From assembly GCA_963816145.1 (NCBI GenBank), contig CAWFJP010000029.1, positions 192,001 through 256,000 of the forward strand: a stretch of 64,000 nt of DNA, given 5' to 3'. Of the stretch, positions 1-64,000 are shown one piece after another. The stretch comes from an uncultured delta proteobacterium (GTDB lineage Bacteria; Desulfobacterota; Binatia; UBA9968). The notes below the pieces were generated by a model. It had not been told where the DNA came from, searched no databases, and saw only the letters and a program-made list of their open reading frames with translations. The position numbers were made by a program, and so were the translations under genes. Position 1 is the stretch's first letter; each line of letters begins with the position of its first letter.

Positions 1-1210
1 CGTCGAGGCGATGCTCGGCCATCAACTGCAAATAGTTTGTCATGAGCTCTTCGCGCGCTTTCAAGTACTCGTAGTTCGCGTCGTTGGACGGCGTGCGCGA
101 CCAGCGTTCGCGCGAGCCTTTGACGACTTTCTGAAAGTCCGGCGACTGCATCGCTTCCCGGCGCGACGCGTAGGGCGGTTTGCCGCTGCGGCCGAAGTAT
201 TCTCTAAAAGATTCTTCATCGTCCGCGAAGCTGCCGGCGCGTTTGGCTAAGAGCACTTTTAGATTCGGAATGACGACCGGGTCCACGACTACCGCGCCCG
301 CGGTTTTGAGATCGCCGACGGCTTTGTCGAAGACCTCGGCGACCTTCGCGAAGTCCGCCGACTCCGGCTCGGAGTCATAGCCCATGGATTCGCGCAAAAT
401 GCCGATGCGCGCGCCTTTGAGGCCGTTGCGGTCGAGAAACTTGGTAAAGCTATCCGACGTCCGGCCGACGCCGCGAGCCGTGACCGGATCGTCGGGGTCG
501 TAGCCGACCATGTTGTCGAGCAGCTTGGCCAAGTCGGTCACCGTGCGCGCCATCGGTCCCAGTGAGCCGTTGACCGACGGCCAGCCGGCGTAGACGCCGC
601 CGCGGCTGACCATACCGGCCGTGGGGCGCATGCCGGAAACGCAGTTCCACGTCGATGGCCGGCGGATCGAAGCAAAACCTTCCTGGCCGACGGCGACCGT
701 GCAAAAGTTGGCCGAGACGCTGGCACCCGAGCCGCCCGAAGAACCGCCGGCGGTGCGTTCGAGATCGTAGGGATTTTTCGTCGAGCCGAATAACGAACCA
801 TGGGTATCGCCGCCGCCGAGTTCGCCGAGGGTCGCTTTGCCGAGAATGATCGCGCCGGCTCTTTTGAGTTTTTCGACTACGAAGGCATCACGGCCGGGAT
901 AGTAGTCTTTGAACAGCAACGAGCCCAGAGTGGTCGGCATCGGCGTCGCGTCGCCTTGATCCTTCATGATGATCGGTACGCCGTGCAGCGGTCCCACCGG
1001 ACCCGAAGACTTGTAGGCGGCATCGAGACGGTCGGCCTCTTTGAGCGCGTCGGGATTGAGTGTAATGATGGCATTGATCGCTGGACCGCTTTGGTCATAG
1101 GCCGCGATGCGATCGAGATACATTTGCACCAGGTGGCGGCAGGTCAGCTCGCCAGATTTATAGGCGGCGTGGACCTGCTCGATCGTCGTTTCGATAATGT
1201 TAAAAGCCAT
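1..1210 (-). CDS. Amidase signature family protein (3' end runs off the window)
   Basis: Manual minus-strand translation from ATG at 1210 (GAGGAG RBS): MAFNIIETTIEQVHAAY...GPLHGVPIIMKD...NPYDLERTAGGSSGGSGASV...GQEGFASIRRP. GGSSGG amidase signature; not in the ORF track, consistent with no stop inside the window. Confidence 0.9.
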   Translation of the reverse strand, partial: MAFNIIETTIEQVHAAYKSGELTCRHLVQMYLDRIAAYDQSGPAINAIITLNPDALKEADRLDAAYKSSGPVGPLHGVPIIMKDQGDATPMPTTLGSLLFKDYYPGRDAFVVEKLKRAGAIILGKATLGELGGGDTHGSLFGSTKNPYDLERTAGGSSGGSGASVSANFCTVAVGQEGFASIRRPSTWNCVSGMRPTAGMVSRGGVYAGWPSVNGSLGPMARTVTDLAKLLDNMVGYDPDDPVTARGVGRTSDSFTKFLDRNGLKGARIGILRESMGYDSEPESADFAKVAEVFDKAVGDLKTAGAVVVDPVVIPNLKVLLAKRAGSFADDEESFREYFGRSGKPPYASRREAMQSPDFQKVVKGSRERWSRTPSNDANYEYLKAREELMTNYLQLMAEHRLD

Positions 1211-1372
1211 CGGCAATCTCCTCGCGATCCTATCTGAATAGCGACTTCATATGCCAGTGGCGCATGAATGTCTAGTTTCCGTTTATCCTTGCAAGGAGGC
1301 CCGAGCGCTTTCGCGTTAGAAAATTCCCGTTGAAAATAAAATCGCCGGCGCGACTTGTAGTGGGTGCATCGA

Positions 1373-3262
1373 TTAGTGCGCTGAGCGCCGATTGGCGGAG
1401 GCAGGAGAGAGGCTCGTGACTTGCCTCGCCGCCTTCGCCGGCGGAGTTTGCGGTAGGCTGCGTGCCTGCAATTGGGCAAAGTGATAACGCAATAACGGAC
1501 CGGCTTCGTGGGCTGGCAAGCGGGATACTGCCTTGTAGAATTCATAGAGCACATGACAGGTCTGGCCAGCATCGCGGTTGGCTTGGCGCGTCTCGAAGAA
1601 CAGCACAGCATTGGCACCATAGCGTTTGCCGATGAGCGCCATAATCATGTCCCATCGCGCCTTGATAATTTGCCTCTCTGGTGGCTGATATTCTCGCGCT
1701 GCCGAACTCCTGAGCACCTCCGCCATCAGGCCGGTTTCTTTGGCGAGCATCTCTTCGGGAAAATACTTCGCCGTGTCGAGGGCTGCGCCGCTCAAGTCCA
1801 TGCCGAAGTAATGGGTGCAGATCTGGGCGCTTTCGGAGTAGAGCAGTGAAATCTGCTCTAGGATCATTTCCGCGTAGTCGAGCAAAAGCGTGTCTTCAGC
1901 GTGAGACAACCGCTCATAGGATACCGCCTTGGCCATCGGGTGGATGCGCAGCTGGAAATTCTCGGCGTTCCCCGAGGATTGTAACCCGGCATGGATCTCG
2001 CCGACGAGCTTTCGATAGCCGTCCGGTTCCTGTTCCTTGAGCAGTGTAAAAAACGGCGCGCGCTGCAGTTTGCGATCGAACGGGGCCAAGGAATCTTCGC
2101 CGTTGTGCCCGGCTTGGGGCTCCGCCGTCTCCAGCGATGGGCTAACGATATTGGCGGCGATAAGTTCGCTGAGGGACGGCTGCCAGCCTGCGGTGTCACG
2201 AGCGGTGAGCGCCTGGTCGGCAAAGACCGCCGGGACCCCGCGCGCCAGCCAATCGCGCCGGTCGCGCTCGTAGTCGCGCCAGAGTGCCCACTCCGGCATG
2301 CCGGGCTGGGTGCTGCGGTAGAATCGTAAAGTCGCCTGGTCGCCGATCCGCCGTGGCTCTCCGGCGACGAAGGCCAAAATGCATTCGCCATAACAGCCTT
2401 GTGAAGTCATGGTCGATAGTTTGCGCTCGGTGATCAGGTCGCGCAGCTGGCGCGCTTCGCGGGCGCTGCCGCCGTAGCTATTAAGTTGCAGCGATTGGAC
2501 CCGCGGATTGAGCGCCAATACTTGGGAAATTATTTTGCTGAGACCGACGCCGATGGCGCCGTCGATTGCCAACTCGGTGCCGCCGCGCATGAGCCTGAGC
2601 TCGTAGTGACCCGTCGGAACGATACCTCTGGCAATATTACTGAGTTCGATTAGCCGGGGTGTGCAAACCATGATCGCAAGATGAAGCCCGACGATGACCA
2701 TCATCAGCGATGCGGCGCGCGCGAGGCCGCACCAAAGTGCTGGGCCCCCTTGGACCGAATAACGGAGCGTCGCCCGCCAGACGGCGCGGAGAAATACCAA
2801 GGTGCCACCAAGATGCAGCGCGACCAGCGCGGTGAAAACGCCAACAACCGCAAAATTTGCGAATTCCTCCCAAGGCGGGCGGGACAAGCTGGCCGCGATG
2901 ACCGACTGGAATAGGGCGTAGCCCCAGAATGTCCGCGCCAGCGAACTGTCGCCGCGCCAAATTCTGCGCCAATTGCTTTTGGCGTGCCCATTGGAGTTTG
3001 TTCGTGCGAGAGTTTGAGCTGGGTTGGGAAGTGTCGCTGGCACTGCCGTTGCGTCTGGCAATTGCGCTGGTCCGACAGGTGTGCCGGAAGCGAGCGGCGG
3101 GCCCATCTGTGCCGCTGTTGAGTCCGGCACGATTGCCGCAGTTTCACCCCGTTGCCACAGCGTAAGTGTGGGCTGCCAGATCAGCCCTGGCAGAGCTTCA
3201 CCGCTTTCGTCGCCTGCGGCTACGCGGCTTGTGATATCCAGCTCGAAATTCGATACACTCAT
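1373..3262 (-). CDS. Hypothetical membrane protein with ClpP/crotonase-like extracytoplasmic domain (COG3904-like)
   Basis: 629-aa ORF with about 3-4 hydrophobic segments (WRGDSSLARTFWG...) followed by LQLNSYGGS...CYGECILAFVAG. Confidence 0.6.
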   Translation of the reverse strand: MSVSNFELDITSRVAAGDESGEALPGLIWQPTLTLWQRGETAAIVPDSTAAQMGPPLASGTPVGPAQLPDATAVPATLPNPAQTLARTNSNGHAKSNWRRIWRGDSSLARTFWGYALFQSVIAASLSRPPWEEFANFAVVGVFTALVALHLGGTLVFLRAVWRATLRYSVQGGPALWCGLARAASLMMVIVGLHLAIMVCTPRLIELSNIARGIVPTGHYELRLMRGGTELAIDGAIGVGLSKIISQVLALNPRVQSLQLNSYGGSAREARQLRDLITERKLSTMTSQGCYGECILAFVAGEPRRIGDQATLRFYRSTQPGMPEWALWRDYERDRRDWLARGVPAVFADQALTARDTAGWQPSLSELIAANIVSPSLETAEPQAGHNGEDSLAPFDRKLQRAPFFTLLKEQEPDGYRKLVGEIHAGLQSSGNAENFQLRIHPMAKAVSYERLSHAEDTLLLDYAEMILEQISLLYSESAQICTHYFGMDLSGAALDTAKYFPEEMLAKETGLMAEVLRSSAAREYQPPERQIIKARWDMIMALIGKRYGANAVLFFETRQANRDAGQTCHVLYEFYKAVSRLPAHEAGPLLRYHFAQLQARSLPQTPPAKAARQVTSLSPASANRRSAH

Positions 3263-3412
3263 GTTATCCGGCTAGCCGTCAGCTGGGCTGGTCGTCCCGA
3301 AACGGGATTATAGATCAAAATTAATCGGCCAGGGCAAGCCGGCGCCATTCTAGATAATTCCCGGCACGGCGGGCCAAGCATTTCCGGGCTTCGAGCGCCT
3401 GGCGAATGGCAG

Positions 3413-4060
3413 ATGAAAAAAAAGATATCAATTGAAAGGATTTCCGCGGAACTGGATACGGATCGGCCGATATGGGCCGCGGTAGGCGATCTCTGTTGCC
3501 GCACCGGCGATGGCGGTGATCCGATACCCAATGAGCGATGGGAGCTGTTCACGCGAATTTGGATCGAGCCTTACCGCGTGCTGATGCCGGAATGGAGCTA
3601 TGTCGCCTTGGCGGATCGGCGAGTGGTCGGCTACTTGAGCGGTTGCCCTGACACTGCGCGCTTTGCCCGAAGGTGTTTCGTGCGCTGTACTTTGCCGCTG
3701 TTGCGGCAGGTCGTTTGCGGCCGTTATCGCGGCGACGCTTACGGCAAGCGCTTCGCCCGCCAGGCTCTGCGGTTGGAAAACAGTCCGGAGCGGAGTTTTC
3801 CCAAGGCCATCAGGCGACGGCTACTACGGCAATTCCCGGCGCACCTGCATATGAACGTCGACGCCGAATTTCGCCGTGGCGGCGTCGGCAGGCGCTTAAT
3901 CGAACGGTTCATTCAAGATCTGCGGCAGCGGCGGGTCTCCGGCGTGCATCTCTTTTGCGGTGCGGCACCAGTACCGTTCTACACTTGCGTGGATTTTCAT
4001 GAGCTCGCGGTCATTTCTGTGCGCGGCAACCCGGTGTACGCGATGGTGCTGCGATTGTGA
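3413..4060 (+). CDS. GNAT family N-acetyltransferase
   Basis: PAHLHMNVDAEFRRGGVGRRLI acetyl-CoA motif A; C-terminal GVHL...FY. Confidence 0.85.
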   Translation: MKKKISIERISAELDTDRPIWAAVGDLCCRTGDGGDPIPNERWELFTRIWIEPYRVLMPEWSYVALADRRVVGYLSGCPDTARFARRCFVRCTLPLLRQVVCGRYRGDAYGKRFARQALRLENSPERSFPKAIRRRLLRQFPAHLHMNVDAEFRRGGVGRRLIERFIQDLRQRRVSGVHLFCGAAPVPFYTCVDFHELAVISVRGNPVYAMVLRL

Positions 4061-4153
4061 ATTATTTGCGACGGTGGCCGATTCGCTTGACGTGCCAGGG
4101 TCGCTTCAATACAGTTTATCGCCTGAGACTCCCGCTAGCATCGCTGCACAACC

Positions 4154-5545
4154 ATGGCTGAAGCCGACAAGAAACGATTTCGCCTTTCATTAAAGCTGAA
4201 GTTGAGTTTGCTGATCACTCTGCTGATTGTGCTGTCAGTGGTCTTGGTCGGCGATTATTTGCTAGACCAGGCTAAGAATAGCCTGCGCGGCGAGATTACC
4301 AAACGCGGCAATACCATCGCCCAGCAGTTCGCCGCCAGCGCTAAAAATCCTCTAGTCACCCGGGATGAGCTGACGCTCAGCCTGCTGGTCCGGGACGCGC
4401 TGAAAGACCCCGATGTCGCCTACGTGATCGTCGCCGACGAGGACGGCAAGATTGTCGCCCACGGCGATCTCAATGCCATCGGCAAAAAGTATCAGCGCTC
4501 CGCGTCATTGACGCCCCTCGCCAATACCGTCCTGGTGCAGAGTTACAATGATCAGGCCGGCGGTGAGATTATCGATTTTGCGGTGCCGCTGGAGTTTAGC
4601 AATGTGCGCGTCGGCGCGCTTTATCTGGGCTTTAGCGACCGCTCGATTCGCCAAACCATCGCCCGGGCGCGCGGCCAGACGATCTGGATAACCGGCTTAA
4701 TGATCATCGGTGGCATACTCGGCGCGGTCGGCCTGGCGATCGTATTGACTCGGCCGCTGCTTAAACTCGCCCAGGGAACCAAAGCTGTCGCTGCCGGCAA
4801 TTTTGATGTTGTGCTACCGATCTCGTCGCGCGATGAGATCGGTGATCTGACCGAGTCGTTCAATGAAATGGCCAAGAACTTGAAGGACAAGGAAAAGATC
4901 AAGCATGCCTTTAGCAGTTACGTGGCGCGCCAGGTGGTCGACGAGATTCTCAAGAACCCCGACGGTATCATGCTCACCGGCGAGCGCCGCGACGTGACGG
5001 TGATCTTTTGCGACCTGCGCGGCTTTACGCCTCTGGCGGAGAAATTACCGCCGGAGGAAGTCGTCGCCGCGCTCAATGAATTCTATAGCTTGATGATCGA
5101 TACGACGATCAAAAATGACGGCAGCATCAACAAATTTCTCGGCGACGCGGTGATGGCGATTTTCGGTGCGCCGGTGCACTATGCGGATCATTCACTGCGT
5201 GCCATCAAAACCGCGGTGGGCATGCAAGCTCAGGTGGTGGAACTCAGCGCCCAACGGGTGAAGAGCGGTAAGGCGCCGATTGCCATCGGCATTGGCGTCA
5301 GCGCCGGCGTAGCGGTGGCCGGTACCGTTGGTACGGAAAGCCAGATGGAGTACACCGTCATCGGCGATCGGGTCAATTTAGCCGCACGGCTTGAGTCCAA
5401 CGCCAAGCCGGGACAAATTCTTATCAGTCAAGAAACCTACGATCATGTCGCGGACCATGTAAAAGCGCGCTGCCTCGGCCTCATGAGCGTCAAAGGCAAG
5501 GAAGAAGAAGTCACGGTGTTTGAAATCCTCGGCATGGCGGATTAG
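4154..5545 (+). CDS. Membrane-bound class III adenylate cyclase with extracytoplasmic sensor and HAMP domain
   Basis: Two TM helices, HAMP (DEIGDLTESFNEM), cyclase motifs FCDLRGFT, KFLGDAVMA, EYTVIGDRVNLAARLE (Lys/Thr pattern typical of ATP-specific enzymes). Confidence 0.93.
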   Translation: MAEADKKRFRLSLKLKLSLLITLLIVLSVVLVGDYLLDQAKNSLRGEITKRGNTIAQQFAASAKNPLVTRDELTLSLLVRDALKDPDVAYVIVADEDGKIVAHGDLNAIGKKYQRSASLTPLANTVLVQSYNDQAGGEIIDFAVPLEFSNVRVGALYLGFSDRSIRQTIARARGQTIWITGLMIIGGILGAVGLAIVLTRPLLKLAQGTKAVAAGNFDVVLPISSRDEIGDLTESFNEMAKNLKDKEKIKHAFSSYVARQVVDEILKNPDGIMLTGERRDVTVIFCDLRGFTPLAEKLPPEEVVAALNEFYSLMIDTTIKNDGSINKFLGDAVMAIFGAPVHYADHSLRAIKTAVGMQAQVVELSAQRVKSGKAPIAIGIGVSAGVAVAGTVGTESQMEYTVIGDRVNLAARLESNAKPGQILISQETYDHVADHVKARCLGLMSVKGKEEEVTVFEILGMAD

Positions 5546-5591
5546 AGAATTGACAGAGCGCGATAGAGGCAGAGAATCGAGACCGATATTT

Positions 5592-6593
5592 ATGAGATGG
5601 ATCGGAATATTGTTCTGTTTGGCGCTGGCCGGCTGTAGCGCAACCACGTCAACTTCGTCATCGCCGGTCCAAGCGGATCGGGTGGCCGGGGAGTTTTTCG
5701 AGTCCGAGGACTATTTTGTCGTCGTCGCCAGGAGCGGCGACACGACGCAGAGCCTCGCCGCCAAGTATCTTGGCGATGCCAATCGAGACTGGATGATCGA
5801 AGATTATAACGGCACGGCGACGTTAACACCCGGGCAGGCGGTGGCGATCCCCAAACGGCCGTGGAATCTTTCCGGCGTGACTTCGACGGGATACCAGCTC
5901 GTGCCGATCCTGACCTACCACGATCTTGCGCCCGCGGCGAAAGGACGCATGGTGATGGGCGCCAAAGGTTTTGAGGAGCAGATGCGCTATTTGAAGGCGA
6001 ATGGTTATCGCGTCATCACGTTGAAAGAGTACGTCGAGTTCGCCTCTTTGCAGCGTCAATTGCCTCAGAAGAGCGTGTTGATCACCTTCGACGACGGCTA
6101 CCGGTCATTTTTGCGCTATGGCTATCCGGTGCTCAAAGAGCTGGGATTCTCGGCGACGCTGTTTATTTACACCGACTATGTCGCCGCCGGCGGTAACGCG
6201 TTTACCTGGCCTGAGCTGAAAAAATTATCCGACGAGGGCTTTTTCATCCAGGCGCATTCCAAGAGCCATGGCGACATGGTGCGCGCAAGGGGCGAGGGAG
6301 CGGCTGAATATGACAGACGCTTGGAAGCCGAACTAGTCCAGCCTAGGACGCTGTTCCAAAAATATTTGGGCTACGCTCCGGACGTCGTCGCCTATCCGTA
6401 CGGTCGCCAAGACGACGCGGTGGTGCGGCGGACTAAAGAGCGCGGTTACGTGGCGGCTTTTACCGTGCGGCGCCAGGGTAGTCAGTCATTTGTCGATCCC
6501 TATCGCATTCATCGGATACAAATCTATCCGGAGATGAGCATGGCGGATTTTGCCAAGAGTCTTAGTGTATTTAGCCAGGAAATCATAAAGTGA
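5592..6593 (+). CDS. Lipoprotein polysaccharide deacetylase (CE4/NodB) with LysM-like N-terminal domain
   Basis: Lipobox LAGC after ATG 5592; GDTTQSLAAKYLG LysM-like; TFDDG, HSKSH and AYPYG CE4 motifs. Confidence 0.88.
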   Translation: MRWIGILFCLALAGCSATTSTSSSPVQADRVAGEFFESEDYFVVVARSGDTTQSLAAKYLGDANRDWMIEDYNGTATLTPGQAVAIPKRPWNLSGVTSTGYQLVPILTYHDLAPAAKGRMVMGAKGFEEQMRYLKANGYRVITLKEYVEFASLQRQLPQKSVLITFDDGYRSFLRYGYPVLKELGFSATLFIYTDYVAAGGNAFTWPELKKLSDEGFFIQAHSKSHGDMVRARGEGAAEYDRRLEAELVQPRTLFQKYLGYAPDVVAYPYGRQDDAVVRRTKERGYVAAFTVRRQGSQSFVDPYRIHRIQIYPEMSMADFAKSLSVFSQEIIK

Positions 6594-7726
6594 AAAGTCT
6601 TAGACAAACAAATATAATATTGCTGCTGGCTGCCATCTCGCTGCTCGCTGGCTGCGCCGCTGGGCCGGGCGGAAGCGGGCCTAGCGGGCCGTCGCCTCAT
6701 GAAGCATTGATCGCCGCGCAGCGACAGAAGGCCGCAGCATTGGCAGCTCAGGGAAACCTGCGCGCCGCCGCCGACGCCTGGAAAGTTGCGCTGACCATCG
6801 ATCCGCGGGATCCGGTTGCGCTCGAGGAGATCAAGAAGCTCGACGAGCAAATTAAGCAAGCGGTTGCCGATCGTTTGGCCCGGGGCAAAGATGCGCTCAA
6901 GCGTAACGTCCATCTCGAAGCGCGCAATCATTTTCTCGCCGTCCTCGCTTTGGACCCCGGCAATCGCGAAGCCTTCGAAGCATTACAGACCCAAGTGCGC
7001 GAAGTGCGCCAAGTCAATCACACCGTGCGCGCCGGCGAATCGTTGACATCGATCGCGCAGTTTTACTACGGCGATCGCACGCGCTCCGAAGTCATTTGGG
7101 AGACCAATCAATTGCCGCCCAATCCGAAATTGACCCCCGGCCTGGTGTTAAAAATTCCCGAGATTCCCGGCTTGCCGCTGGGCCGACCCGAGCCGGCCGC
7201 GACAGCGAAAACTCCGCCGAGCGGAAGCGCGCCTGCGACAGCTGGCAAAACCGAAGCGGCGGAAGACGAAGATTACGCCAACCCGGCGCTTGCGGCGGCA
7301 CGGGAAGCCCTCGATCGGGGCGAATTCGCCTTGGCTCTGTCCACCGTGGACCGATTTATCGGTCAAAACCCGCGTAACAGCGAAGCGTCGGATCTGCGCC
7401 ACACGGTGTTGTTGCAGCAAGGCCGCACGCTGATGGAACAAAATAAATTGGTGGACGCTTACAGCGCGGCGAACCAACTTGTTAAGTCCTACCCCAAAGA
7501 CTCGGCGGCGACGTCGCTTTTAACCCAGGTGCGCGGACGCTTGGTGCAGCAGCACTACAATCAGGGCATGCAACTCTTCCGCGACGAAAAACTTCCCGCC
7601 GCCATCTCCGAATGGCGCACGGTTTTGCAATACGACCCCGCCCACGACGGCGCCAAGAGAAACATCGATCAAGCGCAACGGTTGCTCAAAGGATTGCAGG
7701 AACGGCAGCAGAAGCAGGGGAAGTAA
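6590..7726 (+). CDS. LysM and TPR-repeat lipoprotein
   Basis: Lipobox LLAGC; HTVRAGESLTSIAQFYYG LysM; TPR-like helices (ALTIDP, LALDPGN, LQYDPAH); 4-nt overlap with upstream gene. Confidence 0.85.
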   Translation: MKSLRQTNIILLLAAISLLAGCAAGPGGSGPSGPSPHEALIAAQRQKAAALAAQGNLRAAADAWKVALTIDPRDPVALEEIKKLDEQIKQAVADRLARGKDALKRNVHLEARNHFLAVLALDPGNREAFEALQTQVREVRQVNHTVRAGESLTSIAQFYYGDRTRSEVIWETNQLPPNPKLTPGLVLKIPEIPGLPLGRPEPAATAKTPPSGSAPATAGKTEAAEDEDYANPALAAAREALDRGEFALALSTVDRFIGQNPRNSEASDLRHTVLLQQGRTLMEQNKLVDAYSAANQLVKSYPKDSAATSLLTQVRGRLVQQHYNQGMQLFRDEKLPAAISEWRTVLQYDPAHDGAKRNIDQAQRLLKGLQERQQKQGK

Positions 7727-7952
7727 GGCGGAGAAATCGCGTCGCCCACTTATGAATCAAGGAGATTTCAATTGATTTTCCCCGCGACGAATCATGTCGA
7801 ATCTTTACTACTGTAACGCATAAACACGCGAAGCGGTTTTACATGAATCGAGTAGGCGTCTAAATTGTTTCTGCTCTGAACGTATCGGGTATGCTAAGAT
7901 CTCGGTACGGGCTGTAGCCGCGTAAATATTGGAAGAAAGGATAACGGACGAG

Positions 7953-8237
7953 ATGAAAAAGCTTTTTGTGGTCGGATTATTATTTGTGACCGCCGGTTGC
8001 GCAACAGTGCATTCTCCGTATGACCTGCATACGTGGTGCCTGCAGATGGGAAGCACAAGGCTGACATCGATTGGCGCAAAAGCTCACGACCCGGCCAACT
8101 GCGATAAGGAATTAGAAGAAGACCTAGCAGACCGCACTCCCAAGTTTTTATACGTCCCAAGAGACGTAGCCATGTCTCCTGTTCTCGGCGCCAGAGGGCT
8201 GTGGGTCTTGCTCGGTATGACCGAACCACCGTTCTAG
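7953..8237 (+). CDS. Small hypothetical lipoprotein
   Basis: MKKLFVVGLLFVTAGC lipoprotein signal; two further Cys. Confidence 0.55.
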   Translation: MKKLFVVGLLFVTAGCATVHSPYDLHTWCLQMGSTRLTSIGAKAHDPANCDKELEEDLADRTPKFLYVPRDVAMSPVLGARGLWVLLGMTEPPF

Positions 8238-8398
8238 GTCGACCTCTGTAGTCCGGATGCCGACAATGAGTAATGCTATAGCGGGTCTGCTTGGCCGATA
8301 GCTGAACTTCGCATTAGGTTAAATTGATTTATCAGATCAATCTTAGGTGTCGGTCAATCCGACCGAAATGCCGCAGTCACAGCTTTTCAGTATTTCTG

Positions 8399-8574
8399 CT
8401 ACTACTAGACTGGGATCCCCGAGTCGCTTAATCCATCGCTATTTCCACCGCCATAACCCCCGTTCGATCTTGTTCCAGTCGTCCAGGCCGACGACTTTGT
8501 CGCGGTCTTTGAACGTTGTCAGATTGGCGTCGAGGGATTCCGTCGTGCCGTCGCGTTTGAGGGTGCGCAGCGCG
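8399..8574 (-). pseudogene. Decayed copy of the prpB 3' end plus downstream flank
   Basis: Aligns with about 13957-14132; translates ALRTLKRDGTTESLDANLTTFKDRDKVVGLDDWNKIER(frameshift)MAVEIAMD* versus prpB ALSTLKREGTTESIDATLTTFKDRDKVVGLDDWNKIEREFMAVEMVKD*. Confidence 0.92.
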
Positions 8575-8914
8575 CAAGGCGCCCATCTCTGTCTTGGGGG
8601 GTGCACCGGTATGGACCTAAACCGATTCTAACCAAGTTCCCGCTACCCAAGCGATATCGATGGGCTGGTACTCTGAAGCACCAATTCGGAATTGAGGCGA
8701 GATTTAATGCACAATCAAACGCGACTGGAAATTGCATCGAGCTCACCTGTTTATGTCTGCGACCGTAGGATGCATCGCGATTTCGACTAACAGCTCGCGC
8801 TGTCTGGAATAGGCCGTGGAATTCCTCCGCTACAGCGTTGACCCTCGAAGGTTGATAAAATAGAGTGATGTCCATTGAACGATTCGATCCAATATAGACT
8901 CTAAGGGAGTATCA

Positions 8915-9526
8915 ATGACAGTTCACAAAAAGTTGGGCATCCAGCCAACCTCACGATTGGCCGTTGCATTAATCGGTTCTCGGACATGGTTGAACGAATG
9001 GCCAACCGCTCAAGCAGGCCTTGTCGGAACTCTCATTTTTCTTCTTGCCGGCTGCTCGTCAGGCCCGACGACGATTCCTTTTCTGAACAATTCCCATCGG
9101 CAGATTTACAGCCTCAACGAAGAAGACCTAAAAAAAATCCAATTCTATGTATCGACGGACATTGTGGCTCAAATTCAAGACCCTATGGCAGCACAGTCCT
9201 TCGAGGTACCGAGGTTGACGTCTGGTGTTGTAACGGCTGCAGGCCCGAATTGGATTAAAGTGAGTTTTAGGAAGGGTGGTGCTGACGTTCCCTTTGTCGC
9301 GGACCCAAACGTGAAAGACAGCCGGTATTGGATTGCCAGCGAGGTCGATGGAGGCAGGGATTTCAAGAGAGTTACAGAGGTTCCTGGAATGGTTTTTATC
9401 TACAAGGGCACTCCGCTTACACTGGTTTCCGGCGCCGATGCCTTGCTGCTCATTGACTGGGAGAGCTGGAAAGAAGTCGTCGAAACACGCAAAGTGACTG
9501 AGGGTCGACGAGTGGGTGACAAGTAG
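8915..9526 (+). CDS. Hypothetical lipoprotein
   Basis: 203-aa ORF with AGGGAG RBS; hydrophobic stretch ending in LLAGC (true start may be downstream). Confidence 0.65.
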   Translation: MTVHKKLGIQPTSRLAVALIGSRTWLNEWPTAQAGLVGTLIFLLAGCSSGPTTIPFLNNSHRQIYSLNEEDLKKIQFYVSTDIVAQIQDPMAAQSFEVPRLTSGVVTAAGPNWIKVSFRKGGADVPFVADPNVKDSRYWIASEVDGGRDFKRVTEVPGMVFIYKGTPLTLVSGADALLLIDWESWKEVVETRKVTEGRRVGDK

Positions 9527-9667
9527 TTCTCTATTTCATTTTTTTGTATCAACTACCGCGCAAAATTCCGCAGAAACATTCGAGTTTCGAGGTGTACCCT
9601 CTCGTTGTAATCGCTGTATTTTGATGGTTTGGCCGCAGAACAACCGTGGCCGGTGTTGCCTTGCCTT

Positions 9668-10150
9668 AACGAAGATCCGAAAGAGGAGCGATACGCTAAC
9701 CCGGCGTTGGCCGCGGCGCGCGAGCGCTCGAACGGGGCGAATTCGCTTTGGCGCTATCGACCGTCGATCGATTTCTCGGTCAAAACCCGCGTAACAGCGA
9801 AGCGTCGAATTTGCGCCGCACGGTATATTTGCCGCAAGACCGCACCCTGATGGAGCAGAATAAACTGCTGGATGCCGACAATGCAACTAACCAACTTGTT
9901 AAATCTAACCCCAGAGACTCGGCAGCGACGTCGTTGTTAATCCAGGTGCGCGGTCGCCTCGTGTAGCGGCACTACAATCAGGGCATGCAACTCTTCCGCG
10001 ACGAAAAACTCCCCGCCGCTATCTCCGAGCGGCGCACCGTCTTGCAATATGAACCCTCTCACGACGGGGCCAAACGAAACATCGAACAAGCTCAATGGTG
10101 GCTCAAAGGTATCCAGGAGCCGCGGCAAAAGCAGGGCATGTAGGGCGGAG
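9668..10150 (+). pseudogene. Decayed copy of the 3' part (about 150 codons) of the LysM/TPR lipoprotein gene
   Basis: Colinear with about 7250-7733, including the stop codon and following GGCGGAG; frameshift near 9723 and CAG>TAG at 9964-9966; many third-position differences. Confidence 0.93.
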
Positions 10151-10571
10151 GCGGCTTGTGGCCTGGTTGTTAGTCCAGGAAATTTGGAGCGATTGGCGCG
10201 AGCCGATTTATCTTGGCTGTTGACGCATGTACTCCGGCGAAAACATGCGAGCCAAATTTTATTGACGCGCTTTACAGGCCACTCCTTAGGCGATGTTGAG
10301 CATTCGCACATCGCAACTTGTGAAGGGAATCGTTACTCTAGAGCCGTCTAACCACCGATCGTTCGTTCCCTTGTTATCATCGAAATCCGAATTCTACCAA
10401 ATCATCGGCATCAATTGCCAAGTCCCATTTCTTACCGAAATTGTCTTTAAGTTCCGTCAAGTTAACAGAACACAAACTTCGTGATTACCAGCCTTGTCCT
10501 CAACTTGACACAAGCCTGTTAGCGCGATTATGACATGGCTGGACGAAAGGGAGCGACTTAAATTCCCGTGA

Positions 10572-12557
10572 GTGACCCCTAAGGGAAGCAGTATGAAACC
10601 ACCTCCTGAACAAGAAGCTATACGGGCCAAGTGTTTTCATCCCTCGGGGACGTTTGTCGAGTTCTCGAGTGAAGATGTCGAGCAGTCCATACCTGCCCGG
10701 TTTGAAACAATTGCCCGTCGATATGCAAATCGCATTGCTGTCCAATCAGACAACCAAGCAATTACATATGCCGAACTTAATAAAGCAGCGAATAGGCTGA
10801 CTCGATCGATTCTGAGCAAACAGAGGCGATTATCAGCGCCCATTGCCGTTTTGGTAGACAAGGGGTTTTCGTCAGTAGTCGCAATATTGGCAGCTTTGAA
10901 AACCGGCAGACCCGTGGTGCTCTTGGACCCTTTATTTCCGAAGGTGAGGACGGCAACCATACTGGCAGATTCTGAAGCGGCACTTTTACTGGTTGATAGA
11001 GAGAATAGCGCTTTAGCAGACGAATTAGTCGGCGATGTTTGCGAGATGTTTATCACGGACACCGTTACGCCTGATGCCTCATCGGAAAACTTAAACGTCC
11101 TCCTTGGGTCACAGGATTTCGCCTTCATCCTTTACACTTCGGGATCCACCGGACAACCCAAGGGTGTAACTCAGAGCCATCGTAATATCCTTCACAACGT
11201 AATGATACGCATGAGCGTATATCATGTATCCGAGCATGACAGAATTAGCTTGCTAGCGTCCGGTACGTCAAATTCTCTAATAAACATGTTTTTGGCAATT
11301 CTAAACGGTGCGACCTTGCTACCCTTTGACGTTATGAAAGACGGTGTGGGTCGACTGGCCAGCTGGTTATCAAGTGAAAGAATTTCTATCTGTCTTATCA
11401 GTGGCCCTTTATTTCGGGCCTTGTGCGAAACTCTTTCTGATGAGCAGATGTTTCCGGATCTCCGGGCACTCAGGCTCACCAGCGAGGCTGTTTATCCGAG
11501 GGATGTCGCACTTTACAAAAAGCACTTTTCCAAGCAGTGCATTTTCGTGAGCGGACTTTCGACGAGCGAAACCGGGCCGCTAAGAAAATTTTTGATCAGT
11601 CATGAAACCGAATTCGCGGGTACCGAGGTGCCGGTCGGCTATCCGGTTAAGGATAAAGAAATATTGATTCTAGATGAAGAAGGAACAGCCGTTGGCTTCG
11701 ACGCCATTGGTGAAATCGTTGTCCGAAGCTGCTACCTTTCTCCCGGTTATTGGAAACGCCCTGATTTAAACGCGACAAAGTTCAAGTTCGAGCCATCTGG
11801 GGCCAAGGCGCGTCTCTATTATACCGGAGATATGGGAATTATTCGCCGTGACGGTTGTCTCATTCATAAGGGGCGAAAGGATTTTCGCGTCAAAGTTCGT
11901 GGCTATGGCGTCGAAACCGCGGAAGTTGAGAAGGTACTATCCAGCCATCCTGCGATTCGGGAATGCTACGTTATCCCTCAAACATCCGGTGCCGGCGAAC
12001 TTCGGCTGGTCGCGTACTTTGCGACTGGCAGTAGCTCGGTTCCCAGCACGACCGATTTGCGGGCGTTTCTTAAAGCGACGTTAGCTGAATACATGATTCC
12101 GTCTGCTTTTGTGCCACTCGACGCGATTCCGCTAACCGCTGCGGGGAAACTGGACCGGGCGGCACTCCCCCCGGTGCTACCGTCACGCCCCGCGATAAAT
12201 ACAGCCTTCGTTGCGCCGCGATGGTCAACCGAGGAGAGGCTGGCTACGATTTGGAGCGAGATACTGGGAATTGATCAGATCGGAGTCCATGACGATTTCT
12301 TCGACTTGGGCGGGCATTCTCTGGCTGCAACCCGAATCGTCGTTCAGGTCATCAAAGTGTTTCAGGTAAACGTTCCTATCAACGCTCTATTTGATGCGCC
12401 CACCATTGCAGAGATGGCTGCGATCATCACGGCGAACCAAACCAAGCGGGCAAGCGACGCCGAGGTAGCTCAGATGTTTCGCGAGATAGAGGCGATGACG
12501 GAGGAGGAAGCTCAGCGGTTTTTGCGCGAAAGCAATTCGACCATCGCGTCAAAATAG
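10572..12557 (+). CDS. Stand-alone NRPS-like adenylation-thiolation (A-T) protein
   Basis: YTSGSTGQPKG (A3), YTGD (A7), GRKDFRVKVRG (A8), GKLDR (A10), carrier motif FFDLGGHSL, acidic C-terminal tail. Confidence 0.92.
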   Translation: MTPKGSSMKPPPEQEAIRAKCFHPSGTFVEFSSEDVEQSIPARFETIARRYANRIAVQSDNQAITYAELNKAANRLTRSILSKQRRLSAPIAVLVDKGFSSVVAILAALKTGRPVVLLDPLFPKVRTATILADSEAALLLVDRENSALADELVGDVCEMFITDTVTPDASSENLNVLLGSQDFAFILYTSGSTGQPKGVTQSHRNILHNVMIRMSVYHVSEHDRISLLASGTSNSLINMFLAILNGATLLPFDVMKDGVGRLASWLSSERISICLISGPLFRALCETLSDEQMFPDLRALRLTSEAVYPRDVALYKKHFSKQCIFVSGLSTSETGPLRKFLISHETEFAGTEVPVGYPVKDKEILILDEEGTAVGFDAIGEIVVRSCYLSPGYWKRPDLNATKFKFEPSGAKARLYYTGDMGIIRRDGCLIHKGRKDFRVKVRGYGVETAEVEKVLSSHPAIRECYVIPQTSGAGELRLVAYFATGSSSVPSTTDLRAFLKATLAEYMIPSAFVPLDAIPLTAAGKLDRAALPPVLPSRPAINTAFVAPRWSTEERLATIWSEILGIDQIGVHDDFFDLGGHSLAATRIVVQVIKVFQVNVPINALFDAPTIAEMAAIITANQTKRASDAEVAQMFREIEAMTEEEAQRFLRESNSTIASK

Positions 12558-12881
12558 TTTTATTTCCTTAGCCGTTTGTCGTTGCACGATCCTCTGAGAG
12601 AACGGACGAAAAGCCGCGCCACAAATAAAACTGAATCGGCACCGGTTATTAGTGTCCCCCATCGGCAGGCTGAGATTGAACTGTTTTCTCCATCCTACCC
12701 AATCCTGTGAGATTTACCAGCAGCCTTTAGTTAAACGCTGAACTACGCCAATCTATTTGACAAGCTGATTACCTAGTGGAAACATTCTTGAGACATGCGA
12801 TTGTCGTATCGATCGCGGAAATATTCGCTTCATATGTTTTGGTCAGATACGGGCACAAATTCATTAGGGTGGCTGTCAGTG

Positions 12882-13406
12882 ATGAGTAAAATACAAACCG
12901 TCTTCGGGTCTCTGAGTATATTCGTTATGGGTGTGGCGATTGGAGGCTATGCATTCTCGCAAACGCAGTCCCGATCCCTTTTGTCAATAAACCAATGCCA
13001 GGATTGTTTTAGTCCTAAAGATCTTGCTGGGCTTATTGCTTCTGTTGGTATCAATAAGTTTTCTGGTTTGATACCCGACGTAGTGTTCGAAACCGACAAA
13101 ACGGTCGTTATTAAGAATCCATTCCGAGTTCAGCACGGTGACTTTGCGAAGGGATCGATTGATTACGTCATCTTTCCAAAGAAAGACATTAGGAACATCG
13201 GTGAAATTTCAGTGGCGGATGCTCCGTATATATTCGACGCCATCCTGACGGCACGACACATTATCGAGGAAAACAAGTTAATCAATTATGAGTTGCTTAC
13301 AAACGGGCCGGGGTTTCAGGATGTTAGTTATTTGCATTTTCACTTGCTACTAAGGACGCCCAGGCGGCAGGGAGTGAAACCAAGAAATAGCATGTCGGTA
13401 CCCTAG
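12882..13406 (+). CDS. HIT-family protein with N-terminal signal/TM segment
   Basis: VFETDKTVVI, YVIFPKK and NGPGFQDVSYLHFHLL (HIT motif, first His replaced by Tyr); CQDC motif. Confidence 0.75.
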   Translation: MSKIQTVFGSLSIFVMGVAIGGYAFSQTQSRSLLSINQCQDCFSPKDLAGLIASVGINKFSGLIPDVVFETDKTVVIKNPFRVQHGDFAKGSIDYVIFPKKDIRNIGEISVADAPYIFDAILTARHIIEENKLINYELLTNGPGFQDVSYLHFHLLLRTPRRQGVKPRNSMSVP

Positions 13407-13984
13407 AGTGATTTATCGCCTAGGCGCGTGTAACTTTTCAGTAGTGTCGTTATAGTTTGTTGATCCGTCCATGGATAATAATTTGGCAGCACCTTAAAAA
13501 AGTGATCGCAAAAGTTCTCTTGCTGGCTCATTGTCAAAGCCCACTAGTTTTCGACGGCTCTTCGATTCCCACGCATGTTCGTGGCGATGACATTGAACTG
13601 TATTCTCCATCGGTCAAATCCCGAGAGATTCGCGTTAGGCGCTGGTCAATCCAACCGATATTCTGTGTCAGTCGCAGCTTTCCTCGATGAGCTGGTCCGT
13701 CGGGGAGGAGACTATCAAATCAAGAATTTCTCGTTCAGTTGCGAGACTCCGGGCCGCAGCAACACATTCATTCGATTGCGGTTATTTCCAAGTGACGGCG
13801 TGAAGATTAACCCGTCGCAGATGGCTTGTTCAGCTATTCTGTCGGGATAGTTACCGAGCGCGGGAAAGATTTCTCGCTGCGCTCGAAATGACAGTTGCGG
13901 CGAGAAGCTTGCGAGATCAGAGAGAACTGCCGTGATGCGGATTCGTCGACTCCTATTACTACTACACTGGAATCCTCTGATCGC

Positions 13985-14866
13985 TTAATCCTTCACCATT
14001 TCTACCGCCATAAATTCCCGTTCGATCTTGTTCCAGTCGTCCAGACCGACGACCTTGTCGCGGTCTTTGAACGTTGTCAGAGTGGCGTCGATGGATTCCG
14101 TCGTGCCTTCGCGTTTGAGCGTGCTCAGCGCGGTGCGCATGGCGTGGATGGCGGCACGTTGGGTTTCCGATGGGTAGATGGCGATGCGGTAACCCATTTT
14201 TTCCAAGCGGTTCTTCGGCAGCATCGGCGTTTTGCCGCCTTTAAAGACATTGACCAGCAGCGGAATATTGGGCACACGCCGGGGGATTTCCGCCAGTTCT
14301 TCTTCGGACTGCGGCGCTTCGAGAAAGATGGCGTCGACACCCAACTTGGCGAAGGCGTTGGCGCGTTTGACCGCGTCGTCGAAGCCGTTGACGCCGCGGG
14401 CGTCGGTACGGGCAATGATGCAGAAATCGGGGTCGGTGCGTGCCGCCAGCGCGGCTTTGAGTTTCAATTCCATCTCCGCCTGGGAAATCACTTCCTTGCC
14501 GTCCAAATGGCCGCAGCGTTTGGGCGTGATCTGGTCTTCGATATGGATCGCGGCGACCCCGGCGCGCTCGAACTCGCGTACGCTGCGCACCAAGTTTACA
14601 GCGTTGCCGTAGCCGGTGTCGGCGTCGGCGATGATCGGAATGTTGATCGCCGACACGACTTGGACAGCGCGCTCGATAGATTCCGACATCGTCACTAGGC
14701 CGATGTCGGGAATGCCCATGCTGCGCGCCACCGCGCCGCCGCTCAGGTAAGCGGTCTCGAAACCGGCTTCTTGGACCAGCCGGGCGGACAGACCGTCGAA
14801 GCACCCGGGGGCGACCAGAAGTTGGTTGCGCTTGAGTAGTTGTTTGAGAGTTTGACGTGGGGTCAT
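13985..14866 (-). CDS. prpB: 2-methylisocitrate lyase (ICL/PEP mutase family)
   Basis: IIADADTGYG, HIEDQ, KRCGH, IARTDA; adjacent to prpD and prpC. Confidence 0.85.
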   Translation of the reverse strand: MTPRQTLKQLLKRNQLLVAPGCFDGLSARLVQEAGFETAYLSGGAVARSMGIPDIGLVTMSESIERAVQVVSAINIPIIADADTGYGNAVNLVRSVREFERAGVAAIHIEDQITPKRCGHLDGKEVISQAEMELKLKAALAARTDPDFCIIARTDARGVNGFDDAVKRANAFAKLGVDAIFLEAPQSEEELAEIPRRVPNIPLLVNVFKGGKTPMLPKNRLEKMGYRIAIYPSETQRAAIHAMRTALSTLKREGTTESIDATLTTFKDRDKVVGLDDWNKIEREFMAVEMVKD

Positions 14867-14885
14867 GGGTTATCTCCGTTGATGG

Positions 14886-14955
14886 GCGTCTAACGTCTAG
14901 GCTCTGGCGTCGAGGATTTCCGGACGACGCTAGACCTTAGACGGCAAACTCTAGA
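14886..14955. repeat. Inverted array of 7-mer repeats (CGTCTAG/CTAGACG type)
   Basis: cgtctaa cgtctag gctctgg ... gctagac cttagac ... tctagac in the prpB-prpD spacer. Confidence 0.6.
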
Positions 14956-16389
14956 CTATTTGAGCACAAACATATCGGTAAATTTATCCGCCGGTGTGGA
15001 GTCGAGGCGGTTCCGGTCGTTGCACAAATTCATGATCTCGGCGCACTGCGCGGGGTTGAAGCGAGACGCCAGATTGGCCTCGAACTTCTGCACCAGCAGC
15101 GGCATGCCTTCGGCACGGCGGCGTCGGTGGCCGATGGGATATTCGACGGCGACATTGGCGGTGCTCGTGCCGTCTTTGAAAAATATTTGCACGGCATTGG
15201 CGATGGAGCGCTTGTCGGCGTCCAAATATTCTTGTGTGTAGCGCGGATCTTCGACGCAGGTCATTTTATTGCGTAGAGCGTCAATTCTCGGATCTTTGGC
15301 AACCTTGTCTTCGTAATGATCGGCGGTGAGTTCGCCGAAGATCAGGCCGATGGCGGTCATGTACTGAATGCAATGATCGCGGTCGGCGGGGTTGTGCAGC
15401 GGGCCGAACTTGTCGATGATGCGGATCGCCGATTCCTGGGTGGTAATGACGACCTTGTCGATTTCATTCAAGCGATTTTTGACCTGCTCGTGCAGCTGCA
15501 CCGCGCACTCGACGGCGGTCTGGGCGTGGAACTCCGCCGGGAATGAGATCTTGAACAGCACGTTCTCCATTACATACGAGCCGAGCCGCCGGCCCATGGT
15601 GAACGGCTTGCCCTTGAACAGGACATCGTAGTAGCCCCAGGTCTTGGCCGAGAGCACCGACGGGTAACCCATCTCGCCTTGCAGCGCCATCAGAGCCAAA
15701 CGCACGCCTCGGCTGGTGGCATCGCCGGCAGCCCAGGATTTTCGTGGTCCGGTGTTGGGCGCGTGGCGGTAGACTCGCAACGCACCGCCGTCCGTCCAGG
15801 CGTTCGATAGCGCGCTGATGATTTGCGCGCCCGTGCCGCCGAGCATTGCGGTCGCTACCGCAGTAGTGGCGACACGAACGAGCAGGACATGATCGAGACC
15901 GACGCGGTTGTAGCTGTTTTCAAGCGCCAGAATGCCTTGGATCTCGTGCGCCTTGATCATTGCCTGCAAAACATCGCCGACGGTGAATGATTTCTGCTTG
16001 GTGCGCGTGAGATAGTCGGCGAGCGCGAGGATGCCGCCCAAATTATCCGATGGATGGCCCCACTCGGCAGCAAGCCAGGTATCGTTGTAGTCGAGCCAGC
16101 GGATCATTGTGCCGATGTTGAAGGCCGCCTGCACCGGCTCCAATTGCCAATCGGTGCCCGGCACGCGAGATCCGCTGATCAAGATCGCGCCGGGCACGAC
16201 CGGACCCAAGAGCTTGGTGCATTCGGGAAAGCGCAGAGCCAACAGGCCGCAGCCCAGGGTGTCGATCAGGTTGTAGCGTGCGGTGTCGATGGCCTCACGG
16301 CTAGCGCAGACGTAGCTCGCGGCATAGTCGGCCAATTCTACTAAAAGTTTATCCGGCTCTGGGCGGATGTTGGATACAGTGGTGCTCAT
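14956..16389 (-). CDS. prpD: 2-methylcitrate dehydratase
   Basis: [61 protein letters not shown]. Confidence 0.97.
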
Positions 16390-16404
16390 TTCATCGGGTT
16401 GTCT

Positions 16405-16484
16405 CACCACGAAGGCACGAAGGACACGAAGGTTTCGGAAATATTGTTATTCCGAACTTCGTGATCTTCGTGTCCTTCGTGGTG
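16405..16484. repeat. Palindromic element family A (CACCACGAAG...CTTCGTGGTG)
   Basis: Three CACGAAG units mirrored by three CTTCGTG units; related copies at 18877, 24147, 45152 and 46700. Confidence 0.85.
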
Positions 16485-16505
16485 GATACTCCTTGTCATT
16501 CTATT

Positions 16506-17624
16506 CTAACGCTTGTCCACCGGTACAAACGGCCGGGGTTCGGGGCCGATGTAGTCGGCGTTGGGGCGGATGAGTCGGTTGTCGGCGCGTTGCTCGAAAA
16601 TATGCGCGGCCCAGCCGGTGATGCGCGAAACCACGAAGAGCGGCGTAAACATCGCCGTCGGAATGCCGCACAAGCGATAGGCGCTGGCGCTATAGAAATC
16701 CAGATTGGGAAACATCTTTTTTTCGCGCCGCATGACCTGTTCGATGCGCTCCGAGACCGTGTAGAGCGTCATGTCGCCGTTGGCTTCGGCGAGCTTTTTC
16801 GACCAGGTCTTTATCACGTCCGAGCGCGGATCGGCATGCTTATAAACGCGATGACCAAAGCCCATGATTAACTTCTTCGCCGCGAGCATTTGCATCATGC
16901 CTTTTTCGGCTTCGTCCGGCGACGAGAACCGCTCGATTAACTCCATGGCTGCTTCGTTGGCGCCGCCGTGAAGCGGGCCGCGCAGAGCGCCGATGCCGCC
17001 GGTGATGGCAGAGTAGAAGTCGGCCAATGTCGCGGTGATAGTGCGGGTAGTGAAAGTCGACGCGTTGAACTCATGTTCGGCGTAGAGAATCAGTGATGCG
17101 TCGATGGCGCGGCGATGCAGATCGTCCGGTTTCTTGCCAAGGAGCAGATGGAGAAAGTAGCCGGCGGTGTCGTCGTCATCGGTCTCAGTGACGATGCGTT
17201 TGCCGCCGGTGACGAAGTGGTGCCAATACAGCAGCATGCCGCTGAAGCAGGCAGTGAGCCGGTTGGCCACCGCGATTTGGGTCCGGCCGGAATTCTCCGG
17301 TTCCAACGTGCCGAGCATGGAGCAGCCTGTGCGCAGGACGTCCATCGGATGTGTGCTCGCTGGTATGCGTTCAAGCACTTCCTTCAACGTCGGATGCAAC
17401 CCGCGCAAATTGCGCAGCCGGGCTTTGTAATCTTCCAGTTCTTCTTTGCTGGGCAAGCGGCCGTAGAGTAGCAAGTAAGCGACATCTTCGAATGTCGAAT
17501 GGGATGCCAAGTCTTCAATCGAGTAGCCGCGGTAGGTGAGGCCGACGCCTTCTTTGCCGACTGTCGAGATCGATGTTGCGCCGGCGATAACGCCTTCGAG
17601 GCCACCAGTTTTTTTCTCTGCCAT
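16506..17624 (-). CDS. prpC: 2-methylcitrate synthase
   Basis: [51 protein letters not shown]; first gene of prpCDB. Confidence 0.95.
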
Positions 17625-17696
17625 GAATCGTTCCTCCCTGTTGACAATGCTACGAATCCCATAGCCAAATCAAGCGGGAGGCGTGATCCAATCCGA

Positions 17697-17760
17697 CTTT
17701 GAACCTTGAACTTTTGAACGCAAAAATTGGCTTAAGGTTCCGGGTTCAAAAGTTCAAGGC
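17697..17760. repeat. Inverted array of 7-8-mer repeats (TTGAAC/GTTCAA)
   Basis: ctttgaac cttgaac ttttgaac ... ggttccg ggttcaa aagttcaa. Confidence 0.6.
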
Positions 17761-17860
17761 CGGATCCGCAGGCAGCTGCTTTGCTGACGCCTCTTGACAG
17801 TTTGCCGGTGGATTGGATACCGCTGGTGTAATCATTTTTGTAAGGAGCGCAAATTAATCG

Positions 17861-18862
17861 ATGGCTTTACCACAAACATTTAAGGCGATGGTGGTTTCCG
17901 AAACCGCTGAGAAGACCTTTGTTCGCGAGATCAGGGAGCGGGCGCTGAGCGATCTGCCGGCCGGCGAGTTGATTATCGAAGTGAAATACTCGGCACTGAA
18001 TTACAAAGACGCGTTGTCGGCGACCGGCAACAAGGGCGTGACGCGCAAGTATCCGCACACCCCCGGCATCGATGCGGCTGGAGTCGTCGCCTCCTCGACG
18101 ACACGAATGTTTTCGGTGGGCGATCAAGTGACGGTGACGGGGTTCGATTTCGGCATGAATACTTCGGGCGGCTTCGGCCAGTACATCAGCGTGCCGGCAC
18201 TGTGGGCCGCTAAAGTTCCTCAGTCGATGTCGCTGCGCGACAGCATGGGCTACGGCACGGCCGGGCTCACCGCGGTGCTGTGCATGATCCGCTTGATGGC
18301 GAGCGGGCTGACCAAAGAGTCGGGTGAAGTTCTGGTCACCGGCGCCACCGGCGGCGTCGGTTGTCTCGCGGTGGCGATCCTAGCCAAGCTGGGTTTCAAC
18401 GTTGTCGCTGCCACCGGCAAGACCGAGGAAAAAGAATTCCTCACTCACTTGGGTGCCAAGACGATCATTTCACGCGAGGAAGCCAATGATACCTCGGGAC
18501 GGCCGTTGCAGAAGGGACGCTGGGCCGGGGTCGTCGATACGGTCGGCGGCAACATTCTCGCCACCGCGCTCAAAACCGCCAAGTATGGCGGCTTGGTGGC
18601 GGCCTGCGGCAATGCCATGTCGGCGGATCTCAACGTCAATGTGTTTCCATTTATTCTCCGCGGCGTGAGCCTGCTCGGCGTCGACTCGGTGGAGATCCCG
18701 ATGCGCACGCGCCAGGCGGCGTGGAGCAAACTCGCCGGCGAGTGGAGCATCGATCTGTCGAGCATTGTGAAAGAAGTGTCTCTTGAGGGGTTGAATGCCG
18801 AGATCGACAAGATTCTCAAAGGCGGCGTGCGCGGCCGAGTCGTGGTCGATCTGAGCAAATAA
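17861..18862 (+). CDS. acuI: Acrylyl-CoA reductase AcuI / YhdH-family MDR oxidoreductase
   Basis: YSALNYKDAL, PGIDAAG, GTAGLTA, VTGATGGVG, FPFILRGVSLLGVDSV. Confidence 0.88.
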   Translation: MALPQTFKAMVVSETAEKTFVREIRERALSDLPAGELIIEVKYSALNYKDALSATGNKGVTRKYPHTPGIDAAGVVASSTTRMFSVGDQVTVTGFDFGMNTSGGFGQYISVPALWAAKVPQSMSLRDSMGYGTAGLTAVLCMIRLMASGLTKESGEVLVTGATGGVGCLAVAILAKLGFNVVAATGKTEEKEFLTHLGAKTIISREEANDTSGRPLQKGRWAGVVDTVGGNILATALKTAKYGGLVAACGNAMSADLNVNVFPFILRGVSLLGVDSVEIPMRTRQAAWSKLAGEWSIDLSSIVKEVSLEGLNAEIDKILKGGVRGRVVVDLSK

Positions 18863-18876
18863 CCGAATTGGATCTT

Positions 18877-18956
18877 TCACCACGAAGGCACGAAGAGCAC
18901 GAAGTTCGGAAACGTAATTGTCCGAAACCTTCGTGTCCTTCGTGCCTTCGTGGTGA
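18877..18956. repeat. Palindromic element family A
   Basis: tcaccacgaaggcacgaagagcacgaag...cttcgtgtccttcgtgccttcgtggtga. Confidence 0.85.
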
Positions 18957-18992
18957 GTAAGCATTTCCCATTTCTGACAGCGAGGCGATATT

Positions 18993-21386
18993 TTGGCAGA
19001 CACAAATCAAATTGAGTCCGCGCTCGGTCATCTTCGGGTGATCGAGCTGGGGGATATTCCGGCATCTTATGCGACGCGACAGTTGGCCGATCTCGGCGCG
19101 GATGTCATCAAGGTCGAGCGGCCGGGCGGTGATCCCAATCGGCTGCTGCCGCCGTTTGCCGGCAATATCGAGCATTCTGAGCGCAGCTTGACGTTTATCC
19201 ATGCCAACGCCAACAAGCGCAGCATCGAACTAGATCTGGCGCATGATTCGGATCGCAGGGTGTTTGCCAAGCTGCTGGCTTCGGCGCAGCTCCTGGTCGA
19301 AGCGACGCCATTGGGATTTCTTGAAGCATTCGGTTTCAATGACGAGTCGTTACGCGAACGTTTCCCGCATCTGGCGATCGTTTCGATCACGCCGTTCGGC
19401 CGTACGGGACCTTATCGTCAGTACAAGGGCAGCGATGCGATCGCCAACGCCACCGGCGGGTTTCTCTATGGCCAGGGCGACGACAAGAAAGGCCAATGCA
19501 CGGCGCCGAGCCATCTGGCGTATCAGATGGCGGGGACGATGGCGGCAATGTTGGGGCTGGCCGCGGTGCGTCATGCGCGCGTCACCGGCGCGGGTCAGCG
19601 CATCGACATGTCGCTGCAGGAAGCGCTGACTTTCTGCAACAGCAGCAGCGTGGCGCGCTATTCGCGCGAGAATCGCTTGGAGCGGCGTCCTGGCGGTAAA
19701 GCTTACGGCGGCGCGGGAACGAACATCTATCGCTGCAAAGACGGCCGCTATGTCCACTTCACCACCAACATGCCGCATATGTGGAAGGAGTTCGCCCAGA
19801 ATTGGATGACCAGCAAAGCGCTGGCCGGGGCGGAGTGGGAGAACCCGCGTTATCGCAACGAGCATTCCGAGGAAGTCGCGCGGGCGTTCGCCGAATTTAT
19901 CGGTCAATTCGATGCCGATGATTTTGCCAATCAAGCCCAGGCCCGCCACCTCGCCGCTGCGCCGCTCAACACCATCGGCCAGTTCGTCGACTGTGAGCAG
20001 AACTTGGTCCGAGAATGGATGCAAGAACTCGATCATCCGGTGATCGGAAAATACCGATCTCCCGGCGCGCCGATGCGGCTGTCGTTGACGCCGATGCGCG
20101 TGCGCCGGCCGGCACCGCTGCTCAATCAGCATCGAAATGAGATTTTGCTTGAACTTGAGAAACTGACCGTCCACGCCGTGAAAATAGACGCAGAACATGC
20201 GCATAAGCCGATGCTGGCCGGCTTGCGCATGGCCGATCTGACGCAACAATATGCCGGGCCGTTGGGCACGGAATTGTTGGCCTACTACGGCATGGAAGTG
20301 GTCAAGATCGAGACCGGCACGATTCCCAGCAAGGAGCGCGAAGCGGCGGTGCACGCCTGCATGAACCGGGCGAAGCTCGGCGCGACCCTTAACCTGCGCA
20401 ATGCCGAAGGCAAAGAGCTGTTCAAACAGATGATCGCCAAGTCCGATGTCGTGGTCGACAATTTCAGCTCGGGCGTCGTCGAGCGCTTGGGTTTCCCCTA
20501 CGAAGTGCTGCAGCAGATCAATCCTGGTATCGTCCAGGTGGTGATGCCGGGGTGGGGTGTGACCGGGCCGCTCAAAACTTGGGTCGCCTGGGGCTGGCAG
20601 CTGCTGGCGTACACCGGCATCATGAGACTCTGGGGTTATCCCGACTCGCCGATGGAGACGCGCTGCAAGATTGCCTGGCCCGACCGCGTCGGTTCGGTGA
20701 CCATGGCGCTCGGCGTGCTCGCGGCGCTGGAATATCAGGCGCGCACCGGCAAAGGTCAGTTCATCGAGGCCGGTATGCTCGAAGCCCAGGGCGCGATGAT
20801 GGGGCCGGCGATTCTTGACTACACGGTCAATGGCAACCAATGGGACGCCATGGGTTACCAAGAAATCCTCGGCGCGCCCTACGCGCCGTACGGCGTCTAT
20901 CCTTGCGCGGGCGAAGACAATTGGATCATCATCGCCTGCGCGAGCGATTCAGAGTGGCAAAGCATGGTCGGACTGATCGGTAAGTCTTCCTGGGCCGCCG
21001 ACGCCAAGTTGGCCAGCAAAGCCGGCCGCAAAGAGTATAATGTCGAGCTTGATCGAAAACTTTGTGATTGGACGTGTAAGTTTACGCCAAAGCAAGCCTT
21101 TCGTTTGCTCCAGGAAGCCGGCGTGGCGGCCGGTATTCCGTCCTCTGGCGAATACTTGTTTCACGATATTCAGCTGCGCGCTCGCGGCCACATCGTCGAA
21201 ACCGAAGCCCAACCGTGGGGCAAGATCGCGCATCATGGCTTGCCCGGCATTCCGTCGCTGTCGCAAGCCGATGCGGCCCGACCGGCGCCGTGGATCGGTG
21301 TCAACAACGAGGAAGTATTCGGACGGATTTTAGGGTTGAGCAAAGAACGAATCGAGGCACTGCAAAGAGCCGAAGCGATCAAATAG
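18993..21386 (+). CDS. Family III CoA-transferase with two fused CaiB/BaiF domains
   Basis: Two repeats of the fold (LADLGADVIKVERPGGD...NKRS; LAYYGMEVVKIE...NRAK); putative catalytic Asp in IAWPDRV of the second domain only. Confidence 0.9.
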   Translation: MADTNQIESALGHLRVIELGDIPASYATRQLADLGADVIKVERPGGDPNRLLPPFAGNIEHSERSLTFIHANANKRSIELDLAHDSDRRVFAKLLASAQLLVEATPLGFLEAFGFNDESLRERFPHLAIVSITPFGRTGPYRQYKGSDAIANATGGFLYGQGDDKKGQCTAPSHLAYQMAGTMAAMLGLAAVRHARVTGAGQRIDMSLQEALTFCNSSSVARYSRENRLERRPGGKAYGGAGTNIYRCKDGRYVHFTTNMPHMWKEFAQNWMTSKALAGAEWENPRYRNEHSEEVARAFAEFIGQFDADDFANQAQARHLAAAPLNTIGQFVDCEQNLVREWMQELDHPVIGKYRSPGAPMRLSLTPMRVRRPAPLLNQHRNEILLELEKLTVHAVKIDAEHAHKPMLAGLRMADLTQQYAGPLGTELLAYYGMEVVKIETGTIPSKEREAAVHACMNRAKLGATLNLRNAEGKELFKQMIAKSDVVVDNFSSGVVERLGFPYEVLQQINPGIVQVVMPGWGVTGPLKTWVAWGWQLLAYTGIMRLWGYPDSPMETRCKIAWPDRVGSVTMALGVLAALEYQARTGKGQFIEAGMLEAQGAMMGPAILDYTVNGNQWDAMGYQEILGAPYAPYGVYPCAGEDNWIIIACASDSEWQSMVGLIGKSSWAADAKLASKAGRKEYNVELDRKLCDWTCKFTPKQAFRLLQEAGVAAGIPSSGEYLFHDIQLRARGHIVETEAQPWGKIAHHGLPGIPSLSQADAARPAPWIGVNNEEVFGRILGLSKERIEALQRAEAIK

Positions 21387-21393
21387 GCGCGCC

Positions 21394-21582
21394 ATGAGCA
21401 GCCAAGACTCCGACGGATCGGTTCGATCGTCGGATCCTATCGCTACTGCGCCAAGCTGCCCAGTTTGCGGCGAGTTGATGGTGGTGCGCACCGCGCGCAA
21501 GGGCGAACGGGCGGGTTCGCAATTTTGGGGATGCTCGGGTTATCCGCAGTGCAGAGGCGCGCGGCCGTTTACCGCAGGCTAG
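21394..21582 (+). CDS. Small topoisomerase-type C4 zinc-ribbon protein (possible remnant)
   Basis: CPVCGELMVVRTARKGERAGSQFWGCSGYPQC. Confidence 0.75.
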   Translation: MSSQDSDGSVRSSDPIATAPSCPVCGELMVVRTARKGERAGSQFWGCSGYPQCRGARPFTAG

Positions 21583-21641
21583 CTAGGCTCTTTATGAATG
21601 CGCGCTTTTCCAACTCGGCAACGAAGCCGGCGTCGAATATG
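21583..21641 (-). pseudogene. Remnant of the 3' end of an NMT1-type SBP gene
   Basis: Minus strand reads IFDAGFVAELEKRAFIKSLA versus FMDSSFIAELEKSGFIKTLS at the end of 21966-22976. Confidence 0.65.
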
Positions 21642-21671
21642 CCTAGCTCTAGTTTTAGCGCGTCCGGGTTA

Positions 21672-21866
21672 TCACCCCAATGGCACCGTAACCGTTAGGT
21701 AGAGAGCGTATAGGATGCAGCCGAGGGCGAATAGGATGAGTGCCGGAACGACTAATCTATCCTCGTCAAAGGTGCCGAACTGGCAGTACAGCAATGAGAC
21801 AACCGCCATGCTTAACAACGCCCAATGCGACGCCACGGCAGAAAGGAATTCGCGCAGATTCTCCAT
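21672..21866 (-). CDS. Small two-TM hypothetical membrane protein
   Basis: 64-aa ORF with two hydrophobic helices. Confidence 0.5.
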   Translation of the reverse strand: MENLREFLSAVASHWALLSMAVVSLLYCQFGTFDEDRLVVPALILFALGCILYALYLTVTVPLG

Positions 21867-21965
21867 TTGAGGATGGTTTATTCGCGGCCAATGCTTGAGT
21901 CAAGATGGTTTAGCGAAATTTCAATCGCGCAACCCAGCTTCATGGTAATTTACCTTGACTGCCAA

Positions 21966-22976
21966 TCAGCGCGCGGCAGAAAGAGTTTTTATGAATCCAC
22001 TCTTTTCCAGCTCGGCGATGAAGCTTGAGTCCATGAACGCTTCCGGCTTTTGCTGCCAAATCTCCGGCCGCTTCTCGGCGACGTACTCGTAGGTCGGCTG
22101 CAGCCCCTGGGTGATCGGGTAGGGAACATCAAGAAATGATTTGTGATAAATTTCGTAGGAGCCGTCGAGCAGTTCGCGATCGCTGGTCTTTAAATACTTG
22201 CTCAAGATCTTGAGGCTCGCCTCTTTGTTGGTTTTCAAAAAATGAATTCCCTCGACATGGGCTTTGACCATGCGCATGACGGTGTCGCGGTCTTCGACCG
22301 CCCATTTGCGCCGGGTCACGACCGACATGGAGGGATACGAGACTTCTTCTTTGGCTTCCCATAGGACGCGGAATCCTTTGCGTTCGGCCTGGACGTCGGC
22401 GGGATAGGAAAGGTCGGCGGCATCGACCAGGCCGTTGAACAGCGCCTGAATTCGGTCCGGCTGATTGCCGATGGATAGCAAAATCACATCGCGTCCAGGG
22501 TCGAGGCCGTATTTCTTGATGATGTAGCGTTCGAGGAAATCTCCGAGCGAGCCGAAGCCGGAGACCGCAATGCGTTTGCCGCGCAGATCCTCGGGTTTTT
22601 TGATCTCGGGCTTGACCAGTAACTTGCTTTGCACTCCGGCCACCGTGTGAGCCACGGTGACGAGATCGGCGCCGCTCAGGTCGGCGCTCATCACCGTGGT
22701 CAAGGTGCAGGGCGCGCCGAGAATGCTGTTGCCGATGATCGCCTGGGCCGACTGTCCTGAACCGCGCAACAAGACTAGCTCCGCTTCAAGGCCATACTTC
22801 TCATAGAGCTTGGCATCGTTGGCGATCCAGGGAATCCATTGCGACGCCGAAAGCGACGTCACGCCCCAGCGGAATTTTTTGATCGCAATATCTTGGGCGT
22901 CGGCGTTGCAAGTTAGCAGGAGCGAGATTCCAAGGCTCAAGAGCAAATGCTTGCTATTGTGTGTGTGATAATTCAT
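21966..22976 (-). CDS. ABC substrate-binding protein, NMT1/SsuA/TauA family
   Basis: Signal peptide; IKKPEDLRGKRIAVSGFGS; C-terminal D.SFIAELEKSGF. Confidence 0.88.
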   Translation of the reverse strand: MNYHTHNSKHLLLSLGISLLLTCNADAQDIAIKKFRWGVTSLSASQWIPWIANDAKLYEKYGLEAELVLLRGSGQSAQAIIGNSILGAPCTLTTVMSADLSGADLVTVAHTVAGVQSKLLVKPEIKKPEDLRGKRIAVSGFGSLGDFLERYIIKKYGLDPGRDVILLSIGNQPDRIQALFNGLVDAADLSYPADVQAERKGFRVLWEAKEEVSYPSMSVVTRRKWAVEDRDTVMRMVKAHVEGIHFLKTNKEASLKILSKYLKTSDRELLDGSYEIYHKSFLDVPYPITQGLQPTYEYVAEKRPEIWQQKPEAFMDSSFIAELEKSGFIKTLSAAR

Positions 22977-23031
22977 CGACAGCTCCGTTTCTATTCGCGC
23001 CTTAAGCCTCGTCCTTCACCCCTTACGTTTA

Positions 23032-24117
23032 TTAGATGTTGTAGAGTCTCGCCGCGTTGTCGCACATCAATTTGCGCAGTTGCCCCTCGGTCAAATTGTT
23101 TCGCCCGGTGACGGATTCCACCGTGTGGGGAAATTTGCTGTCGCCGTGATTGTAGTCCGAGGCGAACACCAGGCGGTCCTCGCCGACGGAATCCATGACG
23201 TAATTCAACGTCTGTTCGTCGGGCTCGAAGGAGTAATAGACCTGCTCGCTCGTCATGTATTCGCTCGGCGGCTTTTTCATCAGCGGCACCGCCGGCGACA
23301 TATATTCGTAATGCTCGTCCAAGCGCTCCATCCAGTAGGGCACCCAACCGGCCCCGGCTTCCAGAAAGGCGACTTTGAGCTTTGGATATCGTTCGAGGAT
23401 GCCGCCGCCGACGATGCACATGACACCGATCATCTGCTCGAAGGCGTGGGTGGTAGCGTGGACGAAATACGGATTGTCGAAGCGATCGGCGGCTGCAGCC
23501 GGGCGACCCGAGCCGACATGCACGCAAACCGGTACGCCAAGCGCCTCGGCTTTAGCGTAGAACGGATAGAGGTCGGGATGATCGAGGTTGCGCCCGGCGG
23601 AGTGGGCGGCGACAGCGACGGCGACAAAGCCCAGTTGCTTGACGCAACGTTCCAGTTCTTTAGCGGCATCGAGAGGCTCTTGCTGGGCGACTAGGGCGAC
23701 GCCTTTCAAACGGCGCGGATCGGTCTTGGAATACTCGGCGAGCCAGGTGTTGTAGCCATGGGCGATGGCGCAGGCGAGATCATGATTTTCCAGAAACGGC
23801 AGGCTCAGGAACACCGTCGTACCGAAGTTGACCGCAGTATCGATGCCTTCCATATCCATGTCTTTGAGGCGCTGCACCGGATCGAACATGCCGGTGGTCG
23901 CGCGCGGTTTACGGGTAATCGGCGCGGTGCCGATGCCGCAGCCTCGGCCGCTCGGCTTCGCCCAGATTTTTCCTTCGAGCAGCAAGTGGGTCCGGCCGTC
24001 GGCGCACGCGACCATACTGGGCGCATGCTTACGATAGGGCGGATCGAGCAGTTCCTGCCAGTTGGCATCGCGCTCCTGGACGTGGCCGTCGGCGTCGATG
24101 ATGCGTAGGTTGTTCAT
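23032..24117 (-). CDS. Amidohydrolase_2 family metal-dependent hydrolase/decarboxylase
   Basis: IIDADGH, PVCVH, FLEAGAGW, FASDYNH. Confidence 0.9.
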   Translation of the reverse strand: MNNLRIIDADGHVQERDANWQELLDPPYRKHAPSMVACADGRTHLLLEGKIWAKPSGRGCGIGTAPITRKPRATTGMFDPVQRLKDMDMEGIDTAVNFGTTVFLSLPFLENHDLACAIAHGYNTWLAEYSKTDPRRLKGVALVAQQEPLDAAKELERCVKQLGFVAVAVAAHSAGRNLDHPDLYPFYAKAEALGVPVCVHVGSGRPAAAADRFDNPYFVHATTHAFEQMIGVMCIVGGGILERYPKLKVAFLEAGAGWVPYWMERLDEHYEYMSPAVPLMKKPPSEYMTSEQVYYSFEPDEQTLNYVMDSVGEDRLVFASDYNHGDSKFPHTVESVTGRNNLTEGQLRKLMCDNAARLYNI

Positions 24118-24146
24118 TTGGCCTCCTAGAATTGAAAATATCGGAA

Positions 24147-24229
24147 TTCACCACGAAGGGCACGAAGATCACGAAGGTCGGAATTCAAAATTGGCGAACC
24201 CTTCGTGTCCTTCGTGCCTTCGTGGTGAA
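24147..24229. repeat. Palindromic element family A
   Basis: ttcaccacgaagggcacgaagatcacgaag...cttcgtgtccttcgtgccttcgtggtgaa. Confidence 0.85.
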
Positions 24230-24238
24230 CAGTCCCTT

Positions 24239-25279
24239 TTACTTGCGTGTGATCGAATGCAGCAATTTGTCCCAGCTTAGCAAATCCTTCTCATACTGAT
24301 CGGTGGTTAATCCATGCTCCGGGCGCCATTTCTTAAAACCGTAATCCTTGGCACCGCTACCGTAGTAATACTTTTCTAAAACTGCTTGGCCGTCCGAACT
24401 CAAGAGAAAATCCGCCATCAAAAGTGCCGCATGGGGATGGGGCGGGTTGGCGGCGATGGCGGCGCTGCCGACGTTGGTCGGCACGAAATCCATCGGCACC
24501 CATTCCACCGGCGCGCCCTTCGACGCGGCGAGCAGCGTGTGGGTCTGAAAGATTGCCGGCGACGCGACGATCTCGCCGGACGTGATGGTGTTCACCAGTG
24601 CCGGCGCGTCGATCGAGTAAAGCTTGATCTCCTGGCCTTTGAGTTTCCTGATGAACTCTTCGCCTTTGCTCTTGATCATGGCGCCGATGATTTTGTCGCT
24701 GGTCTGGCCGATGCTGATACCCATCTTGCCCTTGAGCTGTGGATGCATCATACGTCGAAGTTTTTCGGCACCGCTTCTTGGGCACCAAGGTCTTGTTGTA
24801 CGCGAAGCCGATGTAGGATTCTCTGGCGAGTGCCCAGAAGACGAGATTTTTGTCGGCGCGCTTCTTTGCCGTCTTCGGGATAGCGGTCGAGTTGCGGCGA
24901 GTCGTAGGGGCGGAGTAGTTTTTCGTCGCGCAGAAATATCAGATTTCCCTCGGTGGTTTCGATGGCATCAGCGATGTTTCGCCTGGCTTTGGTTTCTTCC
25001 TCTTTGAGGCCAACTCCGCTTCCCGACGCGCGAAAGGAGTCGACCTTGACTCCGGGATATTTGCTTTCGAAGGCTTTGACCAGCTCTTTGTAGGAATCGC
25101 CCGCGAGGGAAGTGTACCAAATGATTTTACCTTCGCTCTTAGCGCCGTTGTAGAGTAATGCCTCGCGATCGGCGCCACGGTAGCTGGCCAGCTCCGCGAT
25201 GGTCGACGGCTTGCGCCCTTGCGCCGACGCGCTCGACGGAAGCATCAAGCGCTAAGAAAATGATATTCTGGGTCTTCAT
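24239..25279 (-). pseudogene. Extracellular solute-binding protein (AfuA-like), frameshifted (pseudogene or sequencing error)
   Basis: ATG 25279 with GGAGG RBS; pieces GAKSEGKIIWYTSL and PPHPHAALLMADF lie in different frames; paralog of 27673-28716. Confidence 0.75.
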
Positions 25280-25786
25280 CGTTCTAGCCTCCTTTGCTGA
25301 AAAATCGCTAAAGCTGCCGGAGAATGGCCGTCCGGATAAATTCGCGATTGCCTCGAACTCGGCAGTGGGTGCTTTTGGACGAGGCCAGCGGAGTTTGACG
25401 AGTCGGGAAAAACTTGCCGAATGGGGCCTCCGGCCGTAGACGACCCGATGGCGCTCGTTTGTGGTTTTGCAATCAGGTCATGCCGGGCGCGGAGCTGTGA
25501 AGTCCTCGAGGCACCGGGAAGAAGGGGGACAGCCGTTGCAACCGCAACGCAGGGCCGCATGGAGTCTCGCTTTCACGCCAGCGCACTTGGCGAAGACAGT
25601 CGATGTAGCGATAACATCTGGCGACAAAGTCAAAAGTATGAACCGCTATCGGTTCGCGACAAGAGGCGTGGGCGATTTGTTACGCGCGCTCGGTAATCGA
25701 TCGAGAGATCTGCCACCTGGTCGCGATCAGCTGCTCTACGAGAGCCTACGTATCACATGACAGTTCTTACGCAAGACGATTTGCGG

Positions 25787-27442
25787 TCAATCGCCCGCTA
25801 ATTTCTTTCCCGCTATTTCGGACAACCTCGCGTTCGGCGTTACATATTCATGATCGGTCTGCACTTCGATCAATGCCGAGCGGTTGGCGGCGAGCGCTTT
25901 TTTGAATGCCGGTAAAAATTCTTCGTCTCGAGTGACCTTCACTCCAAGGGCGCCGTAGGACTCGCCCATGAGGGCGAAGTCGGGATTCTCCAACGCTACG
26001 CCAAGTTGGCGGCCGGGGTACTGAGCTTCCTGGTGCATGCGGATCGAGTTGTAACCTTGGTTGTTGTAAACGATCGCGATAATCGGCGCCTTGTATTGCT
26101 TGGCGGTCGCCATCTCCTGGCCGGTCATGAGAAAGCCGCCGTCGCCGATATGGGCGATGACCGTGCGATTGGGGTAGGCGAGCTTCGCCGCCACCGCGGA
26201 CGGGACGCCTGGACCCATGCAGCCAAGGGTGGGGGAGATGTAGGAGTTTGGATGATCGAATTCCAAATAACGTTGCTGCCATTGGCCGAAGCTGCCGGCG
26301 TCGGTGGTGGTGATGGCGTCGGCGGGCATGGCGGCTTTCAAGTCCATCATCACCCGCTCCATGGAGACCTTCGGTGTCGGACGTTCCTTGGGCGTGCAGA
26401 ATTCCTTTTGCGCCGCGTGCTGCTCGGCGATCCACGACCCGCGGCTCTCGTTGGGGCGCGGCGCGGGCTGTTTCAATGCGGCGAGTAGCAGTTGTTTGGC
26501 ATCGGCGACTATGGCCATTTCCGGGCGCGAATTTTGGCCGATGTTTTCTTCGTCGGCGTCAATATGCACGAACGGCTTTCCTGGGCGCGGAAACGTAAAA
26601 CCGGCAGTCGTCTGCTGGCTCAGCCTGCTGCCGAGGACGATTAATAGGTCGCTTTCTTCGTAGGCGAGGTTTTGCGCATACTTGTTCGACGTCAACATGT
26701 TGCCGGCGTAGTTCGGATGATTGTTCGGGAAGGCGTCTTGCCGTTTGTACGTGGTCAGCACCGGGAGGTGAAATTTTTCGGCGAACTCGATGACTTCCTG
26801 CCAAGCGTTCGAGTACTGCGTTCCCGAACCGATCATGAGCACCGGCTTACGCGCCGCGTTGATGCGTCCGACCAGAGATTCAACGGCCGCCGGATCGGCA
26901 TTGGGCGTGAGCGGCGGAATCGGCGCGCTCATGATGATGTCGGCGTCGCTTTCGGTGACGTCGCGCGGCAACGCCACCACCACCGGACCGGGCCGGCCGG
27001 TGCGCGCGAGATGGAACGCCCGGCTTATGATGCGCGGGATCTGCTTCGGATCGTTGATCTCGATCACCCACTTGGCGATGCTGCCGAAGAAGCGGCCGTA
27101 GTCGAGCTCTTGGCCGGCTTCGCGCCCGCGCGCGTTGCGGCTGACCTGACCGACCAACAGTACCATGGGCGCTGAATCGTATTTCGCGCTGTGGACGGCG
27201 ATGCTCGCGTTGGTCGCGCCCGGGCCGCGGGTAACGATGCAGACGCCGGGGGTGCGCGTGGCTTTGGCATAGCCCTCGGCCATGAACGCCGCGCAGCCTT
27301 CCTGGCGATTGGTGATCAGTTTGATCTCGGGGAAATTGACCAGCCCATCGACGACGGCAATGTAGCTTTCGCCCGGCACGCTGAAAATATGTTTCACGCC
27401 TTCGTTGCGCAGGCATTGAGCTACCGCATGACCACCAAGCAT
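25787..27442 (-). CDS. Thiamine-diphosphate-dependent enzyme (acetolactate synthase-like family)
   Basis: VPGESY, RQEG, VTRGPGATN, GDGGFLMTGQE...NNQGY TPP-binding motif. Confidence 0.92.
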   Translation of the reverse strand: MLGGHAVAQCLRNEGVKHIFSVPGESYIAVVDGLVNFPEIKLITNRQEGCAAFMAEGYAKATRTPGVCIVTRGPGATNASIAVHSAKYDSAPMVLLVGQVSRNARGREAGQELDYGRFFGSIAKWVIEINDPKQIPRIISRAFHLARTGRPGPVVVALPRDVTESDADIIMSAPIPPLTPNADPAAVESLVGRINAARKPVLMIGSGTQYSNAWQEVIEFAEKFHLPVLTTYKRQDAFPNNHPNYAGNMLTSNKYAQNLAYEESDLLIVLGSRLSQQTTAGFTFPRPGKPFVHIDADEENIGQNSRPEMAIVADAKQLLLAALKQPAPRPNESRGSWIAEQHAAQKEFCTPKERPTPKVSMERVMMDLKAAMPADAITTTDAGSFGQWQQRYLEFDHPNSYISPTLGCMGPGVPSAVAAKLAYPNRTVIAHIGDGGFLMTGQEMATAKQYKAPIIAIVYNNQGYNSIRMHQEAQYPGRQLGVALENPDFALMGESYGALGVKVTRDEEFLPAFKKALAANRSALIEVQTDHEYVTPNARLSEIAGKKLAGD

Positions 27443-27672
27443 GGAATGTCTCCTCGTAAGACTAATTTGGCTGAGACTGCTGCGAACCTCAGGTCCAGTA
27501 TTTAGAAACGGTTAACTGCCCTATAGTCCGACTGGCGCGCGGCTGTCAATGAATCAATTTTGTCAGCGCAGAATAAACCGCTTGCCAGCGTCATCGGCAA
27601 AGTGATAACTGGCGGACAGATATTTGTTGCGCACAATCTATTCTTGCTCGCTGACGGTGAAGGAGTGAAACA

Positions 27673-28716
27673 ATGAAAGCTCTCGGTCTGGCTATGGCGA
27701 TCCTGCTGACGGCGGTTTCGCTTGGCTGGGGACAAACGAAAAAACCTCGAACCTTGGACGAACTCGCCGCCTACACCGGCCCGGACCGTCATCAAATTCT
27801 TCTCGACGGCGCCAAGGCGGAAGGCAAGATCGTCTGGTACACATCGCTGTCGGGCGTGTATCGCGAGTTGGTCGATGCGTTCAAGCGAAAATATCCCGAC
27901 ATAGCGATCGACGTCTACCGCGGCGGCAGCAACGATCTAACGCCGAGAATCATCAACGAAGCCCAAGCCGGCCGCCCGGTGGCGGACGCTCTTGAAAGCA
28001 CGCCGGGGTTGCTCATGGCATTGCGCGATCGCGGCCTGCTCAAGCCCTATGTTTCACCCGAACTGGCGAAGTATCCCGATGAGGCGAAAGGTAGAGCCGA
28101 CGGCGCGCGCGTCTACTGGGTCACCGACCGCGAGGCTTACTTAGGTTTCGGCTACAACACCAGGATGATCGCGCCGGCGGAGGTTCCGAAAAGTTTCCAA
28201 GATCTCTTAAAGCCCGAACTCAAAGGCAAGCTCGCCGTGACCACCGAGAGCTCGACCAGCCGGGTCATCGGCTCCATGATCAAGGTGAAAGGCGAGGAAT
28301 TCGTCAAGCGGCTTCAAGCTCAGGAAATTCGGCTATTCAAAGCATCGAGCGCTGGTTTTCTTGACCTGATCGCCGCCGGCGAGGTGGCCGGATCGTTCGT
28401 GGTTTTTCGCAACCAAGTGGCGGTCATGAAGGAGCGGCGCGCGCCGGTGGAGTGGGTGGCGCTCGACGTTGCGCCGGCTAATGCCGGCGGCTCCGCCGTC
28501 GTCGCCAACGCGCCCCATCCCCACGCGGCGCTTTTGTTCACCGATTTCGTCATCGGCGCCGACGGGCAAAAACTGATGGAGCAGTTTCGTTATGGCGTGG
28601 CGTGGAAGGATTATCCGTTCAAACGCGAATACATTGAACGTGGTATGACCAGTGCGGAGTACGAGAAAGCTGAAGATCGCTGGGCGCAGTTGACGAGAGC
28701 TATTACGAAAAGATGA
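27673..28716 (+). CDS. Extracellular solute-binding protein (AfuA-like ABC SBP)
   Basis: Signal peptide; GAKAEGKIVWYTSL; GYNT...PKSFQDLLKP; APHPHAALLFTDF. Confidence 0.88.
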   Translation: MKALGLAMAILLTAVSLGWGQTKKPRTLDELAAYTGPDRHQILLDGAKAEGKIVWYTSLSGVYRELVDAFKRKYPDIAIDVYRGGSNDLTPRIINEAQAGRPVADALESTPGLLMALRDRGLLKPYVSPELAKYPDEAKGRADGARVYWVTDREAYLGFGYNTRMIAPAEVPKSFQDLLKPELKGKLAVTTESSTSRVIGSMIKVKGEEFVKRLQAQEIRLFKASSAGFLDLIAAGEVAGSFVVFRNQVAVMKERRAPVEWVALDVAPANAGGSAVVANAPHPHAALLFTDFVIGADGQKLMEQFRYGVAWKDYPFKREYIERGMTSAEYEKAEDRWAQLTRAITKR

Positions 28717-28738
28717 TGGAACGCGTTCAAGCCGTTCA

Positions 28739-28790
28739 ATCCCCCTCCTTAATCCTCCCCCGCGATGCGGGGGAGGAAAGAGGTGGGGGT
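28739..28790. repeat. GC-rich hairpin (family C-like) between convergent genes
   Basis: atccccctccttaatcctcccccgcgatgcgggggaggaaagaggtgggggt. Confidence 0.7.
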
Positions 28791-28809
28791 ATTGCTGTTG
28801 CCTGATGCC

Positions 28810-29694
28810 TTACGCTTTTTTCTTTGCTCTCGGCCCGAACGGCTCCGGTTGAAACGGGCCGTCGCGTTCTTGCAGGAAAGCGGCCAGGCCGCCTTTTTTC
28901 TTGGCGTCGTCCAGTCGTTTGTTGAATTCCTCGCGCTTGGTCAAACGCGCCATGGCGGCAAGTTCCGAGTTCAACGTCCAGGCTTTGCGCAGACCCATCA
29001 TCTCCAAACCCACCGTGGAGATTTGTAAATTGATCTTGACCGTTTCCGGCGAAATATGAGCAACGCGGTCGACGAAGTGAAAGCAGGTCTCGAGCAGCTG
29101 ATCCCTGGGCACCACTTCGTTGACCAAGCCTATGCGCAAGGCCTCTTGGGCGTCGACGTGATCGCCGGTGAGCGAGTAGCGCAGCGCGTTTTTGAAGCCG
29201 GCGAGCGCCACCCAGATGAAATCGGTGTTGGCGCCGTGGCGCACCTGCGGCTGGCCGAACACGGCGTCGTCGGCGGCGATGGTGATGTGGCAGGTGAGGG
29301 CGAGCCACGACGCCGCGCCGAAACACCAGCCACTGACCGCGCCGATGATCGGCTTGGGGTACTGCCAGCGATAGAGCTGACGGCCCAAGATATCTTTGCG
29401 GTCGGCGTCGCGGAATTTATTGTAGGCCGCGTTGAGCGAGGTGTTCTTCGGGATGCCGTATGGCCACTCGGTTTCCGGTTCGTCGCCGCTGATGTCTTCG
29501 CCGACCGAGAATGCGCCGCCCGCGCCGGTGAGGATCACCGCGCGAATTTCCGCGTCGTGTTCGGCTTCCGCCAGCGCCGCATCGAGTTCGTTCATCATGT
29601 CCTGGTTCATCGCATTGAGCGCATTGGGCCGGTTGAGCGTGATGAGCACGGCGTTGCGCTGCTTCTGATAAAGAATCGTTTGGTAGTCTGCCAT
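28810..29694 (-). CDS. Crotonase-fold (enoyl-CoA hydratase/isomerase family) protein, paralog 1
   Basis: ITLNRPNALNA, FSVGED, PKPIIGAVSG, FGQPQVRHG; C-terminal RDGPFQPEPFGPR. Confidence 0.9.
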   Translation of the reverse strand: MADYQTILYQKQRNAVLITLNRPNALNAMNQDMMNELDAALAEAEHDAEIRAVILTGAGGAFSVGEDISGDEPETEWPYGIPKNTSLNAAYNKFRDADRKDILGRQLYRWQYPKPIIGAVSGWCFGAASWLALTCHITIAADDAVFGQPQVRHGANTDFIWVALAGFKNALRYSLTGDHVDAQEALRIGLVNEVVPRDQLLETCFHFVDRVAHISPETVKINLQISTVGLEMMGLRKAWTLNSELAAMARLTKREEFNKRLDDAKKKGGLAAFLQERDGPFQPEPFGPRAKKKA

Positions 29695-29725
29695 GGGTTC
29701 CTCTCTGTCTAAATATCGTTGAGTT

Positions 29726-29800
29726 AAGGATGAAGGATGAGGGCGGAAGGATGACGATTGATTCATCCGCGCTTATTTCATCCCTCATCCATCATCCTTC
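29726..29800. repeat. Inverted array of 7-mer repeats (GGATGAA/TTCATCC)
   Basis: aggatga aggatga gggcgga aggatga ... ttcatcc ... ttcatcc ctcatcc atcatcc. Confidence 0.75.
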
Positions 29801-30676
29801 CGCCTTCTTCTTCGATCGCGGCCCAAACGGCTCGGGCTGAAACGGTCCGTCGCGCATTTGCAGATAATCGCGAATCCCTTTGTTGGCCCGGGCGTCGTCG
29901 AGCGGTTTGCGCAACTCCTCGCGCAACATCACATGGGCCGGCGCGGACAATTGACTGTCCAAAGTCAAAGCATCGCGCAAGCCCATCATGTCGAGCCCCA
30001 TGGTGGCGATTTGCAGATTGATCTTGACAGTCTCCGGCGGCACATGGGCGATGCGTTCGACGATCTTGAAACATTCGTCGATGAGCCGATCGGCCGGCAC
30101 GACTTTGACCACCAGACCGATGCGCAGCGCTTCCTGGGCGTCGATGTGGTCGCCGGTGAGGCCGTAGCGCAGGGCGTTCTTGTAGCCGCCGAGGAGCGTC
30201 CACATGAAGCTCGTGTTCGAGCCGTGGCGCACTTCGGGCTGGGCGAAGACAGCGGTCTCCGCCGCCAAAGTGATGTGGGTGAAGAGCGACAGCCAGGAGC
30301 CCGCGCCCATGGCCCAGCCGTTGATCGCGCCGATGATCGGCTTGCCGAACTCCCACATGCGGCGGAAGTTGCGCGGATCGACGCGCCAAGAGTCAATGAC
30401 TGCGGCGGCGGTCTCGCCGGTGACGATGCCGTAGGGCCAATGCAGGTCGCGGCGCCGTCCCGAGGCGTTGCCTTGGTCCATACCGGCGGAAAAGGCGCGG
30501 CCGGCGCCGGTCAGCACGACGGCACGCACTTCGGGATCCTGCTCGACATCGTCGAGGGCCTGATGAATTTCTTTGATCATGCTGCGGCTGATCGCGTTCA
30601 ACGCGTCCGGACGATTGAGCGTGATCAACACGCCGCCGCGTTGTTTCTCGTATAAGATTTCTTTGTAGTCGGGCAT
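29792..30676 (-). CDS. Crotonase-fold protein, paralog 2
   Basis: ITLNRPDALNA, FSAGMD, KPIIGAING, FAQPEVRHG. Confidence 0.92.
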   Translation of the reverse strand: MPDYKEILYEKQRGGVLITLNRPDALNAISRSMIKEIHQALDDVEQDPEVRAVVLTGAGRAFSAGMDQGNASGRRRDLHWPYGIVTGETAAAVIDSWRVDPRNFRRMWEFGKPIIGAINGWAMGAGSWLSLFTHITLAAETAVFAQPEVRHGSNTSFMWTLLGGYKNALRYGLTGDHIDAQEALRIGLVVKVVPADRLIDECFKIVERIAHVPPETVKINLQIATMGLDMMGLRDALTLDSQLSAPAHVMLREELRKPLDDARANKGIRDYLQMRDGPFQPEPFGPRSKKKAEG

Positions 30677-30695
30677 CTAAACTCCTTCGTCGTTT

Positions 30696-30790
30696 CGGTT
30701 CCAACTGTTTCACGAGGTTCCAATCGTTCCAATGGTTAACTCCGGAGCCCAACGACTGGAACCACTGGAACCTTTGGAACGGCTGGAACT
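30696..30790. repeat. Inverted array of 9-mer repeats (GTTCCAA/TGGAAC)
   Basis: ggttccaac...ggttccaat cgttccaat ... ctggaacca ctggaacct ttggaacgg ctggaacta; sister copy at 35190-35277. Confidence 0.8.
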
Positions 30791-31782
30791 ATCTTTTAGT
30801 CTTCCGTTCTTCCTCCAACTGTTTTAGGAAAGATAAATCCATCACATCGGCGCCGTTGATGTTCATCGTCGCCAGAGTGCGGTCGCTGGCGATCATGTTC
30901 TCCATCGCTTTCAACGTGACGATGGGCAGGCCGGGCGTTACCTGAGTATAGACCCGGCGGGTTTCATCGAGCTCCTCGACATTGTTCGACTTGTAAAATT
31001 CACCGAGATATTTGATCACCGCGTCTTTGTTTCTCTCATCGCGGTAAAAGTCCATGCCGTCGGCCAAGCCGCGCATGAAATTCATCACGGTCTCACGGTC
31101 GCTTTTGATAAACGAGCGCAGCGTCACCGGGCCGGCGACGACATATTCATAATCGCTCTTGGAAAAATCGACCCAGATCGGCAGCCCCATCTTGCGCGCG
31201 CGCAAAGTCACCGGTGGCTGGAATACCGACGCGTCGACATGGCCGCCGGCTAGCGCGGCCCAGCGCTCGCCTTGGGCGCCGATGCCAAGGATTGTCACTT
31301 CTTTGTCGCTGATACCCAACTGCTTCAAGGCGACCCGGGCGATGAAATCGGTGCTCGCCCCCAGCTGGCTGATGGCGATGCGTTTGCCTTTCAAGTCGCT
31401 GGGCTTCTTGATGTTGGGGTTGCTGACGAAGACATAATCGAGCTTATTGCCGGTGGCGCCCAACACGACCAAGTCTTTGGCGCCTTGGGCCCAAGCCAAG
31501 ATGACCCCGGCGCTGCCCTGTTGCAGTATCGTAACATCGCGCGAGATCAGCGCTTGCACGGCTTCGCGGCCGCCGCGCATGAAAGATCGGCAAGACCTTG
31601 AGACCGTGCTTCTCGAACGACCCCGAGCGCTGCGCCACCCAGAAGAAGCCGGTGGAACCGCCGAGGGCATAGGGGACGCGAATCTCTTTGAGCGGTTTGG
31701 CTTGGGCGGGTAAATTATTCGGACGAAGGACAACTGCGCCGATGAATATAAAGAATAATGAGGCAATGAGTTTCAATTTCAC
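30789..31782 (-). CDS. ABC substrate-binding protein, NMT1/SsuA family (one frameshift near 31585)
   Basis: N-terminus MKLKLIASLF...FEKHGLKVLPIF in one frame continues as MRGGREAVQAL...KKPSDLKGKRIAIS in another. Confidence 0.8.
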
Positions 31783-31802
31783 TCCGCTCCTGATCTTTGC
31801 CA

Positions 31803-31884
31803 GTCATACCGGCGCAAGCCGGTATCCATCTTGTTTTCTGGTTTGCCGGCAAGAACCCTGGATTCCGGCTTTCGCCGGAATGAC
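31803..31884. repeat. REP-like doublet family B (GTCAT.CCGGCG...GCCGG.ATGAC)
   Basis: gtcataccggcgcaagccggtatcca...tggattccggctttcgccggaatgac; copies at 36358 and 46584. Confidence 0.85.
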
Positions 31885-31917
31885 GACTGTGTGGCAGCCC
31901 GTGATGGGGAGTTCCAT

Positions 31918-32005
31918 TTCCCCCTTTGGAAAAGGGGGATCGAGGGGGATTTTTCTGTGCGAGATTTCAAAATCCCCCCTGGCCCCACTTTTTCAAAGGG
32001 GGGAA
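31918..32005. repeat. Palindromic element family C, empty form
   Basis: ccccctttggaaaagggggatcgagggggatttt - about 15 nt - aaaatcccccctggccccactttttcaaagggggg. Confidence 0.85.
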
Positions 32006-32023
32006 CAATTTGCAAAGTGACGC

Positions 32024-34196
32024 TCATTGAATCTCTACCACTGCGTCGACGGCGACCACGCCCTGGCCTTTGGGCAGGACGATCAGCGGATTGATGTCGA
32101 CGCCGTTGAGTTGATCGCCGAGACTTACAGCGAGATTGCGAGACGGCGACGATCGCTTCGCACAGGGCATCGACATCGCCGGCCGGTTTGCCGCGCACGC
32201 CACCGAGAATTTGAAAACCGCGCAATCGGGAGAGCATGTCGCGGGCTTGCCGGTGTGACAACGGCGGGATGCCGACGGCGATGTCTTTCAGCACTTCGAC
32301 CAGAATGCCGCCCAAACCGCATAGCACCACCGGGCCGAAGAGCGGATCGCGCTTGATGCCGAGGATCATTTCCACGCCTTCGCCGGCCATGCGCTGGACG
32401 ATGACGCCGTCGATTTTGGCATTTGGCACGCGGCTTGTGACCTTGCTTTGAATGTTGCTGAACGCCGTCACGAACTTCGCCGGCGTTCGTCAGTCGCAGC
32501 GCCACGCCGCCGACATCGCTTTTGTGGGTGATTTGCGCGGATTCGACCTTGAGAACAACCGGATAGCCCATTTTGTCAGCGGCGGCGGCAGCTTCGTCGG
32601 CGGCTTCGCGCCAGCACCGTCGGCGCCACAGGAATGTTGAATTCTTTGAACAGCGCAAACGCGGCTTCGGCGCCGAGAACTCCTGACGGCAGCTTGGCGT
32701 GCGCTTTCGGCCATGGAACGTCGCCGCCGCCGGTCAGGCGGGCTTTCTGAAAATCGTAGTAGTCGGCCAAGTTTCTGATCGTCGCCGTCGCGCATTCCGC
32801 GCCTTCCATGATCGGGATGCCGGCGCTACGCAACGGTTGGAGAATCTCCGGATCGACCGGACCGCCGACCACGGAACTGAAGGTGGCGATGGGCTTTTTG
32901 CTGGCGGCGGCGGCCTTTTCAATCGCCATCGTGAAACGGTTGCCGCTCTTGAGTTCTTTGGCCTCGGATCGTTGGCTTCGAGATTGATCGTGACGATGTC
33001 GATGTTGGCGTCGTCGACCAGACCTTGGAGCAGGCGCGGGAAAATCTTGTCGTCGTCGTACATGGCGCCGGTGCCGTCGAGCGGATTGTTCATGTTGCCG
33101 AAGTCGGCGACCGATTCTTGTAAATTGACTTTGGTCGCTTCGGTGAGTTCCGGAACGTCGACACCGACATTGGATGCGGCGTCGGAAACCAGCGTGCACT
33201 CACCGCCGGAGCCGCTGAGCACGCCGATGCGCCGGCCGCCGCGATATTTCTTGATAAAACCGTCGCAGGAAAAAACACTGACGCTGTCGATGAGTTCGTT
33301 GATACTGCGCACCGAGACGATGCCGCCTTGGCGAAACGCCGCGTCGACCACTTCGGCGGCACCGGCGAGCGAACCGGAGTGGGTCGCGGCAGCGCGCTTC
33401 GACACGTCGGAGCGGCCGCCTTTGAGAATAATCAGCGGCTTGTTCGCTTCGGCGGCTTTGCGCGCGACGGCGAGCAAGCGTTCCGGTTGTTTGAAGCCTT
33501 CGACGAACACCGCGATGACCGTGTGTTCGGCGTCTTCGACGAAGTAGTTCATGTACTCTTCGATGGTCGCGCCGGATTGATTGCCGCAGGAAATGATGTG
33601 GCTCAAGCCGACATGGCGGTTGAGCATGAGCGCGTTGGCAATCGTCGTGCTCAAGTCCGCCGCTCTGGGAGATCAAAGCCACCGAGCCGGTGATAAATCC
33701 CGGCGGTATCGTCGAGGCGAACAACGGCGCTTTGCCGTGGACGTTCAAGCACGCCGTAGCAGTTGGGGCCGCAGATAAGAAAGCCGCGCTCTTTCGACAA
33801 GGCTTCGAGCCGCGCCTGGCGGACTTTGCCTTCGCCGCCGATCTCGCCGAAGCCGGCGGCGAACACGACCGCCGCGCGCACGCCAGCGTTGGCAGCCGAT
33901 TCCAATAAGTCTGGCACATGACGATTCGGAACTGCCGAAACGATGCAATCCACCGGTTCGGGAATCGATGCGACGTCTGGATAGCAGGGATAGCCCATGA
34001 TCTCGGTATATTTGGGATTGACCGTGACGATGCGGCCGGTGAAACCGAAGTTGCGCAGGTTGCGGATCACCCGATTGCCACGCGGCTCGCGCGCCAGATT
34101 GGCGTCCGTGCCGCGCTGGGAAGCGCCGACGATGGCGACGGACTTGGGGGCGATCAGCGGCGTGAGGTCGCGCCAATCAATAGACTGTTTCGACAT
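32024..34196 (-). pseudogene. NDP-forming acyl-CoA synthetase (acetate--CoA ligase family) with multiple frameshifts (probably sequencing errors)
   Basis: Segments PKSVAIVGAS, ICGPNCYG, ISQSGG, ATHSGSLAG (phospho-His), NPLD, GYPVVLKV..THKSDVGGV, DPLFGP lie in successive frames. Confidence 0.82.
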
Positions 34197-34217
34197 AGGC
34201 AAGTCCTAATTGAGATT

Positions 34218-34296
34218 TGGAGTCCTGAAGTATTGGGGTTCGGAATCGGAACCATCACTCCAGAATACCGACACCCCATCACTCCATCACTCCATC
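34218..34296. repeat. Inverted array of 8-mer repeats (CATCACTC type)
   Basis: tggagtcc tgaagtat tgggg ... ccatcact ccagaata ... ccatcact ccatcact ccatc. Confidence 0.65.
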
Positions 34297-35170
34297 ATTT
34301 CTTCTTTGCCCGCGGTCCGAAAGGTTCGGGTTGGAACGGGCCGTCGCGTCTTTGCAGGTAGGCCTTCGTGCCTTCTTTGGCGCGCACTTCGTCGAGGGGA
34401 CGGCGGAACTCTTCGCGCAGCATCATATGCGCCGGGATCGACAAGGTTTCGTCCATGTGGAGCGCGTCACGCAGTCCCATCATTTGCAAACCCATGGTCG
34501 AGATCGCGAGATTGATTTTCACCGTCTCCGGCGGCACATGGGCGATGCGCTCGACGATCTTGAAACACTCGTCGATCAAATCATCGACCGGCACGACTTT
34601 GTTGACCAAACCGATGCGGTGCGCTTCCTTGGCATCGATGTGATCGCCGACCAGTCCGTAGCGCAGGGCGTTCTTGAATCCGGCAAGCAGTGTCCACATG
34701 AACGTCGTATTCGAACCGTGGCGCACTTCCGGTTGGGCGAAGACGGCGTCTTCGGCGGCGATGGTGATATGGGTGTAAAGCGCCAGCCAACAGCCGCCGC
34801 CCATGGCCCAGCCACGCACGGCGCCGATGACCGGCTTGGTCATTTCTAGAATTCGCACCAGATTCACGTCGTCGTGGGACCAGTAGTTCATTAGATCGGC
34901 GGCGCTCATGCCGCTCTGGATGCCGTAGGGCCATTGAATATCGCGGCGCCGGCCGCTCGACGGCGCCTGATCGAAGCCGGAGCTGAAGGCCCGCCCAGCG
35001 CCGGTGATAACGACGGCGCGGATCTCCGGGTCGGTCTCGGCCTGGTCCAAGGCGTCGTGGAATTCCTTCAGCATCGGCCGGGTGATCGCGTTAAGCGCTT
35101 CGGGCCGATTTAACGTAATCAGTACGCCGCCGCGTTGTTTCTGATAGATAATCTCTTTGTAGTCAGACAT
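34295..35170 (-). CDS. Crotonase-fold protein, paralog 3
   Basis: ITLNRPEALNA, FSSGFD, GGGCWLA, FAQPEVRHG, RDGPFQPEPFGPR. Confidence 0.92.
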   Translation of the reverse strand: MSDYKEIIYQKQRGGVLITLNRPEALNAITRPMLKEFHDALDQAETDPEIRAVVITGAGRAFSSGFDQAPSSGRRRDIQWPYGIQSGMSAADLMNYWSHDDVNLVRILEMTKPVIGAVRGWAMGGGCWLALYTHITIAAEDAVFAQPEVRHGSNTTFMWTLLAGFKNALRYGLVGDHIDAKEAHRIGLVNKVVPVDDLIDECFKIVERIAHVPPETVKINLAISTMGLQMMGLRDALHMDETLSIPAHMMLREEFRRPLDEVRAKEGTKAYLQRRDGPFQPEPFGPRAKKK

Positions 35171-35189
35171 TTTAATTCCTTCGTTTCAT

Positions 35190-35277
35190 TCGTTCCAAAC
35201 GTTCCAGTTGTTCCAATTGTTCGATTCGTGTCTGAAACGGTTGAAACCATTGGAACTATTGGAACGGCTGGAACTAT
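35190..35277. repeat. Inverted array of 9-mer repeats (GTTCCAA/TTGGAAC)
   Basis: cgttccaaa cgttccagt tgttccaat ... ttggaacta ttggaacgg ctggaacta. Confidence 0.8.
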
Positions 35278-35284
35278 CTTTTAT

Positions 35285-36352
35285 TCACCGGTATTCGCCT
35301 TCATACAAGTTCTTGAAGAAGCCGCTGGTTTCCAGTTCGCGGACGATGCTCTCGTCGAGGAACAGTTTGGCGTCGGCGCCCTTGGCTTTGGGGTCTTCGA
35401 TGCCGACGAAATCCAATGTCGTTTCCACGGCTTTGGGCGTGGCGTAGGGGATTTGGTTGTAAAACTTGGTGGCGAGCAGGTTGTACGACATTTCCAAATA
35501 CTTCACATCCTTTTCCTCGGCCGATTGGATGCGCAGCTTCTTTTGCATGACGGCGATGCTGTCGCGCCGATTCTTTTTGAAATAAGCCATCCCTTCGCAA
35601 TAGCCTTTGACGAAACGCAGCGCTTGATCCCGGTTACGTTTCAAGTAGCCGCGCGTGGTGTCGATGGAGTTCTGTAAGTAAATGATGTCCAGATCGACCG
35701 GATCGGCGAGCAGGCGATAGCCGCGTTCTTCGGCGAGGAAAAAGGTCGGCAGCGTCAGCACCGCGCCATCGATGGCGCGATTGTCCAGGCTGGCGAGGTT
35801 GGCCGGCGAAGAGCCGAGTTGAAGTATCTGCACCTCGTCATTGCGCATGTTCCATTTGCGCAGCATCAGTTGCAGCACCCAGTGGGACGCCGAGCCGAAG
35901 CGGGTCACGCCGATCTTCTTGCCCTTCAAGTCCGCTGGAGTTCTGATCTCCGAACGCACCATGAGGCGCTGCAAGCCGGTCTTCAACGGCGATACGGCTA
36001 AAACCGTATCGGCGCCCTTTAGAGCAGCGCGAATCACCGCGTCGCCGCCGCCTACCGAAAACTGGATTTCACCCGCGAGTAATGAGCTTACGACTCGAGA
36101 GGCGCCGCCGCCCATGACGATCACTTCAGGATCGATGCCGTATTTTTTGAACAAGCCCTTTTCTTCGGCGACCCACATGGCGCCCTGGGTGGCGCTCACC
36201 GAACTCAGGCCAACGCGCAGTCTTTCTTGGGCGTTGGCCGGTTGGATCGTCCAAAGGGCGACAACCGCCACAAAGAAAGTAGAAAAAAGTGAGTGGACCA
36301 TCGGTGACCTACTTGGCAAAGTTCGAAACCCGTTGCTTTCCGGTGAATTCAT
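35285..36352 (-). CDS. ABC substrate-binding protein, NMT1/SsuA family
   Basis: WVAEEKGLFKKYG, DLKGKKIGVTRFGS, DESIVRELETSGF; true start may be ATG 36301. Confidence 0.88.
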   Translation of the reverse strand: MNSPESNGFRTLPSRSPMVHSLFSTFFVAVVALWTIQPANAQERLRVGLSSVSATQGAMWVAEEKGLFKKYGIDPEVIVMGGGASRVVSSLLAGEIQFSVGGGDAVIRAALKGADTVLAVSPLKTGLQRLMVRSEIRTPADLKGKKIGVTRFGSASHWVLQLMLRKWNMRNDEVQILQLGSSPANLASLDNRAIDGAVLTLPTFFLAEERGYRLLADPVDLDIIYLQNSIDTTRGYLKRNRDQALRFVKGYCEGMAYFKKNRRDSIAVMQKKLRIQSAEEKDVKYLEMSYNLLATKFYNQIPYATPKAVETTLDFVGIEDPKAKGADAKLFLDESIVRELETSGFFKNLYEGEYR

Positions 36353-36357
36353 TATCC

Positions 36358-36439
36358 GTCATGCCGGCGCAGGCCGGCATCCATCTTTGCTTGTGCTGCA
36401 AGGCCAAAAAAGCTGGATTCCGGCCTGTGCCGAAATGAC
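36358..36439. repeat. REP-like doublet family B
   Basis: gtcatgccggcgcaggccggcatcca...tggattccggcctgtgccgaaatgac. Confidence 0.8.
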
Positions 36440-36531
36440 AACATTGGTTTCCAAACTGCACTCCTCTTAAGTAGTAGAAAGTGCGGTTGGGCGTCAAGGG
36501 AGCTGGCGAGAAAAACTACTTACTTCGCGCG

Positions 36532-37530
36532 CTATTTCCAAACGTTGTCGAGGAAACCGGATGATTTGAGCTCGTTGACGAAAGAATTGTCGTAGTAGGC
36601 GCTGGTCGGCGTCGATTGCGCGGACTTCGTATCGATCATGTTCAGCTGCGCCATGCGTTGCACCATCGATTGCACGACGTTGTCAGGCACCGCCGGGTCC
36701 CGGGCGAAATTATCGGTCACGTAGGCATAACTTTGGCGCAGCACCTCGGGGTCGGTGATGCCGAGGTATTTGCCGATGAGCCGCTTGGTGAAATCCTCGT
36801 TGGCACTGACGAATTTCGTAGCTTCCACGGTGGCTTTGATCAGCCGGACAACCAAATCCCGGTGCGTTGATGCGTAGGATCGTCTGGCGACGATGCCCTG
36901 GGATATGAATCCGCTTCCCAAGGCGCGCAAGTCTTTTGGCGATGCCAGTTCGCGATAACCTTCCTTGAGCAATCGAAATGTGTGGGGCGGCGAGAGCACC
37001 GCGCCGTCGATGGCGCCGCGGATGAGCGCGGCAACGGCTTCGGGGAAGCCGCCCATTTGGAGTGTGCTCACGTCTTTCAAATTATTCCGTTCGAGTAGCG
37101 TTCTGAGCGCGAAATCGGTGACCGAACCGAAGCGGGTGATGCCGATCTTCTTGCCTTGCAGCGAGCGAACATCGCGGATATCGGCGCGCACCATGAGCGA
37201 CTGGGTAAAGTAAGGCAGCAGTGCGGCAATCTGAATGATGTCGCCGCCGCTCAAAACATTGGTGATCACCGCCGGTCCACCGAAGGCGGCCAAGTTCGCC
37301 GAGCCTGACAACATGGACTGCACCATCACTGCGGATGCGCCGACATAAACCATATCGACGGCAAGGCCATGTTTTTCGAACAGCCTTGCCTCCTTGGCGA
37401 CGACGAAGGGGACGCTGTTGAGACCGAGCGGGCCGTAGGGGAAGGGAACTTTGGTCAGTTCTTGGGCGTGCGATTGCTGTTGGATGAGTAGTGCGGCGAC
37501 CAGGGTCGCGATGGCGACGAGTGGCTTCAT
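36532..37530 (-). CDS. ABC substrate-binding protein, NMT1/SsuA family
   Basis: Signal peptide MKPLVAIATL...AQ; LQGKKIGITRFGSVTD; DNSFVNELKSSGF. Confidence 0.88.
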   Translation of the reverse strand: MKPLVAIATLVAALLIQQQSHAQELTKVPFPYGPLGLNSVPFVVAKEARLFEKHGLAVDMVYVGASAVMVQSMLSGSANLAAFGGPAVITNVLSGGDIIQIAALLPYFTQSLMVRADIRDVRSLQGKKIGITRFGSVTDFALRTLLERNNLKDVSTLQMGGFPEAVAALIRGAIDGAVLSPPHTFRLLKEGYRELASPKDLRALGSGFISQGIVARRSYASTHRDLVVRLIKATVEATKFVSANEDFTKRLIGKYLGITDPEVLRQSYAYVTDNFARDPAVPDNVVQSMVQRMAQLNMIDTKSAQSTPTSAYYDNSFVNELKSSGFLDNVWK

Positions 37531-37659
37531 GACTCTTTTGATTGCATAGCGCGTCTCTGCGCTTGCGGTCAAGAAAATTTACCCGGTTCTTGCCAAGCGA
37601 ATTTGCTTCACATAATCATCGCGTAGACAGCTTTCGAGTTTCGTATCCGGAGGAAACTG

Positions 37660-38469
37660 ATGCCCAAGGTTAAAGTAAACGACATTGAACTTTACTACGA
37701 AGAACATGGCAGCGGCCGGCCGATGGTGTTTTTGAGCGAAACCGCCTGCGACGGTGAGGTGTGGAAGATCAATCAAGTCGTCGATTTTTCCAGGGATCAC
37801 CGAGTGATCACCTTCGACTATCGAGGCACCGGACAGTCGAGCAAACCGTCGATGGATTACACGACTAAAATGTTCTGTGACGATGTCATCGGCTTGATGG
37901 ATCGTCTCAACGCCGAAGAGGCCATCGTCGTCGGCCATTCCATGGGCGGCCGGGTCGCGCAGTTGATGGCGCTCGACCAGCCCAAGAAGGTGCACAAGCT
38001 GGTGCTGGCGTCCACCGGCGCCCATTATCCCCAAACCAAGGGCTTGCCGCTCAAAATCATGAAGGAAATGATCGAGTGGGGCTACGAGAAATACGAGCGG
38101 GATCACACCATCCTGGTGGGCTGGACCGATGATTACGTCAAGCAGCATCCGGAGAAGATCGAAGCTTATCTAAAGGTTCGCATGACCAACCTATGCCCTG
38201 TGGAGTTTTACCTGCGCCACCTGATCGCGCGTCAGTGCCATGACACGAGCCAAAGGTTGAAGGACATTAAACAGCCGACGCTGATCCTGGTCGGCGACGG
38301 TGACGTCAACATGACCAGCGAGATGAATCACCGCATGTCGACGGAAGTATTGGCGAAGGGGATTCCCAATTCTAAAGTCGTAATGTTAGCAAACGAGCGG
38401 CATAGTTATTTTTTCAGCAATCCCGATCGGGCGCATCAGGCGATCCGCGAGTTCATTCGTCAGGGGTAG
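37660..38469 (+). CDS. Alpha/beta fold hydrolase, paralog 1
   Basis: DYRGTGQS, GHSMGG nucleophile elbow, PTLILVG, C-terminal His (ERHSY). Confidence 0.92.
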   Translation: MPKVKVNDIELYYEEHGSGRPMVFLSETACDGEVWKINQVVDFSRDHRVITFDYRGTGQSSKPSMDYTTKMFCDDVIGLMDRLNAEEAIVVGHSMGGRVAQLMALDQPKKVHKLVLASTGAHYPQTKGLPLKIMKEMIEWGYEKYERDHTILVGWTDDYVKQHPEKIEAYLKVRMTNLCPVEFYLRHLIARQCHDTSQRLKDIKQPTLILVGDGDVNMTSEMNHRMSTEVLAKGIPNSKVVMLANERHSYFFSNPDRAHQAIREFIRQG

Positions 38470-38493
38470 GGGCGACCGGCCGATCGCCCTTAC
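38466..38493. repeat. GTAG-type REP-like hairpin
   Basis: gtaggggcgaccggccgatcgcccttac, overlapping the stop codon. Confidence 0.6.
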
Positions 38494-38524
38494 AGGCAAA
38501 GTCGCAAAGAAAGGGAAGGGCAAA

Positions 38525-39331
38525 ATGCCCACCGTACGCACCAACGACGCTGAGATCTACTACGAAACTCACGGCCAAGGGCAGCCGTTTCTGTTTTTTA
38601 GCGAGACCGCTTGCGACGGGCAGATCTGGAAACTTTTTCAGGTGCCGGAATTTGCCAAGGATCACACGGTGATTGTCCACGATTACCGCGGCACTGGCAG
38701 GTCGAGTAAGCCGCCCATCGATTACACGACCAAAATGTTTTGCGACGACGCCGTGGCGCTACTCGATCACTTGAACGTTAAAGATGCCATCGTGCTTGGC
38801 CACTCGATGGGCGGACGAGTGGCGCAATTGCTCGCGTTGGATCATCCGCAGCGGGTGAAAAAGTTGATCCTCGCCTCCACCGGCGCGTCGTTTCCCGGCG
38901 GCGCCGGCCTGCCGTTGCAGATGTGCAAAGAAATGATCGAGTGGGGCTATGAGAAGTATGTGCGCGAGCATACCGTCCAAGTCGGTTTCACAGACGAATT
39001 CGTCAAGAGCCGGCCGGAGCGGCTGGAGGCGTTCTTTCGCCAGCGATTGGCAAATATCTGCCCGGTGGAGTTCTACCTGCGCCATGTGCTGTCGCGCCAA
39101 GGACATGACACAAGCAGCAGGCTCAAGGATATTCGCATGCCGACGCTGGTGATGGTCGGCGAGCTGGAGGGCGACCCGAACGTCGTCATGACCCATCGAA
39201 TGTCATCCGATATTCTCGCCAAGGGAATTCCCAACGCAAAATTCGTCATGCTGCCGAAGCAAAAACATAACTACTTCACCAGCGATACGGAAACTGTGCA
39301 CCGGGTGATTCGTGAGTTTCTGGCGCAATAG
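38525..39331 (+). CDS. Alpha/beta fold hydrolase, paralog 2
   Basis: DYRGTGRS, GHSMGG, PTLVMVG, KHNY; tandem paralog of 37660-38469. Confidence 0.92.
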   Translation: MPTVRTNDAEIYYETHGQGQPFLFFSETACDGQIWKLFQVPEFAKDHTVIVHDYRGTGRSSKPPIDYTTKMFCDDAVALLDHLNVKDAIVLGHSMGGRVAQLLALDHPQRVKKLILASTGASFPGGAGLPLQMCKEMIEWGYEKYVREHTVQVGFTDEFVKSRPERLEAFFRQRLANICPVEFYLRHVLSRQGHDTSSRLKDIRMPTLVMVGELEGDPNVVMTHRMSSDILAKGIPNAKFVMLPKQKHNYFTSDTETVHRVIREFLAQ

Positions 39332-39357
39332 GGCCAGCCCGATCTCCGATGGACGGT

Positions 39358-39778
39358 TCCTCCCTTTGGCAAAGGGAGGTTAGGAGGGATTTTCCACAAA
39401 GTGATAGATCGCCTCCAGCACGGAGTCTGTCTCTAGCAACACTTGTCGGTCGTCAAAACGAATGACTTTCAATCCTTGCTCCTCCAGATCCCTGGTCCGT
39501 TGAGCGTCGTAGTTTGCTTGTCCGCGTTCCAAATGCTGAGCGCCGTCGAGCTCGATGACTAGTTTTGCCGCCGGTGCATAAAAGTCAGCGATGTAGTTGC
39601 CGATAGGCTTTTGCCTGTAGAATTGTACGCCGCGAATTTGTCTTCGCCGCAGGCGGGACGACAAATGAAGTTCGGCATCGGTTGGTTTGGCACGCAAGGC
39701 GCGAGCTTTGGCCTTGAGCCTTCGATTGTATGTCAACACCTGGCAAATCCCCCCGGTCCCCCCTTTTCAAAGGGGGGT
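39358..39778. mobile_element. Palindromic element family C, filled form enclosing a DUF559 gene
   Basis: Left arm cctccctttggcaaagggaggttaggagggatttt and right arm aaatccccccggtcccccttttcaaagggggg mirror the empty element at 31918-32005. Confidence 0.6.
39380..39739 (-). CDS. DUF559 / Vsr-like endonuclease domain protein
   Basis: ARALR..PTDAE, FYRQKPIGNYIADFY, LVIELDGAQH, YDAQRT..LEEQGLKVIRF. Confidence 0.9.
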   Translation of the reverse strand: MLTYNRRLKAKARALRAKPTDAELHLSSRLRRRQIRGVQFYRQKPIGNYIADFYAPAAKLVIELDGAQHLERGQANYDAQRTRDLEEQGLKVIRFDDRQVLLETDSVLEAIYHFVENPS

Positions 39779-39843
39779 GAAACCCGTAACAACAGCGTTC
39801 CTTACCAAAATTCACCCATTCGATTGGGCGAAGAGCGGTAAAA

Positions 39844-40173
39844 TTATAGATGAACAAACGCCCTCACCCAATTTTTTGGCAGTGCAGTGTGGCCTTGGCC
39901 GGTGACGTCTTCGGCCAAGAAGACATCGCCAGGACCGAAGGTTTTTTTCGTGCCGTCGCCGATGCCGATCTCACAGGTGCCGGACAGCGTGATGCACCAT
40001 TGACGCCGCGGCGCGTTGTGCCAGCCGTGCAGATCGTCGCGGTTCTGATCGTTCTTGAACATCAATGCTTTGACCGTAATTGCGCTTTGAAAGAGTTTCG
40101 CGCCTTCGCTCTGATCGAGCTCCTCGAAGTGAGATTTGCCATCGTCGCCGGTATACATTCGACAAAATTGCAT
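39844..40173 (-). CDS. Small cupin-fold protein
   Basis: YTGDDGKSHF, WHNAPRRQ, GPGDVFLAEDVTGQGH; GGAGG RBS. Confidence 0.85.
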   Translation of the reverse strand: MQFCRMYTGDDGKSHFEELDQSEGAKLFQSAITVKALMFKNDQNRDDLHGWHNAPRRQWCITLSGTCEIGIGDGTKKTFGPGDVFLAEDVTGQGHTALPKNWVRAFVHL

Positions 40174-40307
40174 AAAGCCTCCAATGCTAAATGTGTTCTA
40201 GCCTTTAGCAGTATTCCATTTAGTTTTCCAAGCTAACTCATTTAGTTCATTGACAGCGATGCTCGGGCGGGGTAGCAAGATCAAACGTTATTGAAAGCGG
40301 GGGAGAA

Positions 40308-41043
40308 ATGGCGGATACCAACTGGGAAACTACTTGGGGCGACAAAAAGTTTGTCGAGGACTGGGCAAGCAAGGGGAGCTGGCAGGCGCCGATTCGGAAT
40401 GTTCAAACCGCGATGGTGCTGCGCATGATCCCGCAGCCGATCGATGCGCCGATCCGGGTCTTGGATGTCGGCGCCGGCTATGGCGCGCTGGCGGCGGCAG
40501 TGTTACGGGATCGTCCTAATGCGACAGCGGTCTGTCTCGACGCTTCGGAAGCGATGCTGGATCTCGGTCCGGCAAAAAATCCTGATCTGAAGCATCGCAT
40601 GACCTTTGTTCAAGCATCGCTTGAGTCACCGGATTGGCTCAAGCTCGGTGGATGGCACCTTCGATGCGGTGGTTTCCGCGCGCGCGCTGCATCACTTTAC
40701 TGAAAATCAACGCCGCCGTGCGATCTTCAAAGAAATTTTCGACTTGGTGCGCAGCGGCGGCGGTTTCATCAACGCCGACAACGTGCGCGGCGCTAGCAAG
40801 AGCCTAAGTGAGCGATATCGGTGTGCTCGGGATGAATATCTTGACCGCTATGTCAGGGAGTCGAGCGGCGGCAAGACCAATCTGGCCGAGGCCAAAGCGG
40901 CGACGCCGAGCAGTTATCATGGACCGCATAACAACGGCCTTCTCGAAGAAGAGTTGGCCTGGCTGCGCGAAGCCGGGTTTCACGATGTCGATTGCTTTTG
41001 GAAGTTTACCACGACGGTGGTGTATGGCGGATTCAAACCGTGA
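40308..41043 (+). CDS. Class I SAM-dependent methyltransferase (frameshift near 40645)
   Basis: VLDVGAGYG in one frame; FDAVVSARALHH...WLREAGFHDVDCFWK in another. Confidence 0.8.
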
Positions 41044-41094
41044 TTCGTTCAAACCGTTCAAAAAGTTCAAATCGTTTTCGGACGGCTCGCGTGC

Positions 41095-41844
41095 CTATAA
41101 CGTCGCTTTGAACCGTAGACGGACATAGTCGGCGTACCAGTTGTCGTCCGGTTTCTGCAGCTTCGGTTGGAGTTGCGCGCGAACTTCATCTAAAAATTCT
41201 GCTCGTTGGGACTCTGCCACAGCTTTACTGAACGGTTGAGCGAAGACTTCGAGCCAGTCGAGAATATCTCCCGGTAATTTTGTCGGGCGCGGGATCAATT
41301 CGACATAGTCGACCGTGAAGCCATGGCGATTCAACAGCCCCGTGTACTCTTGCGGGTCGGCGTAGTACCACGGGTCGACGGCCCATGGATCGATGCTGCG
41401 GTTTCGCAGAGCGCTGTGCAACGCCTGACGGATGGTTTCGACATTGCCTTTGCCGCCGAACTCGCCGACGAAACGGCCGCCGGGTTTGAGAGCAGCGGCG
41501 ACCCCTTCGACAACTTTCTCCGCTTGTTTCATCCAGTGCAGCGCGGCGTTGGTGAAGACCGCGTCGAAGCGGCGCTTTAGACCAGTTTGCTGGCCATCCA
41601 TGACAAAGACGGTTGCGCCGCGATTTCGCGCGGCTAGAAGTTGAGCTAGGCTGGTATCGCAGCCGTATACTGTGCAGCCGGCGGCGAGGATCTTTTCGGT
41701 CAAAGCGCCGTCGCCGCAACCGAGATCTAAAATAGTTTCGCCGGGCTTGCCGGCGAGCAACTCGAGCAAGGGCTCGCCGAGGTCGGAAACGAAACGCGCG
41801 TTCGTGGCGTAGCTAGCCGGGTTCCATGTGGTTGTATGGGTCAT
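41095..41844 (-). CDS. Class I SAM-dependent methyltransferase (Tam-like)
   Basis: ILDLGCGDG, FDAVFTNAALHW, LKPGGRFVGEFGG, ADYVRLRF. Confidence 0.9.
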   Translation of the reverse strand: MTHTTTWNPASYATNARFVSDLGEPLLELLAGKPGETILDLGCGDGALTEKILAAGCTVYGCDTSLAQLLAARNRGATVFVMDGQQTGLKRRFDAVFTNAALHWMKQAEKVVEGVAAALKPGGRFVGEFGGKGNVETIRQALHSALRNRSIDPWAVDPWYYADPQEYTGLLNRHGFTVDYVELIPRPTKLPGDILDWLEVFAQPFSKAVAESQRAEFLDEVRAQLQPKLQKPDDNWYADYVRLRFKATL

Positions 41845-41916
41845 GTACAGCAAAATTATCATTTCTCAACTATCTTGAAAAACCGAAATATCACCGTAGT
41901 CTGACCCATATAGCTT

Positions 41917-43113
41917 ATGGCAACCAAGGACGCGGATCTTTCATCACTGCGCATCAACCGGTCGTCTCCAGATGCACAATCGCCACGTAAATCACGCTCT
42001 TACGGCAAATTATTCATTTGGCTGTTGGTATTCATTGCGTTACTTGTCGCTGGGATTTTTTTGAAGGGGCTATTCGACCCCGGCGTCGAGGTGCAACTAG
42101 CGACGGCATCGATGAGTTCACCGTCGCAAGCCAATGCCGTGCTCACGGCTAGCGGTTATGTGGTGGCACGGCGCAAAGCGGCGGTGGCGTCAAAAGGCAC
42201 CGGTACGCTGGTTTTTCTCGGCGTCGATGAGGGCGACAAGGTTAAAAAAGGCCAGATCATCGCCCGGCTCGAGGATAGCGACGTTGCGGCTTCACTGGAG
42301 CGGGCGCGGGAAAATTTACGGGTCGCCGAAGCTGATCTGAACGAGGCCAAGCAGAGTCTGGAACGGACGCGCATCTTGCTTAAGCAAGAACTGGTCGCGC
42401 AGGCCGATTACGATCTTGCCGAGGCGCGCTACAAACGCGTGGTTGCGACCATCGACGCGGCGAAGTTCGCTGTGAAAGAGGCGCAGGTCGCGGTCGACAA
42501 CACGCGCATCATCGCGCCGTTCGACGGCACCGTGCTGAAAAAAAATGCTGATGTCGGCGAAATCGTCGCGCCGCTGGCCGGCGCGGCGAGCTCCAAAGCA
42601 GCGGTGGTTACGATCGCCGACATGTCGTCGTTGGAAGTCGATGCCGATGTTTCCGAGGCCAACATCACACGGGTGACTCCCGAGCAAGCCTGCGAAATAA
42701 CCCTGGACGCCTATCCGCAGCAGCGTTATCCCGGATACGTGACCAAAATCGTCCCGACCGCTGACCGTGCCAAGGCGACGGTAATGGTCAAGATCAAGTT
42801 TCGCGAGTACGACCAGAAAGTCTTGCCGGAGATGAGCGCGAAAATCTCCTTTCTTGCCGCCGGCGCCGGTAACAGCCCCGCCCAATCGAAAGCATTGCTG
42901 ACCGTGCCGGCGACCGCGGTGGCGACCCGCAACGGCCGCACGGTGGTCTATCAGATCCGCGACGATCGCGCCGTCGAAGTTCCCGTGACAACGGGACAGA
43001 AGCTCGCCGGTTTGATCGAAATCACCGACGGTCTCAAAGACGGCGACAAGGTCGTCAGCAAGGTCGACGATCGCCTCGCGGCCGGCGTGAAAGTTAGTCA
43101 AAAGACCAAGTAG
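41917..43113 (+). CDS. Periplasmic adaptor subunit (MacA/HlyD-like)
   Basis: N-terminal TM; ASGYVVARR, EGDKVKKGQ, IIAPFDG, PEMSA. Confidence 0.92.
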   Translation: MATKDADLSSLRINRSSPDAQSPRKSRSYGKLFIWLLVFIALLVAGIFLKGLFDPGVEVQLATASMSSPSQANAVLTASGYVVARRKAAVASKGTGTLVFLGVDEGDKVKKGQIIARLEDSDVAASLERARENLRVAEADLNEAKQSLERTRILLKQELVAQADYDLAEARYKRVVATIDAAKFAVKEAQVAVDNTRIIAPFDGTVLKKNADVGEIVAPLAGAASSKAAVVTIADMSSLEVDADVSEANITRVTPEQACEITLDAYPQQRYPGYVTKIVPTADRAKATVMVKIKFREYDQKVLPEMSAKISFLAAGAGNSPAQSKALLTVPATAVATRNGRTVVYQIRDDRAVEVPVTTGQKLAGLIEITDGLKDGDKVVSKVDDRLAAGVKVSQKTK

Positions 43114-43125
43114 CCGCGCCGCACC

Positions 43126-43800
43126 ATGGCCGCTCCATTCATCCAGGTCCAAGATCTCTATAAATCGTACCAGCGTGACAGCCTGGAGATTCCGGTCTTG
43201 CGCAATATCAATTTAGCGATCAACGAAGGCGATTTTGTCGCCTTCATGGGGCCGTCGGGCTCGGGCAAGACCACGCTGCTCAATTTGATTGCCGGTATCG
43301 ACAAGCCGACCTCGGGGAAAATTCTCATCGCCGACATCGATGTGACCGAACTGAACGAAAGCGAGTTGGCGGTCTGGCGGTCGCGCAATGTCGGCTTTAT
43401 TTTCCAATTTTACAACCTGATCCCGGTCTTGACCGCACTGGAGAATGTCGAACTGCCGTTGATCTTGACGCCGCTGTCGAAGAAGGAACGGCGCGCCCAT
43501 GCAGAGATGGCGCTGGCGGTGGTTGGTTTGACTGATCGGTTGAATCACTATCCGCGTCAACTCTCCGGCGGCCAGGAACAAAGAGTTGCCATCGCCCGCG
43601 CCATCGCCACCGATCCGGTAATTTTGGTCGCCGACGAGCCCACCGGCGATCTCGACAAAGCGTCCGCCGAAGAAGTGCTCGAACTCATGGATCGGCTCAA
43701 TCGCGAACTCAACAAAACCATTCTGATGGTCACCCACGATCCGCGCGCCGCCGAGCGGGCGCGCTCGACGCGCCATCTCGAGAAGGGGGAATTGGCGTAG
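43126..43800 (+). CDS. ABC transporter ATP-binding protein (LolD/MacB-like)
   Basis: GPSGSGKT, LSGGQEQR, ADEPTGDLD, VTHD. Confidence 0.95.
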   Translation: MAAPFIQVQDLYKSYQRDSLEIPVLRNINLAINEGDFVAFMGPSGSGKTTLLNLIAGIDKPTSGKILIADIDVTELNESELAVWRSRNVGFIFQFYNLIPVLTALENVELPLILTPLSKKERRAHAEMALAVVGLTDRLNHYPRQLSGGQEQRVAIARAIATDPVILVADEPTGDLDKASAEEVLELMDRLNRELNKTILMVTHDPRAAERARSTRHLEKGELA

Positions 43801-43802
43801 GG

Positions 43803-43930
43803 GGAATGGATAATGGATAATGGAGAATTGAGAATGTTTGTGGGTGCTATTGTGAGCCTGTGAACTTTTCCCTTCGCTCATGATGGTGTCGACCCCGAAC
43901 GCCTTACGCCTTACCCTTTACCCCTAACGA
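43803..43930. repeat. 7-mer tandem repeats in intergenic spacer
   Basis: gaatgga taatgga taatgga gaattga gaatg ... ccttacg ccttacc ctttacc cctaacg. Confidence 0.6.
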
Positions 43931-43935
43931 ATCTT

Positions 43936-45096
43936 ATGGAGCTTGTTCGACTTCTCTTTCGTAACGTCTTGCGCCACAAGCTGCGCGGCATGCTGACGAT
44001 TGTCGGCGTCGGTGTGGCGGTGATGGCGTTTGCTTTGCTCCAGACCGTGGTGGGCGCCTGGTATGCCGGCGTCGAAGCGTCCGCCGCCAACCGGCTGATC
44101 ACGCGCCACGCGGTGTCGTTCGTCTTTACCTTGCCGCTCGCCTATCGCGACCGCATCGCCCAGGTTCCCGGCGTCAACAAGGTAACCTTTGCCAACTGGT
44201 TCTCCGGAGTCTACATCGACAAAAACCAATTTTTCGCTCGATTGGCCGTCGACTCCGATAGCTTCTTCGACGTCTACCCTGAGTTCGTGGTGCCGCCGGA
44301 GCAGTTCGAAGTCTTCAAGCGCGAGCGCAACGCGGCGATCATCGGTATCGACATCGCCAAACGCTACAACTTGAAAATCGGCGACATTATGCCGCTCGAA
44401 GGCGACGTGTATCCCGGCCAGTGGGAGTTCGTCGTGCGCGGCATCTATGAGCCGCGCGACCAGACCACCGACCCGACGACCATGATGTTTCACTACAAAT
44501 ATCTGGACGAGCGGGTGCGCCAGGACATGCCGCAGCGCGCCGGCGAGATCGGCTGGTACGTTGTGCGCATCGACGATCCGGAAAACTCGGCGGCGATTTC
44601 TCAGGAAATCGACAAGCTATTCGCCAATTCCCGTGCCGAAACCAAGACCGAAACCGAGCGGGCTTTTCAGCAGGGTTTTCTCTCCGCGGCGAGCGCGATT
44701 ATCACCGCGATGAATATCATGTCGTTTGTCATCATCGGCATCATTCTCCTGGTAGTTGGCAATACCATGATCATGTCGGCGCGCGAACGCACCCATGAGT
44801 TCGCCGTCTTGAAAGCGCTGGGGTTCACCGCCAGACAATTGTTTTTTCTGATCGCCGGCGAGTCGATTTTGCTGGCCCTGTTCGGCAGTGCGCTCGGCCT
44901 TGCGGTGACCTTTCCCGCGGTCGCGGGATTTGAAACCGCGCTGCCCAAAGGGTGGTTTCCGGTGTTCTACATCAAGCCGGAGACTGTGGTGATAGGCTGC
45001 GCTGCAGGACTGTTCGTCGGTGCTCTGGCGGCAATCATACCTTTGCACCGGGTGCTGTCGACGCGCATCGTCGAGGGATTGCGCCATGTCGGCTAG
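43936..45096 (+). CDS. ABC transporter permease (MacB/FtsX family)
   Basis: RERTHEFAVLKALGF; one N-terminal and three C-terminal TMs around a large periplasmic domain. Confidence 0.92.
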   Translation: MELVRLLFRNVLRHKLRGMLTIVGVGVAVMAFALLQTVVGAWYAGVEASAANRLITRHAVSFVFTLPLAYRDRIAQVPGVNKVTFANWFSGVYIDKNQFFARLAVDSDSFFDVYPEFVVPPEQFEVFKRERNAAIIGIDIAKRYNLKIGDIMPLEGDVYPGQWEFVVRGIYEPRDQTTDPTTMMFHYKYLDERVRQDMPQRAGEIGWYVVRIDDPENSAAISQEIDKLFANSRAETKTETERAFQQGFLSAASAIITAMNIMSFVIIGIILLVVGNTMIMSARERTHEFAVLKALGFTARQLFFLIAGESILLALFGSALGLAVTFPAVAGFETALPKGWFPVFYIKPETVVIGCAAGLFVGALAAIIPLHRVLSTRIVEGLRHVG

Positions 45097-45151
45097 CGGA
45101 AGAGGCTGCTCAGGTCTTTGTGCGAATGTTGTGTTCAGTGCCATTGGTTTA

Positions 45152-45234
45152 TTCACCACGAAGGACACGAAGATCACGAAGTTCGGAGAAAAAAGTATCC
45201 GAAACCTTCGTGTCCTTCGCGCCTTCGTTGTGAA
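45152..45234. repeat. Palindromic element family A
   Basis: ttcaccacgaaggacacgaagatcacgaag...cttcgtgtccttcgcgccttcgttgtgaa. Confidence 0.85.
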
Positions 45235-45266
45235 AACATCTTCACGGTAAACCCGTAACTACCGCT

Positions 45267-46442
45267 TTGAGTATGCAAATACCGCTGAAGTATATCCTGC
45301 GCAGTTCGGTTTCGCGCCGCTTGACCACGGCCATTACGGTCGTCGGCATCGCGCTGGTGGTGTTCGTGTTCACGGCGGTGTTGATGATGGCTAACGGCGT
45401 GCAGAAGACATTGCGCTCGACCGGTTCGGATGACAACCTTTTGGTCGCCCGCAAGGCCGCCATGAGCGAGATTATGAGCATCATGGACCGGGAAGCGGCG
45501 GGGATCATCGTCAATCTGCCGCAGGTGGCGCGCGCCGCCGACGGCGCGCCGATGAGCTCCAAAGAAGTGGTGGTGATCATCAACTTGAACAAGCTCGGCG
45601 GCGACGGCATCAGCAACGTCACGGTGCGCGGCGTCGAGGAGGCGGCGTTTCAGTTGCGCCCGCAGGTTAAAATCGTCGAGGGCAGAATGTTTCGCTGGGG
45701 CGCGCGCGAAGTGATCGCCGGCGCCGGCATCACCAAGCGCTTTGTCGGCGCGCAGATCGGCGAAAAAATCAAGTTCGGCGGCGATGTCTGGACCGTAGTC
45801 GGGCTGTTCGACGCCAACGGTAGCGGCTTCGATTCCGAATTGTGGGGTGATCTGAATCAGATCGCCGATGCCTTCAGGCGTTCGTCGTTCTCCACCGTAA
45901 CGGTGCGGATGAAAGATCCTGACGATCTTGCCGGCATCACGCGTGCCTTCGAAGGTGACAACCGCTTGCAGTATTTTGTGGCGAAAAGGGAGAAAAAATA
46001 TTTTGAAGAACAGTCGGAGATGATGGCGACCTTCATCCGCATTCTCGGCATCTTCATCACGGTCATCTTTAGCACGGGTTCGACCATTGGCGCGATGATC
46101 ACCATGTACGGTTCAGTGGCGAATCGAACGACGGAGATCGGCACATTGCGGGCACTGGGGTTTTTCCGGCGCAGTATACTTCTGGCGTTCTTGCTTGAAT
46201 CTTTGAGCCTCGCGCTTGCCGGCGGGCTGCTCGGCCTCGGCATCGCCTCGGTGCTGCAGTTCTTTACCATCTCGACGCTCAACTTTGGATCCTTCTCCGA
46301 ACTGGCGTTCTCGTTCGCCCTGTCGCCGTCGATCGTTGCGTCGGCGCTGGGATTCTCGCTGCTGATGGGCTTGATCGGCGGCTTCCTACCGGCGCTGCGG
46401 GCGGCACGGCTGGATATCATACAGGCTTTGCGCGCGGTGTGA
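45267..46442 (+). CDS. ABC transporter permease (MacB/FtsX family), second subunit
   Basis: NRTTEIGTLRALGF, GGFLPALRAARL. Confidence 0.92.
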   Translation: MSMQIPLKYILRSSVSRRLTTAITVVGIALVVFVFTAVLMMANGVQKTLRSTGSDDNLLVARKAAMSEIMSIMDREAAGIIVNLPQVARAADGAPMSSKEVVVIINLNKLGGDGISNVTVRGVEEAAFQLRPQVKIVEGRMFRWGAREVIAGAGITKRFVGAQIGEKIKFGGDVWTVVGLFDANGSGFDSELWGDLNQIADAFRRSSFSTVTVRMKDPDDLAGITRAFEGDNRLQYFVAKREKKYFEEQSEMMATFIRILGIFITVIFSTGSTIGAMITMYGSVANRTTEIGTLRALGFFRRSILLAFLLESLSLALAGGLLGLGIASVLQFFTISTLNFGSFSELAFSFALSPSIVASALGFSLLMGLIGGFLPALRAARLDIIQALRAV

Positions 46443-46583
46443 TGCGATTCGGAATATCTCCCGCAAAGACGCACAGGGCGCAAAGTTCGGAACGGAAAAC
46501 TTGCAACGAAGTGTTCAGGGGGCTTACGCTTGCCTGCAGAGTATGAAATTTTACCCCACACCTTCACCGGTTCATTTAATGAC

Positions 46584-46652
46584 CCGACATGCCGGCGGGG
46601 CCGGCATCCAGGCGAGGGAGGGGATGGATACCGGCTTTCGCCGGTATGACGG
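46584..46652. repeat. REP-like doublet family B
   Basis: gacatgccggcggggccggcatcca...tggataccggctttcgccggtatgac. Confidence 0.8.
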
Positions 46653-46699
46653 AACCCTCGTACCAATTCGTTACCCGGATTGTACCAGCAAATATATTT

Positions 46700-46779
46700 T
46701 CGACGGAGGCGCGCAGGTCAAGAAGGGTTCGGATGACTAAATCGCCGACCTTCGTGCTGTTCGTGTCTTTCGTGGTGAA
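46700..46779. repeat. Palindromic element family A, degenerate left arm
   Basis: Right arm cttcgtgctgttcgtgtctttcgtggtgaa is intact; left arm decayed. Confidence 0.65.
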
Positions 46780-46797
46780 TCGAATCCTGTTTCCTCG

Positions 46798-47373
46798 TTA
46801 GGTCATAAACCCTAAATTCTTCACACTAAAGTTCTGCGGGTTGGGAAACACGCCATCGAGATCGGCGTTGGGCACGCCGAGCCAAGCGGTAAGTGTGGCG
46901 CCGACTTGCTCGATCGCCGTGGTCGGTATCCAACGGCCGCGGGCGTTGCTGCCGGAGTCGGTATCGTCATTGCCGCCCGCGACCAGAGTGGGAAACACGG
47001 TACTGGTGGGTCCGGGGAGACCGTCGAGATCGCCGCCCTTGACGGCGCTGCCGGCGACGATGACATGGCTGCCCCAGGCGTGATCGGAGCCGACGACGCC
47101 GTTGGCCTTACCGGTGCGGCGGAAGTCCGACATCGTGAAGCTGGTCACTTGTCCGTCCACGCCCATGGCAGCGGTAGCATCGTGAAATGCTTTCATCGCT
47201 CCGCTGAGTTGGACCAGCAAGGCAGCGTGTGTTCCCTCGGTCGCGTCGGTGTCGTTGACTTGAGCGTTGTGGGAGTCGAAACCGCCGCTGGAGGAGAAAA
47301 AGATCTGCCGCTTGATGCCTAGGAAATCACCTGCGACATAAACAAATTCCCAAAGCAGTTCCCCGATTAGCAT
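46798..47373 (-). pseudogene. C-terminal fragment of a DUF1501-family protein
   Basis: GGFDSH, MSDFRRT (family S[ED]FGRT), GSDHAWG, RGRWIPTT; no N-terminal half or Tat signal upstream. Confidence 0.75.
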
Positions 47374-47950
47374 GGTTCATTGCCGAGTTTGATTATGCAT
47401 GCACTGATACGTCGCTGACACCACCGCTAATGTTTGCAACGATTCGAGGTGCGTGATAACCGCCGATGGCGACTTCAAGCTTGGGCATGTCTGCGACATC
47501 GGTTCGAGAAAATGGCAAGTTCGCCCGGTAAGGTTTCTGGTGAACCTAGTGTAAACGCCGTTTTCGAGATTTCGACGGAGCTTCCCGGAATAAACGAACG
47601 GTTGCGTGACAGCGGTACGTTGATTGCTCCAAGGGAAAGAGAACCAAGGCAAACATTTTGATGGGCACGGCTTCGCATGTGAAAAGCAATCTAACTGGCA
47701 CCCGGACGCTGTGTGGCACCCCGCTAAGCTCCCTGCGAGCCGTGCCCGTCGCCAAATCTAGACACTCCAACCATGACTGCACCTGACTCCAGGCTGTAGA
47801 AATCAATCTTACGTGCGCGCATCGCGAGATAATTCGTAGACACTTATCATAATTGTGACGAGCCATTGTCCCGGTCCTGCTTATCTCTGCCGAGAGTGAC
47901 CATTTGCAGTCGTCATAGCATTGCGATAGAGGGAGATCAGGAAGTGCCGC

Positions 47951-48439
47951 ATGCTATACCTTCCCAATTACGCGGGTTCGCTTCGCTGTATTGGTCAATC
48001 GCTGCAAAGCCAAAACATTGAAGTCTTCGAATTAAAATTCAACGTTAATGAATTTCGGCTGCAATGCGGCGATCCCAACCCACCCTACACAGGCTTGGTT
48101 GATCTAACGTTCTCAATTGATGACATCGCAATCCTTGACCGTGAAGGTCAGGCACGGCGTGGTCAGTTAAGCACGGAGATTCGCTTCGACAGTCTTCCCG
48201 AAATACTTCGCGCAATAGGAGAATACATCGATAGTAAACGTGGAATGTTACGGCGTATCAGCAACATCTGCACCGCAAATCTTGATAATCGAACTTTAGA
48301 GAGCGAATATGAAAATAGGGCGGGAGACGTGCAGTCGGAAATGCTGACACTGAGTTTTATACGTGAAATTGCCGTGCATATGTACAAGAAGCGAACTCGG
48401 CTTTCAAACCCCATCGGTTTTCTTACACGCCAGCGCTAG
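47951..48439 (+). CDS. Hypothetical protein
   Basis: 162-aa ORF with internal repeat (LRCIGQSL / LRAIGEYI) and purine-rich upstream sequence. Confidence 0.7.
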   Translation: MLYLPNYAGSLRCIGQSLQSQNIEVFELKFNVNEFRLQCGDPNPPYTGLVDLTFSIDDIAILDREGQARRGQLSTEIRFDSLPEILRAIGEYIDSKRGMLRRISNICTANLDNRTLESEYENRAGDVQSEMLTLSFIREIAVHMYKKRTRLSNPIGFLTRQR

Positions 48440-48565
48440 CATCTAGCCTTAGTAATGGACTATACGTCCCAACTGTCGGAATGATATCCCAGAGATTTGC
48501 AGCGGTCAGGGACGACGGATTCGGTTTCTCGTAGAGTTCAGTTCGATCCTGGGAGCGCCACTTGG

Positions 48566-48755
48566 TTACTTGATCACCCGATTCGTCCGCACCAACACAT
48601 TTGGCGGGATCGTCAGGCCGAACTGCTTAGCGGCTTTCATATTGACGATGAACTCAAACTTTTTCGGGTACTCGACAGGCAGTTCGGCTGGCTATGTGCC
48701 GTTCCGGATCTTATCGACATACATTGCGACGCGACGGAACAAGTCGGGGACGCTT
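48566..48755 (-). pseudogene. 3'-end remnant of a PF04392-type ABC substrate-binding gene
   Basis: SVPDLFRRVAMYVDKIRNGT*PAELPVEYPKKFEFIVNMKAAKQFGLTIPPNVLVRTNRVIK*. Confidence 0.85.
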
Positions 48756-49168
48756 CTAACTCGAATCATAAAATTGCCTAAAACCGTCGTTTTATTGATC
48801 AGTATTGATGCTGAGACCAAAAATTTGGCCGAAAATGAACTAACTACTAGTTGGTCAAGAAGATCTTGAATTGAAGAAATGCCAGCGTTCAATTGATGGC
48901 GAATGACCGAACACTTATGTCCAACGTCGACCACCCGGAGGGGGGAGTCTTTATGGAGTGCAGCACAGGCTACGACCTACAGAAGGAAATTCGAGGTATA
49001 ATACAACCGAAACACGGTTTCCGCGCCGGAGAAACGTACCATTGAAAATGCTAATGGGAGAAGATCGAATGACAACGAAGAGACTGCCGTCAAGGCGCGA
49101 TGGTAGGTCGTGAATTACCCTATCTCGGCGCTGCAAAGTCACCATCCATCAACAAACATCGCAGCAGG

Positions 49169-50159
49169 TTATTTAATCACTTTATCCGCTTGGACGAGAA
49201 TGTTTTGTGGGACGGTAATGCCAATTTGCTGGGACGTTTTGAGATTGACATAAATTTCAAATCTTGATGCCAGCTTCACCGGCATATCGCCAGGCTTAGC
49301 TCCTTTTAGAATGTCGACGACATAATCGGCGGCGCGGGAGTATAAGTCGACGAGGTTTGCTCCGTAGGACATCATCCCACCAGCCGCGACATATCTAGCT
49401 TCTTCAGTCATAGATGGTATGCGATTTTTGAGTGCGTGGTCAAAGAGTTGTTTTGCATGTTGAAAGATTAGGGCATTTCCAACCACAATGACGCCGTCTA
49501 CTCGTGACGTCTTCGCGGACTGAAAAGCGGCCGTGAAGTTAGGATGATGGTCCTCGTACATCGAGTGATTGAAGATCTAGTTTGAACGCACGCGCAGCCG
49601 CCTCGTACTCTTTGACGGCGATTGCTGGTCCTGGTCCATCCGCGTCCCACAGCACCGCGACTCGTGACATCTTGGGCAGCACATCCCTCAGAAGTTCCAC
49701 ACGCTTCGCGCTGAGCTCACGTCCGAGCCATGCAAGCCCGGTGACGTTACCACCGGGATGCGCGTAGCTATCCACGTATCCTGCGGCGACCGGATCAACT
49801 GAACTCAGCATAACAATGGGTATTGACTTGGTCGCTTTTTTAGCCGCGCGTATTAGCACGTTATTAACGGCCACTATTACGTCAACTTTCTGTTGTACTA
49901 ACTCATTTGCGAGCCCGGGCATTCGATCAAGCCTGCCCTCCGCATAGCGGCGTTCGATCAATACATTCTTTCCCTCGATGTATTCCAATGCCCGCAATCT
50001 TTGCTGGAATGCCTCAAACCACGGGTTGGGACTCTCAGGAGCGCCGGTGGAAAATATGAACCCCACGCGAGGCATCGTGTTGGTCGCCGGTTGAGCCTCT
50101 GTTGCATCGCAAGACCCCAATAGGACGATTGCTACCACGCTGATGATCCAAAATTTCAT
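49169..50159 (-). CDS. ABC substrate-binding protein (PF04392/COG2984 type), frameshift near 49545
   Basis: DPVAAGYVDSYAHPGGNVTG, KRVELL, then GGMMSYG, ILKGAKPGDMPV, ADKVIK in another frame. Confidence 0.82.
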
Positions 50160-50506
50160 GCTCTTCCTCTTGTTGATATCGACGCTAACAATTCTCTCCC
50201 TTAACAATTTTGGTTCGTGGCTCACCAGATTTATGATTTTAGTCTTATGGTCGTGCCAATGCAATGAATTCTATTTAGGGGGAGAAGTCCGCCTGTAATT
50301 TCTTGAATCGTACTGTCTATCCGGCAGGGGAATCTTGGATCGACCGCAGGTAGATTGCGAGGATTGTAAGGTTGGGGTGAGCGGAAACGGTCGGTCGGAC
50401 GGGAGAAAAGTAACAGCCTCCGGTGCTGACCTGAGGACACTAACTCCGCCAGAATGGTCGCCCGCATCTCTGCTGTGGTGTTTTGTTCGAATCTAAGAAA
50501 AATTAC

Positions 50507-51562
50507 CTAGGAATGAGATCCCATAGATTGAGTTGAGCTGCTGCGGAAACGACGACTTACTGGGTCGTAGATCAGAGGCGTAGGGGATATCCCAAGCAGT
50601 CGTTTAAGAAGCTTCATCTTCGGGTGTATGGCAAATACCATTCCTGCTCCACCACTTTTCCCGCCGGAACGCGTCGCTTTGGCTGCCCCGCCTAATTGCT
50701 CAATAACTCTTATTAGTGATCGCACGCGGGGCGGCACAACACCCAGACTTATCTGCCCCCGATTGTGATCGGGAAATACACGGAGAGGATCTTCCCCGGA
50801 TAACAATCTTTCTGTACAGTTACCAATCGTATCAAGAGATCTCCTAAGCCGCTCGTTCTTGGGCGCACGTTTCTTGAGTCGCTGCAGGATTCTGGACGTG
50901 GGCTCGACCGGTGTGCCCGTGTCAAAAAGAACTCCTTTTTCTAAACTTTTGGGCAATTCAATAAATTCGTATTTGCCGTTGGCAATAACTATTGGGCGTT
51001 CCTCCCAGATAGCGGCAAAATCGATACCGCTATGCCCCTTATTGATTTCGTCCTCAATGGCGAGAGCCTCGTTCTTGCAGTTGTCTCCCATAAAACATCG
51101 GGCAAGTGCGACGACGACCGCAGTTGAGCTTCCCATTCCCTTTCCCAGCGGGAGTGTATTCTGGACAGTAAGTTTGCCCGAAAGACGACCGACGCGAATC
51201 TCGATTAGCGATATAATTTTCTGGACAGTAGATAGCCACACGCTTTCATCGCCCTGGCCAGCCCAGACCAGTTGCAACGCTGTTTCTGATTTATCACTTT
51301 GGTCCCAGGTCACTGTTATATGCATGTCTACAGGAACTGCTATAGCGCGTTTACCGTAGGCGTTGGAAATATTTCCGCTTACTATAATCTTGCCGCATGC
51401 ATGCGTAACTCTTCCTACTGGGGTTGGCTCTTGCTCTCGGATCACATTGCCACGGGACCCCTGTTCGCGGTCCGTACGAAATCGCCTTCTACTTCCGTTT
51501 AGAATCGTAGGTTTTGGATCATCCATAAAATTGTCCGGATCACGCAGCGCTGAAGAATCCAT
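50507..51562 (-). CDS. Divergent mevalonate-kinase-like GHMP kinase
   Basis: ACGKIIVSG, LPLGKGMGSSTA (GHMP ATP loop), SGID, GGAAK...GGAG; start uncertain. Confidence 0.8.
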   Translation of the reverse strand: MDSSALRDPDNFMDDPKPTILNGSRRRFRTDREQGSRGNVIREQEPTPVGRVTHACGKIIVSGNISNAYGKRAIAVPVDMHITVTWDQSDKSETALQLVWAGQGDESVWLSTVQKIISLIEIRVGRLSGKLTVQNTLPLGKGMGSSTAVVVALARCFMGDNCKNEALAIEDEINKGHSGIDFAAIWEERPIVIANGKYEFIELPKSLEKGVLFDTGTPVEPTSRILQRLKKRAPKNERLRRSLDTIGNCTERLLSGEDPLRVFPDHNRGQISLGVVPPRVRSLIRVIEQLGGAAKATRSGGKSGGAGMVFAIHPKMKLLKRLLGISPTPLIYDPVSRRFRSSSTQSMGSHS

Positions 51563-52280
51563 TGAGACTTGTATATGGAGTCAAACCGCCAAAATTATAT
51601 GAAAAACGATCTATCAATTTGCGGTCTCGAATCCGTACTAATTCTGCAAGGTCGGAGGTATAGTAACCTACCTCGCGCAGGTGTTCAGATGTATTCTTTT
51701 TTTCCAGCCCAAGTACGTAATCGTGCAATTCTGTGGCTGTTGCTCCGATGCTGTCGAAGAAGGCGACCAGATCTCCTCGCAGGGATTCGAGTCGGCAGAA
51801 ATGCACGTCGTCTGGGTTTCCAAAAAGTTGCGTGAAGCGAAAACTGTAGTAACTCACTCCGGTGCCGCGTACCTTGCGCATGGAGTCTTTGGTAATGTTG
51901 GGGATGTTTCTCTTGTTCAAATCAACCTGCTCGGGAAGCATCTCAATCAGAGCATCAAGTCGTTCATTGTCAGTGCCAAGATTGAGAGCGTTACGCGTGG
52001 TGCCTACAAAATCGAGCTTTCCATTGTCGCTCAACCAAGAGAAGAGGAGGCTCCCTGAGTTTCTTGGTCGCACATGTTCATACCATGAGACGTAGAAATC
52101 CCAAGGGTTTCTGATCGTCCCAAGTATCGGCAGATGGGCGTATTCTTTGGGCAGAAGCTCTCGGGGCAAATGATAACCAAGCTCAAAAGCAGTCGGAAAG
52201 AATTTTTTTACCACGTCATAAACGAAGGTCCCACCCGCACGGGGGAAATGAATAAATACAAATTTATCCGTAATAAGCAT
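51540..52280 (-). CDS. Sulfotransferase-like protein (Sulfotransfer_2 type)
   Basis: FVFIHFPRAGGT and IRNPWDFYVSWY PAPS-binding-like motifs; RLESL, N.S, YY...D...F.Y.F tail. Confidence 0.75.
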   Translation of the reverse strand: MLITDKFVFIHFPRAGGTFVYDVVKKFFPTAFELGYHLPRELLPKEYAHLPILGTIRNPWDFYVSWYEHVRPRNSGSLLFSWLSDNGKLDFVGTTRNALNLGTDNERLDALIEMLPEQVDLNKRNIPNITKDSMRKVRGTGVSYYSFRFTQLFGNPDDVHFCRLESLRGDLVAFFDSIGATATELHDYVLGLEKKNTSEHLREVGYYTSDLAELVRIRDRKLIDRFSYNFGGLTPYTSLNGFFSAA

Positions 52281-53225
52281 AATTGTGCCCTTCTATTTAA
52301 AGCTCTCAATGAGCTTTTTGGTTAACTGCATTACCTGAAATTTCGTTAGGGTCGGATTTTTACCTCAGAATGCCTATGATTGTCAATTAGTTTCAAACAG
52401 TGACAATAATTACCTACAGTTGAGACCTATCACAAAGCAATCACTATGCATTGCGACAGCGATTTACCGCAGCAATATGAAGTAATGTCTTAGGTTGGTG
52501 TCCGAATGTCTATGGGGTTCGATTTTTGAACCGAAGCGTTCAGATAGTCAGCGCAATCTTTTTATTGCGATGCTATACGGCCATCTGAGCGCCGCAGTTA
52601 AGGTGAATTGCTCGTTGATGGAGCGATTCCAATCGCTGAGATGCGCAGAAATTCACTTCTCACATGAATTGCCGATTGGGGCGAAAATAGGCGGCATCCC
52701 GATGAATCACGAATCCGGGCAGCAATACTCCTTGTTTGGCGACGTACGCATCATGCGTTCGAAGGAAACCATTGATGCTACCAGGCGTTAGTTTAGAAGT
52801 TTAATGGACGGTGGAACTCTGATTCTCCTGTGGCGACTCGAGACAACTTGATTCTAGGCTTTCTCTCTTGTTGAGGCACAGCGCTTTGATTCTCTCCTCA
52901 GGTCAGTTTCTGTGCATTTTACGATTCGGTGGGCGACCAGAATTTCGAGTAGCTCAGAGTTCTCACGCGATTGAGGCGTGCGTCCGCCGTTACGCCATTT
53001 TCAGCAGGTTTTATCCAATGTCCATCGATGTGAGCGCAGGTAATCCCGGTAGAGCAGCCATGTTTCTTTGACTATTGCTGTCATGAAGACTCGAAGCGCA
53101 TGATGTCCTTGCGCCGCTTGCGTACCCCGAGTTTACGTGGCGAGTCCGAGACGGGACGTAATCGAGGTTTGTATAGGGAGCGCCTGTTTAAAACCGAATA
53201 TGGCAGATTGCAGTCACTTCCGATG

Positions 53226-54257
53226 CTAAAAGAGTCTCCGTGCCCGATCGATTAACAGCCAACAGATCATTGCCATCACAGCCGATGCGGGGATGGTGAG
53301 GATCCAGGCCCAGACGATTCGGCCGGCGACGTTCCAGCGCACGGAGCGGAGCCGGCGCAGGGAGCCGACGCCAACGATGGCGCCGGTGATTGTATGAGTG
53401 GTCGATACAGGAATGCCGAAATGGGCTGCACCAAAAAGCGTAAATGCACCGGCGGCTTCGGCGGCAAATCCACCCATAGGTTGAAGTTTGGTGATGCGCG
53501 AACCCATGGTGTGGACGATGCGCCAGCCGCCGGAGAGGGTGCCTAAGCCGATGGCAGCGTGGGCCATTAAGACGATCCAAAATGGGATGGCCATCTTGCC
53601 CGCAGCGTCGCTGACGTAGCCGCGATATTCGGGCACAATAAACAATGCGCCGGCGATGATGCCCATGGTTTTTTGCGCGTCGTTGGTGCCGTGACCGAGA
53701 CTGTACGCGGCCGCCGATATGAGCTGGCCCCGTCTGAATATATGGTCGACGTTTGCGGGAATCGATCGTTTAAAAATGTTTAAGATCGCCACCAAATTTA
53801 TCATGCCGAGCGCCATGCCGAGGAGCGGCGCAATGATGATAAAAGTTAGTGTGCTGATCCAACCTCCTGGTATGATGATCCCTAGGCCGGCCTTGGCGAT
53901 GCCGGCGCCGGCGAGGCCGCCGATCAGGGCATGGGAGGAGCTGGTCGGCAGACCGACGTACCAGGTGATCAAGTCCCATGCAATCGCGCCGATCAGTGCC
54001 GCGAGAATGACATAAGAGTCGACCTGGTTGACGTCGAGCAGGCCGCTGCCGATGGTCTTTGCGACCGCGGTGCCGAAGGTAAAGGCGGCGACGAAATTCC
54101 AAAACGCCGCCCACACCACGCCTTGCATGGGTGTCAAGACCCGGGTCGACACCACCGTGGCGATGGAATTGGCGGCGTCGTGAAAACCGTTGACGTAGTC
54201 GAAGGCGAGGGCTACGGCGATAATGAAGATCGTCAGAAGCAGAACCGGATCAGCCAT
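53226..54257 (-). CDS. pit: Inorganic phosphate transporter, PiT family
   Basis: NGFHDAANSIAT, GLPTSSSHAL, HGTNDAQKTMG, GIPVSTTH. Confidence 0.96.
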   Translation of the reverse strand: MADPVLLLTIFIIAVALAFDYVNGFHDAANSIATVVSTRVLTPMQGVVWAAFWNFVAAFTFGTAVAKTIGSGLLDVNQVDSYVILAALIGAIAWDLITWYVGLPTSSSHALIGGLAGAGIAKAGLGIIIPGGWISTLTFIIIAPLLGMALGMINLVAILNIFKRSIPANVDHIFRRGQLISAAAYSLGHGTNDAQKTMGIIAGALFIVPEYRGYVSDAAGKMAIPFWIVLMAHAAIGLGTLSGGWRIVHTMGSRITKLQPMGGFAAEAAGAFTLFGAAHFGIPVSTTHTITGAIVGVGSLRRLRSVRWNVAGRIVWAWILTIPASAVMAMICWLLIDRARRLF

Positions 54258-54879
54258 TTTTGATAACCACGCGCTGCAGTACGTCGGCGATGTCTTCCAT
54301 CCGGTCGGTGGCTTCTTCGAGCATTTCGTAGATCTCTTTCCAGCGAATCAGATTGAACAGATCTTCCTTGTGATTGACGATGTCGACCAGCGCTTCGCGT
54401 AGCATTCGGTCGCCATTATTCTCGATGGTGTTTATCTCCTTGATATGCTCGGTGACCAGGCGAAAGTTTTTTTTCTCGCGCAGGTTGGGCATCGCCTCGT
54501 GCAGTTCGGCGGCGCCGCTGCGGATCAACTGCGCAAGCTGGCGCGCCCGCTCGGTGGGCGTTTCGATTTGGAATATGACCATGCGCACGGCGGTCGCCTC
54601 GATCCCGTCTATGGCGTCGTCGAGGGCAGAGATCAGCCGCTCGATATCTTCGCTGTCGAGCGGGATGATCAGCGTGTGCATCAACAGGTGCATGACCTCA
54701 TGGACGATAAAGTCGCCGCGATGCTCCAATTCGGTGATATGGGCGACCTTGGCTTCGACATTTTCATAGTGATCGAACATGTCCTGCAACGCGGTTGCGG
54801 CGTCCAATAGGTTGCCGGTAGCTTTCTCAAACCACTCATAGAATTTGGTCTCCGCCGGCAGAAACTGAAATTTCGCCAT
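54250..54879 (-). CDS. DUF47 phosphate transport regulator (Pit accessory, PhoU-like)
   Basis: LEHRGD, PLDSEDI..L...LDD, ENNGD, WKEIYE.LE.ATD; ATG 54879 with GGAG RBS; overlaps pit start. Confidence 0.92.
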   Translation of the reverse strand: MAKFQFLPAETKFYEWFEKATGNLLDAATALQDMFDHYENVEAKVAHITELEHRGDFIVHEVMHLLMHTLIIPLDSEDIERLISALDDAIDGIEATAVRMVIFQIETPTERARQLAQLIRSGAAELHEAMPNLREKKNFRLVTEHIKEINTIENNGDRMLREALVDIVNHKEDLFNLIRWKEIYEMLEEATDRMEDIADVLQRVVIKNG

Positions 54880-54920
54880 TATTTCTCCACAATATACGTC
54901 AAACGTTAGATTAAGGGACC

Positions 54921-54959
54921 CGAAAAAACGAAACGCGTGATACGTATCACGCGTTTCGT
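54921..54959 (-). terminator. Perfect 32-bp palindrome plus U-tract (intrinsic terminator-like)
   Basis: acgaaacgcgtgatac|gtatcacgcgtttcgt (54928-54959), followed on the minus strand by TTTTT. Confidence 0.7.
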
Positions 54960-55138
54960 AGTCCTTCAACTAAAGCGGCAAGATTTGGCGGGAAATGCCG
55001 ATGTCGGATTCTTGGATGAATCGAATCGCCAACGGATATACGGCTCTCGGCTGGGTGGCGACGCAAAGGTCGCGCGCGCAATGGAAAACTTGTGGCTGTG
55101 ATTCCGTCTTCTATTTGGCTGCGCCAAGAATCACTGCT

Positions 55139-56968
55139 TCACATTAACAGTATCCCTTCGTTAGCCGTTGCGTCCGCCACCATTGGCAAATGGACGCTAA
55201 TGGTCGTGCCCTTGTTCAACTCGCTGGAGATTTTGAGTTCGCCGCGATGGGCCTGGACGATGTGCTTGACGATTGCTAGGCCGAGGCCGGTGCCGCCAAG
55301 ATCGCGCGACCTTGCCTTGTCCACACGGTAAAAGCGTTCAGTCAGTCGAGGTAGATCTTTTTCGGGGATTCCCACGCCGCTGTCTGCGACGGCGATCTCG
55401 ATTTGCCTCACGCCGCTGTCGTCCGTTTCGCATTCGGCCGCGCTCAGCGTCACTTTGCCGCCCGGCGGCGTATATTTGACGGCGTTGTCGACAAGGTTGA
55501 TGAGAAGCTGCTGCAAGCGATCCGGGTCGCCGCTGATCTTACCGCATGGTGTGCCAATCTTCTGGGTGAGTTTGATATCTTTCTTGGCCGCCCGGTCCCA
55601 GAAAACTTCGAGGGTTTGCTGCACTAGTCTTGCCGTATCCACCGGCTTTGGCGTGATCTGAATCTTGCCTGACTCGAGATCGGATAACGTCAATAGGTCT
55701 TCGGTCAACCGGCCGAGCCTTTCGGCATGGCGCTCGATAATTTCGAGAAACTGCTGCCGGTCTTCGGCCTTACCCGGGGGGGAATGGATCAGTGTTTCCA
55801 CGTAACCTTGGATGGCCGTCAATGGGGTGCGCAATTCATGCGAGACGTTGGCGACAAAGTCGGAGCGGATGGTCTCGAGCTGTTTAATTTTCGTGACATC
55901 GTGAAAGACGAGGATGGAGCCCAAGGTCATGCGTTGGGGATTGCGCAGTGGCGCGGCGTTGACGCTGAACCAATAGCCATCCTCCAATTCGATCTCTCGG
56001 CTGAAGGTCTGACTGGTAAAATCAAATCTCAAAACTTCCTCGAGAATCGCATGAATTTCCGGATGGCGAGAAAGTTCTAAAATCGACACCCCAAAAACCT
56101 CGCGTCCCGGAGGCACATGAAACATTCCTCTGGCTTGGTCGTTGACGACGAGCACGTTGCCCTTGGGGTCAAGCACTAGGACTCCCTCTATCATGCACCG
56201 TAATATCGAATCGGCCTTCTCTTTTTCGCTGATGATATCGGTGAGGTTGTCGCGAATCCGCTGGCACATGTCGTTGAGATGCTGCTCCAAGAGGCCGAAT
56301 TCGTCTTGATTGTAGCTCGGAAAAAAATCTTGCGGAAAGCTTCCTTGGGCGATCTTGCCTGAAAACTGCACCAACCGTTGGACACGCCGGCTAAGATAGC
56401 TGGAAAACCACCAAGCGAGCATCAGACTGGCCAGAGACGCGACCAGCAAGCCGGCGAATAAGGAGCGGCGCATATTACGGTTCACATCGTCGAACTCTTT
56501 CAAAGGGATCGAAATGCGGACAATACGTTGCTGCTTCTCGCCGCGCTGATAAAAGGCCCGGTACAGCATGTCGAAACCAACGGTGGTGCTGTAGCGCTGC
56601 GAGCTGGCGGTGGTCGATTTTAGCGCATCGATGATCTCGGGGCGGCGCCCATGATTCTCCATTTTTTCCGAAGACTCGGCAGAATCGCCCAACACTTTGC
56701 CATCAATGGCGATGACGGTGATGCGCACGCCCAGTTCGCCGGCGAGTTGGCGGCAGATCTCGTCGAGGTCGGCGCCTTCTACGCCGAAGGGCAACACTCG
56801 GCTGAGCAAGTGGGCCTCCTGCTCCATTCGATTGCCGAGGGTTGCGATGTGAAAATCGCGAATTAGGCTGTTGGAAGAAACGTAAAATCCCAGAACAAGC
56901 AGCAGTGCGACCGCCAAGTAGGAGAAGAAAACTTTGTTGACGAGACTAAGATTCCAGAGCCTTTTCAT
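55139..56968 (-). CDS. phoR: Phosphate regulon sensor histidine kinase
   Basis: TM-HAMP-PAS; FVANVSHELRTPLT, NLVDNAVKY, ERFYRVDKARSR..GGTGLGLAIVKH. Confidence 0.93.
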   Translation of the reverse strand: MKRLWNLSLVNKVFFSYLAVALLLVLGFYVSSNSLIRDFHIATLGNRMEQEAHLLSRVLPFGVEGADLDEICRQLAGELGVRITVIAIDGKVLGDSAESSEKMENHGRRPEIIDALKSTTASSQRYSTTVGFDMLYRAFYQRGEKQQRIVRISIPLKEFDDVNRNMRRSLFAGLLVASLASLMLAWWFSSYLSRRVQRLVQFSGKIAQGSFPQDFFPSYNQDEFGLLEQHLNDMCQRIRDNLTDIISEKEKADSILRCMIEGVLVLDPKGNVLVVNDQARGMFHVPPGREVFGVSILELSRHPEIHAILEEVLRFDFTSQTFSREIELEDGYWFSVNAAPLRNPQRMTLGSILVFHDVTKIKQLETIRSDFVANVSHELRTPLTAIQGYVETLIHSPPGKAEDRQQFLEIIERHAERLGRLTEDLLTLSDLESGKIQITPKPVDTARLVQQTLEVFWDRAAKKDIKLTQKIGTPCGKISGDPDRLQQLLINLVDNAVKYTPPGGKVTLSAAECETDDSGVRQIEIAVADSGVGIPEKDLPRLTERFYRVDKARSRDLGGTGLGLAIVKHIVQAHRGELKISSELNKGTTISVHLPMVADATANEGILLM

Positions 56969-57665
56969 CGAACTTGTAGCCGACTCCGCGCAGCGTCAGT
57001 ATCCATTGCGGATTACTATCGTCTTTTTCAATCGCTTTGCGCAAGCGGCGAATATGCACATCGACGGTGCGCGGGGTGACGAAGGTGTCCCCGCCCCAGA
57101 CGCGATCGAGAAGTTGATCGCGGTTGAGTACCCGGTTGGGGTTCTGCACGAGAAATTTCAACAGCTCGAACTCCTTAAGGGTTAACTTGATTGGTTTGCT
57201 CTGCACTGAAACTTCGTAGGTGGCAAAATCGATCTTTAGCCCGCCTTTTTGATAGGCCGGCAGAGTCTCAGTCTGGCCGGTGCCGTTAGTCCGGCGCAAG
57301 ATAGCCCGCACCCGGGCGACCAACTCACGCGGGCTGAAAGGTTTGGCCAAATAGTCGTCCGCGCCAAGTTCCAGACCCAGGACGCGGTCCGCTTCGCCGG
57401 ACTTGGCGGTCAACATGAGGATCGGCAGTTTTGCGGTATCATCTTGGCCACGAAGCGTTCGACAAAGCTCCAAACCTGACATTCCCGGCATCATCAGATC
57501 GAGGATGACCAGGCTCGGTTTGTCGCGGTGAATCAGTTTAAGCGCTTGGTCGCCGTTTTCAGCTTCGATAACTTTGTAGTGGTCTTGAGTGAGGTTGTAA
57601 TGCACCAGTTTGCGAATATCGGGCTCGTCCTCAACGACGAGGATCTTGTATGCGGCGTTACCCAT
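56946..57665 (-). CDS. phoB: Phosphate regulon response regulator (OmpR family)
   Basis: LDLMMPG, GADDYLAKPFS, RTVDVHIRRLR; lies between phoU and phoR. Confidence 0.92.
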   Translation of the reverse strand: MGNAAYKILVVEDEPDIRKLVHYNLTQDHYKVIEAENGDQALKLIHRDKPSLVILDLMMPGMSGLELCRTLRGQDDTAKLPILMLTAKSGEADRVLGLELGADDYLAKPFSPRELVARVRAILRRTNGTGQTETLPAYQKGGLKIDFATYEVSVQSKPIKLTLKEFELLKFLVQNPNRVLNRDQLLDRVWGGDTFVTPRTVDVHIRRLRKAIEKDDSNPQWILTLRGVGYKFDEKALES

Positions 57666-57671
57666 AATTTG

Positions 57672-58370
57672 CTAAACCGACGGCGGCACTTCCTTCATGT
57701 GGCGAATGCTTTTCCCTTTGACCATGAAGATCACCATTTCGGCGATGTTGGTCGCGTGATCGGCGATGCGCTCGAGATACTTCGAGATCGAACTGATTTT
57801 GGTCGCGCGGCTGATGGTTTGGGCGTTTTCAAGCATGAACGTTAGGGTCTCGCGGAAGATTTGCGCGTTCAGGTCATCGACATCGGCATCGTCCTTACAC
57901 ACCTTGAGCGCGAGATCGGTGTCTTCTCGGACGAAGGCGTCGAGGCTTTCGTGAATCATCCGCTGGGAAATGCGCGCCATGCGCGGAATGTCGATATAGG
58001 GTTTGAGCTGCGGCTCCTGGTTCAGTTCAAGAGCGCGCTCGCAGATATTCACCGCCATGTCGCCAATCCGCTCGAGATCGGTGGTGATCTTAAGTCCGGT
58101 CGTAATCAGGCGCAGATCGATGCCGGCGGGCTGGTGCAGGGCGAGCAGCTTGATGCACAATTCGTCGATTTCCACATCCAACCGGTTTACTTCATGGTCG
58201 CGTTCGATGATGATGTTGGCGAGATCGGAATCCCGGTCGACCAAAGCTTTGATCGATTTCTGAATTTGATCTTCGACCAGTCCGCCCATGTAAAGAATTT
58301 CTTCACGTAGTTTGGATAGCTCTTCTTCGTATTTCTTGTCTGTATGTTGTGTCGTCATCCCTTCCTCCAA
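57672..58370 (-). CDS. phoU: Phosphate signalling protein PhoU
   Basis: QPAGIDLR, DLERIGD, LERIADHATNIAE. Confidence 0.96.
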   Translation of the reverse strand: MEEGMTTQHTDKKYEEELSKLREEILYMGGLVEDQIQKSIKALVDRDSDLANIIIERDHEVNRLDVEIDELCIKLLALHQPAGIDLRLITTGLKITTDLERIGDMAVNICERALELNQEPQLKPYIDIPRMARISQRMIHESLDAFVREDTDLALKVCKDDADVDDLNAQIFRETLTFMLENAQTISRATKISSISKYLERIADHATNIAEMVIFMVKGKSIRHMKEVPPSV

Positions 58371-58372
58371 GA

Positions 58373-59236
58373 TTAACCGAAACGGCCGGTAATGTAATCT
58401 TCAGTTTGGCGCTTTTCCGGAGCAGTAAACAGTTTTTGGGTCTCGCCAAATTCGACCAACTCACCGACATAGAAAAACGCGGTATAATCCGATGACCGGG
58501 CCGCTTGTTGCATATTGTGCGTGACGATCACGATTGTAACTTTTTCTTTTAATTCGTGGATGAGCTCCTCGATTTTGGCCGTTGCGATCGGATCGAGGGC
58601 CGAGCAGGGTTCGTCCATCAACAGCACTTCGGGATCCACTGCCAATGCGCGCGCTATGCAAAGTCTTTGTTGTTGCCCGCCGGACAAGCTGGTCCCCGGC
58701 TTTTGAAGATTATCCTTCACTTCATCCCAAATCGCCGCGTTCTTGAGACTGCGTTCGACTTTTTCCGCGATCAATTTTCGATCGCGGATCCCATTCAATC
58801 GATATCCGGAGGCAACATTGTCGTAGATCGACATGCTGGGAAAAACATTCGGCTTCTGGAAGACCATTCCAACCCGGCGACGCACGTCGACCGGATCGAC
58901 ACCGGGGCCATAGAGGTCTTGGCCGTCGAGCAGCACTTTGCCTTGGACGCGCCCGCCCGGGGTGACTTCGTGCATGCGGTTGAGGCAGCGAATGAACGTC
59001 GATTTGCCGCAACCGGACGGGCCGATAATCGATGTAACCTGATTGGTTCTGACCGACATATTGACGTTTTTGACTGCCCGGACATCGCCATAAAAGATAC
59101 TTAAATCTTCGACCTTGAGCCGGATATCTTCTGCTGGAACCGACGCCTTGTTCTCCGAGCCATGAAGGTCGCTGCGGCTGATCAGCTCTTTCGGCGCATG
59201 GGCCTCATCGCTCATGTGAACTCCCCCATTATTCAT
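58373..59236 (-). CDS. pstB: Phosphate ABC transporter ATPase
   Basis: [39 protein letters not shown]. Confidence 0.97.
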
Positions 59237-60098
59237 GTGACTTCCCCCTCAGAAATGTACGCGTCAAGACGCTGGTAAACAATACCACCGCCATCAATAC
59301 GAACGATGCAGCCCAGGCCTTTTGATGCCAATCGTCATAGGGTCCAGTCGCGTAGGTGTAAATGAGCATGGGCACCGTGGCGATTGGCTTGCTTAGATTC
59401 AAATTCCAAAAGGGATTGCCGAAGGCGGTGAACAACATCGGCGCCGCTTCGCCAAGAGCTCTTGAGACCGCGAGGATCGCGCCAGTCAACAATGCTGTCT
59501 TCGAGACCGGCAAAACTACCCAGAGTATTGTGCGCCATTTCGGCACGCCCAATGCCAATGACGCTTCCCGCAGCGAGGTTGGAACTAGTCGAAACGCCTC
59601 GTGGGAGGTGATAACCAAGATCGGCACCATGATAAAAGCGTAGGCAACCGAGCCGGAAAATCCCGAGAATGCACCGAAGGGTTGAACCACCATGTCGTAG
59701 GCGAACAGGCCGACGACGATGGACGGCACCCCGGTCAACACCTCCGCCATGAATCGCACCGTACGGCCGAGCCGGGCGCTGGGAAACTCATTGATAAAGA
59801 TGGCAGCGCCCAAGCCGATCGGTAACGCCATCAGCGTTGCGACGATGACCACGAGTATGCTACCGACCAGCGCGTTAGCGATACCGCCGCCGGACTCGCC
59901 AGGGGGCAACGGCAGCTCGGTCAGAAATGACCAGTCAATAGCGGTTGCACCGTTATAGACGACGTAGCCTAAAATCATAAAAAGTAGCGATACCGTAACG
60001 CTCGTGCAAAGCACCATGCCGATCCAGGCAAATCGTTGGACGATTTTGCGAAACGGGTAATTACTCGGCGTTGCTGCGAGATTCATTGCGCTCATCAT
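59229..60098 (-). CDS. pstA: Phosphate ABC transporter permease PstA
   Basis: [33 protein letters not shown]. Confidence 0.96.
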
Positions 60099-60104
60099 CT
60101 TACC

Positions 60105-61103
60105 TCATTCAAAAACCGCGACCTTGCCTTTGGAAAGCTTCCAGATCATCCACTGGGCGCATAGGCTGATGACGATCGTGATGCCAAACAAAACAAGTCC
60201 AACATAGATAAGCGAGGACACATACAAGCTGTAAGTTGCCTCGGTGAATTCGCTGGCAATTTGACTCGCCATGCTGTGCACGGGGTCGAATAAAGAGTGA
60301 ATCATATCGAAAGAATTTCCCCCGACCATCGTGACCGCCATGGTTTCGCCGATGGCCCGGCCCAAACCAAGAATCACGGCGCCAAATAGGCCGACGCGTG
60401 AGTAGGGCAGCGCCACTTTCCATATCGCTTCCCATTTGGTCGCGCCCAACGCTAACATGCCTTCAATTTGCGGGCGCGGCACGGTCAAAAGGATGTCGCG
60501 GGAAATCGCCGTGACGATTGGCAGGATCATGATCGCGAGAATGACGCTGCCGGATAGCACGCCGACGCCGTAGACAGCCGGACCATCGAAAAGGAAAAAC
60601 CAGCCGAAGTTGGCCTTGAGCCAAATTTGCAGCGCGCGAATGATCGGAACCATGACGAACAGACCCCACAATCCAAAGACTATGCTTGGAATCCCCGCTA
60701 ACAATTCAATCGGGTAGGAAATAAACGGCCGCAGCCACTTCGGTATGTAAAAGGTAATGAAGACGGCGGAACCGATACTAATCGGCACCGCGAGCATTAG
60801 ACCGAGAGAGGCTTTTACCAGTGTGCCGATGATCGTGGGCAGCGTGCTGAATTCGCGAGTGACCGGATCCCACTTGGTGCCTACGAGAAATCCTAAACCA
60901 AATTTTTGGATGGCCTCCCAGGCGCCGTGAACAAGGTTTATCACCAACGCAATCCCGAGCACGATCACCGTGACTGCGAAAGCTCGGGTGACAATGTAAA
61001 ATAGCCGGTCACCAGCATTGGTCACAATCACATCATGATGTACCGCGGGCGCGGAAATTCCAGTCGGGAATGTTCTATCGATCGCTTGGGATGGCTCGCT
61101 CAT
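60105..61103 (-). CDS. pstC: Phosphate ABC transporter permease PstC
   Basis: ELLAGIPSIVFGLWG, LALGATKWE, GRAIGETMAV. Confidence 0.96.
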   Translation of the reverse strand: MSEPSQAIDRTFPTGISAPAVHHDVIVTNAGDRLFYIVTRAFAVTVIVLGIALVINLVHGAWEAIQKFGLGFLVGTKWDPVTREFSTLPTIIGTLVKASLGLMLAVPISIGSAVFITFYIPKWLRPFISYPIELLAGIPSIVFGLWGLFVMVPIIRALQIWLKANFGWFFLFDGPAVYGVGVLSGSVILAIMILPIVTAISRDILLTVPRPQIEGMLALGATKWEAIWKVALPYSRVGLFGAVILGLGRAIGETMAVTMVGGNSFDMIHSLFDPVHSMASQIASEFTEATYSLYVSSLIYVGLVLFGITIVISLCAQWMIWKLSKGKVAVFE

Positions 61104-61126
61104 TGAGTATCTCCGGGCTGATAAGA

Positions 61127-61162
61127 AAGGCGCAGCCGCTACTCACGCACCGGCTGCGCCTT
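61127..61162 (-). terminator. Stem-loop between pstS and pstC (partial terminator or mRNA stabiliser)
   Basis: 12-bp stem aaggcgcagccg / cggctgcgcctt. Confidence 0.7.
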
Positions 61163-61181
61163 GCATAAAAAATAGCGCTGA

Positions 61182-62243
61182 TTACTTTAACACTAACCGG
61201 TTGTTGAGCTTGATTTTCTTGACTAGGGCCTCAGCTTTTTTTACGGCGACGCCTTTCAGCGGGGCATAGTCCAAGGGCGTCGCGTATTTTTGGCCGTCCG
61301 TAACCATCCACATCGCGAGATTTGCCACCGCGTCGGCCTTAGCTTCGTTGGTCTGGTTCTCGTAAACCAGCAGCCAGGTGAAACCGCTGATTGAATAGGC
61401 GGCGGGATTGGCGCTGTCGGTTATGACGACTTCCATATTGTCCGGCAGATCTTTTTGATCCGCTGCAGCGGCCGCGCCCTCGAGGCTTGGATCGAGAAAT
61501 TTACCGGATTTATTGCTCAGTTGCGCCCACGTGAGTTTGGTCTGTTTAGCGTAGGCAAGCTCGACGTAGCCGATCGCGCCAGGGATCTGCTTTACCGAAT
61601 TGGCAACGCCTTCATTGCCTTTACCGCCGACATCGCCAGGCCAGTTCACCGAAGTGGCCGAGCCAACCTTCTCTTTCCACTCTGAGCTGACTTTAGAAAG
61701 ATAGTTGGTAAATATAAAGGTGGTTCCCGAGCCGTCCGAGCGATGCACCACCGCAATGGTCAGGTCAGGCAGGTTCATTCCGGGATTGATCGCTTTGATC
61801 TTGGCATCGTTCCATTTGTTGATCTTTTTCAAGTAAATGTCGGCGAGCACTTCGGGGGTGAGCTTGAGCTTGCTTGTTGGAATACCGGGGAGATTAAAGA
61901 TGACCGCTTCAGCTCCGGCCACAGTCGGGATGTGAAGCACCGCGCCACCCTTGGCTTCGGCTTTCTGCTTGTCGTCCATGACGCCATCCGATGCCCCGAA
62001 GTCTACCGTCTGTTCCTTGAGTTGTTGGATGCCGCCGCCCGAGCCGATGGATTGATAGTTCACCTTCACCCCGCAAATCTTGTCGTATTCGGCGAACATC
62101 TTGGAGTAGAGGGGATAAGGGAACGTTGCGCCCGCACCGGTCAGCTCTTTAACCCCTTTTGTTGGACAGCCCGCCACGGCGGCGGCGTTGGTGAAAAGCA
62201 ACGCACTTACGGCAACTAAACCTGCAAAACTTTTAGATTTCAT
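61182..62243 (-). CDS. pstS: Phosphate ABC transporter substrate-binding protein
   Basis: GAGATFPYP, NYQSIGSGGG, DFGASD, HRSDGSGTT, GKGNEGV. Confidence 0.97.
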   Translation of the reverse strand: MKSKSFAGLVAVSALLFTNAAAVAGCPTKGVKELTGAGATFPYPLYSKMFAEYDKICGVKVNYQSIGSGGGIQQLKEQTVDFGASDGVMDDKQKAEAKGGAVLHIPTVAGAEAVIFNLPGIPTSKLKLTPEVLADIYLKKINKWNDAKIKAINPGMNLPDLTIAVVHRSDGSGTTFIFTNYLSKVSSEWKEKVGSATSVNWPGDVGGKGNEGVANSVKQIPGAIGYVELAYAKQTKLTWAQLSNKSGKFLDPSLEGAAAAADQKDLPDNMEVVITDSANPAAYSISGFTWLLVYENQTNEAKADAVANLAMWMVTDGQKYATPLDYAPLKGVAVKKAEALVKKIKLNNRLVLK

Positions 62244-62283
62244 TTGATTTTCTCCTTTGTTTGTAAGGTTATTAAGCTCGGAT

Positions 62284-62311
62284 TGTTAACGACGCGTTAC
62301 GGCATTGTTAA
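62284..62311 (-). promoter_or_regulatory. Pho box, proximal to pstS
   Basis: Minus-strand hexamers TTAACA, GTAACG, TTAACA at exact 11-bp period (62306, 62295, 62284). Confidence 0.7.
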
Positions 62312-62414
62312 GCTTGGATAAAGCCGCAAGGACTGCGACAGCGCGAATAAGGCTTGACCTGATTGGGCGATATCTGCTTCATCTGTTAAGTTTGACGGGA
62401 AACTAAAGCCGAGC

Positions 62415-62453
62415 TGTGAATGATGTGTGACGGTAGGGTTAAGAATAGATTAA
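62415..62453 (-). promoter_or_regulatory. Pho box array, distal, upstream of pstS
   Basis: Minus-strand TTAATC, TTAACC, GTCACA, TTCACA at exact 11-bp period. Confidence 0.72.
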
Positions 62454-62689
62454 ATTGGTTTACGGATGGCGCTGATATCGGATTATCTTAACCGGCGGTT
62501 AACAGTGCCTAGTACATTTCAATCCGGATTGAGCTCACGATTTCACTAGCACGCATGTGAAAAGGGGCGTTGCCTGAGCGCTCTACAATAAGCTGATTTG
62601 GATTGATCTGCTGCCCATGGATTTCAGTTTGGCTATGAAATGCGATGGTGGTCTTGAAGAGGGAGAGCTGGGTTACAATCTCTTGCGGC

Positions 62690-62706
62690 TTAACAAGAAC
62701 TTAACA
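62690..62706 (+). promoter_or_regulatory. Pho box oriented towards the TMK-like genes
   Basis: TTAACA-agaac-TTAACA direct repeat, 11-bp period, about 90 nt upstream of 62798. Confidence 0.65.
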
Positions 62707-62797
62707 TTCAAAACCGGCCTTTTTCTGGAATCTCTGAAGGAGGCTTTGATAGGCTCGCTGGGATACTGTCGGATAGGCAAGCAACACATTTAAAGTT

Positions 62798-63532
62798 ATG
62801 GCTATTGGTATGAAAATGTACGGTAAACACCGCTTTCCTGGGCGGTTGTTTATCGTCGAAGGTATCGATGGCTCGGGCAAGAGCACGCAGCTATCCTTGC
62901 TCAAGAAATGGCTGGAGTCCGAAGGCTATGTGGTTTACTTCAGCGAATGGAATTCTTCCCCGCTGGTTGCCGACGTCACCAAGCGGGGCAAGAAGAAAAA
63001 GATGTTGACGCCGATGACTTTTAGCCTGATCCATGCGACCGATTTTGCCGATCGCACTGAGCATCACATCATCCCGCCGTTGAAAGCCGGCGCGGTGGTC
63101 CTTGCCGACCGTTATGTTTACACGGCGTTTGCTCGCGACGTCGTGCGCGGCGTCAGCCCGAAGTGGGTGCGCGAACTTTACGCCTTTGCGGTCAAGCCGA
63201 CCGTAGCCTTTTATTTTCGGACGCCTTTGGAAGTATCGATGAAGCGAATCTTGGGCGGCCGGGACGCGATCAAGTATTACGAAGCGGGCATGGATCTCGG
63301 TTTAAGCGACGATCTCGAACAGAGCTTCCGGCTGTTCCAAGGGCAGATTATCGATGAGTACGAAAAGATGGTCGACGAATTCGGACTTGTGGCTATCGAT
63401 GCCACGCGGTCCATCGAGGAGCAGCAGGCCGAAGTGCGCCGCCTCGTTACCGCAGCATTGGAAGGAACCAAGAAAGCCCAGGTGAGACGATGGCTCGATT
63501 TAGCTTCTTTGGCGAAGGACTCCCGGAAATAG
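62798..63532 (+). CDS. Thymidylate-kinase-like P-loop protein A (candidate polyphosphate kinase subunit)
   Basis: IVEGIDGSGKST, HATDFADR, LADRY, YEAGMD. Confidence 0.88.
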   Translation: MAIGMKMYGKHRFPGRLFIVEGIDGSGKSTQLSLLKKWLESEGYVVYFSEWNSSPLVADVTKRGKKKKMLTPMTFSLIHATDFADRTEHHIIPPLKAGAVVLADRYVYTAFARDVVRGVSPKWVRELYAFAVKPTVAFYFRTPLEVSMKRILGGRDAIKYYEAGMDLGLSDDLEQSFRLFQGQIIDEYEKMVDEFGLVAIDATRSIEEQQAEVRRLVTAALEGTKKAQVRRWLDLASLAKDSRK

Positions 63533-64000
63533 ATCTGGCGGAATTGAAAGGCAAGCTGATCGTTCTGGAGGGGACGGACGGTGTCGGCCGCTCGACCCAT
63601 ATCGGCTTGTTGAAGCAGTGGCTGGAAAATCATGGCCATGCGGTGCTAGACACCGGCATGACCCGTTCGGCACTGGCCGGAAAGCGGCTAAAGCAAGCCA
63701 AAGAGGGCAACACCCTTGGCGGCATCACCCTGAGCTTGTTTTATGCCACTGACTTTGCCGATCGTCTGGAAAATGAAATTATCCCAGCGCTGCGCGCCGG
63801 CTTCGTTGTGCTGACCGACCGCTACATCTATTCTCTTATGGCAAGGGCGATCGTCCGCGGCATGGATTCTGAGTGGTTGCGCGAGGTCTACGGCTTTGCC
63901 TTGAAGCCCGACGCGATTTTCTATCTACGCGTCAACATCGACGACTTGGTGACGCGCGTCTTGCAGAGCGGTGGTTTCGATTATTGGGAGTCGGGCATGG
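63490..64000 (+). CDS. Thymidylate-kinase-like P-loop protein B (partial; candidate polyphosphate kinase subunit)
   Basis: Manual translation MARFSFFGEGLP...IVLEGTDGVGRST...YATDFADR...LTDRY...WESGM; overlaps gene A by 43 nt; runs off the window. Confidence 0.88.
   Translation, partial: MARFSFFGEGLPEIDLAELKGKLIVLEGTDGVGRSTHIGLLKQWLENHGHAVLDTGMTRSALAGKRLKQAKEGNTLGGITLSLFYATDFADRLENEIIPALRAGFVVLTDRYIYSLMARAIVRGMDSEWLREVYGFALKPDAIFYLRVNIDDLVTRVLQSGGFDYWESGM

Follow-up and report, generated by a model that had tools for sequence, protein, structure and literature searches.

Two overlapping genes of the thymidylate kinase (TMK) fold, here termed A and B, probably (about 0.8) encode a bacterial polyphosphate kinase of family 3, with A as its catalytic subunit (cPPK3) and B as its regulatory subunit (rPPK3), within a phosphate-starvation gene island. 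They are located at the end of the window, a stretch of 64,000 nucleotides from an uncultured member of the Binatia. The assignment is drawn from sequence comparison: A and B are orthologous to the archaeal subunits, are paired in the order A then B, lie in a polyphosphate neighborhood and have lost the dTMP-binding motif. The preliminary description had proposed a catalytic plus regulatory polyphosphate kinase of the TMK fold, and this is supported by the orthology, the pairing, the neighboring genes and the presence of a separate tmk. The idea is not new for bacteria, since the PPK3 family is already known and bacterial PPK3 operons were predicted in Data S1 of Hofmann et al. (J Biol Chem 2026, PMC12995831; preprint 10.1101/2024.08.28.610084).

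Features of the gene pair

Table 1. Positions of the gene pair, the candidate regulatory sites and the adjacent phosphate genes in the window.
Feature	Position	Strand	Remarks
Gene A, cPPK3-type catalytic subunit	62798..63532	+	244 aa; Walker-A GSGKST, DRY
Gene B, rPPK3-type subunit	63490..64000, cut by window end	+	Walker-A GVGRST, DRY
Perfect TTAACA-N5-TTAACA direct repeat TTAACAAGAACTTAACA, candidate PhoB site	62690-62706	+	108 to 92 nt upstream of A start
Second repeat TTAACC-N5-TTAACA	62488..62504	+	1 mismatch; mid-intergenic; pattern search
Hexamers TTAACA, GTAACG, TTAACA, candidate pstS Pho box	62284..62311	-	11-nt period; 41 nt before pstS start
Conserved CTTTGATAGGCT island	62744..62755	+	TTTG[ACT]TA in alignment of relatives' upstream regions
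pstS-pstC-pstA-pstB-phoU-phoB-phoR	55139..62243	-	Pfam; divergent from A-B; local PhoB gene at 56946-57665
DUF47 and PHO4/Pit, after phoR	53226-54969	-	Pfam

Gene B overlaps A by 43 nt and continues beyond the window; the complete gene occupies C29:255490-256185 and encodes 231 aa. Both proteins matched Pfam Thymidylate_kin (A, 74.5 bits; B, 75.8 bits), shared the motifs ATDFADR and E[AS]GMD and were 40% identical (90/224 aligned positions). The coordinates and the Pfam matches agree with the earlier description of two overlapping TMK-fold genes divergent from pstSCAB-phoU-phoBR-DUF47-pit, and the P-loops reported there (GSGKST in A; GVGRST in B, with Lys replaced by Arg) were seen in the translations together with the common ATDFADR and E[AS]GM motifs.

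In the NCBIfam dTMP kinase equivalog model TIGR00041 (cut-off 83.25 bits), A passed at 87.5 bits, while the window-truncated B scored 76 bits and fell below the cut-off. The score of A explains the label "dTMP kinase" found in the databases.

Relationship to PPK3 subunits and canonical dTMP kinases

The best solved relative of A was STK_15430 from Sulfurisphaera tokodaii (2plr, 5h70), deposited as "probable thymidylate kinase" and named as a cPPK3 homologue by Hofmann et al. (PMC12995831). A matched this protein with 209 bits (E 5e-61, 206 residues) compared with about 52 bits for canonical dTMP kinases, and B matched 2plr with 144 bits compared with about 46 bits. STK_15430 differs from A and B in being archaeal and thermophilic and in having been solved without an r partner; PDB sequence searches with A and B found no heteromer structure.

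Phylogenetic analysis was performed as a quick search on 74 rows (34 c-type, 32 r-type and eight canonical Tmk), taken from the window and from 33 of 160 loci chosen for diversity. The canonical Tmk proteins split off with an SH-aLRT support of 100. A fell into the c clade (support 81) and B into the r clade (77), both with moderate support, and the topologies of the two clades mirrored each other; the c and r types may go back to a single duplication. The Sulfolobaceae-type pair of contig L090 branched within the c and r groups on long branches. On this contig the gene order is sixA-ppx-c-r-CHAD, the c protein reached 338 bits to STK_15430 and the r protein carries GSGRSS and ADGY. Thus A clusters with the c and B with the r subunits of PPK3, those of the Sulfolobaceae type included, apart from the canonical dTMP kinases, which bears out the kinship to the archaeal enzyme put forward earlier. 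P0181 was considered as a representative of Sulfolobaceae and was set aside with just 168 bits to 2plr.

The dTMP-binding motif TREPGGT is replaced by SEWNSSP in A and by TGMTRSA in B. A separate canonical tmk at C4:206712-207296 carries TREPGGT and scored 161 Pfam bits, compared with 75 bits for A and for B.

Pairing and motifs of the c- and r-type subunits

An A-type gene was followed by a B-type gene in 78 of the 80 genome loci, the two misses being loci that end at A, and in 76 of the 80 metagenome loci (L090-L169). The latter were obtained from a scan with alignment A1; a metagenome scan with the Sulfolobaceae-like P0245 alone gave no relative. All c-type sequences (161/161) displayed the Walker-A Lys and the DRX Arg. 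Among the r-type sequences, the Walker-A Arg was present in 145/147 and DR was kept in 146/147, the sole exception being the Sulfolobaceae-type L090 (DG). On these counts the shared hallmark of the r-type is the exchange of the Walker-A Lys to Arg, which goes slightly beyond the published account. The inactivity of rPPK3 was ascribed to a lost DRX arginine (PMC12995831), a trait that B, with its DRY, does not have; we read this loss as a trait of Sulfolobaceae and not of the PPK3 family.

A basic patch of A comprises R63, K65-K68, R155, K159 and R178, and these residues may correspond to the basic cleft reported for the archaeal enzyme (PMC12995831). At six of these positions (R63, K66, K67, R155, K159 and R178), 85% or more of the 39 c rows had a basic residue, compared with no more than 41% of the 39 r rows. 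In B, the Walker-A arginine R34, the DRX arginine R111 and residues R119, R123 and R156 were invariant or nearly so. Natural c-r fusion proteins exist, as seen in P0002 and P0121. The second P-loop of P0121 is degenerate, indicating that at least one lineage does without nucleotide binding by the r part.

A model of the 1:1 A-B complex scored 0.68 (best control 0.00), passing a mark that was reached by 116/157 solved complexes and 2/215 mismatched pairs, with a contact agreement between runs of at least 84% and a partner pLDDT of at least 80. The modeled interface is located on core helices, and homodimers are the form described for thymidylate kinases (PMC12995831); therefore, the pass may reflect memory of solved Tmk homodimers.

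Gene neighborhood and genome context

The divergent arrangement of the pair with pst/phoBR was kept in the loci of Binatia-like relatives. Just past the window, genes encoding CHAD (122.5 bits), a SixA-like His_Phos_1 protein (56.8 bits), LMWPc, Ppx/GppA (185 bits for Ppx-GppA) and PsiE are located on the opposite strand, convergent with A-B. The ppx, CHAD and sixA genes suggested as a downstream check in the preliminary description were thus all found directly 3' of the pair.

The genome also holds two PPK1 and two PPK2 loci, the PPK2 genes lying away from A-B. As to the kinase complement raised in the preliminary description, the separate tmk fits a polyphosphate role of the pair, but the genome encodes several other polyphosphate kinases. 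Most PPK3 genomes are without PPK1 and PPK2 according to Hofmann et al. (PMC12995831), so it is not evident why a third kinase would be needed here. The co-occurrence of the pair with two PPK1 and two PPK2 genes also goes slightly beyond that paper. A complementarity of PPK1 and PPK3 within the genus was considered and dropped: PPK1 was present in four of the eight genomes with the pair and in four of the five without it, numbers too small and from genomes too closely related.

Among 301 sampled genomes of the phylum, 10 carried the pair. Relatives of A were found in records of Binatia, Acidobacteriota, Ktedonobacteria and Verrucomicrobiota; the distribution of the family is patchy and includes many soil lineages. 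Metagenomes with matching DNA came from soil, wetland and sediment. In the metatranscriptome library X20, two 151-nt contigs covered 63291-63569 at the A/B junction; the presence of contigs in an RNA library is not evidence of transcription. Two further RNA libraries gave short, unlike pieces or nothing, and the uncovered parts carry no meaning.

TTAACA repeats upstream of the gene pair

The perfect TTAACA-N5-TTAACA repeat claimed earlier, with the same hexamer and period as in front of pstS, was found at 62690-62706 and its counterpart at 62284-62311. The latter triple hexamer corresponds to two overlapping two-mismatch matches and overlaps a promoter-like site. Presumably these repeats resemble the TTAACA-type boxes of Bacillus PhoP. 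With up to two mismatches, the pattern occurred six times in the window (shuffle mean 1.30; 1 of 100 shuffles reached six), and five of the six matches were located in the pstS-A intergenic region. Apart from the repeat at 62690-62706, the 7.82-Mb genome contains no perfect match but seven one-mismatch sites, one of them 281 nt before a PPK1 gene. By a hand estimate from base composition, about 0.3 perfect sites and about 12 sites with one mismatch were to be expected. A genome-wide excess of TTAACA repeats was therefore rejected as evidence for a regulon, the counts being near this rough expectation, and the arguments for a Pho site are its location and its conservation in relatives.

In 14 of 34 loci of close relatives, which are not independent of each other, a site with no more than one mismatch was found between -91 and -119, and the letters of its spacer vary. 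With at most two mismatches, a site was found at -160 to -60 in 19 of 35 close relatives, compared with 0.005 per 117 nt in the rest of the same loci. A good site was absent from 15 of the 34 close relatives and from all of the 42 more distant loci. The position of the Pho-box-like site is conserved among close relatives, which again goes slightly beyond PMC12995831.

The CTTTGATAGGCT island may be part of the A-B promoter as an extended -10 element (TG-n-TAGGCT), as we infer. A sigma-70 promoter scan gave no promoter on the + strand at this island (62744..62755). The repeat at 62690-62706 precedes the putative -10 element by about 44 nt and does not occupy a -35 position.

Comparison with known systems

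SaPPK3 of Sulfolobus acidocaldarius consists of Saci_2019 (cPPK3) and Saci_2020 (rPPK3), assembled as alpha2beta2; Saci_2020 is inactive alone and raises the activity of Saci_2019 (PMC12995831). Reversible transfer between polyphosphate and ADP/ATP, in which the direction from polyphosphate to ATP is favored, and a lack of dTMP kinase activity were measured only for the Sulfolobus enzyme according to the same paper, whose available portions contained no assay of a bacterial PPK3. The locus described here shares with SaPPK3 the adjacent TMK-fold paralogues in the order c then r, the nearby ppx, sixA and CHAD genes and a canonical dTMP kinase gene at another genomic site, and the Walker-A Lys, DRX Arg and basic cleft are all present in A. 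The Walker-A Arg of B is also found in the r protein of L090, a Sulfolobaceae-type contig that is not Saci_2020 itself, whereas B differs from Saci_2020 and STK_15420 in retaining the DRX arginine. Further differences from SaPPK3 are that ppx, sixA and CHAD are placed here on the opposite strand, in convergent orientation and not in one operon; that an additional LMW-phosphatase-like gene is present; that the pair is divergent from pst-phoU-phoBR and preceded by a Pho-box-like site; that the genome has two PPK1 and two PPK2 genes; and that the host is mesophilic, from soil or wetland.

The bacterial operons of Data S1 contain c and r pairs of the same clade as A and B. Examples of the PPK1/PPK2/PPK3 content given there are 0/0/1 for Chloracidobacterium and 1/1/1 for Ktedonobacteria, and no "Binat" entry was present among the Data S1 entries listed (PMC12995831). 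A literature search found nothing on Pho control of PPK3 or on PPK3 in Binatia.

Canonical Tmk (PF02223, TIGR00041) has the fold, P-loop, DRX motif and lid of A and B, but A and B are without TREPGGT, carry a five-residue lid insertion and form a separate clade. PPK2 (PF03976) is, like PPK3, a P-loop kinase acting on polyphosphate and nucleotides, but no match to PF03976 was obtained for A and B at E values up to 0.01 or 0.001. The older label "PPK3" of a Ruegeria pomeroyi enzyme denotes a protein of the PPK2 family, not the TMK-derived PPK3. In two-domain PPK2 proteins, an inactive domain aids the active one (PMC12995831).

Alternative explanations

That A and B are merely extra NMP kinases, phosphorylating dTMP or another nucleotide for salvage under phosphate stress, is very improbable. 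Both proteins pass Pfam Thymidylate_kin, A exceeds the NCBIfam dTMP kinase cut-off and its ATP-binding motifs are intact, but the genome already has a canonical tmk of 161 bits, TREPGGT is missing from both proteins, the branch of support 100 sets them apart from canonical Tmk and their neighbors are polyphosphate genes. The archaeal orthologues also did not phosphorylate dTMP when assayed in vitro (PMC12995831).

Two other explanations accept a PPK3 and depart from the preferred reading in the role of B or in the control of the pair. B may not be passive and may instead bind nucleotide or the end of polyphosphate, acting as an energy-charge sensor or as a slow second active site, so that regulation would differ from the Sulfolobus enzyme. 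In P-loop NTPases, an exchange of the Walker-A Lys to Arg usually spares binding and impairs transfer, which agrees with such a role, as do the DR kept in all r-type sequences except L090 (DG) and the near invariance of the five B arginines. We consider it unlikely on the whole, because the c-type cleft residues are not conserved in the r-type, the fusion P0121 has a degenerate second P-loop and Saci_2020 alone is inactive (PMC12995831). The TTAACA repeat, in turn, may serve the divergent pstS promoter only or be a chance match, with A-B expressed constitutively or controlled otherwise. pstS is preceded by separate boxes (41 nt from its start), the distance of the site to the A start is kept (-91 to -119) despite changes in the spacer, the site is strongly enriched relative to the remainder of the same loci (19/35 against 0.005 per 117 nt) and the divergent pst/phoBR arrangement is conserved, and this second alternative appears doubtful as well. 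It is favored by genome-wide counts not above the rough expectation, by the location of the site in the shared intergenic region (447 nt from pstS), by the 15 of 34 close relatives and 42 distant loci without a good site and by a scan that gave no sigma-70-like promoter on the + strand.

Proposed mechanism and significance

In the preferred reading of A and B as cPPK3 and rPPK3, the heteromer would transfer phosphate between polyphosphate and ADP/ATP. Catalysis would be carried out by A, with its intact Walker-A Lys, DRX Arg and conserved basic cleft. B, with the Walker-A Lys changed to Arg and no basic cleft, would be devoid of transfer activity and would bind A and raise its activity, a role modeled on the measured effect of Saci_2020 on Saci_2019. 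The 43-nt overlap may couple the translation of the two genes and provide matched amounts of both proteins. When phosphate is scarce, phosphorylated PhoB would bind the TTAACA repeats and activate both A-B and the divergent pst operon. The enzyme would then feed stored polyphosphate into ATP, the direction favored by SaPPK3, alongside the Ppx, CHAD and SixA proteins encoded next door.

B retains the DRX arginine whose loss was given as the reason for rPPK3 inactivity (PMC12995831), thus B might not be inert. As a tentative extension, held at low odds, most r subunits of PPK3, B included, could be nucleotide-binding pseudokinases (Walker-A Arg, intact DRX Arg) that tune the c subunit to ATP/ADP, and the PPK3 of soil Binatia could belong to the Pho regulon as a starvation-specific route from polyphosphate to ATP beside PPK1 and PPK2. 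The locus provides a mesophilic PPK3 candidate with a clear regulatory hypothesis, and the motifs of B differ from the Sulfolobus model of the regulatory subunit. Because such genes are labeled "dTMP kinase" in the databases, the polyphosphate capacity of soil bacteria would be under-counted.

PPK3-type gene pair at the end of the window

Two overlapping open reading frames, A and B, were detected as candidate catalytic (c-type, cPPK3) and regulatory (r-type, rPPK3) subunits of PPK3, a thymidylate kinase-derived polyphosphate kinase. Thymidylate_kin was the only Pfam match for both (A, 74.5 bits; B, 75.8 bits). The proteins displayed 40% identity (90/224 aligned positions) and had ATDFADR and E[AS]GMD in common besides DRY. 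The ORFs, Pfam matches and motifs bear out the preliminary description of two overlapping paralogues of the thymidylate kinase fold, one with GSGKST and the other with GVGRST.

Features of the A-B locus and related genes in the same genome (C1, C4, C29 and C31, contigs, the window being C29:192001-256000; L001, the locus in its own numbering)
Feature	Position	Strand	Description
pstS, pstC, pstA, pstB, phoU, PhoB-type regulator, PhoR-type kinase, DUF47, PHO4/Pit transporter	upstream of A	-	Pfam
Pho-box-like site	62690-62706		TTAACAAGAACTTAACA; perfect TTAACA-N5-TTAACA before A; pattern match
A	62798-63532	+	244-aa ORF; Walker-A GSGKST, DRY
B	63490 to C29:256185	+	231 aa in whole genome; starts inside A, runs past window end; GVGRST, DRY
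CHAD protein	directly after B		convergent; 122.5 bits
SixA-like histidine phosphatase	downstream of B		convergent with A-B
LMW-phosphatase/ArsC-like gene	L001:3656-4096 = C29:257656-258096	-	between sixA-like gene and ppx
Ppx/GppA	downstream of B		convergent; 185 bits
PsiE, then universal stress protein	downstream of B		PsiE last of five convergent genes
PPK1	C29:286261-288351		~30 kb downstream of A-B, same contig
365-aa ORF	C29:290932-292029		few kb past C29 PPK1; N-terminus Ppx/GppA-like by eye
TTAACA-type repeat	C29:292465-292481		one mismatch
TTAACA-N5-TTTACA	C31:12791-12807		one mismatch; 281 nt before C31 PPK1
PPK1	C31:13088-15004		ORF
Canonical tmk	C4:206712-207296		161 bits
Thymidylate_kin match	C1:210326-210844	-	weak, 39.6 bits

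Among all PDB sequences, the best match of A, at 209 bits (E 5e-61), was 2plr/5h70 (STK_15430 of Sulfurisphaera tokodaii). True dTMP kinases scored ~52 bits. The corresponding PDB scores of B were 144 and ~46 bits. STK_15430 is named as a homologue of Saci_2019, which as cPPK3 constitutes the heteromeric polyphosphate kinase SaPPK3 together with Saci_2020 (rPPK3) (PMC12995831, J Biol Chem 2026). According to that paper, both proteins lack dTMP kinase activity, rPPK3 is inactive without cPPK3, and the preferred direction of SaPPK3 is ADP + polyphosphate (polyP) to ATP. The dTMP site reads TREPGGT in the genome's own tmk and in the tmk of relatives, while A has SEWNSSP and B has TGMTRSA instead. 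The fourth Thymidylate_kin match of the genome is probably another P-loop kinase; similar weak single copies were found in most relatives.

Phylogeny and subunit motifs

A quick IQ-TREE search, with SH-aLRT as the only support measure, included 74 sequences (34 c-type, 32 r-type and eight canonical Tmk) from the window and 33 of the 160 loci of relatives, picked by hand for diversity. The metagenome contig L090 was used as the Sulfolobaceae-type reference in place of Saci_2020. Its gene order, sixA-ppx-c-r-CHAD, is that described for saci_2017 to saci_2021 (PMC12995831), its c protein matched STK_15430 at 338 bits, and its r protein carries GSGRSS and ADGY. Canonical Tmk was separated from the PPK3 sequences with a support of 100. 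The c-type sequences fell on one side of a branch supported at 81 and the r-type at 77, with topologies mirroring each other and the L090 proteins inside the respective groups on long branches. A and B branched apart from Tmk and with the Sulfolobaceae-type subunits. The moderately supported c/r division fits the single old duplication proposed in PMC12995831.

The same paper states that both subunits are encoded in every predicted PPK3 operon. Of 80 genome loci, 78 had a B-type ORF directly after the A-type ORF, and the two exceptions (L046, L050) end at A. The same arrangement occurred in 76 of 80 metagenome loci. Among the four exceptions there, two (L092, L102) break off near A, L110 showed no such ORF, and the second ORF of L129 scored nearer A. 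For the motif counts, each ORF was typed by whether A or B gave its best BLAST hit (hits of at least 150 aligned residues only). The Walker-A lysine and the DRX arginine were present in all 161 c-type proteins. A Walker-A arginine occurred in 145 of 147 r-type proteins (the others being one truncation and one misaligned row), and 146 retained DR, with DG only in L090. The inactivity of rPPK3 was attributed to loss of the DRX arginine, based on Saci_2020 and STK_15420 (PMC12995831). However, these counts indicate that this loss is not general in r subunits, while the lysine-to-arginine change is. Positions R63, K66, K67, R155, K159 and R178 (A numbering) are conserved as basic residues among c-type and not among r-type proteins, which fits the polyP cleft of PMC12995831.

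Predicted association of A and B

The A-B complex model scored 0.68 against 0.00 for the best control (39-row alignment for each partner). Among solved complexes, 116 of 157 attained this mark, as did 2 of 215 mismatched pairs. Contact agreement between runs was at least 84% and partner pLDDT at least 80. In A the modelled contacts map to residues 71-89 and 117-130, in B to residues 76-95 and 124-136. Since thymidylate kinases are described as homodimers (PMC12995831), this score may mirror likeness to solved structures. Independent hints of binding come from the conserved overlap or abutment of c and r genes and from the c-r fusion proteins P0002 (427 aa) and P0121 (460 aa). P0002 carries GSGKST followed by GVGRST; the second P-loop of P0121 is degenerate. 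P0129, P0138 and P0139 (650-696 aa) likewise have a c-type domain preceding an r-type domain. Such single-chain proteins may represent either genuine fusions or gene calls with frameshifts. One internal c-type PPK3-like domain was also found in the very long proteins P0162 (2575 aa) and P0193 (1610 aa) and in P0212, P0198, P0201, P0195 and P0176 (1030-1276 aa); domains of this group were 43-46% identical to A.

Phosphate-related neighborhood and Pho-box-like sites

The preliminary description suggested a search for ppx, CHAD or sixA, and genes of all three types lie just past the window. The genome also encodes a separate tmk, two PPK1 and two PPK2 loci. The LMW-phosphatase/ArsC-like gene, kept in most Binatia-like loci, is outside the Sulfolobus operon as described in PMC12995831. 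In metagenome loci L100, L103, L132, L144 and L150, pstB-phoU immediately precedes c-r in the same orientation, a different linkage of PPK3 to phosphate uptake genes.

The perfect repeat noted earlier as facing the pair is the only one in the 7.82-Mb genome, where seven one-mismatch sites were also found. Two of the eight are located between pstS and A, and another precedes the C31 PPK1, which may share the control of A-B. A rough hand estimate from base composition gave ~0.3 perfect and ~12 one-mismatch sites, so the repeat is not in excess genome-wide. The window contained six matches with up to two mismatches (shuffle mean 1.30; six reached in 1/100 shuffles), five of them in the pstS-A intergenic region, where three hexamers stand in phase 41 nt ahead of pstS. 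Relatives are kin rather than independent samples; among their 34 Binatia-like loci, 14 have a site with at most one mismatch at a distance of 91-119 nt from the A start, on its upstream side, compared with none of 42 more distant loci. Sites with at most two mismatches occurred at -160 to -60 in 19 of 35 loci, compared with 35 sites in the remaining 762,096 nt of the same loci (0.005 per 117 nt). The hexamers are conserved, in contrast to the letters of the spacer. Another conserved stretch, TTTG[ACT]TA, ~40 nt downstream of the repeat, may be an extended -10 element. This conserved candidate site suggests Pho control of A-B through putative PhoB binding.

Distribution

A total of 392 protein clusters (50% identity) matched A at E <=1e-30. 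Close relatives were labelled Candidatus Binatia or 'Deltaproteobacteria' MAGs, and more distant ones Acidobacteriota, Ktedonobacteria and other Chloroflexota, with a few Verrucomicrobiota records. L039 and L044, labelled Candidatus Udaeobacter and Verrucomicrobiia, displayed 83-86% (A) and 78-84% (B) identity and the downstream layout of Binatia loci; they could represent recent transfer or mis-binned contigs.

The pair was present in 7 of 12 other genomes of the genus, twice in the unpublished G005, and was not found in G002, G004, G007, G008 and G010 (completeness 84, 92, 98, 99 and 60%) or in any of eight genomes representing two further families in the order. In an even draw of 301 genomes from the phylum, the window's genome included, it occurred in ten, always as two adjacent matches. 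Among the eight genus genomes with the pair, G005 included, PPK1 was detected in four and PPK2 in all eight; three family searches detected no PPK1, PPK2 or PPK3 pair in G007.

The PPK3 family, including predicted bacterial members, is already published. Its clade is described as mostly bacterial dTMPK paralogues, and Data S1 lists, for example, Chloracidobacterium and Ktedonobacteria, with no 'Binat' entry in the searched part of its text (PMC12995831). Orthology and context support the earlier reading of A and B as a polyP kinase pair mislabelled as dTMP kinase, and the sequence evidence identifies the locus as a bacterial PPK3 module. We infer that A would catalyze phosphotransfer between polyP and ADP/ATP with the help of B. 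Two modest additions to the published account result: the hallmark of the r subunit is the Walker-A lysine-to-arginine change with the DRX arginine kept, and a conserved Pho-box-like site lies beside the pst-phoBR genes in Binatia.
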